Notes: a model not told the origin generated them from the sequence alone. A stretch of DNA of 64,000 bases from Pseudobdellovibrionaceae bacterium (GCA_044359815.1 JBIKLL010000006.1:11034-75033); one strand, 5' to 3'. Counted from the stretch's first letter, positions 1 through 64,000 are shown. A program made the numbers and translations.

Positions 1-221
1 AAATTTTTATAAAAGTCCCCAACCCTAAGAGTACCCCCAGAGGTTTTATCCCCTGGGGTAGGTAGGTACACTGGAGGCAAAGGAGTGCCTCCTAATAAAT
101 TGATTTTAAATACTTAATCACAGTGGGGCATAAGTTCCCGCTAATTTCCGCCATAGCCCCACTACAGAGGGATTAGCCACAATGGAACCAGCTAAAAATG
201 GTTCCTTTGTGTCGGTACAGT

Positions 222-1055
222 TTAACCGATCATTTTTAATGCTAATGATGGGATCTGGTTCGCTTGCACCAATACAGCCGCAGAAGCTTGTAACAATACA
301 TTGTTTCTGGCTGATTCTGCTGTGGCATTAGCGACATCAGTATCCCTGATTCGCGAATTAGCGGCAGACAGGTTTTCGTGCTGAACACCCAGATTTTCAA
401 CCGTTGATTGAAATCGGTTTTGCAAGGCCCCCAGATTGGCTCGAAAGGCTGCAACCTGAGCTTGAGCATTGTCCACCACATTTAATGATGCTTGTGCGCC
501 TTCTTTGGTAGTGAAATCTAAGTCAGATATTTCTAAATTGTCAGTCGTTGCGTTTAATCTGGAAGGATCAAAAGAAATTCGATCTTCAAAATCATCGTTG
601 TTAACGCCGACTTGAATGTCAAATTTTTCACCGCTTCCGTCCAACATCACAGTTGAACCAAATCGTGTTGTTTTTGATATACGTTGAATCTCGTTTTTAA
701 TCGCTTGAACTTCGGCATCGATGTATCCACGCTCTCTTTCACCGACAGTGTCAGATGAAGCCTGGATGCCCAGTTCACGCATACGAGTTAATATATTTGA
801 AATTTCGCCCAAACCACCCTCAGCGACTTGCACCATCGATATACCATCGTTGGCGTTTCTGGATGCTTGTGCCAATGACCTGATATTGGATTTCAAGTTT
901 TCACTGATACCCAATCCAGCGGCATCGTCTGCAGCCTTAGTGATACGGCTTCCAGAAGACAATTGAGCATAGCTCTTCTGGATCTCACGCTGTGAGTTTG
1001 TCATGGTTCTTTGCGCATTGATCGCTGGTACGTTCGTAGTAATTCTCATTCCCAT
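222..1055 (-). CDS. fliC: Flagellin (short, D0/D1 only)
   Basis: MGMRITTN start, LSSGSRITKAADDAAG, SRIRDTDVA and QANQ.P C-terminus; 277 aa; GGAGG RBS. Confidence 0.97.
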   Translation of the reverse strand: MGMRITTNVPAINAQRTMTNSQREIQKSYAQLSSGSRITKAADDAAGLGISENLKSNIRSLAQASRNANDGISMVQVAEGGLGEISNILTRMRELGIQASSDTVGERERGYIDAEVQAIKNEIQRISKTTRFGSTVMLDGSGEKFDIQVGVNNDDFEDRISFDPSRLNATTDNLEISDLDFTTKEGAQASLNVVDNAQAQVAAFRANLGALQNRFQSTVENLGVQHENLSAANSRIRDTDVANATAESARNNVLLQASAAVLVQANQIPSLALKMIG

Positions 1056-1230
1056 TGGGAACCTCCTTTTTATAGCAATCAGACTTTTGTCGAGTTTGTT
1101 ACCTACACATCCCCGATCAACCTGAAATTTTCTGATTCCAGATCTTTTTCAAAAGCGAATCTTTCTGATTGCTGTTGTTTAAATTTTTAATTTGTAGTTT
1201 TCAGAAACTTTCTTACTTGCTACACCCATT

Positions 1231-1257
1231 CAATCGGCGAGGTCGTGGAAGGCTTTA
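1231..1257 (-). promoter_or_regulatory. sigma28 (FliA) promoter of flagellin 1
   Basis: Minus strand TAAA-N15-GCCGATTG versus consensus TAAA-N15-GCCGATAA. Confidence 0.85.
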
Positions 1258-1509
1258 GTCGCGTCGAGCATTTCTGGACCCAAGTCAGATAGGATCTGGA
1301 CGTTTGATTAGCAAAAACGCTAGACCAAAATACTGATTTCAGGACCTAGGTTTTAGATTTTCAGGACTAACCGCTTAGGACTTATAACCATCAGAGTAAT
1401 GTCCAGTCTGTCCAGGGACCTGCTATTGTCCAGTCTGGTTAAATTCAGTAAAAAACTTTGCTCATATTATTGCGTATCCGTAGAATGAATTTCATCACGA
1501 GGGGATTTT

Positions 1510-2040
1510 ATGAATAAGCTATTTTTGTTTTTAGTTTTACTGACCGCAGGCTGCAGCTCCAATGTTAAAAAAGAACAAAAATTAATGAGCTCTAATGCAC
1601 CCTCTGTAAGCCCCAGTTTTTTAAAATGTGCAGGGTTGAGCATGCTCAGCAATAATATGAATAAATCTCAAAAGGCCGATTTTTTTGCCGAAGCTCAGTT
1701 TGCTCAGATTGCCGAATTAGCTTACGATTCATCCGCTCATAAAATTTCTGGAATGGCTCTGACACTGAAAATGGAAAAAGGCAATATTGCTATCGATGAA
1801 CAAATGCCCATCAGCTTGACGATTACAGAAAACGAAAGTTCTAGTGAATCCAGAATGCTGGCTCAGTTTGTTGGCAAAGGCACCCTCAGTAAAACTTCGA
1901 TCACAGGATTGCGATTGGTCGCCACTGAATCTCAACAAGGTGTCGTGTTGTATGCAATCGATCCCACAAATATCATTCGCCCCATCGGCCAGCGCTGCGA
2001 ACTCCAGCACGAGATCCTGAACCAGATCCTAACGAAATAG
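1510..2040 (+). CDS. Hypothetical lipoprotein
   Basis: Signal peptide with lipobox LTAGC; GAGGGG RBS; 176 aa. Confidence 0.75.
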   Translation: MNKLFLFLVLLTAGCSSNVKKEQKLMSSNAPSVSPSFLKCAGLSMLSNNMNKSQKADFFAEAQFAQIAELAYDSSAHKISGMALTLKMEKGNIAIDEQMPISLTITENESSSESRMLAQFVGKGTLSKTSITGLRLVATESQQGVVLYAIDPTNIIRPIGQRCELQHEILNQILTK

Positions 2041-2114
2041 CTTTTGAAAATCTGCGTACAGAAATCTTTTCTGCTTGCAGATTTTCAATAAGATTTCATC
2101 TAGTCTGCTTATAT

Positions 2115-2129
2115 CGAGAACAATTGTCA
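2115..2129 (+). promoter_or_regulatory. Possible Fur box upstream of iron permease
   Basis: CGAGAAC-A-ATTGTCA resembles the 7-1-7 TGATAAT-N-ATTATCA motif; lies directly upstream of the FTR1 gene. Confidence 0.4.
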
Positions 2130-2173
2130 TTTTCAGGTGCTTTATGTAGGTTTGCCCTTATTCCGGAGGCCCC

Positions 2174-4135
2174 ATGAAATTCCTGTGCAGATTTCTGTTT
2201 TTACCCGCCCAAGCCTTAACTGCTAAAAAAATAGCTCAAAGATTTTATCAATCACTATTGATTGCAGCTATAGCAGCCATATTAGTGAGCTCACCTTGGC
2301 AGAGGGCTTTTGCTAAAACAGATAACCCAGCCATAGTGATTCATTTGTTGGATTATATTGCTAACGATTATGCAGGAGCCGTCGAAAACGGCAAAGTCAT
2401 CAGCGAACCAGAATACGCCGAACAAAAAGAATTTGCTGGAATTATTTCTGAAGCGTCTCAGGAAATCGCTCAGTTCAGAAATGACCAAGAGTTTGTAAAT
2501 AAAATTAAAAAATTCGTTGCGATGATAGACAATAAAGCACTTGGAACTGAAGTCACCAAGACTGCCAGGGAATTGCAAGCCACTGCCCTGAAATTGGCAG
2601 ACATCAAGGTTTCGCCCACCGTATGGCCCAGCCTTGAAGCCGGTCAAAAATTATATGCAAAAAACTGCGCCTCCTGCCATGGCGAAAAAGGTTTAGGCGA
2701 TGGCGAAGCTGGTAAAAATCTGGATCCCAAGCCCGCTGATTTCACAGACCCTGCAAAAATGTTGGGAAGCTCCCCTTACAATTATTTTAATACCATTCGC
2801 CTGGGCGTGCCCGGCACAGGGATGCCTGGATTCAGCGACCTGAGCGACAGTCAAATCTGGGATTTGGCATTTTATGTAAAATCCATCGGCCACAAGGATA
2901 AAGGCAACGGCTCTGATGAGTTATCAATACCTCTGTCAGAAGTCGCCTCTTTGAATGACCAACAAATTTTGTCAAAAATGTCAGGAGCTCAGGATCAGGC
3001 CAGTTATATTTTGGCCACCATCAGAAATTATTCTCCGGTTTTAAAATCAGATTATTATTTAAATCTTGCTAAAGAACTTTTGAACGAAAGCTTTACGATT
3101 TACCAGGCCAATAATCTAGATGCTGCGAACAATCTGGCGCTCAGATCCTATCTGGAAGGTGTCGAGGCCATCGAACCAAAAATCAAAGCTAACGATGCCA
3201 GTCTGATTATTAAAATTGAATCGATTATGGCCGAATACCGTGAAGCCGTTAAAATCCCCAACAACAAGGCTCAGGTGCAAGAAAAATTAAACGCTGCCTT
3301 GGGAACAATTGATGAAATACAAAAGGTCTTAACCGATAAAAAAATGACTCATTCAATGATTTTTAGTTCTGTGTTTAGTATTTTTTTAAGGGAAGGATTT
3401 GAATCAATCCTGATAATAATCGTTTTGTTAAGCTCGCTAAAAATCATGAAGGTCGATCATGCAATTAAATGGGTTCATTTTGGCTGGATTTCGGCAGTAG
3501 CCCTGGGCGTGATGATTTGGTTTATGTCAGGATTTCTGACTCAACTAAGCGGAACCAGCCGCGAATTGGTTGAGGGATTTATTTCTTTGTTTGCTGTGGT
3601 GGTTTTGGTTTATGTGGGCTTTCACTTGCACAGAAATTCCATCGCCAAACAGTGGAATGAATTCCTGAAAGTCCGCGTGGCAGAGCTGGCAAAAACCCAA
3701 AACCTATTGGGCCTTGCGATTTTGTCATTCCTGGCAGTTTTTCGCGAAGCCTTTGAGGTTGTTTTATTTTTAAGAGCCATCTGGTTTGATGTTGATGATC
3801 AGGGTAAATCCTATGCCGCGGGTGGAATGATTTCAGCCTCTTTATTTATTTTGCTGATTGCATTTCTGATGCTCAAAACCAGCGTCAGAATGCCGATTTC
3901 GACTTTGTTTAAAGTTTGCTCTGCCGTGATGGCGTTTTTGGCAATTACATTATTAGGTAAAGGCATCCATAGTTTTCAAGAAACCGGGGCATTACCTTTT
4001 AGCTCGACAACATTAATCCCCCGTGTGGAACTGTTGGGTATTTACCCTTCCTGGGAATCCGTAATTGCACAAATAGCCTTGTTGGCATTTATTGTTTTGA
4101 TTATGCGTAAAGATTTAAAAACTCTGTCTGCATAG
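2174..4135 (+). CDS. FTR1-family iron permease with cytochrome c domain (PbrT-like)
   Basis: CASCH heme motif; REGFE and REAFE motifs; multiple TM helices at the C-terminus; start may be a little downstream. Confidence 0.92.
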   Translation: MKFLCRFLFLPAQALTAKKIAQRFYQSLLIAAIAAILVSSPWQRAFAKTDNPAIVIHLLDYIANDYAGAVENGKVISEPEYAEQKEFAGIISEASQEIAQFRNDQEFVNKIKKFVAMIDNKALGTEVTKTARELQATALKLADIKVSPTVWPSLEAGQKLYAKNCASCHGEKGLGDGEAGKNLDPKPADFTDPAKMLGSSPYNYFNTIRLGVPGTGMPGFSDLSDSQIWDLAFYVKSIGHKDKGNGSDELSIPLSEVASLNDQQILSKMSGAQDQASYILATIRNYSPVLKSDYYLNLAKELLNESFTIYQANNLDAANNLALRSYLEGVEAIEPKIKANDASLIIKIESIMAEYREAVKIPNNKAQVQEKLNAALGTIDEIQKVLTDKKMTHSMIFSSVFSIFLREGFESILIIIVLLSSLKIMKVDHAIKWVHFGWISAVALGVMIWFMSGFLTQLSGTSRELVEGFISLFAVVVLVYVGFHLHRNSIAKQWNEFLKVRVAELAKTQNLLGLAILSFLAVFREAFEVVLFLRAIWFDVDDQGKSYAAGGMISASLFILLIAFLMLKTSVRMPISTLFKVCSAVMAFLAITLLGKGIHSFQETGALPFSSTTLIPRVELLGIYPSWESVIAQIALLAFIVLIMRKDLKTLSA

Positions 4136-4248
4136 TCGTTGCGATAAATATTTTTCAATACGTCTTGATAAGCTTAGACATTAACTGGGGTCTTCTGACA
4201 TTTTAGGCTTTGTGCAGCTATTTGCCCCCTGCCAGGATCCGCAAGACA

Positions 4249-4527
4249 ATGGAAAAAAATCACGAACTGACCAAAACACTGAAAGCTATTATCAAATCCA
4301 AACGTGATTTTAATCCTGCAGAGATTGCCCAGAAGCTGGGAATCACAAAATCTAGTTTGAATAAAATCGTAAAGGGCCAGAGCGAACCCACACTGGCTGT
4401 GCTGTTGGAGTTTCTAAATAAATCAAAGGCCCCAAAAAAATTGCGCAAAAAAGTTTTGTTAATTCATTTTCAGAATCAGCTGACTGATCCTGATCACAGA
4501 CAGCAAATCGAAGATTTGATTGGCTGA
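4249..4527 (+). CDS. XRE/Cro-type helix-turn-helix protein
   Basis: AEIAQKLGITKSSLNKIVKGQSEPT HTH signature; ATG at 4249 preferred over TTG at 4210. Confidence 0.75.
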   Translation: MEKNHELTKTLKAIIKSKRDFNPAEIAQKLGITKSSLNKIVKGQSEPTLAVLLEFLNKSKAPKKLRKKVLLIHFQNQLTDPDHRQQIEDLIG

Positions 4528-4810
4528 TTTAGACACCACGATTTCACTCCGCTTTAAGAATCTGAAATGTGTATTTTGAAGATTTAGTTTTATACAAAAA
4601 ATAACCCCCCGAGGGCGGGCTTAAGAACCAAATCTGTGTCTGTGTGGGCATTACAGATCGGCTCTTTAAAACTCTAAATAAAACTCTTAATAGAAATCCC
4701 TTAAAAAACTGTAAGTATAATTTCTCTTCAACTATGAAGACTTAAAATAGTCTTCACTATTCAAGAGGCCTTTTTAAAAACCGGGAGCACATAAGCACCC
4801 CCGAAATCAT

Positions 4811-5638
4811 TTAGCCAATTAATTTTAATGCAACACCAGGTGTTTGGTTGGCCTGAGCCAGTACCGACACCGCAGCGCTTTGAAGAACTTGAGCAGACGC
4901 CATTTCGGCAGTTTCTTTTGCTACGTCTGTATCTCGGATACGAGAATTCGCAGCACTCAAGTTTTCATATTGAATGTCCAAGTTGCTGACTGTTGCGTTC
5001 AAACGGCTTTGGATAGATCCAAAGTTTGCTCTCATCGCACCAATTTTTTGCAGACCTTCATCGACGACTTCTAAGGCATCACGAGCCGAAGATTTGTCTT
5101 CAAAACTCAGCCCAGCAATACCAACTTCATCAGCAGTGGCATTTGAGGATAATGAATATTTAATTACGTTTTCTTCACCACCAAAAGCACCGACATGGAA
5201 TTCAAGCTCTCCGCCTGAACCATCCAACAATCGCTTGTCACCAAATCTGGTGGTTTTAGCGATACGGTCAGCTTCATCAATTAATTGCGAAGCTTCTTGG
5301 TGTAAGAATTTTCTTTCAGCGTCTCCGATATTGTCAGAAGCTGATTGAATTCCCAACTCTCTTAAACGAATCATGATATTTGTGATTTCATTTAATCCAC
5401 CTTCAGATACCTGAATCGCTGATCCAGCGTTGAAGGCGTTGTTTCTGGCTTGCGCAATACCTCTAATTTGACCGCGTAAGCTTTCAGAAATCGCTAATCC
5501 AGCGGCATCATCTGCTGCTTGAACTATTCGACTTCCCGAAGCAAGAGCCTGAGTTGAATGCTCCATTCGCTTCTGTTGTATGCCCAGAACCCTTTGCGCT
5601 GCAATCGACGGTAGGTTCGTTTGTATTCTTAAGCCCAT
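4811..5638 (-). CDS. fliC: Flagellin (short)
   Basis: Flagellin N- and C-terminal motifs; 275 aa; AGGAGG RBS. Confidence 0.97.
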   Translation of the reverse strand: MGLRIQTNLPSIAAQRVLGIQQKRMEHSTQALASGSRIVQAADDAAGLAISESLRGQIRGIAQARNNAFNAGSAIQVSEGGLNEITNIMIRLRELGIQSASDNIGDAERKFLHQEASQLIDEADRIAKTTRFGDKRLLDGSGGELEFHVGAFGGEENVIKYSLSSNATADEVGIAGLSFEDKSSARDALEVVDEGLQKIGAMRANFGSIQSRLNATVSNLDIQYENLSAANSRIRDTDVAKETAEMASAQVLQSAAVSVLAQANQTPGVALKLIG

Positions 5639-5852
5639 GTGTTCCTCCTACAAACCTTCGTTTGTGTTAAGACGCGCTCCTTGATAGCATCTGTTTATTA
5701 ATTCTGTTTGCTGGAGTGGATTCCTGTTTGCGAAAGGTGACTGATCTTTCGCAAACGGAATGTGCCCGTTAGGCTGGTGAAGGGCTCTTGACTTTGACTG
5801 CTGTCCCGAGGTCCTTAACAAGTCTGCGGTTGCTCCAACGTGTTCACAGAAC

Positions 5853-5879
5853 TTCTCGGCTAAGGTCCAGGAAGCTTTA
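5853..5879 (-). promoter_or_regulatory. sigma28 promoter of flagellin 2
   Basis: Minus strand TAAA-N15-GCCGAGAA. Confidence 0.85.
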
Positions 5880-6063
5880 GGTCTTTGGTCCAGTTTTGTT
5901 TTATGCGGCGCATCTTGTCTGCGTGATCACGAATGATTTTTAGGAAATTTTTTTCGACCAAGGTCTAGGTCTGAAGGTACGAATGATTTAAAACGAGTCA
6001 TTAACCGCACACTCACCTGTCTTTGAATTTAAAATTCAGTGAAGCGTAAGTGTGCCAGGTTTT

Positions 6064-6888
6064 TCAAAGTAGCTTCAAAGCATACATAGGCATCTGATTG
6101 GCTTGAGCCAAAACTGCAATTTGATATTGCTGTAAAGCTTGGGCCTTAAACATATCTGCGGTTGCCTTTGCGACATCAGTGTCAGCAATTCGCGAGCGTG
6201 CAGCTTCCAAATTTTCTACCTGCAACATTCCGTTATTTTGCACTGATTCTAATCTGCTTTGCACAGCTGCAAAATTAGCTCTGGCCGCACCGATTTCTTG
6301 CAATGCCGAATCCACCATTTCAATAGAATCCACTGCAGACGATTTATCTGCGACTGACAACCCATCAATGCCCAAGCCAGAAGCCGTCGTATCAGTATTG
6401 CTCGTATAGGTAATTATATTTTCAGCACCTTTGTAAGCGCCGACTTGATACTGGTAAGTTTTCTCGGTGCCATCCAACAATTTATTCCCACCAAATCTTG
6501 TTGTCTGAGCAATACGGTCAAACTCTTCAACCAACTGAGTGTGTTCGACGTCTAGCATTTCCCTTTCCACCTCAGAATAGGTGTCACTGGCGGCTTGAAT
6601 CGCCAGCTCACGCAATCTGATCAGAATATTATTTTGTTCGTTCAGCCCGCCCTCTGCCACTTGAATCATCGAATATGCATTTTCAGCATTTTTAACGCCC
6701 GTCCTAACCCCTGTAATTTGCCCACGCAAATGTTCAGCGATTGTAAATTCAGCTGCACTTTCATTTGGATTATCAAATTTGTTCCCCGAGGCTAGTGCTT
6801 TCAATGCACCTTCGTTTTCTCGGGAAGACTTCGAAATTTGGCGCTGTGCCGCCAGTGAAGCCATATTTGTATTGATTCTAAGTCCCAT
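6064..6888 (-). CDS. fliC: Flagellin (short, more divergent paralog)
   Basis: MGLRINTN, QVAEGGLNE and SRIADTDVA motifs; 274 aa. Confidence 0.95.
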   Translation of the reverse strand: MGLRINTNMASLAAQRQISKSSRENEGALKALASGNKFDNPNESAAEFTIAEHLRGQITGVRTGVKNAENAYSMIQVAEGGLNEQNNILIRLRELAIQAASDTYSEVEREMLDVEHTQLVEEFDRIAQTTRFGGNKLLDGTEKTYQYQVGAYKGAENIITYTSNTDTTASGLGIDGLSVADKSSAVDSIEMVDSALQEIGAARANFAAVQSRLESVQNNGMLQVENLEAARSRIADTDVAKATADMFKAQALQQYQIAVLAQANQMPMYALKLL

Positions 6889-7026
6889 GATGGAGCATCC
6901 TTTCGTAATGGCTCAGCTTCCCCTTAGTCCTGAAGTCACCCAGGACCAAAGTTGGCTTGCACATCAAAAGTCGCCGACAGACTTTTGCTAACTCTTGTTT
7001 TAAACCTCGTTCAGCAGTCACTATAC

Positions 7027-7053
7027 TTTACGGCACAATGCGTTAAAACTTTA
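7027..7053 (-). promoter_or_regulatory. sigma28 promoter of flagellin 3
   Basis: Minus strand TAAA-N15-GCCGTAAA. Confidence 0.78.
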
Positions 7054-7214
7054 ATATTATTAATCATTTCTTTAATTAAGACGCAATATGTTATTTAAAT
7101 GTTTGGGATTTATCAATCGGATACAGGTCAGATAACCGATTCGCCTATACCCAGTTCTTTGGTCCAGATCTAGGCTGTGATTTTAGATTCAAATGTTTTG
7201 AAGGGCGGGTTCGA

Positions 7215-8828
7215 CTATTTCACCGGTGGGTTTGCTGAAGGCTTTGCTTGAGTTACGGGTTTGGCAGGAACGGTTGCTGGTTTTGCAACAGGTTTTGCTG
7301 GAACAACTACAGGTTTCGCTGGAGTTGCAGGCTTGGCAGGAACGGTTGCTGGTTTTGCAACAGGTTTTGCTGGAACAACTACAGGTTTCGCTGGAGTTGC
7401 AGGCTTGGCGGGAACGGTTGCTGGTTTTGCAACAGGTTTTGCTGGAACAACTACAGGCTTCGCTGGAGTTGCCGTGGGTTTTGCCGGAACAACTGCAGGC
7501 TTGCCAGGAACTGCTGCAGGTTTTGCTGGCGCCGGAGCTGCCTGAGGTTTTACTGAACCATCACTGGGTGGAACTCCATTTAGATTATTTGAATTAGCTG
7601 TTGGCCTTGAACTATCCAAAACTGCTTGTTTCATGGCTTTCAAGGAAACCATCAGGCTTTCCAGAATTCTGTTTCTTTCATCAGCTGGTAGTTTCGGGTA
7701 ATTTCTGCGCAACTGCACGATTTTTTTAGAGGCATTGTAAACCACATGAAAATCAATTTTTGAGTTTTCATTAAACAAACCCAATTTACCAAAAGGATTG
7801 TTACCGTTTTTCCAGTCATTATTTCCTACGAAAAAATCAAACCTTGCTATGCCATTGGCTCTGTTTTTGATTTTCTGACCCACGTCTCTGACAACAAAAA
7901 AACCATCGTGGGTTGTACCGTCTGGTAATTTAGTACCAACAACAATCGGCACAAAAATCACAGTTCCAATTGGATAAACTCTGATATCTGCAGCCACAGT
8001 ATGAAAGATATCTAAGCAAATATTTGGACTGTTACCATAACCAAACGGGCATTCTTCATAATTATAAGTAAAAAACTTTGCTCCATTTGGACCGCGCCCT
8101 TTATAGTTCAAAAAATAGAACTTTCCATTGATGTCGGTGTCACACTTGCGACCTTCGATACAAGAGTTATATCCAGTAACACAGCTGCCTTCCATCAAAC
8201 ACAAATCGTAAAATCTTTTGCACAATGAAAGCGTAACCCATTTTTTGTTTCCGCGATCATCTGTTTTATAAACAGAAACGTCTCGCTTTTCGCTCAACAA
8301 ACAACTGGTTGCGGTTGTGTAATCAATAGGAAAATCATAAATCGTAGGATTCATTTTTTTAGAAAGGCTAAAATCTTCAGCTTTAAATTCGGCAGGAACC
8401 TTGCTCATGTCGACTTGACCACCGGTTGGAGCAGCAGGTTTACCAGGTTGAGGTTTATTTGTGGCATCGTATGTAGTGGTGGATTGATCAACAGGCTTAA
8501 TAACACCTGATCCTGTACCTGAATCTTCAGCAGGATTTGCTGAATCAACTTGATCATTGGCAGAGTTAGCTTGGTCGCCAGCAGGTTTTTGATCGGCTTG
8601 AGTATCATTACCACCAGGATTATTTGAATCACCAGAAACATCTTCTGAATTCTGATTTCCAGAACCCTGTCCAGCAGTTTCATTGGCCGAGCCTGGGTTA
8701 GGAGCATTTGCCTGGCGATTTGCATCTGATAATTGATCGGGAGATGCAAATTGTTCTGGACCAAAAGCAATGCGTTCGCATCCCAGAAAGAACACTGCTG
8801 AAATTAAGATAGCGATCACATTAATCAT
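7215..8828 (-). CDS. Lipoprotein with 3D (MltA-like) domain and Pro/Ala/Lys-rich repeat tail
   Basis: FLGC lipobox; VAADIRVYPIGT...VRDVGQKIK...FDFF matches the 3D-domain Asp motifs; PAKP repeats; start may be 8837. Confidence 0.75.
   Translation of the reverse strand: MINVIAILISAVFFLGCERIAFGPEQFASPDQLSDANRQANAPNPGSANETAGQGSGNQNSEDVSGDSNNPGGNDTQADQKPAGDQANSANDQVDSANPAEDSGTGSGVIKPVDQSTTTYDATNKPQPGKPAAPTGGQVDMSKVPAEFKAEDFSLSKKMNPTIYDFPIDYTTATSCLLSEKRDVSVYKTDDRGNKKWVTLSLCKRFYDLCLMEGSCVTGYNSCIEGRKCDTDINGKFYFLNYKGRGPNGAKFFTYNYEECPFGYGNSPNICLDIFHTVAADIRVYPIGTVIFVPIVVGTKLPDGTTHDGFFVVRDVGQKIKNRANGIARFDFFVGNNDWKNGNNPFGKLGLFNENSKIDFHVVYNASKKIVQLRRNYPKLPADERNRILESLMVSLKAMKQAVLDSSRPTANSNNLNGVPPSDGSVKPQAAPAPAKPAAVPGKPAVVPAKPTATPAKPVVVPAKPVAKPATVPAKPATPAKPVVVPAKPVAKPATVPAKPATPAKPVVVPAKPVAKPATVPAKPVTQAKPSANPPVK
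7261..7472. repeat. 72-bp intragenic tandem repeat (about 3 copies)
   Basis: Unit starting TTGGCAGGAACGGTTGCTGG recurs at 7261, 7333 and 7405, nearly identical. Confidence 0.92.
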
Positions 8829-8992
8829 TGATTTCATCTCCAAAATCTTCAGGCAGTATAGACCCACTGCCCACGATTAACGATGGCTAATTTGTCACAG
8901 GGAAATTTTGGAAATCCGATGACGATTTTTGGCAAAGCAATAAGTATGTCTGTCGAACTGTTAGACACAGATTCGAAATTTCAGAAAATATT

Positions 8993-9628
8993 TTACCCTT
9001 TTATTTTTCCAGACTCTAAAACTAAAGATTTCATAGCCAAATCTCGGACGTCCTCAGCATCATGAGTCACTAACAAAGCTGGTATTTGCTCATCTGTGGT
9101 GATGGTTTTCAGTAAAGCCCTTGCTGATTTTCGCAGGTTCTGATCCAGTGATGCAAAGGGCTCATCCAGCATTAAAATCGAAGGCTTGGCTATGATGGCT
9201 CTACCCAAAGCCACTCTTTGCCTCTCGCCGCCTGATAAATTTTGAGCTTTCGTGTCTGAACACTTTCTGAGATCTAGTTTTTCAAGCAACATTTCCAAAC
9301 GAGATCTGGTTTCCACATGGCCCAGCTTTCTGGCTTCTGCTGCAAATCGAATGTTTTCCTTGGCAGTCAAATGCGGAAATAAATCATACGACTGAAACAC
9401 GACTCCTATATTGCGATCAGGAGTTTTAAGTGCAGACATTTGCTTGCCTGCAAATTCCCAATCGACATTGGCATTAGATTCAAGACCCAATAGACAACGC
9501 AGAATCGTGGATTTTCCACTGCCAGAGGCTCCTTGCAACACTGTAATACCCTGATCCAAGATTTCAAATTGGCCCAAGTCCAAAACAAATTTTTGCTGTT
9601 TAATATATAGCTTTTTTACTAAAGACAT
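8993..9628 (-). CDS. thiQ: ABC transporter ATP-binding protein (thiamine, ThiQ-like)
   Basis: GASGSGKS Walker A, LSGGE signature, MLDEP; follows thiB/thiP-like genes; GAGGAG RBS before ATG 9628. Confidence 0.8.
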   Translation of the reverse strand: MSLVKKLYIKQQKFVLDLGQFEILDQGITVLQGASGSGKSTILRCLLGLESNANVDWEFAGKQMSALKTPDRNIGVVFQSYDLFPHLTAKENIRFAAEARKLGHVETRSRLEMLLEKLDLRKCSDTKAQNLSGGERQRVALGRAIIAKPSILMLDEPFASLDQNLRKSARALLKTITTDEQIPALLVTHDAEDVRDLAMKSLVLESGKIKG

Positions 9629-11051
9629 CGGTGACTCCTCTGTAGACCAAAAACAAAAATCCCGCATAAATAAACAAAATCGCTGCCAAGCCAAACGCAG
9701 AATCGGTACGGTAGCTGTTCATCAGATTTTCGATGATCATTGCAATTGTGATATTTTGAGCCGTCATTATTTTACCTAAAGCAAAATCCCCCAGTGCCCA
9801 CAAAGAAGCCACAAACCCACAGTATAGTGATGGATGAATAATCTGAGGGAACAAGATTCTTTTAAAAATCAGTTTTTCGTCAGCTCCCAGAATAAAAGCC
9901 ATACGCCTTTGTAGTCGCAAATGATTGATCGTTGTTTGCAATGTAAATCTGTACAAAACCGGAAACGAAATCAATGACAGCAATATTATATAAGCAAAAA
10001 CTGGATTAAGCCCTAGCTTTTCAGCGATAACAAATCCCCCCAATCCCAACAATGCTGTGCTGGGTGCGATGTAGGATGAAAAAAACCAATTCAGAAACGG
10101 ACTGACATAAATGTAGCCAACCAGTAGGCCCATAAAAACTGTCACTAATCCTACGCTGAGGGTAATCCCCACCGTAGGCAATGCTGTGCTAAAAATCTCG
10201 GACACAGAAATTGTGCTTTGATCATCGACAATTTTACTTAACCCGTTGGCCATGGAAACAGATGTTCCTAAATAAAAAAAGGCCAAAAAACCTAGGACCA
10301 AAACCAAGCCAACTTTTGAATTCATTAGCGGGTTGGTTTCTGATGTTCTGATATGATTGAGGTCAGGCACCACAGCATTTTTTTGAACCATAGAACCCAA
10401 AACCAACAATACCAGAAACTGCAACCAACCAATGGCGACGGCTCCGCTAAGCTGAGAATCCAATCTGAATTTTTCAAAAATCAAAACTTCAATCGTTGTC
10501 CCTTGCCCCCCGCCCGCTATCAGCGGAATCGTTAATCCCGCAAAACAAGCAAAAACAATCGACACAAAAATATTAAATAGATCTCGAAATATTACGGGGA
10601 CTGCCATTTTATGAAATCTGATTCTGGAAGCCCCTAAGACATAGGCCACAGTGGCCAGATTAGGTAATTTGGTATCAATAACCTTTCTGATCGAAAGCGC
10701 AGTGATGCCAATGTAAACAAAACTTTGGATTAAAATCACCCCTAAATGCCCAAACGGAAAGGGCTGAACCAAATGCAAAAACAGCAATATGATAATTAAT
10801 GAAGGCGTCAATGATGGTAACATCAGCAGCATTTCAAAAATTCTAAATTTTTTCAATCGCCCAAGCCCCAAAGCCATGATGTATCCCAACACCAGGGTCA
10901 GAAACCCTGTGCCCACGGCTTGGATGATTGTATTTTTAAATGCCCACTGCAGTTCTGAAAAATCAATTCCCTTAATGTCTACCGAAAAAACTAACAGTGC
11001 TAAATAGGGCAACAAAAACCAGAATATCAAAAAATAATTTGAAATTGGCAT
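9600..11051 (-). CDS. thiP: ABC transporter permease (ThiP-like, duplicated TM module)
   Basis: Highly hydrophobic; two degenerate EAA-type motifs (AYVLGAS, AFILGAD); operon context. Confidence 0.75.
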   Translation of the reverse strand: MPISNYFLIFWFLLPYLALLVFSVDIKGIDFSELQWAFKNTIIQAVGTGFLTLVLGYIMALGLGRLKKFRIFEMLLMLPSLTPSLIIILLFLHLVQPFPFGHLGVILIQSFVYIGITALSIRKVIDTKLPNLATVAYVLGASRIRFHKMAVPVIFRDLFNIFVSIVFACFAGLTIPLIAGGGQGTTIEVLIFEKFRLDSQLSGAVAIGWLQFLVLLVLGSMVQKNAVVPDLNHIRTSETNPLMNSKVGLVLVLGFLAFFYLGTSVSMANGLSKIVDDQSTISVSEIFSTALPTVGITLSVGLVTVFMGLLVGYIYVSPFLNWFFSSYIAPSTALLGLGGFVIAEKLGLNPVFAYIILLSLISFPVLYRFTLQTTINHLRLQRRMAFILGADEKLIFKRILFPQIIHPSLYCGFVASLWALGDFALGKIMTAQNITIAMIIENLMNSYRTDSAFGLAAILFIYAGFLFLVYRGVTDVFSKKAIY

Positions 11052-11058
11052 TCACACC

Positions 11059-12093
11059 CTAATCTTCACGCCTGATGGCTGTCCATTTTTTTAAAAGGCG
11101 CTCGCGTTCTTTTAATGTAGGTATCGAGCTGTTTTCCAAAGTTTTGTAAACTGGGACCTGTGCAAACGGTGAGTTTCCTCTGACACCTCTGATGGCCGGA
11201 AACATATAATTTTTTTCCATGATCACTGTTTGTCCATCTGATGAAAAAATCAATTCCACAAATTTTCTGGCCAGATCACAGTTACGACACTGTCCCGGAA
11301 TACCCACAAATTCAAACTGAACGGGATGACCTTCAGTAAACTCAGCCGCCAGGTAATCAGTAGATTTTTCCTCGACCAAATGATAAATCGGCGATGTCGT
11401 ATAAGAAAACGCAGTCTTGGTTTGATTTTTAGTAAACAGCCCATAGGATTTGGACCAACTGTTTGAATATGAATGCACATTTGAATTTAACTTTTTCAAA
11501 AACTGAAAACCTTCGTCTTCACCTTTAACTGAAATAACCCACAACAAAAACTGCAATCCAGGCGATGACATCCTGGGATCCTGCAGGGCAATTTGCTCCT
11601 TAAGCTCGGGCATCAACAGATCATCCAATTTTCTGGGAAGGTTGTTTAACTGGCTTTTTCTGAACACGAACGCCATGACTCCCCAATTGTAAGGTAAAAA
11701 ATTACCCTTACTGATTTGATTTTTGATCATCGGATCAAATTCGAAACCGTCAGAGGATAATTCCTTCCATTCGATCCCCGTCTGGTACATTTCCAGATCG
11801 TATTGATCAATCCCCAGGACCAAGTCAGCTCCTTGGCTTTTGGATTCGGCTTTAAGTCTTTGCAGCAAAATTGTGCTATCAGCACCGTCATAGAACTCAA
11901 CCCTGCAATTGCAGGTTTTTTCAAAAGTTTCTTTCAACCAAGGCCCAGGGCCCCACTGAGAAATAAATGAGGACGATCCATAAATTTTCAACACTGGCAG
12001 TTGATTGATTTCGTTTTCTCGGTTTTGTTTAAAAAAAACCAAACTAAACAATAAACCAAAAACCACTGCTACAAAAATTAAAAAATTTTTCAT
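11059..12093 (-). CDS. thiB: Thiamine ABC transporter substrate-binding protein
   Basis: SF..WGPGP, FEKTCNC, QDPR.SSPG and SYTTSP motifs of TbpA/ThiB. Confidence 0.88.
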   Translation of the reverse strand: MKNFLIFVAVVFGLLFSLVFFKQNRENEINQLPVLKIYGSSSFISQWGPGPWLKETFEKTCNCRVEFYDGADSTILLQRLKAESKSQGADLVLGIDQYDLEMYQTGIEWKELSSDGFEFDPMIKNQISKGNFLPYNWGVMAFVFRKSQLNNLPRKLDDLLMPELKEQIALQDPRMSSPGLQFLLWVISVKGEDEGFQFLKKLNSNVHSYSNSWSKSYGLFTKNQTKTAFSYTTSPIYHLVEEKSTDYLAAEFTEGHPVQFEFVGIPGQCRNCDLARKFVELIFSSDGQTVIMEKNYMFPAIRGVRGNSPFAQVPVYKTLENSSIPTLKERERLLKKWTAIRRED

Positions 12094-12097
12094 TTGA

Positions 12098-12580
12098 TCA
12101 CCACCAAATGCCACGTTGGCGTTTGAAGAAATAATAATCTACGCCTAAACACCGTCCGGCACCTAGCCAGCACAACGTTAAATGAACCACAATAAATGTT
12201 TTGTACAAATCCTGCGAACCAGGCCCCATCAGAATCATCAGGTTTAACGACAATAACGCTGCCATCAATGCAACTGGTCTGACCACATATCCAAAAATAT
12301 ACGAAATCGCTATGCACAGCTCGATACCGACAATCACAAAGGCAAAAGTTTGCCAGTGTGGAATAAACAGGTTTTCTAAAAATCCTTTGTACCAAACCGG
12401 AACTTGCAAAGTGGGTAAGGTTTCAGCAATCTGTGAAGCCAGCCTAGGTCGCAGTAAAAAATCACCTTCGAATTTTTTCAGAAAACTTTGAAAATAAAAT
12501 GCCCCAACAAAAAATCTCAGCAAGGCTATGGGCAATAAATGACCCACGTATTTGATGCTCTCAAAAAATGCGACAACCAT
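12098..12580 (-). CDS. DoxX-family membrane protein
   Basis: LLRFFVG...ELCIAI...GAGR.LGVD pattern; 4 TM helices. Confidence 0.75.
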   Translation of the reverse strand: MVVAFFESIKYVGHLLPIALLRFFVGAFYFQSFLKKFEGDFLLRPRLASQIAETLPTLQVPVWYKGFLENLFIPHWQTFAFVIVGIELCIAISYIFGYVVRPVALMAALLSLNLMILMGPGSQDLYKTFIVVHLTLCWLGAGRCLGVDYYFFKRQRGIWW

Positions 12581-12587
12581 TTTGCTA

Positions 12588-13229
12588 TTAAACCTTGATC
12601 ACAATCTTTGGGCAAAGCTTTTCTAGATTGCACTGCTGACACAAAGGCGTTCGGGCCTTGCACAATCGCCGACCGTGCCAAATAACCCAGTGTGAAAACA
12701 TAATCCAATCAGTCATGGGAATCATTTGATTCAATAATTGTTCGATTTTTTCAGCATCGCTTTCACGGGTCCATCCCCATTTTTGAGTCAGCCTCTTAAC
12801 ATGGGTGTCGACGACAACTCCGCTGGCTATATTGAAAGCATTCCCCAACACCACGTTGGCGGTTTTGCGACCCACGCCTGGAAGCTCTGTTAACTGATCT
12901 ATGTCAGGAGGTAACTGCCCCTGATGGTTTTTGCAGACTTGCTGTGCCATTTTAACTAAATTATTGGCTTTGTTTTTATAAAACCCAGTGGATCTTATTA
13001 TTTCCTCAACCTGCTTATTAGTGGCCTTAGACAACTGCTCAAAATTCTGAAATTGACTAAACAACTGCGGAGTAACTTTGTTGACTCTTTCATCAGTGCA
13101 TTGTGCCGACAAAATTGTTGCAACAATTAATTGATAGGGATTTTCGAATTTCAGTTCGCAGTGGGCGTCGGGATAATTTTTCTTTAGAAACTCTAATACA
13201 GCTTCGACGCTAATCGGCTTGGTCGCCAA
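12588..13229 (-). CDS. nth: Endonuclease III
   Basis: ILSAQCTD, LPGVGRKTANVV HhH, VDTHV and C-X6-C-X2-C-X5-C cluster; TTG start at 13229 inferred. Confidence 0.95.
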   Translation of the reverse strand: MATKPISVEAVLEFLKKNYPDAHCELKFENPYQLIVATILSAQCTDERVNKVTPQLFSQFQNFEQLSKATNKQVEEIIRSTGFYKNKANNLVKMAQQVCKNHQGQLPPDIDQLTELPGVGRKTANVVLGNAFNIASGVVVDTHVKRLTQKWGWTRESDAEKIEQLLNQMIPMTDWIMFSHWVIWHGRRLCKARTPLCQQCNLEKLCPKIVIKV

Positions 13230-13452
13230 AATCCCCGATGGCTTCGACCGGGCACCCTTCCATGGCTTCTTTGCAGAGTTTTTCTTCTTCAGGATTTGTG
13301 GGCTGTTTCGAGACATAGGCGTGACCGTCTTCTTCGTGCATTTTAAAATTTTCAGGTGCTGTTAATACACAGGCATCGCAGGCAATACATGATTGATCAA
13401 CAAACATTTTGCCGTTACTGTTTTCTTTCCATTTATTGGTTTTATCTGCCAT
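13210..13452 (-). CDS. Ferredoxin (single 4Fe-4S)
   Basis: CIACDAC...CPVEAI; start MADK at 13452. Confidence 0.9.
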   Translation of the reverse strand: MADKTNKWKENSNGKMFVDQSCIACDACVLTAPENFKMHEEDGHAYVSKQPTNPEEEKLCKEAMEGCPVEAIGDFGDQAD

Positions 13453-13654
13453 ATGACTTCCAATTGTATGCTGCAATTATTCGCTAATTATAGCGGTTTT
13501 TAAAGCTAACTTATCCTTTGAATCTAGAGATTAGTCTAGCACAGGTCTGAAGTTCAGTCCAAAAATTGCCTTAAAAACCTCATTTAAGCTCTAAGTCGAC
13601 GAAAAACGGTTTAAAATTAAATACTGTAAAGTCTATTTTAAAAGGAGAAGGCCC

Positions 13655-14740
13655 ATGGAAGGACCCAGATCGCCAACATTGGTTGAATACCCCAAGGTAT
13701 TGGAATTTCTGAAAGAAAACCTAAGACCCGATCAAGCTTGGACCATCGACAAAGAATATCCAACCGCCCTGACACCTGCAAATATTCACAACATGCAAAT
13801 TATTACCGACGAAACCAAAACGGTTTTATCCCATGCGGTTTTACGGCCCACGATTATAAAAACACCCATCGCTGCCTTTAAAGTCGGCGCCATAGGCTCT
13901 GTGATCACTTGTGAAAAAGCGCGCAACCAAGGATTGTCCAAAAATGTAATCCAGAAATGCGAAGAACTGGCAAAAAAACAGGATTGCGAAATTGCTATTT
14001 TGTGGAGCAGTCTGCACGATTTTTATCGCAAGCTGGGCTATGAATTAGCAGGTCATGAAGTCAGTTTTCACTTTAACAAACCATTGCAAGAACCAGATAC
14101 CGAACTCAGATACATGACTGGGGTTCAGGTTTCAGCCGATTCTTTATTGCGAGTGTTTCAACAACACACGATTCACAGCATGAGAACTGTTGATGAAGTC
14201 AAAAAATATTTATCCATACCGAAAACCAATCTGTACACAGCTTGGGATAAAAACAGTCAATTGGTGGCCTATGCTGCCGAAGGCAAAGGTGCAGACCTGT
14301 CAAATTACATTCATGAATGGGGCGGCTCAACCAATGCTTTGATGAGTTTATTTTCTTACATTTCAAAAACACGAAATGTTGATTTAACAGTGATTGTACC
14401 AAAAAATTCTCAAAATTTGATACGCACTTTGGAACAATCAGGGGCTACACGGTTTGACGGATTTTTGGGAATGATCAAGATCCTGGATACCGAGGAAGTG
14501 TTTTCAAAAATCAAAAAGCATGCACGTAACCAAGGCATGATGGATTTTGTTTTGGAAAAACGCGATAAATATTATTTGGGATTTGCAAAAGATCTACTGG
14601 AAGTCGATGACGAAAAAGCTTTAGCGCGGATTTTGTTTGGTCCGACTCCGCTGCTGCCGTTTGAAAAACCAGAAAGTCAGCAAAAGTTTGATAAAATTTT
14701 ACCCTTGCCAATATGGATTTGGGGTTGGGATTCAATATGA
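13655..14740 (+). CDS. GNAT acetyltransferase (Eis-like)
   Basis: IGSVIT..ARNQGLS acetyl-CoA motif; FYRKLGY; AGGAG RBS. Confidence 0.8.
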   Translation: MEGPRSPTLVEYPKVLEFLKENLRPDQAWTIDKEYPTALTPANIHNMQIITDETKTVLSHAVLRPTIIKTPIAAFKVGAIGSVITCEKARNQGLSKNVIQKCEELAKKQDCEIAILWSSLHDFYRKLGYELAGHEVSFHFNKPLQEPDTELRYMTGVQVSADSLLRVFQQHTIHSMRTVDEVKKYLSIPKTNLYTAWDKNSQLVAYAAEGKGADLSNYIHEWGGSTNALMSLFSYISKTRNVDLTVIVPKNSQNLIRTLEQSGATRFDGFLGMIKILDTEEVFSKIKKHARNQGMMDFVLEKRDKYYLGFAKDLLEVDDEKALARILFGPTPLLPFEKPESQQKFDKILPLPIWIWGWDSI

Positions 14741-15579
14741 AATATTTTTTCTTGGCAATCAGTGTTTTAGCTCTGAATGCCTGCATGCAAAAACCTGATC
14801 CAAAACCAAATTATGGCCCAGAATCAAATCCAGATTCAATCAATCAGGCATTTGCAGAATTTACGAATGATCCCTCGACGATAAACAAAGGTGAATTTGT
14901 CTATCTGGAAAGCACTTTTCAGATAGCAAGCCTTCCGCCTAAATTGTCATTCCAGTTAGGTGAAACAGTCACCAACAAGGTTGAAAACTCCACCGGTTGG
15001 GTTTTGACGATCGTTCAGGAAAACGTAATGCAAGAAAACGAAAAGCCCGTAGTTTCTAAAACTGAGCGAAGAGCCTGTGTCCCCAGAATTAAAACTGAGG
15101 ATTGTCAGGTTGAGGTTTTTAATAATCCTAACAATCAAAGTAATCAGTTTCCACAGTCATTGAATTTTAGGCTCAATAAAAATATCAGCAGCCCCAAGCC
15201 AATCAAAATCAAAGAATTTTTGCAGACATTGGTATCTGAAAAACCTATCAAACCTACGGCTCAAAGAATCTCCTATCATAATCTGATAAAAGAAGACGTG
15301 ACCTTTCCTCTGCCCAATCTGGTTAGATTGCGTTCAAATTGCGGTGGCCTGGCTAGATGTCAAAATCTGCGAGCCATGAGCGTGAGCGTTGATAAAGTGA
15401 TTTGGGAAAGCGATGAAAAGGGCACTAAAACAACATTTAGATTTATCTGGAGTCCAGATGCTCCGTACTTTGCATCTCAGCTTTTGGGATGTGCACAAAC
15501 TTGGATGGACATTCAAGGTCAAACCGCGCCCGTCACTCAGTGCGAAGAAGTCAAAGACTTTACCTTCGGAACACCTTAG
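14737..15579 (+). CDS. Hypothetical lipoprotein
   Basis: LNAC lipobox; ATGA overlap with the upstream stop. Confidence 0.72.
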   Translation: MKYFFLAISVLALNACMQKPDPKPNYGPESNPDSINQAFAEFTNDPSTINKGEFVYLESTFQIASLPPKLSFQLGETVTNKVENSTGWVLTIVQENVMQENEKPVVSKTERRACVPRIKTEDCQVEVFNNPNNQSNQFPQSLNFRLNKNISSPKPIKIKEFLQTLVSEKPIKPTAQRISYHNLIKEDVTFPLPNLVRLRSNCGGLARCQNLRAMSVSVDKVIWESDEKGTKTTFRFIWSPDAPYFASQLLGCAQTWMDIQGQTAPVTQCEEVKDFTFGTP

Positions 15580-15617
15580 TCTACACTTTGTAGGACACTC
15601 TAACCAGGGGAACTACA

Positions 15618-16709
15618 ATGGCGACAAAAGTGGGTATTATTTTTGGTGGTAAATCTGCTGAACACGAAGTTTCAATAAATTCAGCAAAAAATATTTTTAA
15701 AGCTTTGGATAAAAATCTGTTTGAACCAACCTTGATTGGTATCAGCAAACAAGGCAGCTGGTATTTTGTGTCTTCTGGCGATTCCTTTGATCAGTTAAAA
15801 GCCATCAACGACAAAGACCTTCCCGCTGGCTTTACGGCGGCTTCTTTAATTTGCGAAAACGGACAGGCCAAATTGCTGAAGATAAAAAACTCTGAAAAAA
15901 TCGCTTTGGATGTGGCCTTTCCCATACTGCATGGAACTTATGGCGAAGACGGTACCATTCAAGGCTTATTTAAAATGATGAATCTGGCTTTCGTTGGCTG
16001 CGATGTGATTGCCAGTTGCGTAGGTATGGATAAAGATTTTATGAAACGCATATTAAGGGATGCCAAGCTGCCCATAGCAGATTTTATGTTACTGCAACAA
16101 GGACAGGCCACAGATTTTTCTGCGATCAAATCCAAACTGGGATTACCATTTTTTATCAAACCCGCCAATGCAGGATCCAGCGTGGGTGTGCACAAAATTA
16201 AATCAGAGCAAGATTTCGATATTAAACTGAAAGACGCTTTTCAGTTTGATTACAAAGTGCTGGCTGAAAAATACATTCAAGGGCGTGAAATTGAGTGCTC
16301 AGTCATGGGACCGAATCTGAATCCCAAGGCCAGCAACCCTGGTGAAGTCATCCCGACTCATGATTTTTATTCTTATGAAGCAAAATATTTAGACGACAAC
16401 GGAGCAAAATTAAAAATCCCTGCTGAGCTTTCTAAGAAAGAAATCGAAACTATTCAGAAGTTGGCAATTGAAACATACCAATGTCTGGGATGTGATGGAT
16501 TAGCCCGGGTGGATTTCTTTCTGACGGCTGATGGTTATGCGATTATAAACGAAATCAACACCATGCCTGGATTCACCAAAATTTCAATGTACCCCAAAAT
16601 GTGGGAGGCCACTGGCATCGGCTATACAAATTTAATCACTGAGCTAATCCAGTTAGGCATTCAGAAACACGGCAGGGATCAAAAGCTCAATACCAATTTT
16701 ATGAAATAG
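15618..16709 (+). CDS. ddl: D-alanine--D-alanine ligase
   Basis: [27 protein letters not shown] and [10 protein letters not shown]. Confidence 0.97.
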
Positions 16710-16786
16710 GTCAGATCCAATAAGACCAAGGCCTGTGAACAGCCTTTGCATAGTAATCACCATAGAAGCAACAAGCAGAGGTGATT

Positions 16787-16993
16787 ATGTCAGAACAAAG
16801 ACCACAATATTTCGAAAACATCAAAAATGAAGAGCACAAAGAATTCGTAGAGATGCATAATCAATGCTCACTATGTGGTTGCACGCTGGAGCTGCGCTTT
16901 GAAAAGAACGAAGGCCAACTGATGATCAAAGAGGAAGCTCATTGCCCAGAATGCGAAATGCGAACTCGCCGTCAATTTTTTAGCATCCAATAG
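16787..16993 (+). CDS. Small zinc-ribbon protein
   Basis: CSLC...HCPEC; GAGG RBS before ATG 16787. Confidence 0.65.
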   Translation: MSEQRPQYFENIKNEEHKEFVEMHNQCSLCGCTLELRFEKNEGQLMIKEEAHCPECEMRTRRQFFSIQ

Positions 16994-17208
16994 GAAATCA
17001 TCAAAATATTGGCAGACACTGTCTGATCTTTGACTGCCAAACTGGTCCAACAAAGGCCTTAGGAAATCATAATTTTATCCAGCAATCGCGGTAGTAGATT
17101 TCTGAAGCTAAGAATTTAAATTAAAATAGTTTTCTATAATTCTAAGGCTTTTGTTGGACCAGGCAGTAAAGATAAAACTCTAAAAAACTGCGGCGTGCGT
17201 AGGGGATG

Positions 17209-17601
17209 TTACGGCAATAAAGCGATGATTTTTTTCTGGATGTCTTTCATCTCGGCTTCGGTTCGGCGCTGGGCCTGGGCAAAACTCATTTCGGGTATGG
17301 ACCAAGCCGGTATTAGGTGCAGATGATAATGAGGAACTTCAAAACCAGCGACGATGGTTCCCACACGCGGGCAACCGGTAGCTTTTTGTATGGCCTTAGC
17401 GATTTTTTGTGCAACCCTGCCCACTTGAACAAAATCCTGATCAGGAACATCAAACCAATGGTTGACCTCTTGTTTTGGGATCACCAAGGTGTGTCCCAAA
17501 TTCACCTGGTCCAAAGCTAAAATAGCGATGACCTGCTGGTCTTCAAAAATTTTATAACTGGGCAATTCGCCCTGAATGATTTTGGTAAAGATTGATGGCA
17601 T
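17209..17601 (-). CDS. HIT family protein
   Basis: SIFTKII, GHTLVIPK and HYHLH histidine triad. Confidence 0.93.
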   Translation of the reverse strand: MPSIFTKIIQGELPSYKIFEDQQVIAILALDQVNLGHTLVIPKQEVNHWFDVPDQDFVQVGRVAQKIAKAIQKATGCPRVGTIVAGFEVPHYHLHLIPAWSIPEMSFAQAQRRTEAEMKDIQKKIIALLP

Positions 17602-18309
17602 TTAGCTTCCTTCTAAGTTTTTAAGTATGCTATCGATGGATTCGTCAGTATCAATAAAATTAACACCAAAACCAAAAGTATTTGGGGATCGCTGAAGCTT
17701 TATCCAAATAATTTTAGCGTCGAAAAAATAAAATTTCTTGGGATCGCCTATTTCAATTTTGACTTTCAGAATGTCAGATTTTTTTAAACTGTTTTCTGGC
17801 AGATCAGCTTCAAAATACGCCCCTGACAAAGACAGGTTTTTCATGGTCGCTGCGATTTTATCACCTGAAGGCCTGATCTCCAGTTCTGTGTTATGATCGG
17901 TCATAAATCGGGGGTGAGCCTGTTGCTTGCCTTTCTGAAAAGGCCTTAGGGCATCTTGAATGGTTTTAAACAAAGTCATCGCATCTGTAGGTATTTTTAA
18001 CAGTCTGATTTTTTGAAAGGTCAGACTGAGCTGCATAAGGCTTGATGAAATATTGCGGGATAAAAACAAAATGGGCTGAGATTTTGGAACGTCCTTTTGC
18101 AATTTAGCATGGAAATACTGCTCCATCAGTTCTTCGTCTGGTAATTTTACCACCAACAGATCTGGAGCCTCCTCTAGCCAAAAAGATTCTTCTTGGCCAA
18201 AGGATGCCGTCGTGTCAACGGCAAAGGATCCCGGGTCATGAAACTTCATCACTGACTCCAGCATGTTTTGTTCATCAAAACTGGTGCTGACAATCAGTAC
18301 TCGTTTCAA
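17602..18309 (-). CDS. Degenerate receiver-like domain plus PilZ domain protein
   Basis: N-terminal KRVLIV...PDLLVV fold; C-terminal HPRF...NLSLSGA...FGVNF PilZ motifs; TTG start. Confidence 0.72.
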   Translation of the reverse strand: MKRVLIVSTSFDEQNMLESVMKFHDPGSFAVDTTASFGQEESFWLEEAPDLLVVKLPDEELMEQYFHAKLQKDVPKSQPILFLSRNISSSLMQLSLTFQKIRLLKIPTDAMTLFKTIQDALRPFQKGKQQAHPRFMTDHNTELEIRPSGDKIAATMKNLSLSGAYFEADLPENSLKKSDILKVKIEIGDPKKFYFFDAKIIWIKLQRSPNTFGFGVNFIDTDESIDSILKNLEGS

Positions 18310-18310
18310 C

Positions 18311-19447
18311 TTAGCCCCTTGCTGCCCATTTAAGACCAGACTTGCCTGTCCACTTGCCTCGCGGTCGGTAGATCCTGTTGTTATTCCATTGTTCCATGGC
18401 GTGAGCTATCCATCCTGTGATTCTGGATACCGCAAAAATCGGAGTGTACAAATCTATGGGAATTCCCATGCTGTAATAAACTGTGGCCGAATAAAAATCC
18501 ACATTCGGCATCAAGCCTTTTTCTTTGTTCATTGTATCATCAATCAACGTCGACATTTGGTACCAAATGGGTTCATTGATTTTCAGAGTCAGTTTTTCGC
18601 TGATTTTCCTCAGTATGGCAGCACGAGGGTCTCCGTTTTTGTAAACCCTGTGACCAATACCCATGACTTTTTCTTTAGCGCTCAAAGCGTCTTTCACAAA
18701 CTGCTGTGCTTTTTCAATATTGCCAATTTTCTTAAGCATCAACATAACCTGTTCATTGGCTCCACCATGCAATGGTCCTTTAAGAGCGCCCATTGCCGAT
18801 ACCATCGATGCATGCAAATCACTCAGTGACGATGCCGTTACCCTGGTGGCAAAGGCAGAACAGTTCAGTTCGTGATCGGCGTGTAGGATCAAACAAGTAT
18901 CAAAAACTTTTACCAATTCAGGATCAGGCTCTGAACCCTTCAATGCATACATAAAATTCCAAGCAATGGATTTTTCTGGATTTGGGGTGATAGGTTCTTT
19001 GCCTTTTCTGATGGCTTCAAATGCTGTAACTATAGTTCCCATCTTGGCAGTTAATTTGACTGCTTTTCTCAGATTGGCTTCTTTTGAATTATCATTTGCG
19101 TCTGGATCAAAATGCGTCAGCAGAGAAAGCGCGGTTCTCATCCAAGTCATAGGATGAACATTTTTGTGCGGCAGTTTTTTTAACACTTCAATAAAATCTT
19201 TGCTGAGCGAATATTCTTTAGCTAAGTCTGAACGAAATTGTTTGAGCTGGGCAGCGGATGGAAGCTCACCGTTCCAAAGCAAATAAACCACTTCTTCAAA
19301 ATTTGATTTTTCAACCAGATCTTCAATTGTGTAACCACGGTAGCAAAGTGTGTTGTCCAAGATAAATGAAATTGCAGTGTTGCATGCTACGACTCCCTCA
19401 AGCCCCTTGTCGATCGCACCTTCGTAAGTTTGAACGGCTTCAGCCAT
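18311..19447 (-). CDS. gltA: Citrate synthase (type I / 2-methylcitrate synthase-like)
   Basis: LHADHE, GPLHGGANE, GIGHRVYK and PNVDFYS. Confidence 0.92.
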   Translation of the reverse strand: MAEAVQTYEGAIDKGLEGVVACNTAISFILDNTLCYRGYTIEDLVEKSNFEEVVYLLWNGELPSAAQLKQFRSDLAKEYSLSKDFIEVLKKLPHKNVHPMTWMRTALSLLTHFDPDANDNSKEANLRKAVKLTAKMGTIVTAFEAIRKGKEPITPNPEKSIAWNFMYALKGSEPDPELVKVFDTCLILHADHELNCSAFATRVTASSLSDLHASMVSAMGALKGPLHGGANEQVMLMLKKIGNIEKAQQFVKDALSAKEKVMGIGHRVYKNGDPRAAILRKISEKLTLKINEPIWYQMSTLIDDTMNKEKGLMPNVDFYSATVYYSMGIPIDLYTPIFAVSRITGWIAHAMEQWNNNRIYRPRGKWTGKSGLKWAARG

Positions 19448-19536
19448 TGTGGTTCTCCTTTTGAAAATGGCGGAACGCCATTGATCAGAAATTATATTCC
19501 GAAAATTAAGTCTCGGAACGCTTTATTTTCCTACAA

Positions 19537-20430
19537 TCAAGATTTCTTAGCAAGTTTTATTACGCGGTCATTGACCTCGGCCACCAGGACCGTAACATCG
19601 CGGACCGGTTCGCTCACTCCCGTAAATTGCTCCAACTGAAACAACAGTTCATTTCTGACTTCATGAACTCCGGATTTAGGTGATCGCAGCAAAGATTTTT
19701 GCACACCTTCCCGTCCAAAAGTTTGGTGACTAGAGTTTTCAGCCTCAATCATTCCTTCAGTACATAAAATTAATCTGTCCCGGGGCCCCAAGTTCATACT
19801 ATGACCCAGGGGATTCATCGAATAACCTCGACAAAGCTTTTCACCCGAGGGTTCCAACTGAATCAATCTGCCCTCTGCGTTCACCTGCAAAAGCCCCAAA
19901 ACATTTCCGATGCTAGAGTATTTGACCTCAAAGTTGCGTCGGTCAATGACTGCATAAAACACACTGGCTGAATCATCGCCTTCGATATTGGGAACGACTT
20001 CGGATACCATTTTTTTGATTACTTTTTCTGGCTCTAAGCCTTTGCGGGCCTCAATCTGCGCAGAAAATTTAATTAAAACTCCAATCAAAGCGGCTGACAA
20101 AACATAGCCCGAGCAGCTGGACATCAGGATACCAAATTTCATTTTATCTTCGTGTTCAAAAATTTCAAAATAGTCCCCTCCCTTTAGAGAGCCAGGCACA
20201 AACTTGGATGAAAAAGACACACCCGAAATATTGGGTATTTCAACAGGTGCTAAAACCTTTTGCAGAGTTTCGGCCATTTTGACTTCTTGATTCATTTGAA
20301 GGGAAATTTTCTCGAGGGCTTCGTTGACCTTGATCAGCTCGGTTCGGTACTGAGTGATCTGCACATTTTTTTGTGCAATTTCCATCTGCAATTCTTTGAT
20401 TTTTTCTTTGAGCTGATTTTCGCTAGACAT
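19537..20430 (-). CDS. SpoIIE/PP2C-family protein with N-terminal coiled coil (metal ligands degenerate)
   Basis: A..LQ..L.P and GGDYF motifs; overall RsbU-like layout. Confidence 0.8.
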   Translation of the reverse strand: MSSENQLKEKIKELQMEIAQKNVQITQYRTELIKVNEALEKISLQMNQEVKMAETLQKVLAPVEIPNISGVSFSSKFVPGSLKGGDYFEIFEHEDKMKFGILMSSCSGYVLSAALIGVLIKFSAQIEARKGLEPEKVIKKMVSEVVPNIEGDDSASVFYAVIDRRNFEVKYSSIGNVLGLLQVNAEGRLIQLEPSGEKLCRGYSMNPLGHSMNLGPRDRLILCTEGMIEAENSSHQTFGREGVQKSLLRSPKSGVHEVRNELLFQLEQFTGVSEPVRDVTVLVAEVNDRVIKLAKKS

Positions 20431-20569
20431 AATTTAAGCTGAGCACAAAAATCAATTGCGGGCAAATTAACAAATCCTTTTTCCACTGGCCTTAAGTATT
20501 GGCAATTGCCTCTAGAACCATTTTTAAATAATTTGATTAATATATTTTTACAATCTGATACTTACCAAG

Positions 20570-21289
20570 TTATCGCGACAATAGATCGTATCTGACACTT
20601 TTACCTTGGTAGCAGTGAATGACTTTGTATTGATGTTCCCTGGACTTCAAAGGCTGCTTTACAACCACTCGTTTTGCACTGCTGGCCAATGCGGCATCAA
20701 TCAAAATTTGCAAATCGCTTTTTAGATTTAATTTTCTGAAAACCTGCATGGATTTTTTGGGCTTGGCCGAACCCAGTTCGCCTTCGAACATGGGATCCAA
20801 ATAAATATTAAATGAACCTTCAGAATTGAAATTGATCAAAAACTTCTGGCAGTCTGCAAAATGCAGTTCAAAATGACTTTGAATTTTTTTATCCGCTTGT
20901 TGCAAAGCTGACTGCAACAACAAAAAAACTAAAGGATCTTTTTCACACCCAATAACACGAGCGCCTAATTCAATTAAAAACCGGCTGTCCTTACCCAGGC
21001 CCACAGTCGCATCAATTACCAAGTCACCGGATTTTCTGATTTCCAAAGCTTTAGCCATGAGCTCATTTTTGCCTTTTAAAATCTTGGGCTTTTTTTCAGG
21101 TTTAAAACTGTCGATTTCAAAATCACCTAATTCTGAATCCCACCAAATCAATTTATCCCCGCTCAGTTTCAAATAGCTTTTATCATCAGTGGGCCGATCG
21201 ATTTGATCGAAACAATCATCCAAAATATTTTTATAGGGTTTTAACCAGTCAGGAATTTCTGTCGTAAAACAGTAGCTGTATCGATTCAT
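20570..21289 (-). CDS. rsmJ: RsmJ-like SAM-dependent 16S rRNA methyltransferase
   Basis: VIDATVGLGKD, IYLDPMF, KRVVVKQP and GKSVRYD. Confidence 0.85.
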   Translation of the reverse strand: MNRYSYCFTTEIPDWLKPYKNILDDCFDQIDRPTDDKSYLKLSGDKLIWWDSELGDFEIDSFKPEKKPKILKGKNELMAKALEIRKSGDLVIDATVGLGKDSRFLIELGARVIGCEKDPLVFLLLQSALQQADKKIQSHFELHFADCQKFLINFNSEGSFNIYLDPMFEGELGSAKPKKSMQVFRKLNLKSDLQILIDAALASSAKRVVVKQPLKSREHQYKVIHCYQGKSVRYDLLSR

Positions 21290-22360
21290 CTAAAAAAACG
21301 TCAGATACCATGAGCTTTCCAAGGCCCACAGTGCAATCAAGAAAATATATAAATACCTGGCAGTCTTTACGGTTCTGGCCATCGATGAGCCCACTGGTGA
21401 TTCCGTGACGTTCAAACTAAACACCAAGGGCAGAATCAGTAGTATCGATACAAAAATCATCAAAACCGCCCACCAATGAGAACAATAAAGCCAATGGTAA
21501 ACGCCAATCATTAACAGCCAAGAAATCCACCAAAACTTGATCAGTTCTTTGCTTTTCTCGAAACCCAGGTTTGAAACTGAATTATAGATTTTGGCTTTTG
21601 AATTCACCATCAGCATTTCAAAATTTTTGATGTGGATGTAATAGACCGCAAACCATCCAGACAGAATCCCAATAAAAATAACTTCCAGATCAAAACCGCC
21701 ACCCAGGGCCCCTTGGTACCCAATCGTCAAAAGTGGTCCCAACAAAAAAAACGAAAACACTTCAGACCATTTTCGCAATTTCAAGCCGCTTTTGAAAGAC
21801 ATCACTCCTAAAAATCCCAAAACCAATGACAAGACTGTGACATATAAAACTTCTGTGTAAGCCAACAGTGCCGGAAATCCCAAAACCACCCCGGCAATCA
21901 TCAAAGCTGTCGACAATTTTTTAAGGGTTATTGCCCGCACCCAACCCTTTTGGATCGCACGACTTCCAGATTGTGGATGGATACGATCAAGCCCCAGGAC
22001 ATGGTCGATATAATCATTTCTGATATTGATGGATGCATGCAACAGGATTGCGCCCAAAGCCCCCATGCCCCCAAACAGAGGATCCAACATAGTTTCATCG
22101 ATCCAATTTTTTGTGCTGACTAAAAATATTGGCAGCATAACCAAAATAAAATTTCTGAGCTTTAGAATTTGTCCCCACATCACAATCAGATTGGGTTTTT
22201 CAATTTCAGATCGCAGAACAATATTAAAAGTTACCTCTTCTTTGTCGGTATTTATATTTAATGATTCAACGGGCAGTGCCCGTTTTTCCTTGGAAAATGT
22301 ACCCAGCAAATATTTTTCAAAATTCGGATCAGACTTTGAGACTGTGATTAGCTCGCCCAT
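21290..22360 (-). CDS. UbiA/MenA-family prenyltransferase (divergent paralog)
   Basis: NDYIDH.LGLD motif; many TM helices; next to a polyprenyl synthase. Confidence 0.78.
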   Translation of the reverse strand: MGELITVSKSDPNFEKYLLGTFSKEKRALPVESLNINTDKEEVTFNIVLRSEIEKPNLIVMWGQILKLRNFILVMLPIFLVSTKNWIDETMLDPLFGGMGALGAILLHASINIRNDYIDHVLGLDRIHPQSGSRAIQKGWVRAITLKKLSTALMIAGVVLGFPALLAYTEVLYVTVLSLVLGFLGVMSFKSGLKLRKWSEVFSFFLLGPLLTIGYQGALGGGFDLEVIFIGILSGWFAVYYIHIKNFEMLMVNSKAKIYNSVSNLGFEKSKELIKFWWISWLLMIGVYHWLYCSHWWAVLMIFVSILLILPLVFSLNVTESPVGSSMARTVKTARYLYIFLIALWALESSWYLTFF

Positions 22361-23335
22361 TTATCTGGATTTTCTCCAGTACAAATAATCCGGCAGTTTA
22401 GACATCTGATCAACCAAACCCTTTTCAGAATCTGGAATCAATTTCTGAACAGACTTCAGATGATGTTGATATAAATTGATTAAAAAATCGTTCATCTGAT
22501 CAAATTTTTCAACCGCTTGATCAAAATTTTTCTTGCCCCCAACCGCTTCATAAACCTGGGCCAGATCCTTGCAATTTTTAAATTGGACTTTCTGTTTTGA
22601 ATCCATCGCTTTTGTCAGAAAACATGTGAACGAGTTAAAATATCCAGCCTTCAGATCGCCCAGCACAGTTTTGTTTTCATCGTTTCTGATATTGTAATCC
22701 AACATATCATCCGAACGTTGAAATAGCTGACCTAGCAGTGTTCCCATCTCTTCCAAATGTGTGTGAACCTGATGATCGTAATTTTCCTGAGCCAAAAACG
22801 GAGCCCGCAAACACCATTTAAACAAACTGGCAGTTTTTAAATTGTGAACTCTATCCAACTGGCTGAGCTCGACATGAATGTCGCCCACCAACGAATCCTG
22901 CAGCCATTCACCCTCTAACAAATCCGAAATAATTTCTGAAGTGTATTGCACCAATCGAATGTTTCCAAATCCCGACAGATTAACCATGACCCGAGCTAGC
23001 AGATAATCCCCAGCCAACACAGCGTATTCGGGTGTGTATTTGGTCCACGCTGCGGCCTTACCCCTACGCAGTGCTGACCTGTCCACCAGGTCATCATGCA
23101 AGAGCGAAGCATTATGAATAAATTCGATGGTCTGACACAACAACTGCACAGTCTTAGGCTCAAAGTTCTTATAGGCTGAGATCATCTGCACCAGTTGTGA
23201 CCTAAAGCCTTTGCCTCCTGTAAACAAGTCGTCGTACAAATTGTTTAGTTTTGGCAAATAGGCCGGAAAATCCTTGTGGTCGTAAATCTTGGGATTGTAT
23301 TTTCTGGGTTTAGTTTTCTGAACTTCTGTTTCCAT
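22361..23335 (-). CDS. Polyprenyl diphosphate synthase
   Basis: GGKGFR, HNASLLHDDLVD...RRG, KTASLF and FQRSDD. Confidence 0.93.
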   Translation of the reverse strand: METEVQKTKPRKYNPKIYDHKDFPAYLPKLNNLYDDLFTGGKGFRSQLVQMISAYKNFEPKTVQLLCQTIEFIHNASLLHDDLVDRSALRRGKAAAWTKYTPEYAVLAGDYLLARVMVNLSGFGNIRLVQYTSEIISDLLEGEWLQDSLVGDIHVELSQLDRVHNLKTASLFKWCLRAPFLAQENYDHQVHTHLEEMGTLLGQLFQRSDDMLDYNIRNDENKTVLGDLKAGYFNSFTCFLTKAMDSKQKVQFKNCKDLAQVYEAVGGKKNFDQAVEKFDQMNDFLINLYQHHLKSVQKLIPDSEKGLVDQMSKLPDYLYWRKSR

Positions 23336-23398
23336 TTATAACTCGGTGCAGGTTTCCTTTACATTTCATCCGGAGCAGGCTGTAAGTCAACATCTAGC

Positions 23399-23788
23399 AT
23401 GGATTCAGCACAAATAAAAATCAGATTTAGCCAGTGTGACTCAGCAGGCATCATGCTGTTTTCAAAGGCCTTTGAAATTTACCATGACAACTTGGAAGAC
23501 TTTGTTTGTAAGCGCTTTAATATCGAGTGGAAGCACTATTTTGACAACGATCAATTTGCCTTTCCATTGGTTCACGCAGGCGCTGATTTTAAGGCTCCAG
23601 TGAAAGCCAATCAAATCCTGGAATTGCAATTTGATTGCAGCCTCAAATCGGAATCTACCTTTGCTGTGGCAGCCAAGGCTTCGATTGATGGCCGTTTGGC
23701 TTTTACGATTGAATCTGTCCATGTTTGTGTCAGCAAATCCACAGGGCTTAAAACAAAATTACCTGCATTTATCGCAGACAAGTTTTAG
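23399..23788 (+). CDS. Acyl-CoA thioesterase (4HBT fold; candidate DHNA-CoA thioesterase)
   Basis: IRFSQCDSAGIM hotdog motif; PLVHA.ADFKAP; inside the men cluster. Confidence 0.8.
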   Translation: MDSAQIKIRFSQCDSAGIMLFSKAFEIYHDNLEDFVCKRFNIEWKHYFDNDQFAFPLVHAGADFKAPVKANQILELQFDCSLKSESTFAVAAKASIDGRLAFTIESVHVCVSKSTGLKTKLPAFIADKF

Positions 23789-23871
23789 TCAGCAGCAATT
23801 TTTTTTAAAGACTTATTTGAATTTGCGTTTTCAATATTTCAATTATCTGGCCTGATTTTGAAAAACTGAAA

Positions 23872-24981
23872 TCAGACTAAATCGATTTCGGTAATGTCTT
23901 TTCGAGTGATCAACGTTTGAGTGATTTCAGAATACAAAACCTTACCTAAATTGGATTTGGGGATTCCATTTAAAACCACCAATTTTTTGATTCTTTCCAA
24001 AGGCATACAGCTTTTATTCCACGCTTCGATTTTGGTTTTAGCCTGGGCAATCTGATCTGCTGCACCCACGACGCCAATTATTTTTGCGCCAGTTCTAGAA
24101 TCTGGTAGCGAAGTCACCGCAAAATCCAAAACATCTTCAAACTGATTTCGCAGTTTAAATAACGACACTAATTCTCCGTTTATTTTGATGGTCTCGCCGG
24201 ATCTTCCCAAAGGCTTCAAATATCCACCATCAATTAAAACCTGATCAGAAGTCTTCAGTCCTAAATGCTTGTCGACAGGTATCCAGCTTTCGTTTTCAAC
24301 ATACCCTTCGCACACAGCTGCTGACCTGACCATCAATAGTCCGTCTAAAACCTGAGCTTGAATATGATTTAAAATTTTTAATTGAGGATACTGATCCTGA
24401 CTGACAGACACTGCCGTTGCAATCTGCGAAGCAACCTCGGTCATGCCAAAGGTTGGATACAATTTCCAACCCAGCTTCACCGCTGCAAAATACAGATCTG
24501 GATTCAGCGCTGCCCCACCCACAAAAATGCATCTCAAGCTTTTCGGACTGATCATTTGCTTCTGAACCAAATCAAAAATCTGAGTGGGAACCAAAGAAGT
24601 CACGGTGATCTGATTGTCACTGCAAATTTTTGAAAATTTAATTGGATCCCAGCCAAAGGGATCAGCATCAATTACAAAACTGCTCAGTTCCTGTGCCCTA
24701 AAAAAGGTCGCCAGTCCACCGACATGAAATTTAGGCAATACATTTAAAAAAATATCTTCACTGGTCAGCCCCATTATTTGATTAACGGCATTGGCGCTGG
24801 CACACATCGCAGCTTCGGTTAAACACACTAACTTGGGGATTCCCTGACTGCCACTGCTAGCAAACCAATAGCTGCCTTGCGGCCCTGAATCTCGAAATTT
24901 AAAAAAATTTTCGGTCAGATATTTTTTCTGATCCCAATCCAGATTTGGGTTCAACAAAAGACCAGGCTGCACGGGTATCAT
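23872..24981 (-). CDS. menE: O-succinylbenzoate-CoA ligase
   Basis: SSGSQGIPK, FHVGG, FGMTEVASQ and GR...IKINGE; ATGA overlap with the menC stop. Confidence 0.85.
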   Translation of the reverse strand: MIPVQPGLLLNPNLDWDQKKYLTENFFKFRDSGPQGSYWFASSGSQGIPKLVCLTEAAMCASANAVNQIMGLTSEDIFLNVLPKFHVGGLATFFRAQELSSFVIDADPFGWDPIKFSKICSDNQITVTSLVPTQIFDLVQKQMISPKSLRCIFVGGAALNPDLYFAAVKLGWKLYPTFGMTEVASQIATAVSVSQDQYPQLKILNHIQAQVLDGLLMVRSAAVCEGYVENESWIPVDKHLGLKTSDQVLIDGGYLKPLGRSGETIKINGELVSLFKLRNQFEDVLDFAVTSLPDSRTGAKIIGVVGAADQIAQAKTKIEAWNKSCMPLERIKKLVVLNGIPKSNLGKVLYSEITQTLITRKDITEIDLV

Positions 24982-25970
24982 CGGATTAAAACCCAATCTA
25001 AATTTTCCAAAATATCATCAAAGCCCACACCTGTACCCATAGGCTGCACCAAATAAGGCCCTGAAGTTATAAACTGAGCCGAAAACGCATTTGCTTGATA
25101 GGCTCGATTTGTTAAACACCCACACTCAAGCAATCTGACTGTATGAGTTTTTTTAAACTCAGAGGCCACAGCTAATGCATGAGCAGCTCCAACGGGATGA
25201 TCCAATGAACTGGTGATCACAGCTTTCAAATCATGCTTAACAATTCGCATAGTGGCTTCTTCAATATCCATTCTGGCAGGTTTTAGTACGACAATCTTAA
25301 ATGGGGGTTTCTCGGGCAAAGTATCCCAGTCCACTTTGACAATTTCATGATCAATCGCTAAAGGCAGCAGCTTACTGGCATCAGTCCACAGTGCCAAATC
25401 CCAGGGAAAGGGATCCTCTACAAATTCAATTTTTGCTTTTTCAGGTTGCGACAGCAGCGAACTGAATCTTTGCAGAAACTGAAAATCAGCCGTTGAATTA
25501 AAATCCAGTCGAACCATTACAGGGTGTTGTCTGATCAACCTGGATACAAACTTAGCTTCTTCAAAAGGATCTACCCCTAATTTTATTTTGAAGGTCGTAA
25601 ATCCAGCACTACGCACCTCCATGATCATCGAATCCTTACATGTGCTGTAGTCAGTGATCAAAAAATGATTTTTAACTTTCGGCAATCCCTCAAACAAACT
25701 TTTTTTATCGGCTCGAGCTTTTGCATCCAGCCTGGCCAACCAAACTGCTTGTTCAACCAGCTCTGACATTTTACCTGATTCTAAATCCTCTAACTGGGCA
25801 TCCAAATTTTTGTCACCCAATTCAGGCCACGGATGCAAATCTGCGTATCCAGTCAGATTGTTTGGCCATTGGATTTTCAACAAACTGCCTGATCGGAGTT
25901 CATTTTTTGCCAAGGCTCCAAATTTTGAAACCGGTTCCAAGGTGTATTTATGAGACCAAAATTTTAACAT
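24978..25970 (-). CDS. menC: O-succinylbenzoate synthase
   Basis: Enolase-superfamily KIK, RLDFN, FVEDP and LKP motifs; men context. Confidence 0.85.
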   Translation of the reverse strand: MLKFWSHKYTLEPVSKFGALAKNELRSGSLLKIQWPNNLTGYADLHPWPELGDKNLDAQLEDLESGKMSELVEQAVWLARLDAKARADKKSLFEGLPKVKNHFLITDYSTCKDSMIMEVRSAGFTTFKIKLGVDPFEEAKFVSRLIRQHPVMVRLDFNSTADFQFLQRFSSLLSQPEKAKIEFVEDPFPWDLALWTDASKLLPLAIDHEIVKVDWDTLPEKPPFKIVVLKPARMDIEEATMRIVKHDLKAVITSSLDHPVGAAHALAVASEFKKTHTVRLLECGCLTNRAYQANAFSAQFITSGPYLVQPMGTGVGFDDILENLDWVLIR

Positions 25971-26848
25971 AGCAAAAATCCCACGCTGGCCAAAACCCCA
26001 AAACTCAAATGCAACAATGCACTTTTGGCCAATAGTCCGTTAAATGCTTTGCTGGGTTCATTGGTAAAAACAAAATGAATAATAAATCCAGCTAACGGCA
26101 ATACCATTAGGGTCATCAATGGAACCATAGAAAGCCCCCTGCCCCACCAATAAAAATTCAGCAACAAGGGTGCTATAATCAAACCTGCTATTTCGTATCT
26201 GGCTACTTGTTTGCCAAATCTTACGGGGATGGTTTTTTTGCCAACCACTTTGTCGGTTTCAACGTCCCGCAGATTATTGACTGCAATCAATACCGCACAT
26301 AACAATCCAACCTGTAATCCCAAAACAAACAGCTCTGTGGTAAACTGTTTCAGTTGCAAAAATCCATAGCCCATTACGGCGATCACTCCAAAAAATAAAA
26401 TCACAAACAAATCCCCTAGTCCCAAATACGCCAATGGAAAAGGCCCTCCGGTATAGGAATAAGCTAAAAATAAAGAAATCATTCCGATCACCAAAATCGT
26501 CCAACCGCCTTGAGCCACCAACCAAGACCCCAGGACAAAGGCCATCAGCAAAAATAATCCGGCAGCAAACCACACATACTGAATCGGAATCAATCCGGCC
26601 GCTGTGACCCTGGTGGGGCCGATTCGGTCCGGTGTGTCCGCACCCTTTTTAAAATCAATGGCATCATTAAATAAATTGGTCGCGATTTGGATAAACAAAG
26701 CACACAACAATGTGACTACAAATATTCTGACATCAAACATTTGGTACTGACTGTACAAAAACGCCGAGGCAGCCACAATTGGCACAACAGCGGCGGTCAG
26801 GGTCTTGGGCCGAAAAGCCAATATCCAATACTTAACAACATTCAGCAT
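25964..26848 (-). CDS. menA: 1,4-dihydroxy-2-naphthoate prenyltransferase
   Basis: RPKTL, NDAIDFKKGAD, YTGGPFPLAY and NNLRDVETD. Confidence 0.95.
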   Translation of the reverse strand: MLNVVKYWILAFRPKTLTAAVVPIVAASAFLYSQYQMFDVRIFVVTLLCALFIQIATNLFNDAIDFKKGADTPDRIGPTRVTAAGLIPIQYVWFAAGLFLLMAFVLGSWLVAQGGWTILVIGMISLFLAYSYTGGPFPLAYLGLGDLFVILFFGVIAVMGYGFLQLKQFTTELFVLGLQVGLLCAVLIAVNNLRDVETDKVVGKKTIPVRFGKQVARYEIAGLIIAPLLLNFYWWGRGLSMVPLMTLMVLPLAGFIIHFVFTNEPSKAFNGLLAKSALLHLSFGVLASVGFLLC

Positions 26849-26908
26849 TCGGGCACATTAGCAGAAATTCTTAGTGATGACGAAAATTTTCTGCAGTAGA
26901 TAGATTAA

Positions 26909-28117
26909 ATGATTACTTATTTGATGATTGGTTTGGTTTTAGGAATCGCCTTCGGTGCTGGCTGCATATTTATTTGGCAGCGCGCCAAATTTTTTGACTC
27001 AGAAATGCGATCTATTCAAGCTCTAGCTGAGCTAAATGCAATCAAAGAACAGATTAAAAGCGAAAAATCTATTCAGGAAAAATTAGGTGATCAGTTTCAG
27101 CAAATATCATCAAAATTTTACGAAGAAAAATCCAATACGATGACCCAATCCAGTATTCAGTCACTGCAGTTGCTGCTGAATCCTTTTAAGGAAAAAATCA
27201 AAGAGTTCGAAAAAAAGATCGATGATACCTATGGCAGCGAAAAAACTGAGCGCAACCTGCTGCGAGGTGAGATTTCAAAATTAATTGATTTGAATTTTAA
27301 AATTTCTGCTGAAGCCAACAATCTGTCCCGGGCACTAAAGGGCGACAACAAAACCAGTGGCAATTGGGGTGAATGGATTTTATCTAGCATTTTGGAAAAA
27401 TCCGGCCTGCGCGAGGGCGAAGAATATATTTTGCAAGCTGAAAACATGAGACTTAAAAATCTGGAAGGCGATTTTATCAAGCCCGATGTGATTATCAATT
27501 TACCTGATGATAAGCACATCATTATCGATTCCAAGGTTTCACTGATGCATTATGAAAGTTACGCAAACAGCTCAGAAGTCGCTGATCAGGATCGTTTTGC
27601 AAAGGCACAGCTGGAAAGCATTAAAAAACACATCGATGGTTTGGCCTCTAAAAGCTACCAGAGCTCTGAACGGTTGCTGACACCTGATTTTGTGATTTTG
27701 TTTATGCCTATCGAGCCTGCCTTTGCTCTGGCCTTTAAATACAGACCTGATTTGCTACAGTATGCGTGGGAAAAAAACATCGCGTTGGTTTCTCCTACGA
27801 CTTTGCTGACGACTTTGAAAACAGTGGCGACACTGTGGCGGCAAGAACGCCAGCAAAGAAATGCCTTGGAAATCGCAAAACGCGGTGGAGCCTTGTACGA
27901 TAAATTTGTTGGACTGGTTGAAGATTTTGAAAAGCTGGGTGAAAAAATCGATGCTGTTTCAAAACACCATTCGGGATTAAAACAAAAGCTATCTACAGGA
28001 ACCGGAAATCTAATCAGGCAAGCTGAAATGCTGCGGGAACTGGGCGCAAAAACTGAAAAAAAGCTAGCAAAGCTGGAATCCGACAACCTAAAAATCCTCG
28101 ACATACCCGAAGCTTAA
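26909..28117 (+). CDS. rmuC: DNA recombination protein RmuC
   Basis: GNWGE..L..ILE.SGL, PDVII.LP, IIDSK, DFVILFMPIE and PTTLL. Confidence 0.95.
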   Translation: MITYLMIGLVLGIAFGAGCIFIWQRAKFFDSEMRSIQALAELNAIKEQIKSEKSIQEKLGDQFQQISSKFYEEKSNTMTQSSIQSLQLLLNPFKEKIKEFEKKIDDTYGSEKTERNLLRGEISKLIDLNFKISAEANNLSRALKGDNKTSGNWGEWILSSILEKSGLREGEEYILQAENMRLKNLEGDFIKPDVIINLPDDKHIIIDSKVSLMHYESYANSSEVADQDRFAKAQLESIKKHIDGLASKSYQSSERLLTPDFVILFMPIEPAFALAFKYRPDLLQYAWEKNIALVSPTTLLTTLKTVATLWRQERQQRNALEIAKRGGALYDKFVGLVEDFEKLGEKIDAVSKHHSGLKQKLSTGTGNLIRQAEMLRELGAKTEKKLAKLESDNLKILDIPEA

Positions 28118-28198
28118 TTTTAATTAAGTTCGTTCACATCTCTACAGTATTAACAATTTTAAAACTAAAAATGTTAATACCTCTTCAGGCGACTTTAA

Positions 28199-29101
28199 CT
28201 AAAAATGCCAGGGATATTTACCGAAATCACGAGGACGTTTTTCCAAGAAAGCATCCCGACCCTCGGTGGCTTCGTCTGTCATGTAGGCCAATCTGGTGGC
28301 TTCGCCAGCAAAAATTTGCTGTCCCACTAACCCATCATCAATCAGATTCATGGCAAATTTGGACATCCTGATTGCAGTTGGGCTTTTGGTCAAAATTTCC
28401 TGACCCCATTGGATTGCAGTGGCTTCAAGCTCAGCATGGGGAACGACCTTGTTAACCATTCCCATCATAAAAGCTTCATCGGCAGTGTATGAGCTTCCCA
28501 GAAAAAATATTTCGCGAGCACGTTTTTGCCCGACCATTCTGGCTAAGTACGCAGAACCATAACCACCATCAAATGATGCGACATCAGTGTCGGTTTGTTT
28601 AAATACTGCGTGTTCTTTACTGGCGATTGTTAAATCACAAACCACGTGCAACGAATGCCCACCACCCACGGCCCAACCTGGAACAACGGCAATCACAACC
28701 TTAGGCATAAATCTGATCAGTCTTTGGACTTCTAAAATATGAAGCCTTCCCAACTTTGTAGCGGCCTCAGTACTCGTTGCCCCTGAACCTTGATTGTATT
28801 GATATCCATCTTTACCGCGGATTTTCTGATCTCCGCCTGAACAAAAGGCCCAACCACCGTCTTTGGGTGATGGTCCATTACCAGTCAGTAGGACGACTCC
28901 CACATCAGAAGTTTGTCTGGCGTGATCCAAGGCCCAATATAGCTCGTCCACAGTTTGGGGTCTGAAGGCGTTTCTGACCTCGGGCCGATTAAATGCCACG
29001 CGCACAATCCCCAAGGATTCGTGCCGATCATAAGTGATGTCTTTAAAATTTTTAATTGATTTCCACATATCAGGCAGTGCTAGCACTGCCTGATTTTGCA
29101 T
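28199..29101 (-). CDS. menB: 1,4-dihydroxy-2-naphthoyl-CoA synthase
   Basis: FNRPEVRNAF, FCSGGDQ, GGGHSLHVVCDLT and SFDGGYG; start 29101 or 29068. Confidence 0.96.
   Translation of the reverse strand: MQNQAVLALPDMWKSIKNFKDITYDRHESLGIVRVAFNRPEVRNAFRPQTVDELYWALDHARQTSDVGVVLLTGNGPSPKDGGWAFCSGGDQKIRGKDGYQYNQGSGATSTEAATKLGRLHILEVQRLIRFMPKVVIAVVPGWAVGGGHSLHVVCDLTIASKEHAVFKQTDTDVASFDGGYGSAYLARMVGQKRAREIFFLGSSYTADEAFMMGMVNKVVPHAELEATAIQWGQEILTKSPTAIRMSKFAMNLIDDGLVGQQIFAGEATRLAYMTDEATEGRDAFLEKRPRDFGKYPWHF
29069..29094. repeat. Perfect 26-bp palindrome
   Basis: ATCAGGCAGTGCTAGCACTGCCTGAT is its own reverse complement. Confidence 0.9.
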
Positions 29102-29125
29102 GCAACAATTACTGGCATCGCCTCC

Positions 29126-29254
29126 AAAAGAGACCGTACGACTTTTTCTGTCTACACCGCACGATAAAGAGTTATGGTCTCCACCAAGGTCTATTGAGCC
29201 AACGGTGCATTTTCATCGTGCGGTGTAGACAGAAAAAGTCGTACGGTCTCTTTT
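29126..29254. repeat. Inverted-repeat element (40-bp perfect arms, 49-nt spacer; MITE/REPIN-like)
   Basis: 29126-29165 is the exact reverse complement of 29215-29254; 14-bp tandem duplication at 29242-29269. Confidence 0.88.
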
Positions 29255-29266
29255 ATACGGTCTCTT

Positions 29267-30103
29267 TTACAGATAAGAAAGCAGTTCTGTTTTTAGGCTA
29301 GGGGACAGGTCCCGCGAGTTTTGGACTTTTTCTTTCAGATAGTCCTTCAAATAATTGATTTCTGGTCCGCGAATCCAGTTTGAAAAACTTTTGAAATTGC
29401 TTCTGACATTAAAGGTTTCCAAATCCTGCAGCCGCCAAAAATCACAATCTATCCATCGAACTTTACCTGATGCGGAAACCGCAATATCAACGTCTTCGAT
29501 GGCTATACCTCTTTCCAAAGCCTTAAGGTAAAAATCTGCAGCTTTTCTGAGGACTGGTTTTTCAACTAATAATTTCGCCGTATCACTGTCACGAGTGTAA
29601 TATCCCTTAGTTGTGTAAAAAGCTTCGTCAGGAAAAAGTCTTTCCATTTTAATATAAAAATTTAATAAGCCATTTTGTAATTTCATAAATCCATAATCAT
29701 AAATTTTTGGACCACCGACCAATGATCCCAGCAAAGCGCCTTCTAAAAAACCTCTCTGTAAATCAAACAAATGATGTTTGGGATCCATCACACGAAATGT
29801 TTTTATAATCTTGCTGACTCCATTTTCACTGTAAGTGAACAAGCCCGCATTCAAACCCCCACGGGCTTCTATTTTATGAACTGTCCTGCCGTTAAACAAA
29901 AATGAATTATGATAACCAGTGATTGGCGTTAGCTCATGGGGTTGTTTGGCTTTGATAAAAAGTTCGTTGTTGAATGGAGCTATCTGAAAGGAATCATCAC
30001 AGGTTGGATTGGCGGCAGCAATACAGTGATTAGTAATCGCTAAGGCAAAAACCAAAAGCAAATTGAGCTTTAATTTGGAACATTGAAAAAACATGTGGGG
30101 CAT
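29267..30103 (-). CDS. Secreted protein with protein-kinase-like motifs
   Basis: Signal-like N-terminus; IIKT, GPKIYDYG, YIKMERL and VRWID resemble kinase subdomains II, IV, V and VII. Confidence 0.55.
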   Translation of the reverse strand: MPHMFFQCSKLKLNLLLVFALAITNHCIAAANPTCDDSFQIAPFNNELFIKAKQPHELTPITGYHNSFLFNGRTVHKIEARGGLNAGLFTYSENGVSKIIKTFRVMDPKHHLFDLQRGFLEGALLGSLVGGPKIYDYGFMKLQNGLLNFYIKMERLFPDEAFYTTKGYYTRDSDTAKLLVEKPVLRKAADFYLKALERGIAIEDVDIAVSASGKVRWIDCDFWRLQDLETFNVRSNFKSFSNWIRGPEINYLKDYLKEKVQNSRDLSPSLKTELLSYL

Positions 30104-30340
30104 GGGCTTTTGTTAAAAGAAAACAGCATAATTTGTCATGCGATTTCTCTGAAAAACCCACCAAAAGCGTGATTTTGAATTTTTTAGATCATTTTATTTT
30201 TATAAACTGGTCCCTCTGCCTGCGGTGAATTCAAATTTACCACAGGTGATAAAACCATTTGTTTTTATCAAACCAATAAAAACAAATGCAACAACTGGAA
30301 AAGTAATTATTAAAATCTAAAGCCTGCTAGATTGGCAATT

Positions 30341-32875
30341 TTACGGTGCCACTGATCCTGTCATCGACATAAAAGAAAATCCTGTTCGATATTTTGATCC
30401 ATAGGTCCCAGAAGGTAACAACAATTTGCCATTTAATGTGGACACTTGGGTGCCTACTGTGATTGACGGACCGAAATTTGAATTTAATGTTCCGTAAGAA
30501 CCCGTCGTAGCATCCAAATGCACCAAACGACTATTGATCAAGATTCCATTTACCAAGTTTAAAATGTCTGAGTGAATAAACAGATTATTGCCAATAAAAC
30601 CCAGATCTAAAAGTGTGATTGGAGTGTAAGTACCCAATGGAAAGCTGGGATCAAAGTAATGGACATCATTCTGCAAATTGGGATTAAAACTGGCATTGAC
30701 ACTGCCGCTCATATTCAAAGCAGCTATGCTGGCTCGGGATTGTCCGCCAATTGATGAAAAAGCTCCATGTACATAGATCAATCCATTTCCTGGATTGTAT
30801 CTGAGCAAAGAAATGTTTCCAACAATTGCAGGAGTCGAAAAGCCCGAATGTAAACTACTGGTGGTTTTTTCTAAAGCTACCAGTCCGATCCGAGGAAATG
30901 AATTTACATTTGTAAACGATCCGCAGACAAATATGCGATCAGGAGCGACCTCCAGATCATACACATAGTCATTTACCGAAGGCGCCCAGCTGTCCAATGT
31001 TACATTCACAGTGGTAACATTGAATCTGGCCAAATTAGTTCTATTGAATCCCCCGAAATTCAAACCAAATAAACCTGCAACGTATAAACTGTCTCCGTCT
31101 TTTTCTATTGTCCTCACAATTTTATTGGCTGTATTTATGCCCATATCAAAGCTTGTCAATACCCCAATAGTACGGTCAACAATTGCGACACCTGTTTTTG
31201 CAACTCCCCCGATAGTCAATCCAGTTCCCAAAGTCATAAATGCCAATTTATTACTAAAGGCTAAAACTCGTGAGGGCACATTGGTTGCTGCTCCAATGTC
31301 AAAAGGCACACTCAAGTTGGTTGTCTTTCCTGTTATCAGATTAAACTCTACAAAGTGATTTTTTCTGACTCCGTTGATGTGTGAAAAATCACCACCAATA
31401 TAATATTTAGTTGGGTTGTAATAATCTGCAGCGACTGCAAAAATGGAATCACCGGCATTCGGATATCCAAAACCAGGAAAAATCAACCCTCCTGCAGAAT
31501 AAAGTGAATTTTGAATTGGTGAAGGCAATCCAGCAATGGCGCCGCTACCCTTTAGGGCTTCAGCAAATCCATTGATGCCCAATGACCCAATTAACTGAAA
31601 AGATCCGGTCATAAATACCGAGGTATTTGTAAATGAAAATCCTCTGACCATTGACCCCATCAAATATCCCAAAACATTAAACGGCGGCACAACAAACTGG
31701 GGATTGAAATTTGTCAGAGCCCTAGTCGTCAAATCAATCGCGGCTGCTGTGATTCTGGATTCTGAATTGATCATGTTAAATGCACCTGCGATGTACAAAA
31801 CTCCGTTGTCGACCTCTAAGCGATTGATCAGAGTCTGGTTCACGCCACCATCAATGTTTTGAATATTTGGGTTAAATAAAGCATCAGCAGCCCCGGTGTT
31901 TTCGTTTAAAGCTTCCAGGTATGAATTCACCCCACCCAATGAGTTCCATACTCCGCCCACATAGACCCTGGAATTATAGTAAGCAATTGTGTAAGCTCCG
32001 CCATATGCTTGGGGTGTCGCAATGGGAATCCAAGTATATCTGTTCACGCTAGGACTCCAGCCTATAAATCTGGTGCCGTTTGATTTATTCAATGCCAACA
32101 ACTGAACATTAGGGGTTGTAAAATCCCCTACCAAATAAAGGTAGTTGGTGTTCATTGCCATTTGTCGAACAGCCGCATTCAGAACTGGTGGAATCCAAAG
32201 CATATCAACAGTTCCGTCCAGATTTATAGCTGCGACCTTGGATCTTCCAAACAGGTTTACATTGTCAAATGCCCCTGCTACAAAAATTTTTGAGGGCGTC
32301 ACAATAATGTCATAAACTTCGCCGTCAAACTGAGGATTAAAAGTATTATCGACCCTACCATTTGGCAGAATTCTGGCTAACCTGTTGTGAGGCTGCCCCC
32401 CAACATAAGTAAAACTGCCACCAATGATCCAACCACCATTGCCATCAGCTTTGACCACAAAGACATTCCCATTTACGTGAGCAATGTCTTTCCAGCTTTG
32501 CAAGGCTGCACCTGTGTCTTTGTCAATCATCAAACCAGCACCAGTGCATTCACCCACAGAAGTAAAACCACCCACTGCAAACATCGAGTTTCCTGAAGTG
32601 TCGGTGTCGAGGATACTGCCATCTGTGCAATAAGGAGTTGATACATTGGGCTGTCTGCCCATAAAACCAAATGGAGCACTGAATGGATATTCAGCGTGAG
32701 CCAGATTAAAAGTTAGAATTGAAAATAGGAAAATTAAACGCGAACAAAATTTCGCTTCCAAAGCGTCGTTCTTTTTAAAAAACAAATTCAATTTCAACCC
32801 CACCCTACTATTGTAATTGAGATAACTACGCACAATCAATTCAAGAACAGAGTCCAATCCCAAATCGAGCCACAT
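30341..32875 (-). CDS. Large secreted beta-propeller repeat protein (delta-60-like)
   Basis: Recurring YV.G.F....G....LA.LN...G.D..FNP repeats; AHA signal cleavage site; true start probably downstream of 32875. Confidence 0.78.
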   Translation of the reverse strand: MWLDLGLDSVLELIVRSYLNYNSRVGLKLNLFFKKNDALEAKFCSRLIFLFSILTFNLAHAEYPFSAPFGFMGRQPNVSTPYCTDGSILDTDTSGNSMFAVGGFTSVGECTGAGLMIDKDTGAALQSWKDIAHVNGNVFVVKADGNGGWIIGGSFTYVGGQPHNRLARILPNGRVDNTFNPQFDGEVYDIIVTPSKIFVAGAFDNVNLFGRSKVAAINLDGTVDMLWIPPVLNAAVRQMAMNTNYLYLVGDFTTPNVQLLALNKSNGTRFIGWSPSVNRYTWIPIATPQAYGGAYTIAYYNSRVYVGGVWNSLGGVNSYLEALNENTGAADALFNPNIQNIDGGVNQTLINRLEVDNGVLYIAGAFNMINSESRITAAAIDLTTRALTNFNPQFVVPPFNVLGYLMGSMVRGFSFTNTSVFMTGSFQLIGSLGINGFAEALKGSGAIAGLPSPIQNSLYSAGGLIFPGFGYPNAGDSIFAVAADYYNPTKYYIGGDFSHINGVRKNHFVEFNLITGKTTNLSVPFDIGAATNVPSRVLAFSNKLAFMTLGTGLTIGGVAKTGVAIVDRTIGVLTSFDMGINTANKIVRTIEKDGDSLYVAGLFGLNFGGFNRTNLARFNVTTVNVTLDSWAPSVNDYVYDLEVAPDRIFVCGSFTNVNSFPRIGLVALEKTTSSLHSGFSTPAIVGNISLLRYNPGNGLIYVHGAFSSIGGQSRASIAALNMSGSVNASFNPNLQNDVHYFDPSFPLGTYTPITLLDLGFIGNNLFIHSDILNLVNGILINSRLVHLDATTGSYGTLNSNFGPSITVGTQVSTLNGKLLLPSGTYGSKYRTGFSFMSMTGSVAP

Positions 32876-32967
32876 GTACTAAAGATTCTTTTTATATTTT
32901 ATAGTTTTCTGGATTCAACATTCACCAATCCCAAATTGAGATAAAAATCCGTTTAAATGATTGCCCC

Positions 32968-32983
32968 TGGCATCTTTATTGAA
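32968..32983 (+). promoter_or_regulatory. Possible sigma54 -24/-12 promoter
   Basis: TGGCATCTTTATTGAA versus TGGCAC-N5-TTGCW (the -12 C is mismatched). Confidence 0.4.
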
Positions 32984-32996
32984 CTAATCAGTCAGT

Positions 32997-33887
32997 ATGA
33001 AGTTCAAAGTTCTGCTAGCCCTATTTATATCGATCCTGGCAGCTCAAACTGTCCAAGCCAATGACAGCTGTGAGCCAGTATTTGTCCATACTATTGAACC
33101 TGATTTCCCAGGGGTTGACCTGCCAGCTTTGTATCAAGTGTTTAAGATTAATTTTGATGTCACCGTCAGCGAAGTCCCCGAATCCAAAATGCCTACAGCT
33201 AACAAACGTGATATGGGGCTTTACCTACTGAAAAAAAAGCAAGTCTATATAGCCAAGGCTTACAGACCCATCACCAAACATTTAGTGGCCAATCATGAGC
33301 TTGTGCATGTCAGATATTTTGATCGCTTTCAGAAATTTCCTGATTCAATAGAAAATTTTATGGGCACTTCATTGATAGCCGGAGGCAAAAATAAGTTTAA
33401 CGGAACTCTGCAACAGTATTATCCTGATTCATTTAAACTTGAGGAAGTGTTAGCTTACGCCAGCGACATTAAAAATTCTTTTAATATTCTTAAATCCAAA
33501 AAACTAATTCATGCGCCAGACATCCAGGAAGTCCAAATTTATTACCAAACATCCATTGAAGTATTTGATGCCTTGGTTGAAACCAGTCTGGGATCACTGA
33601 AAGCCACCAGATCCTACATTTACGATCGCATCAGATCCAAAGAGCCCTTGGACATTAAAATGATTCCGCATTTTAATGAAAAACCTGATTTTTGGATAAT
33701 GGAAATGACGATCAAAGATCAGCATGGCGAGCCCATGATTTTACTGGAAATCCCAATCTATGACCCGGCCTTTTCAAAAAACAGAACCATTGAAAACTTG
33801 GAAGCCAAGCTGATAAAAAATTTGGATTACGCAATCAAAAGAATCATACTTACCCAAGTAGACATCAAGAGTTACAGGATTCAGTAA
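32997..33887 (+). CDS. Secreted hypothetical protein with HEXXH motif
   Basis: Signal peptide ending VQA; HELVH plus downstream EEVLAY. Confidence 0.65.
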   Translation: MKFKVLLALFISILAAQTVQANDSCEPVFVHTIEPDFPGVDLPALYQVFKINFDVTVSEVPESKMPTANKRDMGLYLLKKKQVYIAKAYRPITKHLVANHELVHVRYFDRFQKFPDSIENFMGTSLIAGGKNKFNGTLQQYYPDSFKLEEVLAYASDIKNSFNILKSKKLIHAPDIQEVQIYYQTSIEVFDALVETSLGSLKATRSYIYDRIRSKEPLDIKMIPHFNEKPDFWIMEMTIKDQHGEPMILLEIPIYDPAFSKNRTIENLEAKLIKNLDYAIKRIILTQVDIKSYRIQ

Positions 33888-34031
33888 TCACACCAAATTT
33901 TTGACAACAAAAATTTAAATATGCATCTAAAAAATTATCTGAATCTGGTTTTTTAGAATAATAGCAACAAACTGTTGTCAGCTTTTTAAAAATCAAAATT
34001 TTAGTAAACCCGATCCATCAGATATTAATGA

Positions 34032-34559
34032 CTACAAACTGGCTTCAGGATCTCGGTCAGGAACTTTAATCGCAATTTTGTTGCTGCCCAGGCTCTTTAA
34101 AGTCTTGCCTGGATTTTGAACTACACGTTGTTGTAGCGCCGTAAAAATGGGCTCCCTGATAGCCAAATTATTATCCTGCAATACACACTGCCTAGCAGTT
34201 TTCTTGTCGATATTGATCACAATAGGAGCTTTTAAATTGGCCGTCATCTTGGTCGGATCGGCCGGTATAGTGACGATACAAAATTTTGAAACATGGGCTT
34301 CTGGTCCGATTTTTAATGCTTCCAGATCAGACTTGGCCAACTGCAATTTTGTGTTCGGAGCACAAATCTCGGGCTCCAATAGCGGAAAGGCAATCGCTGC
34401 ATCATCACAGCTTTGCAACCAAGCAAAAATATCATCGTGAGGATCGTCCAAAAGGACAAACTTTTTCAAATCAGCAAAACCCAAAAGGCCTTCGCTAAAT
34501 TGCAAAATTTCATTTTCATTTACTGAAACTTGACCAAAGCGAGTTGTCTTGATGACCAC
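34032..34559 (-). CDS. fliW: Flagellar assembly factor FliW (CsrA antagonist)
   Basis: TTRFG, F.EGLLGF, WLQS and TANLKAPIVIN; downstream of csrA. Confidence 0.95.
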   Translation of the reverse strand: MVIKTTRFGQVSVNENEILQFSEGLLGFADLKKFVLLDDPHDDIFAWLQSCDDAAIAFPLLEPEICAPNTKLQLAKSDLEALKIGPEAHVSKFCIVTIPADPTKMTANLKAPIVINIDKKTARQCVLQDNNLAIREPIFTALQQRVVQNPGKTLKSLGSNKIAIKVPDRDPEASL

Positions 34560-34725
34560 TGCTATCCCCCCTCTTGAAATTTGCTAACACTTAAAATTCT
34601 AGATTTTTTATGACAAAAGTCCAGTTTTTAAGTCCCATCCCTAGGCGTAGCATGCACCTATTTTAAAGACACAGCAAGACAAAAATTGGTCAATAAATTA
34701 GCATAATTTTTTTGAATAAGACTTA

Positions 34726-34953
34726 TTATTTCTTAAGCATTTCGCCCAATTTGCGAGTCGCATCAGTTGATGCGTGGGCTGAATCTTTATTGGTTTCCTG
34801 GATAGCTAAATACACTTCTTCACGGTGAATTTTAGTTTCACGTGGCGCTTCAATGCCCAGTCTAACCTGTTTGCCTTTAATTTGAACAACGCGAATTTTG
34901 ATGTGGTCATCAATAGCGATGCTTTCACCCAACTTCCTTGTAAGAACCAGCAT
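34726..34953 (-). CDS. csrA: Carbon storage regulator CsrA (FliW-binding type)
   Basis: MLVLTRK.GESI, VRLGIEAP and HREE; R44, N55 and a C-terminal extension. Confidence 0.97.
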   Translation of the reverse strand: MLVLTRKLGESIAIDDHIKIRVVQIKGKQVRLGIEAPRETKIHREEVYLAIQETNKDSAHASTDATRKLGEMLKK

Positions 34954-35006
34954 TCTTTACTCCTGGATAATCAAACGCCAAAGCGTTTTAGCTAACGTCC
35001 CTGTTA

Positions 35007-35033
35007 TTATCGGAACTCTAAAGTAAAACTGTA
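35007..35033 (-). promoter_or_regulatory. sigma28-like internal promoter for csrA-fliW
   Basis: Minus strand TACA-N15-TCCGATAA. Confidence 0.6.
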
Positions 35034-35043
35034 GCTATAACTT

Positions 35044-36126
35044 CTATTTTAGAAAGTCAAGCAGACTAAGGTTGGCTACTTTGCCAGAAGTTTCTAAGGT
35101 TGCTCTGAGGGTCGAGTCCGTTTTGTTCATATCACTGACGACTTGAAACAAATCTGCGTCTTCATTTTGTGATGCTGTGATTTTGCTTTCGACAACAGAT
35201 TTTTGCAAACTTTCTTGAGCTGCATTTAGAGCCATAATTCTAGACCCAACTTGTGCTCTGGAGTTGACGACTTGTGTGATGGCAAAATCCATACTGTCGA
35301 TTGCCGACTGTATTTCAGCTTTGTCATTCACTCTCAGAGCTATTTCAAAATCTTTAATGGCCTTCAGAATATTTAATCCCTTGAATGTGGGATCAGGTAC
35401 GGACTCAACTGTTGAGCCTTTTCTGGTCGAATTTGCAGGAGCTCTTAGCTGAATCGGTTCAAATTTTTTCTCTTCTGCTTCTTGTTGATCCAGCTTCTCT
35501 TTTATTTGTAAATTTTGCAGTTCCCGAGTATCACGAGGCACATCATTTTTAGAAGTAATCAGTCCATCTGGACCCAAGTTTCGACCTAAAAAAACCATTT
35601 CGCCTGGCAGATTCATCGACACAAAAGCAGACTTGTTAACTTGGATTTTCATTTCACCATTGTCACCGGCGTAATCGCCGTTGCGATCAAATGGTGTTTT
35701 GTTTGTCTGATGACCAGCAAACACATACCTGTCACCTAGTTTGCGGTTTCCGATTTGAATGGCCTGATTGTAGACTTGGCCAATTTCTGCAGCCACCACA
35801 CGGCGAGTGTCTTCGCTGGCTCCGGCATCGCTGGCTTGTTGGATCGCAAGCTCTTTCAGTCTCATTAATGATTCAGTGAACTCAGACAATGATTGATCTG
35901 TGGCTTCCAAAAAACTGCGGGCCACATTAATGTTTTTAATAAACTGAGTTGCTCCACGCTCTTCAGTCCTGGCTGCCAATACACGGGCTGATCCTGTGGG
36001 ATCGTCAGAAGGTTTTGTTAATTTTTTCTGAGTCGCGGCTTGATTTTGCAGCTCATACATTTCACCCCTGTTCTTCTGAACATTAGTGGTGACTTGGTTG
36101 TAGTTCATTTTATCCGCTATTCTCAT
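35044..36126 (-). CDS. flgL: Flagellar hook-associated protein 3
   Basis: KPSDDP, RYVFAG and SLLDFLK; follows flgK. Confidence 0.93.
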   Translation of the reverse strand: MRIADKMNYNQVTTNVQKNRGEMYELQNQAATQKKLTKPSDDPTGSARVLAARTEERGATQFIKNINVARSFLEATDQSLSEFTESLMRLKELAIQQASDAGASEDTRRVVAAEIGQVYNQAIQIGNRKLGDRYVFAGHQTNKTPFDRNGDYAGDNGEMKIQVNKSAFVSMNLPGEMVFLGRNLGPDGLITSKNDVPRDTRELQNLQIKEKLDQQEAEEKKFEPIQLRAPANSTRKGSTVESVPDPTFKGLNILKAIKDFEIALRVNDKAEIQSAIDSMDFAITQVVNSRAQVGSRIMALNAAQESLQKSVVESKITASQNEDADLFQVVSDMNKTDSTLRATLETSGKVANLSLLDFLK

Positions 36127-36130
36127 TTAA

Positions 36131-37537
36131 TCATAACCTTTTCAAATTCAAAACTGTGTCGAACATTTCATCGGCGGTGCGAATGATTCTGGCTGAGGCA
36201 TCAAATGACTTTTGAAACTCCAACATCTTGGTGGTTTCTTCGTCCAAGCTCACACCGCTGATTGATTCGCGCAAATTATTAAGCTGATTAAAATTGTTTT
36301 CTTGGGTTTCCTTGGATTTAGCAGCTCGCTGAGTGATAACGCCGATTTTACCAACCTGCGAATTATAAAAATCATCGATGCTAGCGCCATTACCCATAAT
36401 GTCTTGGTTTTGTAATTGCGAAATCACCAAGGCCACCGAATTATCACCAATGGCATTGGGTTTATATGCAGAAGCAACTCTTCCGACATCACGAGCGATT
36501 TCTTGATTAACTTGAATTGCCGCCCCTGGTGGCATTTCTTCGTTCACTCCGGTAAAAAACGCAATACCCATATCACCATTGCGATCAAATCCACTCATGT
36601 GAGCTTTATTAACCTCAGTCGCAATGGTCAGTGCCATTAAATCATTATTGGCTTTTAAATCCTCAACAGTGCTGTCTCTGACATCGATAGCACCGCCAAT
36701 AGTGCCGCCAGTGATTCGATCAGTGATATTAAAGTCAGGCACACTGGGACTGTATTTATACAAAATCTGTGTGCGGCCCTGTTCGTTTTCGGTCACGCTC
36801 AGTTCCTGGTTATCATATCCCGAAACTAAAATGGCATTCCCAGCCGTTGTCACATTGACGATGCCTGTTGTGCTTTCGGCCCATTTTATATCAACCTTTT
36901 CATTTAATTTTTTTAACAACAAATCACGGCGGTCACGTTGATCATTGGCATTTGCACCTTGATTTTCGACACTGGCAATCTGGGCATTCAGTTGCGAAAT
37001 TTCTTCGGTCATTTTGTTGATTTCAACAACCTGATGTTTAATCCCCACATCCAGATCTTTTTGCACATCAGTCAATTGACTGTGGACTCTTTGAAAGTCT
37101 TTGCACATTGAATCTGCCGCTTCCTTAACGATCTGTCGCGAAGTTATCCCCTCGGGATTGTTTGCTAGCTCTCTGAAGGCATTAAAAAAATCAGTGATGT
37201 ATTGATTCAATCCCTTGTTTTGTTGTTCGTTATAGACTTGCTCAACCCGGGACAACGCTTCTGATCGCCCCTGGTGAAACCCCATCATGCCTTGCTCTTT
37301 TTGCAGTTGTTTTTCCAGATAAGGATTGTTGGTCCTGCTGACAGTGGCAGCCCTGTTACCCATACCCAACTGCAAACGGCCTTCAACAACAGGGGGCGCG
37401 GTAACTAAATCAACCCGCTGCCGAGAATAACCTTCGGTGGATTTATTTGCGATATTGTGTGACACAGTTTGCAGCGCCGTCTGACTGTTCATCATCGAGC
37501 GTTTTCCTATGTCCATCATGGCAGATATTTTAGCCAT
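36131..37537 (-). CDS. flgK: Flagellar hook-associated protein 1
   Basis: HNIAN..TEGYSRQ, DQRD and SGVSLDEE. Confidence 0.95.
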   Translation of the reverse strand: MAKISAMMDIGKRSMMNSQTALQTVSHNIANKSTEGYSRQRVDLVTAPPVVEGRLQLGMGNRAATVSRTNNPYLEKQLQKEQGMMGFHQGRSEALSRVEQVYNEQQNKGLNQYITDFFNAFRELANNPEGITSRQIVKEAADSMCKDFQRVHSQLTDVQKDLDVGIKHQVVEINKMTEEISQLNAQIASVENQGANANDQRDRRDLLLKKLNEKVDIKWAESTTGIVNVTTAGNAILVSGYDNQELSVTENEQGRTQILYKYSPSVPDFNITDRITGGTIGGAIDVRDSTVEDLKANNDLMALTIATEVNKAHMSGFDRNGDMGIAFFTGVNEEMPPGAAIQVNQEIARDVGRVASAYKPNAIGDNSVALVISQLQNQDIMGNGASIDDFYNSQVGKIGVITQRAAKSKETQENNFNQLNNLRESISGVSLDEETTKMLEFQKSFDASARIIRTADEMFDTVLNLKRL

Positions 37538-37564
37538 TACCTAACCCATCCTTGGTTCTAATTG

Positions 37565-38080
37565 CTAAGCTTCCTTGCTTGCAAAATTGCCAGCTTTATC
37601 TGGTCCTTGTGATAACTTGCCCTTTTTGTCGTAATTTTTTTTGCCCGATAAAGTTTCTTTAATTTCGCTCAAGCTGCCGTTCAGATTTCTGAGGGCGCCT
37701 TCAGCGTACTCTTCATTTTCCTTGTTCAGCTCTGAAACCTTTCTGACCAGTGATTCCAAAGTCGCGTGGATCCGCTTCAGAGCTTCAGCACTTCTGAGGT
37801 CCAGCTTGGTTGCCAGTTCCAACAATCTGGGCGCATCTGCATTGGCACCAATTGCCAGCGCTAATTCACGGGCGTGTTTTTCCCGGGATAAATCGATCAG
37901 TTTGATTTTTTGAATCAGAATATCTTTGGCAGAATTATTTTGATTAATTTTTTCCAGATCAGCTTGGATCAGCAGATTTTTTTCGCCACTTACGTTTTCA
38001 AGCAATAATTTATAATGCTTTGCCAGCTCCTCAAGATTGTGAACAAACTTTTGCAATACTGGATCAGTTGAAGAATCCAT
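37565..38080 (-). CDS. flgN: Flagellar export chaperone FlgN
   Basis: Helical protein between flgM and flgK; C-terminal Y..KG. Confidence 0.8.
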   Translation of the reverse strand: MDSSTDPVLQKFVHNLEELAKHYKLLLENVSGEKNLLIQADLEKINQNNSAKDILIQKIKLIDLSREKHARELALAIGANADAPRLLELATKLDLRSAEALKRIHATLESLVRKVSELNKENEEYAEGALRNLNGSLSEIKETLSGKKNYDKKGKLSQGPDKAGNFASKEA

Positions 38081-38096
38081 TCTTCATCCTTTTGGT

Positions 38097-38432
38097 CTAT
38101 GACCATTTAAGTTCTTCATCCACCAATCTATCAGCGATAGCTCTGGCGTCTGTTTTGTATTTTCCTTCATCAATTAATTTTTGCAGTCTTTGAACTTTTT
38201 CGTTATCAATGTCCGAACCGCCTTTTGCAATTTCTTTTGCTTTATTCATCATCTGAGCTTTTTCTGACAAATTAATTTTTGCTGAGCTTTCGGCTTCACC
38301 CATTTTGCCTAAAGTATCTAAACCAGCATCCTTAATTGACTGTTCTGCTTTTGCCGCTTTCGAGGCTTTTTCAGAGCGCGAAGTATCAATAATATTAAGA
38401 CTTTGCCCAATTTTGTTGTGAGTAATTTTCAT
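38097..38432 (-). CDS. flgM: Anti-sigma28 factor FlgM
   Basis: INLS...KV..L...I..GKY..D...IAD. Confidence 0.9.
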   Translation of the reverse strand: MKITHNKIGQSLNIIDTSRSEKASKAAKAEQSIKDAGLDTLGKMGEAESSAKINLSEKAQMMNKAKEIAKGGSDIDNEKVQRLQKLIDEGKYKTDARAIADRLVDEELKWS

Positions 38433-38497
38433 TCGAGCCTCCTGTAATAAAGTGTATCATATTGAGACTTGTCGGACCAAATTTTAACTGTGCATTC

Positions 38498-38878
38498 TTA
38501 CTTTTTATATTTTTCCAAGGCTTTGGTTTGTAGAGATTTGTCCAGTGGCATTGGGCCATTATTTGGCTGTTTCTGAGTGATTCCAAGAGCCTCTCCGTAT
38601 TTATCCAACAGATTTTTATAAATGGTCTCGGACAGACCCAGGCCACCCTGGTCCCCCCATTTTTCAACATACTCGTGATCTAGCTGTTCCTGAAAAATCT
38701 TCTGGCCCTGACTGACCGGGATTAGGCTGTCTTTGCCTGTGGTGGCCCGCATGGCTTTGACCATTTCGCGCATAAACTGTTTTTCATACAGTTTTCCAAT
38801 TTCTTTAAATTTATTGTCCATTTTTTCGGGATCAATTTTTTGTTGAAGCGGAATGGCTTTTTGGATTTTTACCGACAT
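38498..38878 (-). CDS. flgJ: FlgJ, rod-binding domain only
   Basis: YEKQFMREMVKAMRAT...GGLGL; no muramidase domain; ATG 38878 with AGGGA SD (alternative start 38887). Confidence 0.85.
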   Translation of the reverse strand: MSVKIQKAIPLQQKIDPEKMDNKFKEIGKLYEKQFMREMVKAMRATTGKDSLIPVSQGQKIFQEQLDHEYVEKWGDQGGLGLSETIYKNLLDKYGEALGITQKQPNNGPMPLDKSLQTKALEKYKK

Positions 38879-39278
38879 CAGAGGCATCCCTGAATCTGAT
38901 GTCGACTTGCCTTCGTCGCTGCTGCAAGCGCGCCCGTCTGGGGCGTGGCCGCGGTTTTCTTGGCATCGATACTCAGCATAGTCCGCGCATCCATGCGCTC
39001 CTGTCTTCGCTGCGCTCGACCAAAAAAGTTGGGAGGTAGAGTCAGAGTCGTATCGCTTCCGTGCGACTTGAACTCTTTTAGCTTCGGCCTTTGTGATACC
39101 AATCCTTGATATCTTGCTGACCTATTGCTCCTGTTTCCTGCTAGAAACGAAATTCGAGATTCCTGACCGTCCTTGGCTCCGATCTCTAACTCGTCCCCCC
39201 CGGGCCCATGCTCCATCCATAGAGCGTGAGCTGATATTTTTATTCTAAATACAAAATCGTCAAATCCATAATTATTTT
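38879..39278 (-). ncRNA. Putative CsrA-binding (CsrB/RsmZ-like) structured RNA region within the flg operon
   Basis: 15 GGA on the minus strand versus 1 on the plus strand; ANGGA loops closed by stems such as GCGC-ATGGAT-GCGC, TCGC-ACGGAA-GCGA, GCTCT-ATGGAT-GGAGC and GATATC-AAGGATT-GGTATC. Confidence 0.55.
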
Positions 39279-40289
39279 TCACAAAACTTCAAGCTCCCCG
39301 TGCAAAGCTCCAGCTGCCTTGATCGACTGAAGTATAGTCACCAAGTCTTTAGGACTGACTCCCAGCCGATTCAGCGCCTGTACTAGGTCTCCGACGTTCA
39401 CACCCGAGTCCAGTACCATGACTTTTTCCTCGGCCGTTTCTTTGGAATCTTTTCCGGATTTTTTGTCAGCGACTTTCACCGACAGATTTCCGTGGGCAAT
39501 AGCGACCTTGGAAATTTTAACTTTGTCACCAATGATGACAGTACCTGTTTTTTCATTGATCACCACTCGCGCTTTTGAGTCAGGATTCACATTGATGGCC
39601 TCGATGGTTGCTAACAGCTCAACACCCTTACCCTCGTAGGCAAATGGAGTGATCACATCAATGGTTCCGGCGTCTTTTGCCGAAGCATACTGACCGCTCA
39701 GTTCTTTGTTGATGGTCAATGCCGTTCTGGCTGCAGTGATAAAATCAGGATTGTGCAATGTCAGTCTGAACATTTTGCGACTGGCAAAATCAGAACTGAT
39801 GTCGCGTTCGATGATTCCACCATTGGGCACTCTGCCAACTGTTGTGTGTGCGGATTTGTCTCCGCCTCCTATAACAATCGACCCTTGTGCCACCGCAAAA
39901 ACTTGCTCATTCGCAGCTCTTAGCGGCGTTTGCAACAGGACACCGCCTTCCAGCGATGCCGAATCCCCTAATGCACTGACCGTAACATCCAGGGGATTTC
40001 CGGCTTTACTGAATGCCGGCAGATTAGCTGTAACGATGACGGCTGCAACGTTTTTGGATTCGACCTGCTGGTTGTCCAGTTTGACTCCCAGTTTGTCCAA
40101 CATTCGCCCCAAGGATTTAGATGTGAATTCGCTTTTGCCATCGCCAGTGCCCTTTAAGCCCACCACAATTCCATAACCGACCAGCTGGTTTTCACGCACT
40201 CCACGGATGCTTGAAATGTCTTTCAACCTTGCGGCTTCCGACAAAAATCCCACTAACACAAAACAAGTTATAAAAAATAAATTTCTCAC
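39279..40289 (-). CDS. flgI: Flagellar P-ring protein
   Basis: RLKDI..I.GVRENQLVGYGIVVGLKGTGD; INEKTGTVI; AAGALHGEL. Confidence 0.97.
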   Translation of the reverse strand: MRNLFFITCFVLVGFLSEAARLKDISSIRGVRENQLVGYGIVVGLKGTGDGKSEFTSKSLGRMLDKLGVKLDNQQVESKNVAAVIVTANLPAFSKAGNPLDVTVSALGDSASLEGGVLLQTPLRAANEQVFAVAQGSIVIGGGDKSAHTTVGRVPNGGIIERDISSDFASRKMFRLTLHNPDFITAARTALTINKELSGQYASAKDAGTIDVITPFAYEGKGVELLATIEAINVNPDSKARVVINEKTGTVIIGDKVKISKVAIAHGNLSVKVADKKSGKDSKETAEEKVMVLDSGVNVGDLVQALNRLGVSPKDLVTILQSIKAAGALHGELEVL

Positions 40290-41014
40290 TGCTGACTCCT
40301 CCTGATGCTAACGACTTCGTACTGTGGATCAATCAGTTTATTTGAACTGACACCGTCATCATTAAAATCCTCGGGCCTGATCACACCTGTGATGATGACG
40401 TTGTATTCTCGCTTACCAATCATAAATGGCTGACCACCTTTGATTCGGTAATTTCCGTCAGCCAGTTTTTCGATGATCTTGGTTGGAACTGCATCCAGCG
40501 ACAATGGTTCTTCTTTGTCGTCCTTGGATGCCGGTGCTCTGGAAACATCGGCTTTTTTACCGTCTTCTTTGGCTTTGTCACCATCAGCACTGGCAGTTTT
40601 TAATGGGATTTGTTTTTGTTTGCTTTCGTCTTCTTCCAATTGCTTTAACAGTTTTTTAATCACACTGACTTTTGTATCAACTTGCTTTTGAGCCATGCCT
40701 TCCAGTTTTACTTTTAAAATATCACCATCACGGCGGGTTTTGTTTTGGGTAAACAGATAGGCTCCTTGGCCCTCCATCACCCAAGTCGAACCAGCATGGG
40801 CATACAGCTCAGATTCTTCTTCCATCTTGGATCTGGTCATTTTGCGGTACTCGCGATTTGAGGGTACCAAAACATTTTGTTGTTCAGAAAACTTGGTCAT
40901 CCCCGCAGTCGGATCGATCGGCGCTGGTGGCTGGTCGGTTCCCCCGCCAAGCCATTTAGGCAAATAGGCACATCCGCTTAAAAACAAAAATATAATAACT
41001 AAAATATACTTCAT
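40286..41014 (-). CDS. flgH: Flagellar L-ring lipoprotein
   Basis: LSGC lipobox; GDIL.V, GNYRIKG and GVIRPED; operon position. Confidence 0.88.
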   Translation of the reverse strand: MKYILVIIFLFLSGCAYLPKWLGGGTDQPPAPIDPTAGMTKFSEQQNVLVPSNREYRKMTRSKMEEESELYAHAGSTWVMEGQGAYLFTQNKTRRDGDILKVKLEGMAQKQVDTKVSVIKKLLKQLEEDESKQKQIPLKTASADGDKAKEDGKKADVSRAPASKDDKEEPLSLDAVPTKIIEKLADGNYRIKGGQPFMIGKREYNVIITGVIRPEDFNDDGVSSNKLIDPQYEVVSIRRSQQ

Positions 41015-41961
41015 TCTAATTTCACCGTTCCTTTTTCAGTTACCTGTCCAGTGACAGATTTTTTATTGGCATCATTGCGCACCTTCACGCGATCGCCGAT
41101 GTTGCCATCCTGTTCGGCCGTACCTGTCGTGGTAATTTCGAAGGTCTCGGTGCCCACCAAGATTTTTACAACCTGACCCCTGAACAAATCAGGGACTTTC
41201 CTGACATCGTTAAAATAAATTGTTTCACCAGCTTGGATGATTCGGTTTGCGACCTTGGTGTTTACAAATTCTGGCGTTGGAACTCCGTCTTTGGCGTAGG
41301 TGGTGTTGACTTCTTTGATGTCAAAATCGTTTTCGCCAATCAGTTCGCCTGCTCGGATCAAACGTTTGGCGACCGGAGCTTTCTTGAAAACATTCACTTT
41401 TGAGTTCACCCAAAAATTCGATCTGCCCCTGGAGCTTTCAACAATCAAAGGCAAAACAAATGAATTGTTGTCTTTGATTTCTGATGTGTGCAGGCTTAAT
41501 CGCAAAATTTCTTCGTCTTTGGGGATTGTTGGTAATTTCAGTTCTGTCAGTTTCACACGGCAAGGATGGCAATGTGATTGCACAGCTGTGATGATTTGAT
41601 GACCAAAATCAGCCGTGGATAAATAATTTTTCTGTGGTTTGATTTTTACCATTGTTGGGATTTTTACCGAGATTTTTTTCAAGTCCGAAAACGAAAGTCT
41701 TTGTCTGATTGTTAACGCCAGTTCTTCGCTGGGGATCTCAAACGCTTTAGCATCCGTCGTCGCAGGATAAATCACCAGATCATAAATTTTTGATCGAAAG
41801 TCAGGGTCATCAATGTTGATTTCGGCAACCTGCCCCAGCTTTATATCGTCACCCAGCCGAACTGTTGAGGCCTCTAACACATTAACAGTGTTTTCATTGG
41901 CAAACACAAATCTGACTGACAAACCTATTAGAACCCAAACAAACAGCGACAACAGTTTCAT
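41011..41961 (-). CDS. flgA: P-ring assembly chaperone FlgA
   Basis: SAF domain; RGQVV and G.A.QDG.IGD.VKVRN; position between flgG and flgH. Confidence 0.9.
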   Translation of the reverse strand: MKLLSLFVWVLIGLSVRFVFANENTVNVLEASTVRLGDDIKLGQVAEINIDDPDFRSKIYDLVIYPATTDAKAFEIPSEELALTIRQRLSFSDLKKISVKIPTMVKIKPQKNYLSTADFGHQIITAVQSHCHPCRVKLTELKLPTIPKDEEILRLSLHTSEIKDNNSFVLPLIVESSRGRSNFWVNSKVNVFKKAPVAKRLIRAGELIGENDFDIKEVNTTYAKDGVPTPEFVNTKVANRIIQAGETIYFNDVRKVPDLFRGQVVKILVGTETFEITTTGTAEQDGNIGDRVKVRNDANKKSVTGQVTEKGTVKLE

Positions 41962-41966
41962 CTTAG

Positions 41967-42752
41967 CTACCTCAAGTTGTTTATTGATTTCAGCATTTCA
42001 TCGGCTGCTTGAATGGCCTTAGAGTTCATTTCGTAAAATCTTTGTGCCGTAATCATGTTAACCATTTCGTCAGCAATGTTTACGTTGCTGCCTTCTAGCT
42101 GACCCTGGGCCAAAAACCCTGTGCCACCCAAACCAGGTCGTGTCGTGATCGGCTGCCCACTGGCAGGAGTCAGAGTAAAAAGATTTTTACCCATAGCCTT
42201 CAATCCCGCGGGATTAACAAAATTAACTATGTCTAATTGACCAACCTGCTGCGGAGTTTGGTTTTCGCTGGTGATGATGCGCACTTCACCGGCTGATGAA
42301 ATTTCGATTCCTGAAGAATTGGCAGGGATTGTGATTTCTGGCAAAAGCACATTGCCGTTTTTATCAATGATTTTGCCCTGAGGGTCGCGCTTAAATGAAC
42401 CATCACGAGTGTAAGCAATCTGTCCATCTGGAGTTTGAATCTGGAAAAACCCTGGTCCCTCGATCTGAATGTCCAAAGGATTTTTTGTCACCTGACTGGA
42501 GCCAAAGGTAAAATCTTTCTGCACCGATGCCGTTCGTACACCCAAACCGGTTTGCACACCGGTAGGCGAAACTGAATTCGCACCTGTGGCCTGACCGGGT
42601 TCTTTGATCGTTTGATACATTAAATCTTCAAACTCAGCCCGGGATTTTTTAAATCCAGCAGTCCCGACGTTTGCGATGTTGTTCGAGATGACTTCCATAT
42701 TGGTTTGTTGGGCTTGCATCCCGGTCGCCGAAGTATTTAGTGCTTTAAGCAT
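41967..42752 (-). CDS. flgG: Flagellar distal rod protein
   Basis: ISNNIAN..TAGFK, FEDLMYQ, YTRDGSF and LEGSNV. Confidence 0.96.
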   Translation of the reverse strand: MLKALNTSATGMQAQQTNMEVISNNIANVGTAGFKKSRAEFEDLMYQTIKEPGQATGANSVSPTGVQTGLGVRTASVQKDFTFGSSQVTKNPLDIQIEGPGFFQIQTPDGQIAYTRDGSFKRDPQGKIIDKNGNVLLPEITIPANSSGIEISSAGEVRIITSENQTPQQVGQLDIVNFVNPAGLKAMGKNLFTLTPASGQPITTRPGLGGTGFLAQGQLEGSNVNIADEMVNMITAQRFYEMNSKAIQAADEMLKSINNLR

Positions 42753-42759
42753 TTAATCC

Positions 42760-43575
42760 TCACTTTACACTGCCGATTACGTTAATAAGTTTGTCATTCA
42801 TTGAATCATAGGCCTTGATTGCTTGTTGGGTGCTGTCGAACATCCTGGTCGTAGCAATCATATCCGTCATTTCTTGAACCACGTTGACGTTGCTGCCCTC
42901 TAAAAACCCCTGCTTGATCGACGGTGTCGCTACGTTAACAACCTCGGGTCTGAAATTAGGTTTAAAGGCATAATTTGAAGTTCCGATTTTGTGCAAAGAT
43001 TCTTTGTTCACCACATCGATCACTGAAATTCTGGCGATCAAGGTTTGTCCGTCATAAATATCGCCGTTGTCTTGGATCTGGATATTTTGTTTGTTTGAAA
43101 CCTGAATCACCCTTTCGTTAGGGGCCGTGCCCTCGGGTGCTGTTTTTAAAATCGGCATGCCTTGCGAATTCACCAACAATCCATTGCTGTCGACTTTCAG
43201 CGAGCCATTGCGAGTTAATCGCAGCCCCTGGGGAGTGTCGATTTCAAAAAAACCTTTACCATCCAAAGCAATGTCCAGATTGTTACCTGTGGATTTAATA
43301 CTGCCTTGTGAAAAATCAGTGTAAGTTCCAGCAGTGTCTACAAAACTTTTGTCACCGCCTTGCATGTCGTAAAAACTTTCAACTGATGCAGGAATTCTGG
43401 GGACCTTCATGACCTCGGGATCTTTTTCGTTCGAAGTTAAATATTCTTTGAAGACCTGTTGGTCTTTTTTGAATCCAGTGGTGTTTACGTTCGCCAAATT
43501 ATTTGCGATTGTATCCAATCGCAGTGATTGGGCTTTAGCCCCGCTGAGTGCTGTGTATATGCCTTTAGTGCTCAA
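42760..43575 (-). CDS. flgF: Flagellar proximal rod protein
   Basis: GIYTALSG, ANNLANVNTTGFK, TRNG and LEGSNV; TTG start at 43575 with GGGGA SD. Confidence 0.92.
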   Translation of the reverse strand: MSTKGIYTALSGAKAQSLRLDTIANNLANVNTTGFKKDQQVFKEYLTSNEKDPEVMKVPRIPASVESFYDMQGGDKSFVDTAGTYTDFSQGSIKSTGNNLDIALDGKGFFEIDTPQGLRLTRNGSLKVDSNGLLVNSQGMPILKTAPEGTAPNERVIQVSNKQNIQIQDNGDIYDGQTLIARISVIDVVNKESLHKIGTSNYAFKPNFRPEVVNVATPSIKQGFLEGSNVNVVQEMTDMIATTRMFDSTQQAIKAYDSMNDKLINVIGSVK

Positions 43576-43601
43576 GGTCCATCCCCCTACCGTCTGACAA
43601 A

Positions 43602-43617
43602 AGCAACTCTCGTGCCC
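43602..43617 (-). promoter_or_regulatory. sigma54 -24/-12 promoter of the flg operon
   Basis: Minus strand GGGCAC-GAGAG-TTGCT, about 25 nt upstream of the flgF start. Confidence 0.75.
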
Positions 43618-43795
43618 GCTGACCAACCAGTCAAAAGTCGCAGCGAAATTTTCGCATCGATAAAATAAAAGCACTAAATCATTGATACTGGTCCAAAGCC
43701 TCAGTCCAGTTGCAGAAAAAGCAGTCAAAGAAATCCTTAGGACCGTCAAAAACTTGATTCGACGGAATCATCAATCTGAGCCATACTGATCGTGT

Positions 43796-44782
43796 ATGCA
43801 AAAATCACAGCTTGTATTTGCTATTGTGTTTTTCTTTAATATCCCAATCACTCAGATGGCCAGTCATGCTTCGATCCCCGAATATTCAGCGAATCTGACT
43901 TTGAAAGAACGTCTGCAATTGCGAGTTAAAAAAAACCTGGCTGTGGACACCAGTGATTTTATTTTTGATATCCCTGTAACCATGAATCAACGGGTCAGTT
44001 TTTGGATTAATAATTTTCAATCCCGAGGTAAAAATTGGTTTCAACAGTGGCTGCAAAAATCCACCAGATACATGCCATTTATACAGAAGGAACTTAAGGC
44101 CGCAGGACTGCCACAGGATCTGGCCTATATGGTGATGATTGAAAGCGGATTTGAAGCCGCAGCCAAAAGTCACAAAGACGCCGTCGGCCCCTGGCAGTTT
44201 ATTGAAGCCACCGGTAAGCGCTACGGATTGACGGTGAATCATTGGTTGGATGAGCGCAAAGACTTTCACAAAAGCACTTTGGCAGCGATTCGATACATCA
44301 AAGATTTATACCGTGAATTTGGATCATGGTATTTGGTTGCTGCCAGCTACAACATGGGTGAAAACGGTCTGAGACGACAAATAAATAAATATATGAATCG
44401 TGATTTTTGGGCCCTGTCCAGAATCGGAGCTTTGCCTCAGGAAACTGTGGATTACGTTCCCAAGATTTTAGCTGCGATGTTGATTTCAAAATCACCGTCG
44501 CTGTATGGTTTTACTGACGTGGCAAAACTGGAACCCCTGAGCTACGATGTGGTTAGCGCCCCTGCAGGTACAAATCTGAAAGATCTTGCTGATTATTTAG
44601 GTGTGACTTACCCGTCGTTAACAAGCCTAAACACTGAACTGAATTATGCCAGCGTGCCTTTTGATGTGAAATCCCATTTAATCAAAGTCCCCAAAGGAGC
44701 TTTTGCTGTAGCGTCGAACTTTCTGAACAAAAACCTCAGACTCAGCATCGGCTCAATCACAAAAGAAAATGAAACACGATAA
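43796..44782 (+). CDS. Lytic transglycosylase (MltD-like SLT domain)
   Basis: MIESGF, AVGPWQF, ASYNMGE and ETVDYVPK. Confidence 0.92.
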   Translation: MQKSQLVFAIVFFFNIPITQMASHASIPEYSANLTLKERLQLRVKKNLAVDTSDFIFDIPVTMNQRVSFWINNFQSRGKNWFQQWLQKSTRYMPFIQKELKAAGLPQDLAYMVMIESGFEAAAKSHKDAVGPWQFIEATGKRYGLTVNHWLDERKDFHKSTLAAIRYIKDLYREFGSWYLVAASYNMGENGLRRQINKYMNRDFWALSRIGALPQETVDYVPKILAAMLISKSPSLYGFTDVAKLEPLSYDVVSAPAGTNLKDLADYLGVTYPSLTSLNTELNYASVPFDVKSHLIKVPKGAFAVASNFLNKNLRLSIGSITKENETR

Positions 44783-45782
44783 TTTAATCGTTCAAAAATA
44801 CGGTGGCGTCACCCTGTCCACGCCCGAAAAAATAAAACTGGTTGCAAAGCATTCTGTGCAGCAATTTAAATCAGGACAGCAACTGGTGATCGTCGTCAGC
44901 GCCATGGGCAATTCGACCAATGATTTAATGGCATTGGCAAAACAGGTTTCAAAAAATCCTGATCCCCGAGAGCTTGATATGTTGATTTCAACAGGCGAAC
45001 GAGTTTCGATGGCGCTATTGTGTATGGCGATCATTGATCAAGGTGTGCCCGCAATCAGTTTTACCGGCAGTCAGGCTGGCATATTGACTGACCAATCCCA
45101 TGTGGATGCCAATATCATCGAGGTTCAGCCATTGCGTGTGGTTGAGGCTTTGCAAAAAAATAAAATCGTAGTGATCGCGGGATTTCAGGGGATGAGCAAA
45201 CAGACCAAGGAAATCACAACTCTGGGTCGTGGCGGTTCAGACACTACTGCGGTGGCGATGTGTTCTGCGCTGGGGGCCAGGAGCTGTCAGATACTAAAGG
45301 ATTTTCCGGGCGTGTACACGGCTGATCCCAAGGTTGTTAAAGATGCTCAAGTGATTTCGGAATTAACCTATGATCAGTTGATCGAGATGACAGGCAGCGG
45401 AGCTAAAATGGTGCATTCGCGTGCGGCCATCATGGCCAAAGAAAAGCAAATCAAGCTCGAAATCATCGCCGCAGCCTCTAGCGACAGGACCGCTGCCGCC
45501 GGGCGGGAAGGCGGAACATCGATTTCAAAATTTTCTGATCCAAAAAAATCCAGGCCATCGATTAATGTTTTGCAGATTGATCAAAGCAGCAGTCAGGTTA
45601 CGGTGACATTGCCGGAACTGGCCTCTGATAAAAAGCTTACTGAAATTACAGCGTTTTTATCGCAGTCAAAAATCAATTTTAAATTTGATAAAACCTTTGG
45701 CCACTCAATGGCCTTTAGGGTTTCCAGCACTGACCTGGACCTCTGTTTACAATCACTGCACAAGTTTTTGATTAACACCTAG
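44769..45782 (+). CDS. lysC: Aspartate kinase (short regulatory region)
   Basis: QKYGG, VVSAMG, TLGRGGSDTTA and GVYTADP. Confidence 0.93.
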   Translation: MKHDNLIVQKYGGVTLSTPEKIKLVAKHSVQQFKSGQQLVIVVSAMGNSTNDLMALAKQVSKNPDPRELDMLISTGERVSMALLCMAIIDQGVPAISFTGSQAGILTDQSHVDANIIEVQPLRVVEALQKNKIVVIAGFQGMSKQTKEITTLGRGGSDTTAVAMCSALGARSCQILKDFPGVYTADPKVVKDAQVISELTYDQLIEMTGSGAKMVHSRAAIMAKEKQIKLEIIAAASSDRTAAAGREGGTSISKFSDPKKSRPSINVLQIDQSSSQVTVTLPELASDKKLTEITAFLSQSKINFKFDKTFGHSMAFRVSSTDLDLCLQSLHKFLINT

Positions 45783-46154
45783 CGATTTTTATAAAGCTTT
45801 AATAAAAATATGCTTCAGAATGTAATTGCAGGATTAAAATTTTAATCAGCAGTCTTTAGCGCCCCTTTTGCCTACTGGCATTCACCAGAAAAGCCCAATT
45901 TTGAATTAACTATTATGAATCAAAAAATTAATTCATTGGGATCTTTTGGCAAAACACGGCTATATTTGCCTGCTTAGCATCAGCAAAATTCTTCAAATTT
46001 CATCAATTGGCCTCAGCCCCATCATTGTCCGCAAAAGCACATTAATCACAATTTGTAACTTATGGTTTCCTATAGAGCTCATCCTTTTAACTTGTTTAAA
46101 TATTTGTTACTTCCGATTGACATCTCATCAATATATTTATACCTTCGTTCACAT

Positions 46155-46730
46155 ATGAGCCGCTCCTCCCTGCAACAATCATTGTCCAAAGAAAGCTTTT
46201 CAACCTTGAATGCTGGCTATGGCGGAAGCCTGATGACCAAGCGAAAGGGTCGCAGCTATGCCAGACCCATCAGCACCAAACACACCATGCATTTAGTTTT
46301 GCGATCCAGTAAAGCCAGCGGCCCCTGGTCGTTCAGAAAATCACAGAATGAAAAAATGATTTATCAGTTGGCGCAAAAATTTGGGCACAGATTTGCCGTT
46401 AAAATTATTTCGCTGGCCAATGTGGGCAATCATCTGCATTTTCAATTGCAGGTAACCAAGCGCCATCTGTACAAACCATTTATTCGTGCGATGACGGCGG
46501 CCATTGCAATCAAAATCACTGGGGTCAGCCGATGGACCAATGCGGGCGCACCCAGGTTGAAATTTTGGGATTACCGCCCGTTCACGCGGATAGTGACATC
46601 GTTTAAATATTTTTTAAATTTAAAGGATTATTTTCAGATCAATCAATGGGAAGGCCTGGGCACCAACCGCCAAATGGCAAGGGTGCTGATCAGCAAAGGC
46701 ATTTTGCTAAAAGAATTTTCTTCGGGTTAA
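46155..46730 (+). CDS. Y1 HUH transposase, IS200/RAYT-like, stand-alone
   Basis: MHLVLR, NVGNHLH (HUH), FW..PFTRIV and Y..IN catalytic Tyr; no adjacent tnpB. Confidence 0.75.
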   Translation: MSRSSLQQSLSKESFSTLNAGYGGSLMTKRKGRSYARPISTKHTMHLVLRSSKASGPWSFRKSQNEKMIYQLAQKFGHRFAVKIISLANVGNHLHFQLQVTKRHLYKPFIRAMTAAIAIKITGVSRWTNAGAPRLKFWDYRPFTRIVTSFKYFLNLKDYFQINQWEGLGTNRQMARVLISKGILLKEFSSG

Positions 46731-46787
46731 ACGACGGAAGTGTTTTGTTATTGGACTTTCAATTCACCTGCAGCACCAAATCCAAAA

Positions 46788-48737
46788 TCACGGTTGCGCT
46801 TGCAGAGCGCGCAAAACTTCCTTGGCTTCATCACTGGGGCTTGCTTGCAATGCTTTGATCACTTCAGGGTGTGTGGGTTTCATATTAATCAACGCTAAGC
46901 TTGCTTGCCAACGATCTACATCGTCTTGATGCTTTAAGTGTGCAACCAATGCCAGACTGATTCTGAAGTCTTGATTTCTGATACTAGCCAACGCCCTGAC
47001 AGCATAATAGCGAACATTATGGTCTTGATCCTTTAAGAGTTCAACCAATGCCAGACTGATCCTGATGTCTTGATTTCCAATTTCACCAAGCGCTCTGGCT
47101 GCGGCTTCGCGATCAGAGCTGTCTTCATCATTTAAAGCTTCAACCAAAGCCAGACTAATTCTGATATCTTGATGTTTGATTTTACCAAGTGCTCCGGCTG
47201 CGTCCTTGCGAAAATAGCTGTTTTGATCTTTTAAGGCTTCCACTAAAGCTAGGCTGACCCTTATGTCTGAAGGTTTGATTTCACCAAGCGCATATTCTGC
47301 AAGATAACGAACGAAGATGTCTTGATCTTTTATCGTTTCGACCAAAGCCAGACTAATTCTGATATCTTGATGTTTGATTTTACCAAGTGCTCCGGCTGCG
47401 TCCTTGCGAAAATAGCTGTTTTGATCTTTTAAATATTTGGCAAGCTCCAGATTGACTGCAAGTATCTGAACTTTTAAGCAACCAATTGCGGCTATAGTCT
47501 CTACAGTCCATTTTTCTTTTGGCAATTGCGACAGCTCCAAATCTGCCTGAACATCCATGGAACAAACGCGATCTTTCTGCTCCAAAGTTAAATTGTTTTT
47601 AAAAATGTCACCCAACTGTTCGATTGCGAATTCCTGATACTGAGCTTTATTCATCCAGCCCATCATCCTAGCAAAATCTGCGACCTTAAATTGGATGCTC
47701 ATCAGGCCATCAATGGGTGTATCGATAAATTCTAAAGATTTTTGTTTAAAATTTTGATTATTTTGCAATATTGAAATCTGTTGCTGGATATTGGGCTCCA
47801 ATCCAAATGGAGTGTTGGATCTAAACACATCACGGATAAATAAATTAATATTAGGAACGATTGCTAATGGATTGCTGCTGGTGCTGACAACTTGGTTGAT
47901 CCACTGAAGCTTTTGGGCTGGGGTTCTGGTTTTTGATTGCAGCACACAAATCGGATTTTCTTTTTGCTGGATTTCCAAGGCTTGAGTGTAAACAGTGTTT
48001 CGTAAAGCTGATGCTAAATTTTGATTGAGCCCCGTTAGTTGTAAATGCTGCAGGTAATTGGGTACTGATCTAAAGTAATTGTTTAAAAGCGGCTCGACAT
48101 TTCTACCTGAAGGCGCGCTGCCATCAAATCCGTAAACTCGGGTCTGTGGATTATCAAACACCCTGCGCATGCGATCATGAAAGCTTGATCCAAAGGGCGA
48201 CAACAAAAACGCGGCCGTTTGTTCGGCCTGGGATCTGGTCATGTCGTGTTCCATGTAAACTTGGACAAGCTCCTGCAATGATCGGCGTTCTTTGTTTTTT
48301 CCGGCCAAGGTGTTGCAGCCAAATAAAAACACTTCTTTGGGGTGTTTGAAAATACCTTTGTAATCTTCGTTACAGCTAGCGGCTTCCAGTTGCTCCAGCG
48401 ATAAACGACCTTTATCACCAAAAAAGCTGCCACCAAAATGACCCGATATTAATAAAATATCACATTTAATATTTTTACCTTTAAGGTCTTCTAGCCAGTT
48501 TGACTTATCAGAAAATAATTCGACGTGATTGAAATTTGGCAAATGCTCGGCAAATGTTTGCTTTTCTTCTTCAGAGTTCAGCGTGATCGAACACACCGTA
48601 GGCTTGCTGGGATCAGAGGTCAGCGCCGGATTGCTTTGGGCGAATGCAGCCGGAGTGACGACAACCACCAATAGCGCAAAAACCTGGTTTGCAACCGAAA
48701 AGCCAATAATGGGCAACCATGAAAAAGTCTTAGACAT
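46788..48737 (-). CDS. Secreted protein with N-terminal His/Cys domain and C-terminal HEAT repeats
   Basis: AFA signal; ISGHFGG and LFGCNT; 33-aa repeats LKDQ...R..AA.ALG.I; AGGAG RBS before ATG 48737. Confidence 0.8.
   Translation of the reverse strand: MSKTFSWLPIIGFSVANQVFALLVVVVTPAAFAQSNPALTSDPSKPTVCSITLNSEEEKQTFAEHLPNFNHVELFSDKSNWLEDLKGKNIKCDILLISGHFGGSFFGDKGRLSLEQLEAASCNEDYKGIFKHPKEVFLFGCNTLAGKNKERRSLQELVQVYMEHDMTRSQAEQTAAFLLSPFGSSFHDRMRRVFDNPQTRVYGFDGSAPSGRNVEPLLNNYFRSVPNYLQHLQLTGLNQNLASALRNTVYTQALEIQQKENPICVLQSKTRTPAQKLQWINQVVSTSSNPLAIVPNINLFIRDVFRSNTPFGLEPNIQQQISILQNNQNFKQKSLEFIDTPIDGLMSIQFKVADFARMMGWMNKAQYQEFAIEQLGDIFKNNLTLEQKDRVCSMDVQADLELSQLPKEKWTVETIAAIGCLKVQILAVNLELAKYLKDQNSYFRKDAAGALGKIKHQDIRISLALVETIKDQDIFVRYLAEYALGEIKPSDIRVSLALVEALKDQNSYFRKDAAGALGKIKHQDIRISLALVEALNDEDSSDREAAARALGEIGNQDIRISLALVELLKDQDHNVRYYAVRALASIRNQDFRISLALVAHLKHQDDVDRWQASLALINMKPTHPEVIKALQASPSDEAKEVLRALQAQP
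47143..47432. repeat. 92-bp exact direct repeat, 198 bp apart, within HEAT repeats
   Basis: 47143-47234 is identical to 47341-47432. Confidence 0.88.
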
Positions 48738-48884
48738 AAAGTCTCCTGCTAAAGCCAATAGGTTGGCTGTTCAGATCTGTATAATCAGATTTTGCAGCTA
48801 TTATGCCACGCTGGGACAGTGGTTGATTGGATTGAATTTAAGCTTTTTATCGAACAAAATATTGCAAACAGATCGGAGTTTTCA

Positions 48885-49196
48885 ATGAATCAAATTTTAA
48901 AAATATTTTTAGTCACTGTTACATCAGTTGCGGGATTAGTTTTTGTTGTTGGTTGCTCATCACACCCCGTGCTGCCACAAACAAAAGACATCAAAGTCAG
49001 TCGCGACAACCCATCAAAAAGCTGCCAGGATTTGGGACTTGTTGAAGGCCGTACTCTGACAAATTCTGGATCCACCGAGGAAGCTCTAGAGGACATGAAA
49101 AAAGACGCCGTTAAAAAAGGCGCAAACTACATCAAAATGGAAACCATGGGCGCCATGGGAACTTCAGTCCGAGGCACCGCTTATTTCTGTAATTGA
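48885..49196 (+). CDS. Small lipoprotein (DUF4156-like)
   Basis: VVGC lipobox; C..LG.VEG...A...GANY...G.AY.C. Confidence 0.72.
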   Translation: MNQILKIFLVTVTSVAGLVFVVGCSSHPVLPQTKDIKVSRDNPSKSCQDLGLVEGRTLTNSGSTEEALEDMKKDAVKKGANYIKMETMGAMGTSVRGTAYFCN

Positions 49197-49220
49197 TTTT
49201 TAAACTTTAAAAATTGTTAC

Positions 49221-50663
49221 CTAAGGCCCAAGCTTCAGCGTTGGGCTTAATGAAAAAAATCTGACATTTACTTTGCGAAAATTATTGCTCATGGGATCGG
49301 TCAATCCGTCGGCACCCACAGCACCTGACAGATTTCTTTTGCTAGGGTCCATAGCTCCGCCTGGTAAAAACTGTTTCAGATTTGCCAGCTTGGTAAAATT
49401 CCCTGTACCGGCACCGCCTGCACGGCCTTCGCCAGAACCTGGTGATTTGCCACCGCCGCCTCCGCCGCCGCCACCACCGTAACCAAAACCTTTGTTGATT
49501 GCTGTATTAAATGAACCTGATCCACCGCCACCGCCGGCTCTGGCTCCACCCTGTCCCGCACTGGAATCCAAGCCACCACCACCACGGCCGCCCTGTCCAC
49601 GATTCAGTCCCGCACCACTGTCCCCAGTACCCGTGTTACTGGATTCCAAAGCGACTCCGAAATCCTGCACGTCACCGATTTCGGGTGAACCAACATTATT
49701 GCCCGCTCCATCCAAACCTTGGCCCGATGGATTGCTTAAACTGTTGTTAACAAGGTTATTAAATTTTCCGCCGCATCTGGGATCGCGGCTGTTTTTAGAA
49801 CAAACGCAGACTAAATTATTTTGTGCTTGATTGGGATCACTGCAATCCGTTGGAGTGTTGCCTTTGCAAAGTGGATTTGATGGATCGCTTTTGCAGATTT
49901 CTGCCAATGGATCATTGGCAGTTAGTTTTTGACATTCCTGCGCGTTTTTCAAGGCACCCACTGTGTTCATGATATTGGCTGAGGTCGATGACAAATAACC
50001 CTGCAAAACACCACACTGACGCTGCACGGGTCGCAGTCTTTCCCGAGCTGCTTCCGTAAAGGCCACATTGTCAGCGTAGCTGGCACGTTCTAAATATCTG
50101 ATATTATCATGAGCATCACCGCAGGCACTGCTGCAGGATAAATAGCCGGCAGAACATTGACCGTTAAAAACACCTAAGGCCGCGTTGGCCATGGCTGCGA
50201 TTTTTCCCATTGATGAACATGCAAAATTAATATCACCAGCGGCTTGTGCTCCCATTTGAATCACCAGGGCATTGGCCATTTGCCGCCAATCGATCAAGCC
50301 TTTGTCTTTGTTTTCGTTACAACCATCGCTGGCATCAACTGTTTCCTTTTCGCATTTTTCGATCTGAGTTTGAATGCTTTTTTGAAACTGAGCCAACTCG
50401 GGATTGGTAGCCGAAATCGGCAAAGGCTTGCCCCTTTGAACACTGTCAACTGCGTCTTTAAAACTATCTTCAGATAGAGCATCAAAAGCGGTGGAGCTTT
50501 GCTGAGTCGAAGAATCTGAAGTTCTATTTATCACATTTCTGGGAGCTCCCTGTGTCTGACCTGAATCTGCCTGTGCCACCAAAACTGAACCGAAAAAAAT
50601 CACCGACACCGATGACAGGCAAACCATAGCTTTTTTGAAACTTGTTTTCAGATTAAAATTCAC
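49221..50663 (-). CDS. Secreted Cys-rich protein with Gly-rich low-complexity tail
   Basis: Signal peptide; many paired Cys; poly-Gly region; GTG start at 50663 with GGGGGA SD (ORF open to 50678). Confidence 0.75.
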   Translation of the reverse strand: MNFNLKTSFKKAMVCLSSVSVIFFGSVLVAQADSGQTQGAPRNVINRTSDSSTQQSSTAFDALSEDSFKDAVDSVQRGKPLPISATNPELAQFQKSIQTQIEKCEKETVDASDGCNENKDKGLIDWRQMANALVIQMGAQAAGDINFACSSMGKIAAMANAALGVFNGQCSAGYLSCSSACGDAHDNIRYLERASYADNVAFTEAARERLRPVQRQCGVLQGYLSSTSANIMNTVGALKNAQECQKLTANDPLAEICKSDPSNPLCKGNTPTDCSDPNQAQNNLVCVCSKNSRDPRCGGKFNNLVNNSLSNPSGQGLDGAGNNVGSPEIGDVQDFGVALESSNTGTGDSGAGLNRGQGGRGGGGLDSSAGQGGARAGGGGGSGSFNTAINKGFGYGGGGGGGGGGKSPGSGEGRAGGAGTGNFTKLANLKQFLPGGAMDPSKRNLSGAVGADGLTDPMSNNFRKVNVRFFSLSPTLKLGP

Positions 50664-50683
50664 CAGTCCCCCATGCATTAATC

Positions 50684-50710
50684 TTATCGGTAAATGGGCA
50701 ACAATCTCGA
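50684..50710 (-). promoter_or_regulatory. sigma28-like promoter
   Basis: Minus strand TCGA-N15-ACCGATAA. Confidence 0.5.
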
Positions 50711-50792
50711 CACTATAGGCTGAGAATCTTGTCTAAAGGCGTTTGTTTTAATTTGATACTTTTTGGTGTTTCATTTTGATACAGTAATCCCT

Positions 50793-52313
50793 ATGCCTAC
50801 GGAATACCTGCGAAATATTAAGTCAATCGAAACCCTTCAACAAATCATCGAACTGATGCCAGTCGCAGTGTTTGCCAAAGACCCCAATGATAATTTTAAA
50901 TTTGTAATCTGGAACCAGGCCGCCTGTGATTTATGGAATCTGAAGGCATCAGATGTACTTGAAAAAACAGACTATGATTTATTTCCCAAGCAGCAGGCCG
51001 AATTTTTCAGAATGAAGGATATTGAAACTATCGCAGGTAAAAAAATCGTTTTTATCAGCGAAGAATTGGCATCATCCAACTCTGATAAAGAATGCTGGGT
51101 GCGAACTTGGAAGCAGCCCTTGTTTGATTCCAATGGCAAACCCCAATTGTTATTGGGAATCTGCCAAGACATCACGGCGCTTAAAAAATCTCAGTCGGAA
51201 AGTGAATCCTTCGAAAATCAAATTCAGAAAATTTCCCAAAATGCTCCCGGAATTTTGTACCAATTCAGGTTGCATCCAGACGGTAAAAAATTTGATTTTA
51301 CTTATATCAGCGCCAGGTCCATGGATTTGTTAGGTATCAATTCCAATGATGTGGTCAACGACGCAATGGTCATGATTGATCTGATTCATCCAGATGACAA
51401 AAAAGAATTTGAGGAAAAATTGCTCAGAACTCTGGCCAACAAAATTGACTACGATTGGACAGGCAGATTTGTTTTAAAAAATGGATCAATCAAGCACATG
51501 AGGGCCCTGTCAACGCCCACCCCGCAGCCCGATGGATCCTGTCTGTGGGATGGCATTATCACTGATATTACCAGCTTACGTGAAAGCGAAAACGTAATCA
51601 TAGATTTGCATAACAAAATCAATCATTCTTCCAGACTGGCCGAACTGGGCGAACTGACTGGCGGCATCGCCCACGAAATCAATACACCTTTAGGAATCAT
51701 TTCACTGACAGTTGATTCGACCGAACGGTTTATGACTGAACACAAAATCAATGCACCTAAAATTTCAGACAATCTTAAGAAAATCAAAGAAACCTCATTT
51801 CGAATTGCTAAAATTATTTTAGCAATGAAGGGCTTTGTTAAAACCGAACCCCACAGTCGTCCTGCAGCGATTTCGTTGTCAAAAATTTTTGACGAAGTTT
51901 ATGCGATCATGGCATTTAGGCTTAATGGTACAAAAACAAAACTAATCAGCGACGAAATCAATCAAAGCCTGAATGTTTTGGGTAATCACATATTGCTGAC
52001 TCAGGTTTTTGTAAATTTATTAAACAATGCCATCGATGCCATCAAAGACAACCAGGACAAATGGATCAAAGTTTTGGTGCAGGAAACTGCGGACAAAAAA
52101 ATGATTCAAATCACAGTCAGTGATTCAGGGCTAGGCATCCCCACAGAGTTTCAATCCAGAATATTTGAGTCCCTGTTTACCACCAAGGTCAAAGAAGGCA
52201 CTGGATTGGGATTATCAATTTCTAAAAAAATCATGACTGATTTCAAAGGCGACTTGGTTTTGGACACTAACGCCAAAAACACCACCTTTATCGTCACCAT
52301 CCCCAAAGCTTAA
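50793..52313 (+). CDS. Cytoplasmic PAS-PAS sensor histidine kinase
   Basis: Two PAS/PAC domains; IAHEINTP, NLLNNAIDA, DSGLGI and GTGLGL; no TM segments. Confidence 0.92.
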   Translation: MPTEYLRNIKSIETLQQIIELMPVAVFAKDPNDNFKFVIWNQAACDLWNLKASDVLEKTDYDLFPKQQAEFFRMKDIETIAGKKIVFISEELASSNSDKECWVRTWKQPLFDSNGKPQLLLGICQDITALKKSQSESESFENQIQKISQNAPGILYQFRLHPDGKKFDFTYISARSMDLLGINSNDVVNDAMVMIDLIHPDDKKEFEEKLLRTLANKIDYDWTGRFVLKNGSIKHMRALSTPTPQPDGSCLWDGIITDITSLRESENVIIDLHNKINHSSRLAELGELTGGIAHEINTPLGIISLTVDSTERFMTEHKINAPKISDNLKKIKETSFRIAKIILAMKGFVKTEPHSRPAAISLSKIFDEVYAIMAFRLNGTKTKLISDEINQSLNVLGNHILLTQVFVNLLNNAIDAIKDNQDKWIKVLVQETADKKMIQITVSDSGLGIPTEFQSRIFESLFTTKVKEGTGLGLSISKKIMTDFKGDLVLDTNAKNTTFIVTIPKA

Positions 52314-53143
52314 GTACTGGTGATTTCGGATTGGCGAAAATGTTTTTTAACCAACGAGGCTTCAGAGATTTTCTGAAATTCCACTATCAGATGTCCGCCC
52401 AACAAAACGCTGGGATGAAAATTCAATGACAAAATCTGATTAAAAACTTCGGTCCTTTTTTGAAGCGCTATGTTTTTGTTTTTTCGCATGGATCGCAAAT
52501 AATTTCTGAGGCTCAGAAAAAACAAGACCGGAAAGGCAAATACACCAATCACAAAAGCGCTCCAATTGATTCGGGATGGATAAACCCTGACTAATTCAAA
52601 ACCAGCCAGCTTGGCCAGACATCGCAATTTCATAATTCCGATCGAAAAAATATGTCCAAAATAAACTCTGTCATCCCCTTTACCAAACCAAATGGATTCG
52701 ATTTCATTAGGTGGCAGCATCTTGGGGGTTTCAGCTTCAAACAACAAATAACTAAATCGTGATCTGAGGTTTGAATAATTAGGGGTTGTTACAAAAAACC
52801 TTCCCCCCGTTTTTAGCACTCGATTAAATTCTTGAAACACAAACAATTGATTGGGCACATGCTCAATGCCCTCTTGGCAAATGGCCACATCCATCTGTTG
52901 GTCATCCAGTGGAAAAGTCTTTTGCAAATCCGCACCCTGACATTTAACAAAATTTGGTTTAAAAAATTCCGGAAACATATCCATTGCCGAAATAAAGGCG
53001 CCTTTGTCATACAGATAATTGGCCGTATCCCCACTGCCCGCAGGAAAATCCAAAACTTTTTTGCCCCTCAGATCAAAATCAACAAGAGCTTTTTTAAAAA
53101 GATCTTTGATGTCCTTAGAGCCCCAAAAATAGATTTTCTTCAT
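52310..53143 (-). CDS. Class I SAM-dependent methyltransferase
   Basis: VLDFPAGSG, EGIEHV and RVLKTGG...TTPN. Confidence 0.85.
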   Translation of the reverse strand: MKKIYFWGSKDIKDLFKKALVDFDLRGKKVLDFPAGSGDTANYLYDKGAFISAMDMFPEFFKPNFVKCQGADLQKTFPLDDQQMDVAICQEGIEHVPNQLFVFQEFNRVLKTGGRFFVTTPNYSNLRSRFSYLLFEAETPKMLPPNEIESIWFGKGDDRVYFGHIFSIGIMKLRCLAKLAGFELVRVYPSRINWSAFVIGVFAFPVLFFLSLRNYLRSMRKNKNIALQKRTEVFNQILSLNFHPSVLLGGHLIVEFQKISEASLVKKHFRQSEITST

Positions 53144-53159
53144 TTACATTCCACAAAGC

Positions 53160-53184
53160 AAAAGGGGAACTGGTGTTCCCCTTA
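53160..53184 (-). terminator. Rho-independent terminator after recA
   Basis: Minus strand AAGGGGAAC-ACCA-GTTCCCCTT followed by T-rich sequence. Confidence 0.75.
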
Positions 53185-53210
53185 GTTATTAATTATCTGT
53201 TTTCTGATCC

Positions 53211-54386
53211 TCAGTCCTTGGAAGCTGGCTTTTTAGCCTTTGCTTCTGCCAGAGCTGATTTTTTGGTTTCCATTGTTACTTTAGGGATGTCTTTGACGAT
53301 GTTTTCATCCTCAACAGGATCCTTGGCTAACAACAGTTTTCCAATCCCTTTGGCTGCTAATAATTTATTTCTTAAGTCAGCCATAACTTCAGGACGCTCT
53401 TTCAAAAAGGTCTTACCTTGATCACGACCCTGACCAATGCGTTCGCCATTGTAACTGAACCATGAACCTGATTTTTCAACCAGATTGGCAGCCGTTGCTA
53501 AATCCAAAATATCACCCTCAGCCGAAATCCCCTGACTGTACATCAGATCAAATTCAACTTTGGTAAACGGAGGAGCCATTTTGTTTTTAACAATCTTAAC
53601 AGCTGTGCGGTTTCCAACAACTTCTTCACCGTCTTTCAGTGCGCCGACTCTGCGAACATCCATACGAACGCTTGAATAAAACTTCAATGCGTTTCCACCA
53701 GTTGTGGTTTCTGGATTTCCAAACATCACACCGATCTTCATACGGATCTGATTGATGAATATCACCAGGGTCTTTGATCGGTTAATAGCCGCTGTCAGTT
53801 TTCTGAGAGCCTGCGACATCAATCGCGCTTGCAATCCCATGTGACTGTCGCCCATTTCGCCTTCGATCTCAGCTCTTGGTACCAAGGCTGCTACCGAATC
53901 CACAACCAACACATCCAGAGCCCCTGATCTAACCAGAGTTTCTGTGATTTCCAAAGCCTGTTCTCCTGTGTCTGGTTGAGAAATCAATAAATCCTCGATG
54001 TTCACACCCAGTTTTTTGGCGTAGTTCACATCCAGTGCGTGTTCAGCATCAACAAAGGCAACCACTCCGCCTTTTTTTTGTGCCTGCGCAATCACCGATA
54101 AGGCGATTGTTGTTTTACCAGAAGACTCTGGTCCAAACACTTCTACTATTCTTCCGCGAGGCAGCCCGCCGATACCCAAGGCAATATCTAGCCCCAAGGA
54201 TCCCGTGCTGATGACCTCCACATCTTTGGTCAAAGAATCGTTAGCGCCCAATCGCATAATCGAACCTTTGCCAAATTGCTTTTCAATTGTTGAAAGAGCC
54301 AGATCTAAAGCCTTCGCCCTCTCTCCATTTGCAGCCATATTTTTGTTGGCATTTTTGTCTGTATTCTTCTCTGTCACTAGTGACAT
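53211..54386 (-). CDS. recA: Recombinase A
   Basis: [22 protein letters not shown] and GGNALKFY. Confidence 0.99.
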
Positions 54387-54441
54387 GTTAACTTCCTTTC
54401 CCGCAAAACCTTTGCGGCATTAAGACCTAGGGTCGCATCCT

Positions 54442-54918
54442 CTAGAGCCCAAGGCAGTTCAGTAAAAAGTCTGCCGCAAAATTGGCTGACTGTCTTTGTA
54501 TTTCTACACGAGATCCGGAAAAATTTTTCTTCTCGGATTTTTCAACGTTGGGCCCCGAAACCGCGAACCACACTGTCCCAACGGGTTTTTCGGGTGTTCC
54601 ACCCGTAGGCCCCGCCACCCCAGAAACCGAAACTGCCCAGTCACAGCTCAGTGACTTGCGAGCGCCTTTGGACATTTCCAGCACCACCGACTGACTGACG
54701 GCTCCGTCTGATTGAATCAGCGTTTCGCTGACTCCTAACAGTCCGACCTTGGCGGAATTAGCGTAGCTGACGATAGCCCCATGATAAACATCTGAAACAC
54801 CAGGGATTATCGTAATATTGTGTGACAGCAATCCGCCCGTGCAGCTTTCTGCAAATCCCAAGGTCTGTCCTTTTTCGCGCAATTTTTTAATTATTTTGTC
54901 AAAAACCGGATTGATCAT
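54442..54918 (-). CDS. cinA: CinA C-terminal domain / NMN deamidase
   Basis: AESCTGG, GAVS and GVAGPTGG..KPVGTVW. Confidence 0.9.
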   Translation of the reverse strand: MINPVFDKIIKKLREKGQTLGFAESCTGGLLSHNITIIPGVSDVYHGAIVSYANSAKVGLLGVSETLIQSDGAVSQSVVLEMSKGARKSLSCDWAVSVSGVAGPTGGTPEKPVGTVWFAVSGPNVEKSEKKNFSGSRVEIQRQSANFAADFLLNCLGL

Positions 54919-55382
54919 AGAAAGAAAGTCGTCTTAACCAAGATCAATTGCAGCAAAATATTTCCAATGATGCCAGCAGCCAAATCATCGGCCACAACGC
55001 CTATGCCGCCTTGGATCTTTTTATCCATATACGAAATCGGAAAGGGCTTTAAGATATCCAAAAATCTAAAAATCAAAAATCCGGCCAGCACTGTCTTCCA
55101 ATTAATGGGAAGCCACGTCATAGTCACAATAAATCCTACGACCTCATCAATCACAATTTCGCTTTGATCGTGCTCTTTGCTTTGCTGTTCGTAAATCTCG
55201 GCAGAAATAATCGCCAAAATCGCTATCACCAAAGCTAAAACCATATAAATGTAAAACTCAAACTGGCCCATCAAAATCACAATGGGTATAGTCGCTACCG
55301 TCGCGACAGTGCCCGGAGCTTTTGAAACTTTCCCCAGACCAAAGAAAGTCGCTGCCGATAAAAGAGTCTTTTGGAATATCAT
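54915..55382 (-). CDS. pgpA: Phosphatidylglycerophosphatase A
   Basis: APGT, IVIDEVVG, FRFLDILKPFPI and DDLAAG. Confidence 0.93.
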   Translation of the reverse strand: MIFQKTLLSAATFFGLGKVSKAPGTVATVATIPIVILMGQFEFYIYMVLALVIAILAIISAEIYEQQSKEHDQSEIVIDEVVGFIVTMTWLPINWKTVLAGFLIFRFLDILKPFPISYMDKKIQGGIGVVADDLAAGIIGNILLQLILVKTTFFL

Positions 55383-55425
55383 TTAAAAAGTGTTATTACA
55401 GAAGTAAACAAAGAGCAAAAAATTA

Positions 55426-55863
55426 ATGGATAAACTGCCAGCAACTACAAAAATCATGGACTACTTGGCCAGACGCGATCACTCTGAAAAAGAGCTTCGC
55501 AAAAAATTATCTGAATTTTACACGGCCGAAGAAATCCAAGAAGCCATTGAAATCGCCAAAGACAAAAAATGGTTGGCCAGCACTGATTCTGAGCTCTTAG
55601 CTTTTGCCGAGAAAGTCGCAGGAGCCCTTCACCGCAAAAAAAAGGGGATTATTTTTATTAATCACTATCTGCGGGAAAAGGGCTTACCCCCTGTAAAGCG
55701 CGATGAAGTCATTGAACTGGAAAAAGCAAAAAAACTGCTAAAGATTAAAAAATTTGAACTGCAAAAAGCTCGCGATAAGGCCAAAAGATTTTTGGCTTCT
55801 CGTGGATTTGATTTTGAAACCATAGGAAAAACCATAAAGGCTGCCAATGACATGGACATCTAA
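55426..55863 (+). CDS. recX: Regulatory protein RecX
   Basis: LARRDHSEKELRKKL, L..KGL and FL.SRGF. Confidence 0.88.
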   Translation: MDKLPATTKIMDYLARRDHSEKELRKKLSEFYTAEEIQEAIEIAKDKKWLASTDSELLAFAEKVAGALHRKKKGIIFINHYLREKGLPPVKRDEVIELEKAKKLLKIKKFELQKARDKAKRFLASRGFDFETIGKTIKAANDMDI

Positions 55864-58528
55864 AAAAACTCGATCAGCATTTGTTAATTATTTTAAAAAG
55901 CAGGGACACACCGAAGTCGGTAGCTCATCGCTGATCCCCGAAAACGATGCGACATTGCTGTTTGCAAATGCGGGCATGAACCAATTTAAAAATGTATTTT
56001 TAGGTCTTGAAGATCGCAATTACAAACGCGCGGTCACTGTGCAAAAATGTGTGCGCGCTGGCGGTAAACACAATGATCTGGAAAACGTGGGATTCACCGC
56101 CCGTCATCATACATTTTTTGAAATGCTGGGAAATTTTTCGTTCGGTGATTATTTTAAAAAAGACGCCATTCATTTTGCCTGGGAACTGCTGACCAAGGAA
56201 ATTGGAATCCCTAAGGACAAACTGTACGTCACGGTCCACCTGTCTGATGACGAGGCCGCTGATATTTGGCACAAACAGGAATCCGTGCCCAGGGATAGGA
56301 TATTCAGATTTGATGCCGATAATTTTTGGAAAATGGGCGACACTGGTCCCTGCGGCCCCTGTTCCGAAATTTTTTATGATCATGGGGAACACGCAGGTTT
56401 TGAAAAAGATCCTTTCAAGGGAATTTCAAAGGGCGAAGACAGATACGTAGAAATTTGGAATCTGGTTTTTATGCAGTACTTTGAAAAATCTCCGGGCGTA
56501 ATGGATCCGTTGCCAAAACCTTCAGTCGATACAGGTTCGGGTCTAGAGCGCGTCACCGCTGCCTTACAGGGAAAGCTTAACAACTACGATACAGATTTGT
56601 TTATGCCTATGATCGAAAAGGCCGCCAGTCTTAGTGGTAAATCAAATTTGATCGAATCGATCCATCAAATCAATAAAACCGGTGTCAAAACTCAGCTTGC
56701 TAAAAATGTGGCTGAGGAAGTCGCAGCTCTTCGGGTATTGGCTGATCACACTCGGGCCGCCAGTTTTTTAATCGCAGGCGGTGTCCTGCCATCAAACGAG
56801 GGCCGGGGTTATGTTTTACGCAGGATTTTACGTCGGGCCATCAGATTTGGCAGAAAGCTTTCAAACGAAGTTTCGTTTTTACCAGAACTCAGCAAAGTTT
56901 TAATCCACAGTATGAAGGACGTTTATTCAGAACTTGGGGAAAGATCTGATTTTGTTATTAACGCCATTCGGGATGAAGAAGACCGATTTATTCAGACTCT
57001 GGATCAAGGGATTTTGATTTTGGATGATGAATTAAAAAAACTAACATCTAAAAAACAAAAACAAGTTCCAGGCGATGTGGTTTTCAAATTGTATGACACC
57101 TTTGGCTTTCCTGCGGATTTAACCCGTCTGATGGCTGCTGAAAAAGGCTTTGAGGTCGACGAAAAAGATTTTGAAACCAAGATGGAATCCGCGCGCGAAA
57201 AAGCTCGCAGCAGCTGGAAGGGGGCAGGGCTTTCAACCAATCAAGCACATTTGATCGAATTCACTAAAAAGCTAGAAAAATCTAAGACTGTATTCAAAGG
57301 TTACGAAACCCTGTCGACCTCAGCAAAAATCCTTGCACTTTCAAACGGTGAAAAAGAAATTTCTCAGCTGACAGACTCAGGTATCATTGTTTTAGATGCG
57401 ACGCCATTTTATGCTGAAGGCGGCGGGCAATCAGGAGATCAAGGAACTATTAAATCCGGATCTGCAACTGCCAAGGTCTTGGATTGCACTCAGATTGGCT
57501 CAGTGTTTTTGCACCACGTGCAGGTCAAGGGTACATTTAAAATTGGCGACACAGTTCAGTGTCAGGTAACTGATTCTGAACGTCGAAACACAGCTGCCAA
57601 TCATTCTGCAGCTCATTTATTGCATTCAGCCCTACGAAAAGTTTTGGGCACCCACGTGACCCAGGCTGGACAATCAGTCGATCATTCCAGAATCAGATTT
57701 GATTTCACACACAACAAACCCGTCAGTGATGCTGAACTTCAACAGATAGAAGCCATGGTGAATGCCGAAATTTCAAAAGGCATTGCAGTCACTACTGACA
57801 TCATGAATCCCAAAGACGCAGTTGCCAAAGGCGCAATGGCATTGTTTGGCGAAAAATACGGCGACAAGGTCCGCGTTTTATCGATGGGGGATTTTTCAGT
57901 CGAGCTTTGTGGCGGAACCCACGTTGCAAACACTGCTATGATCCGAGTTTTTAAAATCCTGACTGAAACCGGGGTCAGCAGTGGTGTCAGACGTATCGAG
58001 GCCATCGCCGGTGATCAGGCCATTGATTTATTGATGAACAAATCTGCTGGATTACAATCTGCAATGATTGAAGCTGGCGTGAGCGAAAATTTAACAGGCT
58101 GGATTCAATCAAAAAAAGACGAAATCAAAAATCTGGAAAAAGAAATTAAAAAATCCAAAACCCAGAGCGTATCAATCGATGATCAGGTTAAGGCAGCCAT
58201 CAAGGTCAGCATCAAGGGCAAAGACACCAGACTGTTAAGCATGGATGTTGATGTCGATGATCGTGATGTGTTGATGAATTTGGCCGATCAGGGCAAATCC
58301 AAATTAGGATCAGGCATTGTGGTGATTGTTGGTAAAGGCAACGACAGTGGACATCCCATTGTGGTTTCAGTTTCAAAGGACATCATTGACAGCCTCAAGG
58401 CTGGTGATTTGTTAAAACAGATTTCTCAGTCACTGGGAGGTAAGGGCGGTGGTCGACCGGATTTTGCCCAAGGCGCAGTCATCAAAAAGGCCGGCCTGCC
58501 AGACTTTCTGAAAACCTTTTTTAGCTAA
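55847..58528 (+). CDS. alaS: Alanine--tRNA ligase
   Basis: FANAGMNQFK, HHTFFEMLGNFSFGDYFK, ELCGGTHV and GGKGGG. Confidence 0.99.
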   Translation: MTWTSKKTRSAFVNYFKKQGHTEVGSSSLIPENDATLLFANAGMNQFKNVFLGLEDRNYKRAVTVQKCVRAGGKHNDLENVGFTARHHTFFEMLGNFSFGDYFKKDAIHFAWELLTKEIGIPKDKLYVTVHLSDDEAADIWHKQESVPRDRIFRFDADNFWKMGDTGPCGPCSEIFYDHGEHAGFEKDPFKGISKGEDRYVEIWNLVFMQYFEKSPGVMDPLPKPSVDTGSGLERVTAALQGKLNNYDTDLFMPMIEKAASLSGKSNLIESIHQINKTGVKTQLAKNVAEEVAALRVLADHTRAASFLIAGGVLPSNEGRGYVLRRILRRAIRFGRKLSNEVSFLPELSKVLIHSMKDVYSELGERSDFVINAIRDEEDRFIQTLDQGILILDDELKKLTSKKQKQVPGDVVFKLYDTFGFPADLTRLMAAEKGFEVDEKDFETKMESAREKARSSWKGAGLSTNQAHLIEFTKKLEKSKTVFKGYETLSTSAKILALSNGEKEISQLTDSGIIVLDATPFYAEGGGQSGDQGTIKSGSATAKVLDCTQIGSVFLHHVQVKGTFKIGDTVQCQVTDSERRNTAANHSAAHLLHSALRKVLGTHVTQAGQSVDHSRIRFDFTHNKPVSDAELQQIEAMVNAEISKGIAVTTDIMNPKDAVAKGAMALFGEKYGDKVRVLSMGDFSVELCGGTHVANTAMIRVFKILTETGVSSGVRRIEAIAGDQAIDLLMNKSAGLQSAMIEAGVSENLTGWIQSKKDEIKNLEKEIKKSKTQSVSIDDQVKAAIKVSIKGKDTRLLSMDVDVDDRDVLMNLADQGKSKLGSGIVVIVGKGNDSGHPIVVSVSKDIIDSLKAGDLLKQISQSLGGKGGGRPDFAQGAVIKKAGLPDFLKTFFS

Positions 58529-58542
58529 AATTTTTGGTATTG

Positions 58543-58705
58543 CAGACAGAGTTAAAAATAATTTTTTAGATGTATTTATATTTACTTAAAAAGGTTACAG
58601 CTCGTGCTTCATCCGCTCGGGCTTCGCCCCCGCCATCCTGGCTCCGCGGAGAACCTTTTTAAGTAAATATAAATACATCTAAAAAATTATTTTTAACTGT
58701 GTCTG
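58543..58705. repeat. Inverted-repeat element copy A (54-bp AT-rich arms around a GC-rich GGA-hairpin core)
   Basis: 58543-58596 pairs with 58652-58705 at 53/54; 55-nt core is homologous to copy B. Confidence 0.9.
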
Positions 58706-58750
58706 GTGAATTTCAGAATGCAAAATGTTACCCAAAAAAGGTTTTCAGAG

Positions 58751-59368
58751 CTATTGGCTTGCGGGGGCTCTGGGGTTAGTAAAATTAAATTGTTTTGAAA
58801 TCTCGGGATTAAAATCACCCCAAGCTGATTCACAAAAATCCAACAGTTTTGCAAACTCACGCTGCAGAATCTTATCGTTTTGAGAATTCACTTTATCGCT
58901 GATTCTTTTGATTCTGGATATTCCCATGGACCCCTTAAAATAATCTGACAGTTCTTCTTTTAACACGTCTGCCGAAATTGCTTTCGCAGGAACAATCAGT
59001 CGCATCCCCCCCGTCAGATCAAATGAGCAATTTAAATTAATCACTGAACAGCTTATGACATCATACTGCGGACACAGGGCACAATTTGCAGGTTGATTGT
59101 CGTTGGCGTTGTTTTTTTTGACCAGCTTGTAATACCTGTCATCATAATAAATATATTCCTGGCCCGAGGTTTTAAAATAAGGTCTCAGTCTTGATTTGTA
59201 TTCTTGCGCCGATGATTCCAAAGTCCCTGCGTATTTTAAAAATCCAAAAACTTCAGCTTCATTTTGTACATTCAAAGCAACGGTAAACCTTCTCGAGCAC
59301 TCAAGCATTTTTTCCACTGTTGCATTGGCGGTTACGCCAAAGATTAAAATTACAAAAATAATTTTCAC
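58751..59368 (-). CDS. Secreted hypothetical protein
   Basis: Short signal peptide (ANA); several Cys; GTGA overlap with the upstream gene. Confidence 0.65.
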   Translation of the reverse strand: MKIIFVILIFGVTANATVEKMLECSRRFTVALNVQNEAEVFGFLKYAGTLESSAQEYKSRLRPYFKTSGQEYIYYDDRYYKLVKKNNANDNQPANCALCPQYDVISCSVINLNCSFDLTGGMRLIVPAKAISADVLKEELSDYFKGSMGISRIKRISDKVNSQNDKILQREFAKLLDFCESAWGDFNPEISKQFNFTNPRAPASQ

Positions 59369-59922
59369 TGACCAGCCTCACAGGGATAGTTTTTTAAATT
59401 GGTTACCAACTCAGCTGTGAATTTTCTTAAAGCAGCTCCGCGATCAGCGCACAAATCAACTGTGGTGTCACAGCTGGTGTGCATTTCACCCAATCTGATC
59501 TCGTTAGCTTCCTTGACTAAAATAGCGTAGGGAAAGGTATACACTTGGGCACATAGTTCTGGTTTCTGCATTTCACTTTGTGTGCTGGCATCAGCGCCCT
59601 CTGATTGGCAGTATTGCGCACTTATCACAATGTTTTTCACTGCGGTCAGCTCTTTGGGTGGCAGACAGTAAATATCGTCTGCTTGATTTTCGCCGAACTG
59701 TTCTACGGTCAGGATTTCCCCATCAATCATGTTGATTTCCAAAAATCTGGAATTATCCGAATCAAAGACTTTCATAAACTGTGTTTCAGCAGCCTGAAAT
59801 TTTTGGCTGACGACAATATCTGTTGTAACTAAATTGTTGTCAGAAACCTTTGCGCAGTTTTGAAACGCCACAAAAGTCACCGTCACCAATAGTACTGAAA
59901 GTATTTTTGCTAGCTTGCTCAT
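59365..59922 (-). CDS. Hypothetical lipoprotein (AFQNC lipobox)
   Basis: VAFQNC motif; Cys-rich. Confidence 0.72.
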   Translation of the reverse strand: MSKLAKILSVLLVTVTFVAFQNCAKVSDNNLVTTDIVVSQKFQAAETQFMKVFDSDNSRFLEINMIDGEILTVEQFGENQADDIYCLPPKELTAVKNIVISAQYCQSEGADASTQSEMQKPELCAQVYTFPYAILVKEANEIRLGEMHTSCDTTVDLCADRGAALRKFTAELVTNLKNYPCEAGQ

Positions 59923-60047
59923 ACCCTTAAGTTATCGGAAGCACTTATCTTAACAATAAGTCTGATGGGTCCAGAAATAATAAAATCGAACAAATCATGG
60001 ATTTTAGTCCAGTAAATCTTCGGTCTTCAAAGCAAAACTAACATTAA

Positions 60048-60221
60048 ATCAAAGGACTTCTAAATTTTTTTTAAAATTTATGGTGTCGAATTTACCTAAA
60101 ATGGTTCTCCGCGGAGCCAAGGATGGCGGGGGCTGGTCCCGAGCGGATGAGGCAGGATGCCGTAACCATTTTAAGTAAATTCGAAACCATAAATTTTAAA
60201 AAAATTTAAAAGTCTTTTGAT
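60048..60221. repeat. Inverted-repeat element copy B (about 58-bp arms; core inverted relative to copy A)
   Basis: 60048-60106 pairs with 60164-60221 (4 mismatches, 1 indel); the reverse-complemented core shares TCATCCGCTCGGG, GCCCCCGCCATCC and TGGCTCCGCGGAG with copy A. Confidence 0.9.
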
Positions 60222-60230
60222 CAAACCAAT

Positions 60231-60920
60231 TTATTTTGTGTTGGCAGTTTCAGGATTAAAATCAATGGTTCTGATCATCACTGAATATTTTGAAAGCGTC
60301 TGATCCCCATCGATACTCAGCCATACCGCAACAACCTGCCGTTCAGCGGGCAAATCAAAACTCAGATCAAAAACCCCTTCGCCTTGGCTTGCGATCACAT
60401 TTTCGGTCAACAAATCTGACAGCGGATGCTGACGGTCTTTCCATTTTGGCCCATTAGATTTCGATGCAATATTATAAAATTCGATTTTATCAATGCCTTG
60501 ATCCTTTGGAGCCAGGTCAAACAATGTGGTAATCCATTTAGGACTTATTAATCTTTGCAGAGATCTTAAACGCTTTTCGCCTTTTAATACCAACCCCAAC
60601 CGAAACTGAAAATCATCGGTCTTTTTTTCGCCCTGAATATCATCTGTTTTCAGATTCAGATTTCCAGTGATGACCCCGGTTGTTTTGATTTTGCTGACCG
60701 TGATCATTTGTGGTAATTTATATATCAGTGGGCTCGCTGATGAATCTACGTTAACCGTCAATCCTTCAGCAGAATGCACAACCTGGTTGGCTTTAATTTT
60801 ATCAAATTTTAAAGAATACCATCCATCAGGATTACTGACTGGAACTGCAAATGTCGCTAACAAAAAATTTTGTCTAATTGATTTTACTAATGATTTTTTC
60901 AAATTCTTCGTCGCTTTCAT
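60231..60920 (-). CDS. Hypothetical protein (start uncertain)
   Basis: 229-aa ORF co-oriented with its neighbours; DDF..R.G...W.SIDGD weakly resembles DUF3047-like proteins. Confidence 0.6.
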   Translation of the reverse strand: MKATKNLKKSLVKSIRQNFLLATFAVPVSNPDGWYSLKFDKIKANQVVHSAEGLTVNVDSSASPLIYKLPQMITVSKIKTTGVITGNLNLKTDDIQGEKKTDDFQFRLGLVLKGEKRLRSLQRLISPKWITTLFDLAPKDQGIDKIEFYNIASKSNGPKWKDRQHPLSDLLTENVIASQGEGVFDLSFDLPAERQVVAVWLSIDGDQTLSKYSVMIRTIDFNPETANTK

Positions 60921-62040
60921 TGATACTGATTTTCAATATCTCATTTTCCACAGATGTTTTGTCGCTGAATTTTATTGATTTAAATTTTTCTAATTTCTGC
61001 GCAATTAATGGACTAAATTTTCTGACACGGTCGATGGCTTTAATGTAGTTTAAATCCAGAGTGGCAAAATAACTGGAATCAATTGATTTATTCCAGCTGA
61101 CAGAAAACGAATACTGCAGTGAAAGGGCTTTGATTGATTTCACCAAAGACAGGATTGCAGGTTCACTGTTGCCAAGCTCCACCAGCTTTTCCTTGGGCCG
61201 GTAAACAGGCAAGCCTTCTCGAAAATTTAATTCAATCTCTGACAGCGCGTTGGTCTTAACCAAAAACTCTAGCTCTGGTTTAACTTGCAGCAAATTATTG
61301 ATGACCTCAGTGAAATCAGCCGGCCTGATTGCAAAATCCAGATCCCCACTAACTTTCATACCAATCTGATTAGCAAACTGAACAAAATCGCTGACTAAAA
61401 AAGACCGATCCAAAAAATTTTCTAGTTGTTGCTTTAACTGGTCTCTTTCAACAAACAAAAATTTATCGCTGACTTTATAGCTATAAAAATCATCCACAAA
61501 TAGCCGATTCAGAATGTTTTTTTTGGCTATAATTTTTGTTTTCAGTAAAAATATCTGATCCAAAGCTTTCGCTAAATCATCCAGCCCCTGATTATTGGCA
61601 AAGGTTTCAATGCCCAAATCCAAGATCACTCCGGTTTCTTTCTCAAATCTTATACGTCTGTCAAAAAGCCTTAGGTACTGATCTAAAATTGCAGAGTCCG
61701 CATTCACACTCATTGATAAAATCTGATTGAAAGAATCAAAATGATTAAAATAGGTAATGTCCAATTGGCTAAACAGATTTTTGCGCTCAAGCAATTGCAG
61801 CCTTTTGGAATTCAAAACTTGATAAAATATTTTAAGTTTACGATTAAAATCCTGATCACCGTTTTCAGGCGGGGCCGTTATAGTGACCAATATCCCGGCA
61901 GCTTTCAGATCTCGGATAACCTGAGGCTCTTCTCTGGGAATGGGCTCTATCGGAGTCAAATAGGGCGACTTTAATTCTGCTGCAAACAAAACTGTCGGCA
62001 ACAAAACCAGAACCAAAATGGTTCGAAACAAAGCGCCCAT
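60874..62040 (-). CDS. Secreted hypothetical protein
   Basis: Signal peptide ending LFA; GGAG RBS before ATG 62040; long ORF. Confidence 0.7.
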   Translation of the reverse strand: MGALFRTILVLVLLPTVLFAAELKSPYLTPIEPIPREEPQVIRDLKAAGILVTITAPPENGDQDFNRKLKIFYQVLNSKRLQLLERKNLFSQLDITYFNHFDSFNQILSMSVNADSAILDQYLRLFDRRIRFEKETGVILDLGIETFANNQGLDDLAKALDQIFLLKTKIIAKKNILNRLFVDDFYSYKVSDKFLFVERDQLKQQLENFLDRSFLVSDFVQFANQIGMKVSGDLDFAIRPADFTEVINNLLQVKPELEFLVKTNALSEIELNFREGLPVYRPKEKLVELGNSEPAILSLVKSIKALSLQYSFSVSWNKSIDSSYFATLDLNYIKAIDRVRKFSPLIAQKLEKFKSIKFSDKTSVENEILKISINESDEEFEKIISKIN

Positions 62041-62057
62041 CCACTTCTCCAAATTTT

Positions 62058-62453
62058 TTAACGTTTTGAGTATTGGCCTCTTCGACGTGCACCATGCAAA
62101 CCGTATTTTTTTCTTTCGACCATTCTTGGATCTCTGGTCAAATAACCGGCTTTTTTAAGGGCGGGTCTGAATTCAGCAGAAACTGCTGTTAGAGCTCTGG
62201 CGATACCCAATCTGATAGCACCTGTTTGACCGCTTTCGCCGCCACCAGTAACTGTGCATTCGATATCGTATTTATCCATCTGATTAAGAGCTTCAAATGG
62301 TTGTTGAATGATCATTTTTGACTGAGGCTTTTTTAGATAATCATCAGCTTTTTTTCCGTTGATTATTAATTCGCCTTTACCTGTTTTTAAAAACACTCTA
62401 GCTGCGCTAGTTTTTCTTCTTCCTGTTGCGTAAAAAATCTTTGCTTCAGCCAT
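62058..62453 (-). CDS. rpsI: 30S ribosomal protein S9
   Basis: YATGRRK, GGGESGQ and TRDPRMVERKK...SKR. Confidence 0.98.
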   Translation of the reverse strand: MAEAKIFYATGRRKTSAARVFLKTGKGELIINGKKADDYLKKPQSKMIIQQPFEALNQMDKYDIECTVTGGGESGQTGAIRLGIARALTAVSAEFRPALKKAGYLTRDPRMVERKKYGLHGARRRGQYSKR

Positions 62454-62456
62454 TAA

Positions 62457-62897
62457 TTATTTCTCCAATTTATAAGGTGTAGGTTTTTGCGCATCATGAG
62501 GATGTTCTGCACCTGTGTACAATTTCAATTTGTTAATCAAAGAATAAGACAGTCTGTTGTCGGGAAGCATTCCCTTAACAGCCTCTTTCATAATCTTTGT
62601 TGAATCTTCATTACGCGTTTGTTCAGCAGATTTTTCCTTCAATGATCCAAAAAATCGGCTGTGACGATAATATTTTTTCTCGGTCCATTTAGAACCTGTC
62701 ATTTGCAATTTATCGGTGTTGATCACTACCACAAAATCACCATTATCAGTGTGCGGAGTAAAAGTCGGTTTATGTTTGCCTCTTAATAAATTTGAAATCT
62801 GAGTAGCAGTTCTACCCACGTTCAAATTTGTAGCATCAATTATCCACCAGTTACGTTCGGCTTCTTCAGTTTTAGCCATCCAAGTATTTGTACTCAT
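62457..62897 (-). CDS. rplM: 50S ribosomal protein L13
   Basis: WWIIDA, LRGKHKPTFTPH.D.GD, VKGMLP and HPH.AQ. Confidence 0.98.
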   Translation of the reverse strand: MSTNTWMAKTEEAERNWWIIDATNLNVGRTATQISNLLRGKHKPTFTPHTDNGDFVVVINTDKLQMTGSKWTEKKYYRHSRFFGSLKEKSAEQTRNEDSTKIMKEAVKGMLPDNRLSYSLINKLKLYTGAEHPHDAQKPTPYKLEK

Positions 62898-62928
62898 TAG
62901 GACTCCCAATTGGTTGAAAGTAGAATTT

Positions 62929-63717
62929 CTAGATTTGGCGGCACTTATTGTCAAGGATTAGGGGATATTTCACTCGGCACAAAAAAAGCCCCTGAGGCTG
63001 GGCCGCAGAGCCCGCCTTGGTTCGATCACAAGCATTTAATATTTCGTCAATAATATCAGCACTTTGGGATCGGCGCACACAATCCACCTGAGTTCCCACA
63101 ATATTTCGAACCATTTGCTTTAAAAAGCCACTGCCGGTGATTTCAAACTGCAAAATCCCACTTTTAAGCCGAACCCAGTTGGCTGAATGGATAATTCTGA
63201 CCGTATGAGCGACCTCGGTACCTGTCGATTGAAAGCTTTTAAAGTCCTTTTCACCGACCAGTTTTTGGCAATACTGATTCATTAACTGTAAATCCAATGG
63301 TTGTTTGATCCAGGTCGAATATCTGTTCAGCAGAGCGGTTGGAAAGTTGCGATTCCAAATCCAGTATCTGTAGGTTTTTTGTTCGGCCGACAATGTTGCG
63401 TGAAATTCGTCGGGTGCTAACCACGCATTGCGCACTGAAATACTGGGGGGCAAAAAAGATTTGATCGCCCAAATCAGATTCTTAGGAAGCTTGCCTTCGT
63501 ATTCAAAATGCGCAACCTGCCCCAAGGCATGAACACCTGCATCGGTTCGGCCTGATCCAAACAAAACAATTTTTTGATTTAACAGTTTTGAAAAACCCTC
63601 TTCCAAAGTTTGTTGGACGCTGGGTTTAGGTGAAGCCATTTTGTGGGGCTTTTGTTTTTGCCACCCACAGAAATCTGTCCCGTCATAAGAAATTAATATT
63701 TTTATTTTCGATGGCAC
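62929..63717 (-). CDS. truA: tRNA pseudouridine(38-40) synthase
   Basis: YDGTDFCGWQ, GRTDAGVHA and FLKQMVRNIVG. Confidence 0.97.
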   Translation of the reverse strand: MPSKIKILISYDGTDFCGWQKQKPHKMASPKPSVQQTLEEGFSKLLNQKIVLFGSGRTDAGVHALGQVAHFEYEGKLPKNLIWAIKSFLPPSISVRNAWLAPDEFHATLSAEQKTYRYWIWNRNFPTALLNRYSTWIKQPLDLQLMNQYCQKLVGEKDFKSFQSTGTEVAHTVRIIHSANWVRLKSGILQFEITGSGFLKQMVRNIVGTQVDCVRRSQSADIIDEILNACDRTKAGSAAQPQGLFLCRVKYPLILDNKCRQI

Positions 63718-64000
63718 CCAACACCCACACAGTCATTGCAGCACCCCAACTGAATGGTTGCTCCGAGCGATATAGCAATGACCTGAATGGAAGTAAAGTT
63801 TCTGAATCTATGATTTCAGTAATGACACCTGTATTTTGGGACTGAGTCGTTAAAAACTGTAATCTTTCATCGCGATCTGCAAAATTTTTGGTTCGATGGG
63901 CCGCCTGCGCTTGCAGAGCCACCAACCAAGTCCAAATCATGGAGCCATGATAATTTTGATTGCCGGCTAATCTGACTGCTAACGACAAATCACTGCTGGG
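63683..64000 (-). CDS. Hypothetical protein, 3' part (runs off the window)
   Basis: Open frame reaching the window edge and overlapping the truA start. Confidence 0.45.
   Translation of the reverse strand, partial: PSSDLSLAVRLAGNQNYHGSMIWTWLVALQAQAAHRTKNFADRDERLQFLTTQSQNTGVITEIIDSETLLPFRSLLYRSEQPFSWGAAMTVWVLGAIENKNINFL

Follow-up and report, generated by a model that had tools for sequence, protein, structure and literature searches.

What occupies the gap between flgI and flgJ in the flagellar cluster of this Pseudobdellovibrionaceae bacterium, and does it act on CsrA? The window analysed here is a stretch of 64,000 nt, in which all genes of the flagellar region lie on the minus strand in the order flgF/G-like rod genes, flgA, flgH, flgI, spacer, flgJ, flgM, flgN, flgK, flgL, csrA and fliW. 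A preliminary description had placed a CsrB-like CsrA sponge in the roughly 390 nt that split flgI from flgJ, inside a flagellar cluster that also encodes CsrA and FliW. Gene calls, Pfam matches and the translated CsrA confirm both the gap and its setting:

39279..40289, minus strand: flgI, P-ring protein (Pfam PF02119, E 2.4e-114)
38888..39278, minus strand: flgI-flgJ spacer, 391 nt (gene calls)
38498..38887, minus strand: flgJ, rod-binding domain only (Pfam PF10135, E 5.2e-12)
34726..34953, minus strand: csrA, 75 aa, with N55 and a C-terminal extension (Pfam PF02599, E 7.1e-26; translation)
34032..34559, minus strand: fliW (Pfam PF02623, E 2.6e-35)

GC content is 0.51 over the whole spacer and rises to 0.57 at 38900-39099, the top value within 36-42 kb. 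Two features by which a CsrA-FliW partner switch is recognised are present, as csrA and fliW are neighbouring genes and the 75-aa CsrA has N at position 55; fliW lies 4.5 kb downstream of the RNA described below, in the same flagellar cluster. In the sections of the literature available to us, the N55 form of CsrA with a C-terminal extension is taken to be controlled by FliW (PMC13407953; PMC4894983).

The minus strand of 39022-39236 encodes a structured RNA that is conserved in relatives. A search for FlgI succeeded in 118 of 121 family genomes, and 38 loci yielded 29 different spacers of 251-624 nt once three duplicates (L001, L016 and L023), a single off-target locus and five loci truncated ahead of flgJ had been omitted; L008, among the 29, belongs to another family of the order. 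When aligned, these spacers share a common core of about 210 nt, in which RNAalifold finds six helices (H1, P1, H2, H3, H4 and H5) with 44 consensus pairs. Standard pairs fill 95.3% of the 1273 alignment cells, compared with 37-46% in controls with the 3' partner slid 1-3 columns along, and 25 of the 44 pairs have changed on both sides, compared with 9-15 in the slid controls. The covariation score is 0.361 (0.058-0.086 when slid), and none of 500 column shuffles reached any of these measures. Enlarging the alignment to 47 sequences, selected from 65 so as to be less than 93% alike, gave 37 pairs, of which 27 had changed on both sides. Covariation among the flgI-flgJ spacers of relatives, to which the preliminary description had looked, is thus evident as compensatory changes in H1, H4, H5 and P1; the stems of H2 and H3 hardly vary and therefore gain no support of this kind. 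In the window itself the minimum-energy fold of the RNA reaches -72.4 kcal/mol (z -3.53; 1 of 200 shuffles as low) and contains the same helices as the consensus. The RNA and its parts are as follows, with GGA counts from the 47 family sequences:

39022..39236, minus strand: small RNA, counterpart of APsRNA1, about 215 nt including the U-run (about 210 nt) (covariance model R1 and fold)
39204..39231, minus strand: H1, 12-bp hairpin with loop AUGGAU, GGA at 39218-39216 (both-side changes in 11 of 13 consensus pairs; GGA at its column in 47 of 47)
39180..39201, minus strand: 5' arm of P1, GGGGGG ... GAGUUAGAGAUCG, a long-range closing helix (15 pairs, 95% paired, 6 changed on both sides)
39166..39177, minus strand: H2, GCC-AAGGAC-GGU (GGA in 45 of 47; stem invariant)
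39133..39148, minus strand: H3, GUUUCU-AGCA-GGAAAC, in which GGA opens the 3' arm (GGA in 41 of 47; stem nearly invariant)
39095..39113, minus strand: H4, GAUAUC-AAGGAUU-GGUAUC (both-side changes in 5 of 5 consensus pairs; GGA in 42 of 47)
39052..39067, minus strand: H5, GUCGC-ACGGAA-GCGAU (both-side changes in 3 of 4 consensus pairs; GGA in 47 of 47)
39022..39050, minus strand: 3' arm of P1, CGACUCUGACUC ... CCUCCC, followed by a U-run at 39027-39022; terminator-like (fold and covariation)
38888..39021, minus strand: non-conserved tail to flgJ, 134 nt, with the window-specific hairpin GCGC-AUGGAU-GCGC (38985-38998) and the stem over the flgJ start (fold z -1.15)

A possible outer helix of H4, GGUC/GGCC, would pair 39122-39119 with 39089-39086. 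All five hairpins singled out in the preliminary description are present: GCTCT-ATGGAT-GGAGC at 39225-39210, GCC-AAGGAC-GGT at 39177-39166, GATATC-AAGGATT-GGTATC at 39113-39095, TCGC-ACGGAA-GCGA at 39066-39053 and GCGC-ATGGAT-GCGC at 38998-38985. The first four appear in the minimum-energy fold, whereas the last is absent from that of the tail. Folding also predicts the final stem that had been proposed to bury the flgJ start, as a helix of 11 bp enclosing it. Both this stem and the GCGC-ATGGAT-GCGC hairpin lie outside the conserved RNA, in a tail that among relatives ranges from 8 to 462 nt between U-run and flgJ and is unalignable between genera.

The window RNA is a member of the APsRNA1 family, as established by the covariance model, by synteny and by the exact sequence in relatives. 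According to the available portions of the original report, APsRNA1 of Bdellovibrio bacteriovorus HD100 is a 207-nt RNA with a mapped start on the plus strand (499,375-499,581), between Bd0535 (P-ring protein; 498,325-499,332) and Bd0536 (FlgJ; 499,642-500,349), and its published sequence (Fig. S1) ends CUCCCCUUU (Karunker et al. 2013, PLoS One 8:e61850, PMC3627812). The same portions list it as one of eight attack-phase small RNAs with function unknown, give RPKM values of 50,451 in attack phase and 3,181 in growth phase, mark no FliA promoter for it and contain no occurrence of CsrA (PMC3627812). Our literature search returned no other paper naming APsRNA1. The preliminary description had allowed for either a processed small RNA or an mRNA segment, and in a relative the former alternative of a discrete RNA is borne out by this abundant 207-nt transcript, as far as the available text of that report goes (PMC3627812). 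The printed 207 nt recur letter for letter in the genomes of three relatives (L161/L208, L181/L206 and L180/L207), starting where the R1 match starts, so that the RNA begins 43 nt past the stop codon of flgI and has its 3' end in the U-run that follows P1; L161, a carrier of this exact sequence, is included in the training set of R1. By alignment, the window RNA runs from about 39236 to 39022. It shares with APsRNA1 the covariance-model family, the position between the P-ring gene and flgJ, the helices and the GGA loops. It differs in coming from another genus (its FlgI is 76-78% identical to that of g9, the genus of the carriers of the published sequence), in having GGGGGGG where most relatives have GGGGAGG, in several 1-nt indels, and in a tail of 134 nt that bears one further GGA hairpin.

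A promoter of its own, located no more than about 40 nt past the flgI stop, together with a terminator-like end, is the best explanation of the sequence pattern around this RNA. The candidate -10 element is:

39242..39247, minus strand: -10-like hexamer TAGAAT, 5 nt upstream of the predicted RNA 5' end (aligns with TACAAT of a relative)

In the relative, 5 nt likewise separate TACAAT from the published 5' end of APsRNA1 downstream of it, and TAAAAT, TAGAAT or TACAAT occurs in 38 of 60 family spacers; no clear conserved -35 element was found in family spacers. A sigma-70 pair from a promoter scan, TTGACG-N16-AAAAAT (39263..39236), was rejected, as it misfits the mapped start in the relative while TAGAAT fits as a -10. 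A 5' hairpin upstream of H1 precedes the mapped start and is therefore more likely promoter or operator DNA than part of the RNA. Public RNA data contain the relative's stretch in 14 runs from six studies, as contigs from which no start, end or level can be read. In three libraries (three studies), single contigs of 9.2-9.4 kb cover flgI, the RNA and flgJ of the relative without a break, although DNA carry-over could account for this; they are compatible with read-through. In a fourth library the contigs break inside the RNA, leaving short high-depth pieces and one adapter-tailed end.

The covariance model R1 (206 positions, 37 pairs; its E-values are rough, owing to a short calibration) matches the window at 39025-39236 over model positions 1-206 with 164.6 bits (E 7e-41), the sole match in that genome. 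Across the order, 116 of 151 sampled genomes carry a match, nearly always in single copy, representing 61 of 70 genera and 13 of 13 families. In a phylum sample searched with stricter filters, under which weak matches may be lost, 21 of 23 genomes of the order and none of 127 genomes of other families had one. All 22 loci fetched from other families of the order place the RNA between flgI and flgJ on their strand, with FlgI 52-64% identical to that of the window. In two genomes of one genus (G082 and G134) flgI and flgJ are only 1-23 nt apart, and in the order sample G082 has csrA and no R1 match. The matches listed include the named strains Bdellovibrio bacteriovorus strain kdesi and Bdellovibrio sp. 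HCB-162, and also metagenome-assembled genomes (MAGs) labelled Pseudobdellovibrionaceae and Bdellovibrionales. A scan with an 18-letter degenerate motif proved too loose and was set aside: among the best 80 of 121 stretches listed, most were chance matches from unrelated phyla, and use was made only of its named Bdellovibrio, Pseudobdellovibrionaceae and Bdellovibrionales records. No Rfam 15 family matched the window spacer at E up to 10, and none matched the relatives L206, L212, L224 and L011 at E up to 1.

Does this RNA bind CsrA? The preliminary description had counted 15 GGA against 1 on the antisense strand, and this holds for 38879-39278: the 391-nt spacer contains 14 in the sense direction and 1 in the antisense direction, and a 15th sense GGA straddles the flgJ ATG (38889-38887). 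Fourteen exceeds the 99th percentile (13) of all minus-strand 391-nt stretches of the 64-kb window, of which the maximum is 18. The enrichment over shuffled sequence, a check that the preliminary description had suggested, is less marked. Dinucleotide-preserving shuffles of the spacer contain 10.9 +/- 2.25 GGA (246 of 2000 as high) and 3.1 ANGGA, compared with 7 observed (51 of 2000 as high), and the RNA alone has 10 GGA compared with 7.2 +/- 1.75 (192 of 2000 as high); because this excess is weak, the GGA count by itself is weak evidence. The GGA loops are conserved in relatives, at fixed alignment columns in 41-47 of 47 family sequences, and in the order-wide alignment of 23 sequences GGA stands at its column in 22 (H1), 23 (H2), 20 (H3), 17 (H4) and 23 (H5), so that the positions hold across the order although the stems have changed. 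Across 69 counted sequences, each RNA has 6-11 GGA in the sense and 0-4 in the antisense direction. In the family and order alignments H1 is mostly ACAUGGAUGU and H2 is CCA(A/U)GGA(N)GG. The CsrA/RsmE consensus is A/UCANGGANGU/A, which the H1 and H2 motifs appear to fit, and the loop motifs of the window lie 33-46 nt apart, within the range that one CsrA dimer can bridge.

csrA is found in 140 of the 151 genomes of the order, and among the matches listed it mostly shares a contig with the RNA, at a distance of 4-6 kb. Since csrA is nearly universal in the order, its co-occurrence with the RNA is uninformative; 28 of the 140 csrA-bearing genomes have no RNA match, and hence CsrA does not need the RNA. 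Of the 11 genomes lacking a csrA match, seven also lack the RNA and four have it, all four being fragmented assemblies. Because five sites would hold only two to three CsrA dimers, a decoy role would require high abundance, which is reported for the relative only. The accessible part of one study describes repression by B. bacteriovorus CsrA of a GGA-hairpin hag reporter of Bacillus subtilis (PMC13443453). Our literature searches returned no paper linking a Bdellovibrio small RNA to CsrA and no CsrA pull-down data for the clade. As a separate observation, the window genome has seven flagellin paralogues, and the leader of one of them (L232) has a hairpin with GGA in its loop, ahead of a Shine-Dalgarno sequence rich in GGA, which is suggestive only.

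The spacer is also crossed by an open reading frame that links the two flanking genes:

38878..39282, minus strand: open reading frame of 134 codons with a GTG start, across the entire spacer (ORF call; no Pfam family)

Its GTG at 39282 overlaps the flgI stop (GTGA), being made by the last codon and stop of flgI (TTG TGA), and it ends 10 nt inside flgJ, where its UGA overlaps the second flgJ AUG (UGAUG). We surveyed 63 different spacers, comprising the family loci, L008 from another family and five named records of unchecked family. flgI ends TTA-TGA in 45 of the 63, and the overlapping start is ATG in 48, GTG in 7 and missing in 8. Where a start is present, the frame runs for 240 nt or more without a stop in 48 of 55 spacers, compared with 0 of the 8 without a start; at the 22 loci from other families it is open in 7 of 12 with a start and in 1 of 10 without. 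Frames that reach flgJ stop between 59 nt before and 23 nt inside the flgJ start, with overlap in 25 of 41. Segments between anchors vary mostly by multiples of three, a pattern that is noisier in the wider count: the flgI stop lies 28, 58, 61, 64, 73, 79 or 82 nt from the H1 loop, and H2 lies 28, 31, 34 or 37 nt from H3. Lineage-specific stop sites number 12 in the ORF frame, compared with 28 and 23 in the other frames, with mutational opportunity equal or higher. These counts are phylogenetically non-independent, and the ORF is absent in about a quarter of the lineages that keep the RNA.

The encoded residues behave differently from the frame. In 32 sequences picked for an intact frame, pN/pS is 0.76 in the ORF frame and 1.02 and 0.76 in the off frames, compared with 0.15 in the last 32 flgI codons of the same 32 genomes. 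Purifying selection on a protein-coding gene, which the preliminary description had set against a sponge, was therefore not found. Compensatory stem changes freely alter the encoded residues, and, owing to four or five 1-nt indels, the window's frame across the best-conserved part of the RNA is not the one that its relatives use, and yet it remains open. Pfam returned no family for the ORF product (E up to 0.01). When 41 relatives were searched in six frames with this product, only weak matches appeared (best E 2.2e-5), many with internal stops; as they are weak, several contain stops and they fall in the flgI-flgJ gap, the likeness is at the nucleotide level. Long open tails in some g9 genomes keep no single frame between species and were thus not counted as coding evidence. 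Selection seems to act on translation through the spacer and not on a protein. As far as our literature searches show, the order-wide limits of the RNA family, its fixed GGA positions and the retained pass-through ORF are new.

Taken together, the sequence comparisons lead us to favour, with somewhat better than even confidence, a reading in which the RNA of about 210 nt most likely binds several CsrA dimers and titrates CsrA alongside FliW, while translation of the ORF, not its product, is what is kept. The RNA would be made from its own promoter and end at the P1 closing helix and U-run. Its five GGA motifs, displayed on hairpins, would bind two to three CsrA dimers; CsrA would be titrated off its mRNA targets, and free CsrA would be lowered in the motile phase, alongside FliW. 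More speculatively, translation of the ORF may carry ribosomes, and hence transcription, from flgI past the terminator of the RNA into flgJ. A fuller version of this proposal, in which the locus serves two uses depending on where transcription begins, we regard as tentative and rather doubtful. Transcripts from the internal promoter would lack the ORF start; they would fold, end at P1 with its U-run and build up as a CsrA decoy. Those coming from flgI would carry the AUGA or GUGA start, and their ribosomes would read through the hairpins, stripping or excluding CsrA and blocking the terminator helix, before handing over to flgJ at the overlapping stop and start; in the window the flgJ start would otherwise be enclosed in a stem. 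Translation would thereby tie basal-body expression to the late genes (flgJ to fliW, including csrA), and the untranslated form would tune CsrA. Read-through that blocks P1 and hands over to flgJ would explain why the frame is kept and the peptide is not.

The same terminator could instead serve mainly in cis. CsrA or ribosomes on the hairpins would then decide termination at P1 and the U-run ahead of flgJ-flgM-flgN-flgK-flgL-csrA-fliW, with input from flgI or the RNA's own promoter, and the free 207-nt RNA would be a terminated by-product. The placement of P1 and the U-run directly upstream of flgJ at 22 of 22 other-family loci suits a leader or attenuator of this sort, as do the bridging ORF with its stop overlapping the flgJ start in 25 of 41 cases, the predicted 11-bp stem around the window's flgJ start, and the contigs of three RNA libraries that are continuous from flgI to flgJ (again with DNA carry-over possible). 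Yet a discrete RNA with a mapped 5' end and a very high level, as documented in the available portions of the APsRNA1 report, goes beyond what a by-product needs (PMC3627812), and the stretch from U-run to flgJ (8-462 nt) is not conserved. We consider attenuation as the main role unlikely; it is compatible with a decoy role.

A structured small RNA with another partner, either a base-pairing target or a different protein, with the GGA loops serving that partner or the tertiary fold, seems to us quite unlikely. In its favour, the part of the RNA that varies least, GUUUCUCGCAGGAAACAG...GCAAUAGGUCAGC, mostly has weak pairing or none and could serve as a seed; the weak GGA enrichment over shuffles and the absence of the RNA from 28 csrA-bearing genomes point the same way. 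Against this, GGA lies in or at the loop of all five conserved hairpins, H1 is mostly of the form that fits the CsrA/RsmE consensus, and the RNA is always within the cluster encoding CsrA. That the main product might be a small protein (134 aa here), with the RNA hairpins secondary, is suggested by an ORF that spans flgI stop to flgJ start, by the linkage of start codon and open frame (48 of 55 against 0 of 8; 7 of 12 against 1 of 10 in other families), and by the scarcity of lineage-specific stops in its frame (12 against 28 and 23) and the many indels in multiples of three. We judge it very improbable, given a pN/pS that equals that of one off frame and is near the other, far from the 0.15 of flgI, a window frame that departs from that of relatives in the most conserved stretch while staying open, stem compensation that alters residues freely, the lack of a Pfam family, and a mapped RNA start that lies downstream of the ORF start codon.

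CsrA decoy RNAs have been described mainly in Gammaproteobacteria, and the preferred reading, titration of CsrA by the window RNA, invites comparison with them. Like CsrB/CsrC and RsmX/RsmY/RsmZ, the RNA has several GGA loops, a size near that of RsmY and RsmZ, a 3' terminator and, in the relative, high abundance. Of the CsrB-like sponge originally envisaged, the GGA loops in a conserved structured RNA have stood, whereas likeness by descent has not: given no Rfam match to a Csr or Rsm family, the window RNA is not a CsrB/Rsm homologue. The GacA/UvrY box is TGTAAG-N6-CTTACA, and none of its 28 matches (at most 3 mismatches; 25.2 expected) fell within 39237-39500. Unlike CsrB and the Rsm RNAs, the window RNA is closed into one domain by a long-range helix, lies inside the flagellar operon with a FliW-type CsrA, and is overlapped by an ORF.

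A parallel outside that group is Campylobacter jejuni, where, in the portion of the study available, flaA mRNA is both a CsrA target and a titrator of CsrA (Dugar et al. 2016, PMC4894983). In both systems a flagellar circuit that contains FliW, outside the Gammaproteobacteria, would use an RNA to antagonise CsrA, with CsrA binding predicted in the present case. As far as that portion shows, the titrator in C. jejuni is the leader of a flagellin mRNA, whereas here it would be a dedicated, terminated small RNA found order-wide. If the titration reading is true, control of CsrA by an RNA decoy and by FliW can coexist; if the dual-use reading is true as well, the locus would have, inside an operon, a small-RNA terminator that ribosomes override, and its RNA would be the first to antagonise a CsrA of the FliW type.

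Dual-function small RNAs that contain an ORF, such as SgrS/SgrT, RNAIII/hld and SR1/SR1P, have a conserved peptide and their ORF inside the RNA. The window locus resembles them in combining a structured regulatory RNA with a reading frame, here an open frame only. It differs in that the start codon lies upstream of the RNA 5' end, the frame joins the flanking genes and the residues are unconserved. The open frame without amino-acid constraint is a peculiarity in its own right, and may show translation being used to pass a small-RNA terminator.

Many relatives carry an inverted repeat, TGTTTC-N5-GAAACA, immediately 5' of the -10 hexamer of the small RNA, the candidate CsrA decoy of the flgI-flgJ spacer, and its arms covary between genera (e.g. 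ATCTGTTTC...GAAACGGAT vs TTGTGTTTC...GAGACACAA).

L161, about 110-130; also L160, L167-L169 and L035 (loci from relatives); spacer positions about 8-25: inverted repeat

Since the repeat is located upstream of the mapped RNA start, the published 5' end of APsRNA1 in Bdellovibrio bacteriovorus HD100, it may, judging from sequence, be an operator of the small-RNA promoter, one recognized by a dimeric regulator. At this site the window's clade instead carries TTTGAC(A/G). Two genomes of genus g3 appear to be natural deletions of the small RNA and potential comparison strains: flgI and flgJ lie only 1-23 nt apart, too close to accommodate it, and G082 retains csrA despite its RNA-less junction.

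G082, contig C7, around 109430: close flgI-flgJ pair
G134, contig C97, around 8870: close flgI-flgJ pair

Within the 5' arm of P1, the RNA's long-range closing helix, the window has seven consecutive G (39195-39201, minus strand) where most relatives have GGGGAGG, and several 1-nt indels occur close by. The run and these indels could be real or could reflect slips in the assembly, which comprises 125 contigs; the 134-codon frame that crosses the whole spacer is open in both cases. The stop of this frame overlaps the second in-frame flgJ ATG as UGAUG (window 38876-38905, minus strand), and AGGGA stands 8 nt 5' of that ATG (38878, minus strand), which, rather than the one at 38887, may be the true flgJ start. 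Some genomes of genus g9 have RNA-to-flgJ tails of 330-460 nt (L094, L183, L184, L188, L160, L192), with a common stretch translating as ...SFLALRNL... Because its frame relative to the flgI-anchored frame differs from genome to genome, the sequence comparison points to a conserved nucleotide element, perhaps a promoter or second RNA, rather than to protein.

Elsewhere, the window holds an ordinary gene set of menaquinone type, with an RmuC gene interposed.

23872-29101: AMP-binding enzyme, o-succinylbenzoate synthase, UbiA prenyltransferase, enoyl-CoA hydratase family

Flagellin is encoded by seven paralogues in the genome, three of them within the window.

633-1043, minus strand: flagellin paralogue
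5216-5626, minus strand: flagellin paralogue
6463-6876, minus strand: flagellin paralogue
L232-L236: flagellin loci

The L232 leader contains a hairpin with CGGA in its loop, about 27 nt upstream of a AAGGAGGAGGA ribosome-binding site. The hag leader of B. subtilis carries a two-site CsrA operator, and the L232 leader, with its loop CGGA and AAGGAGGAGGA site, resembles it.
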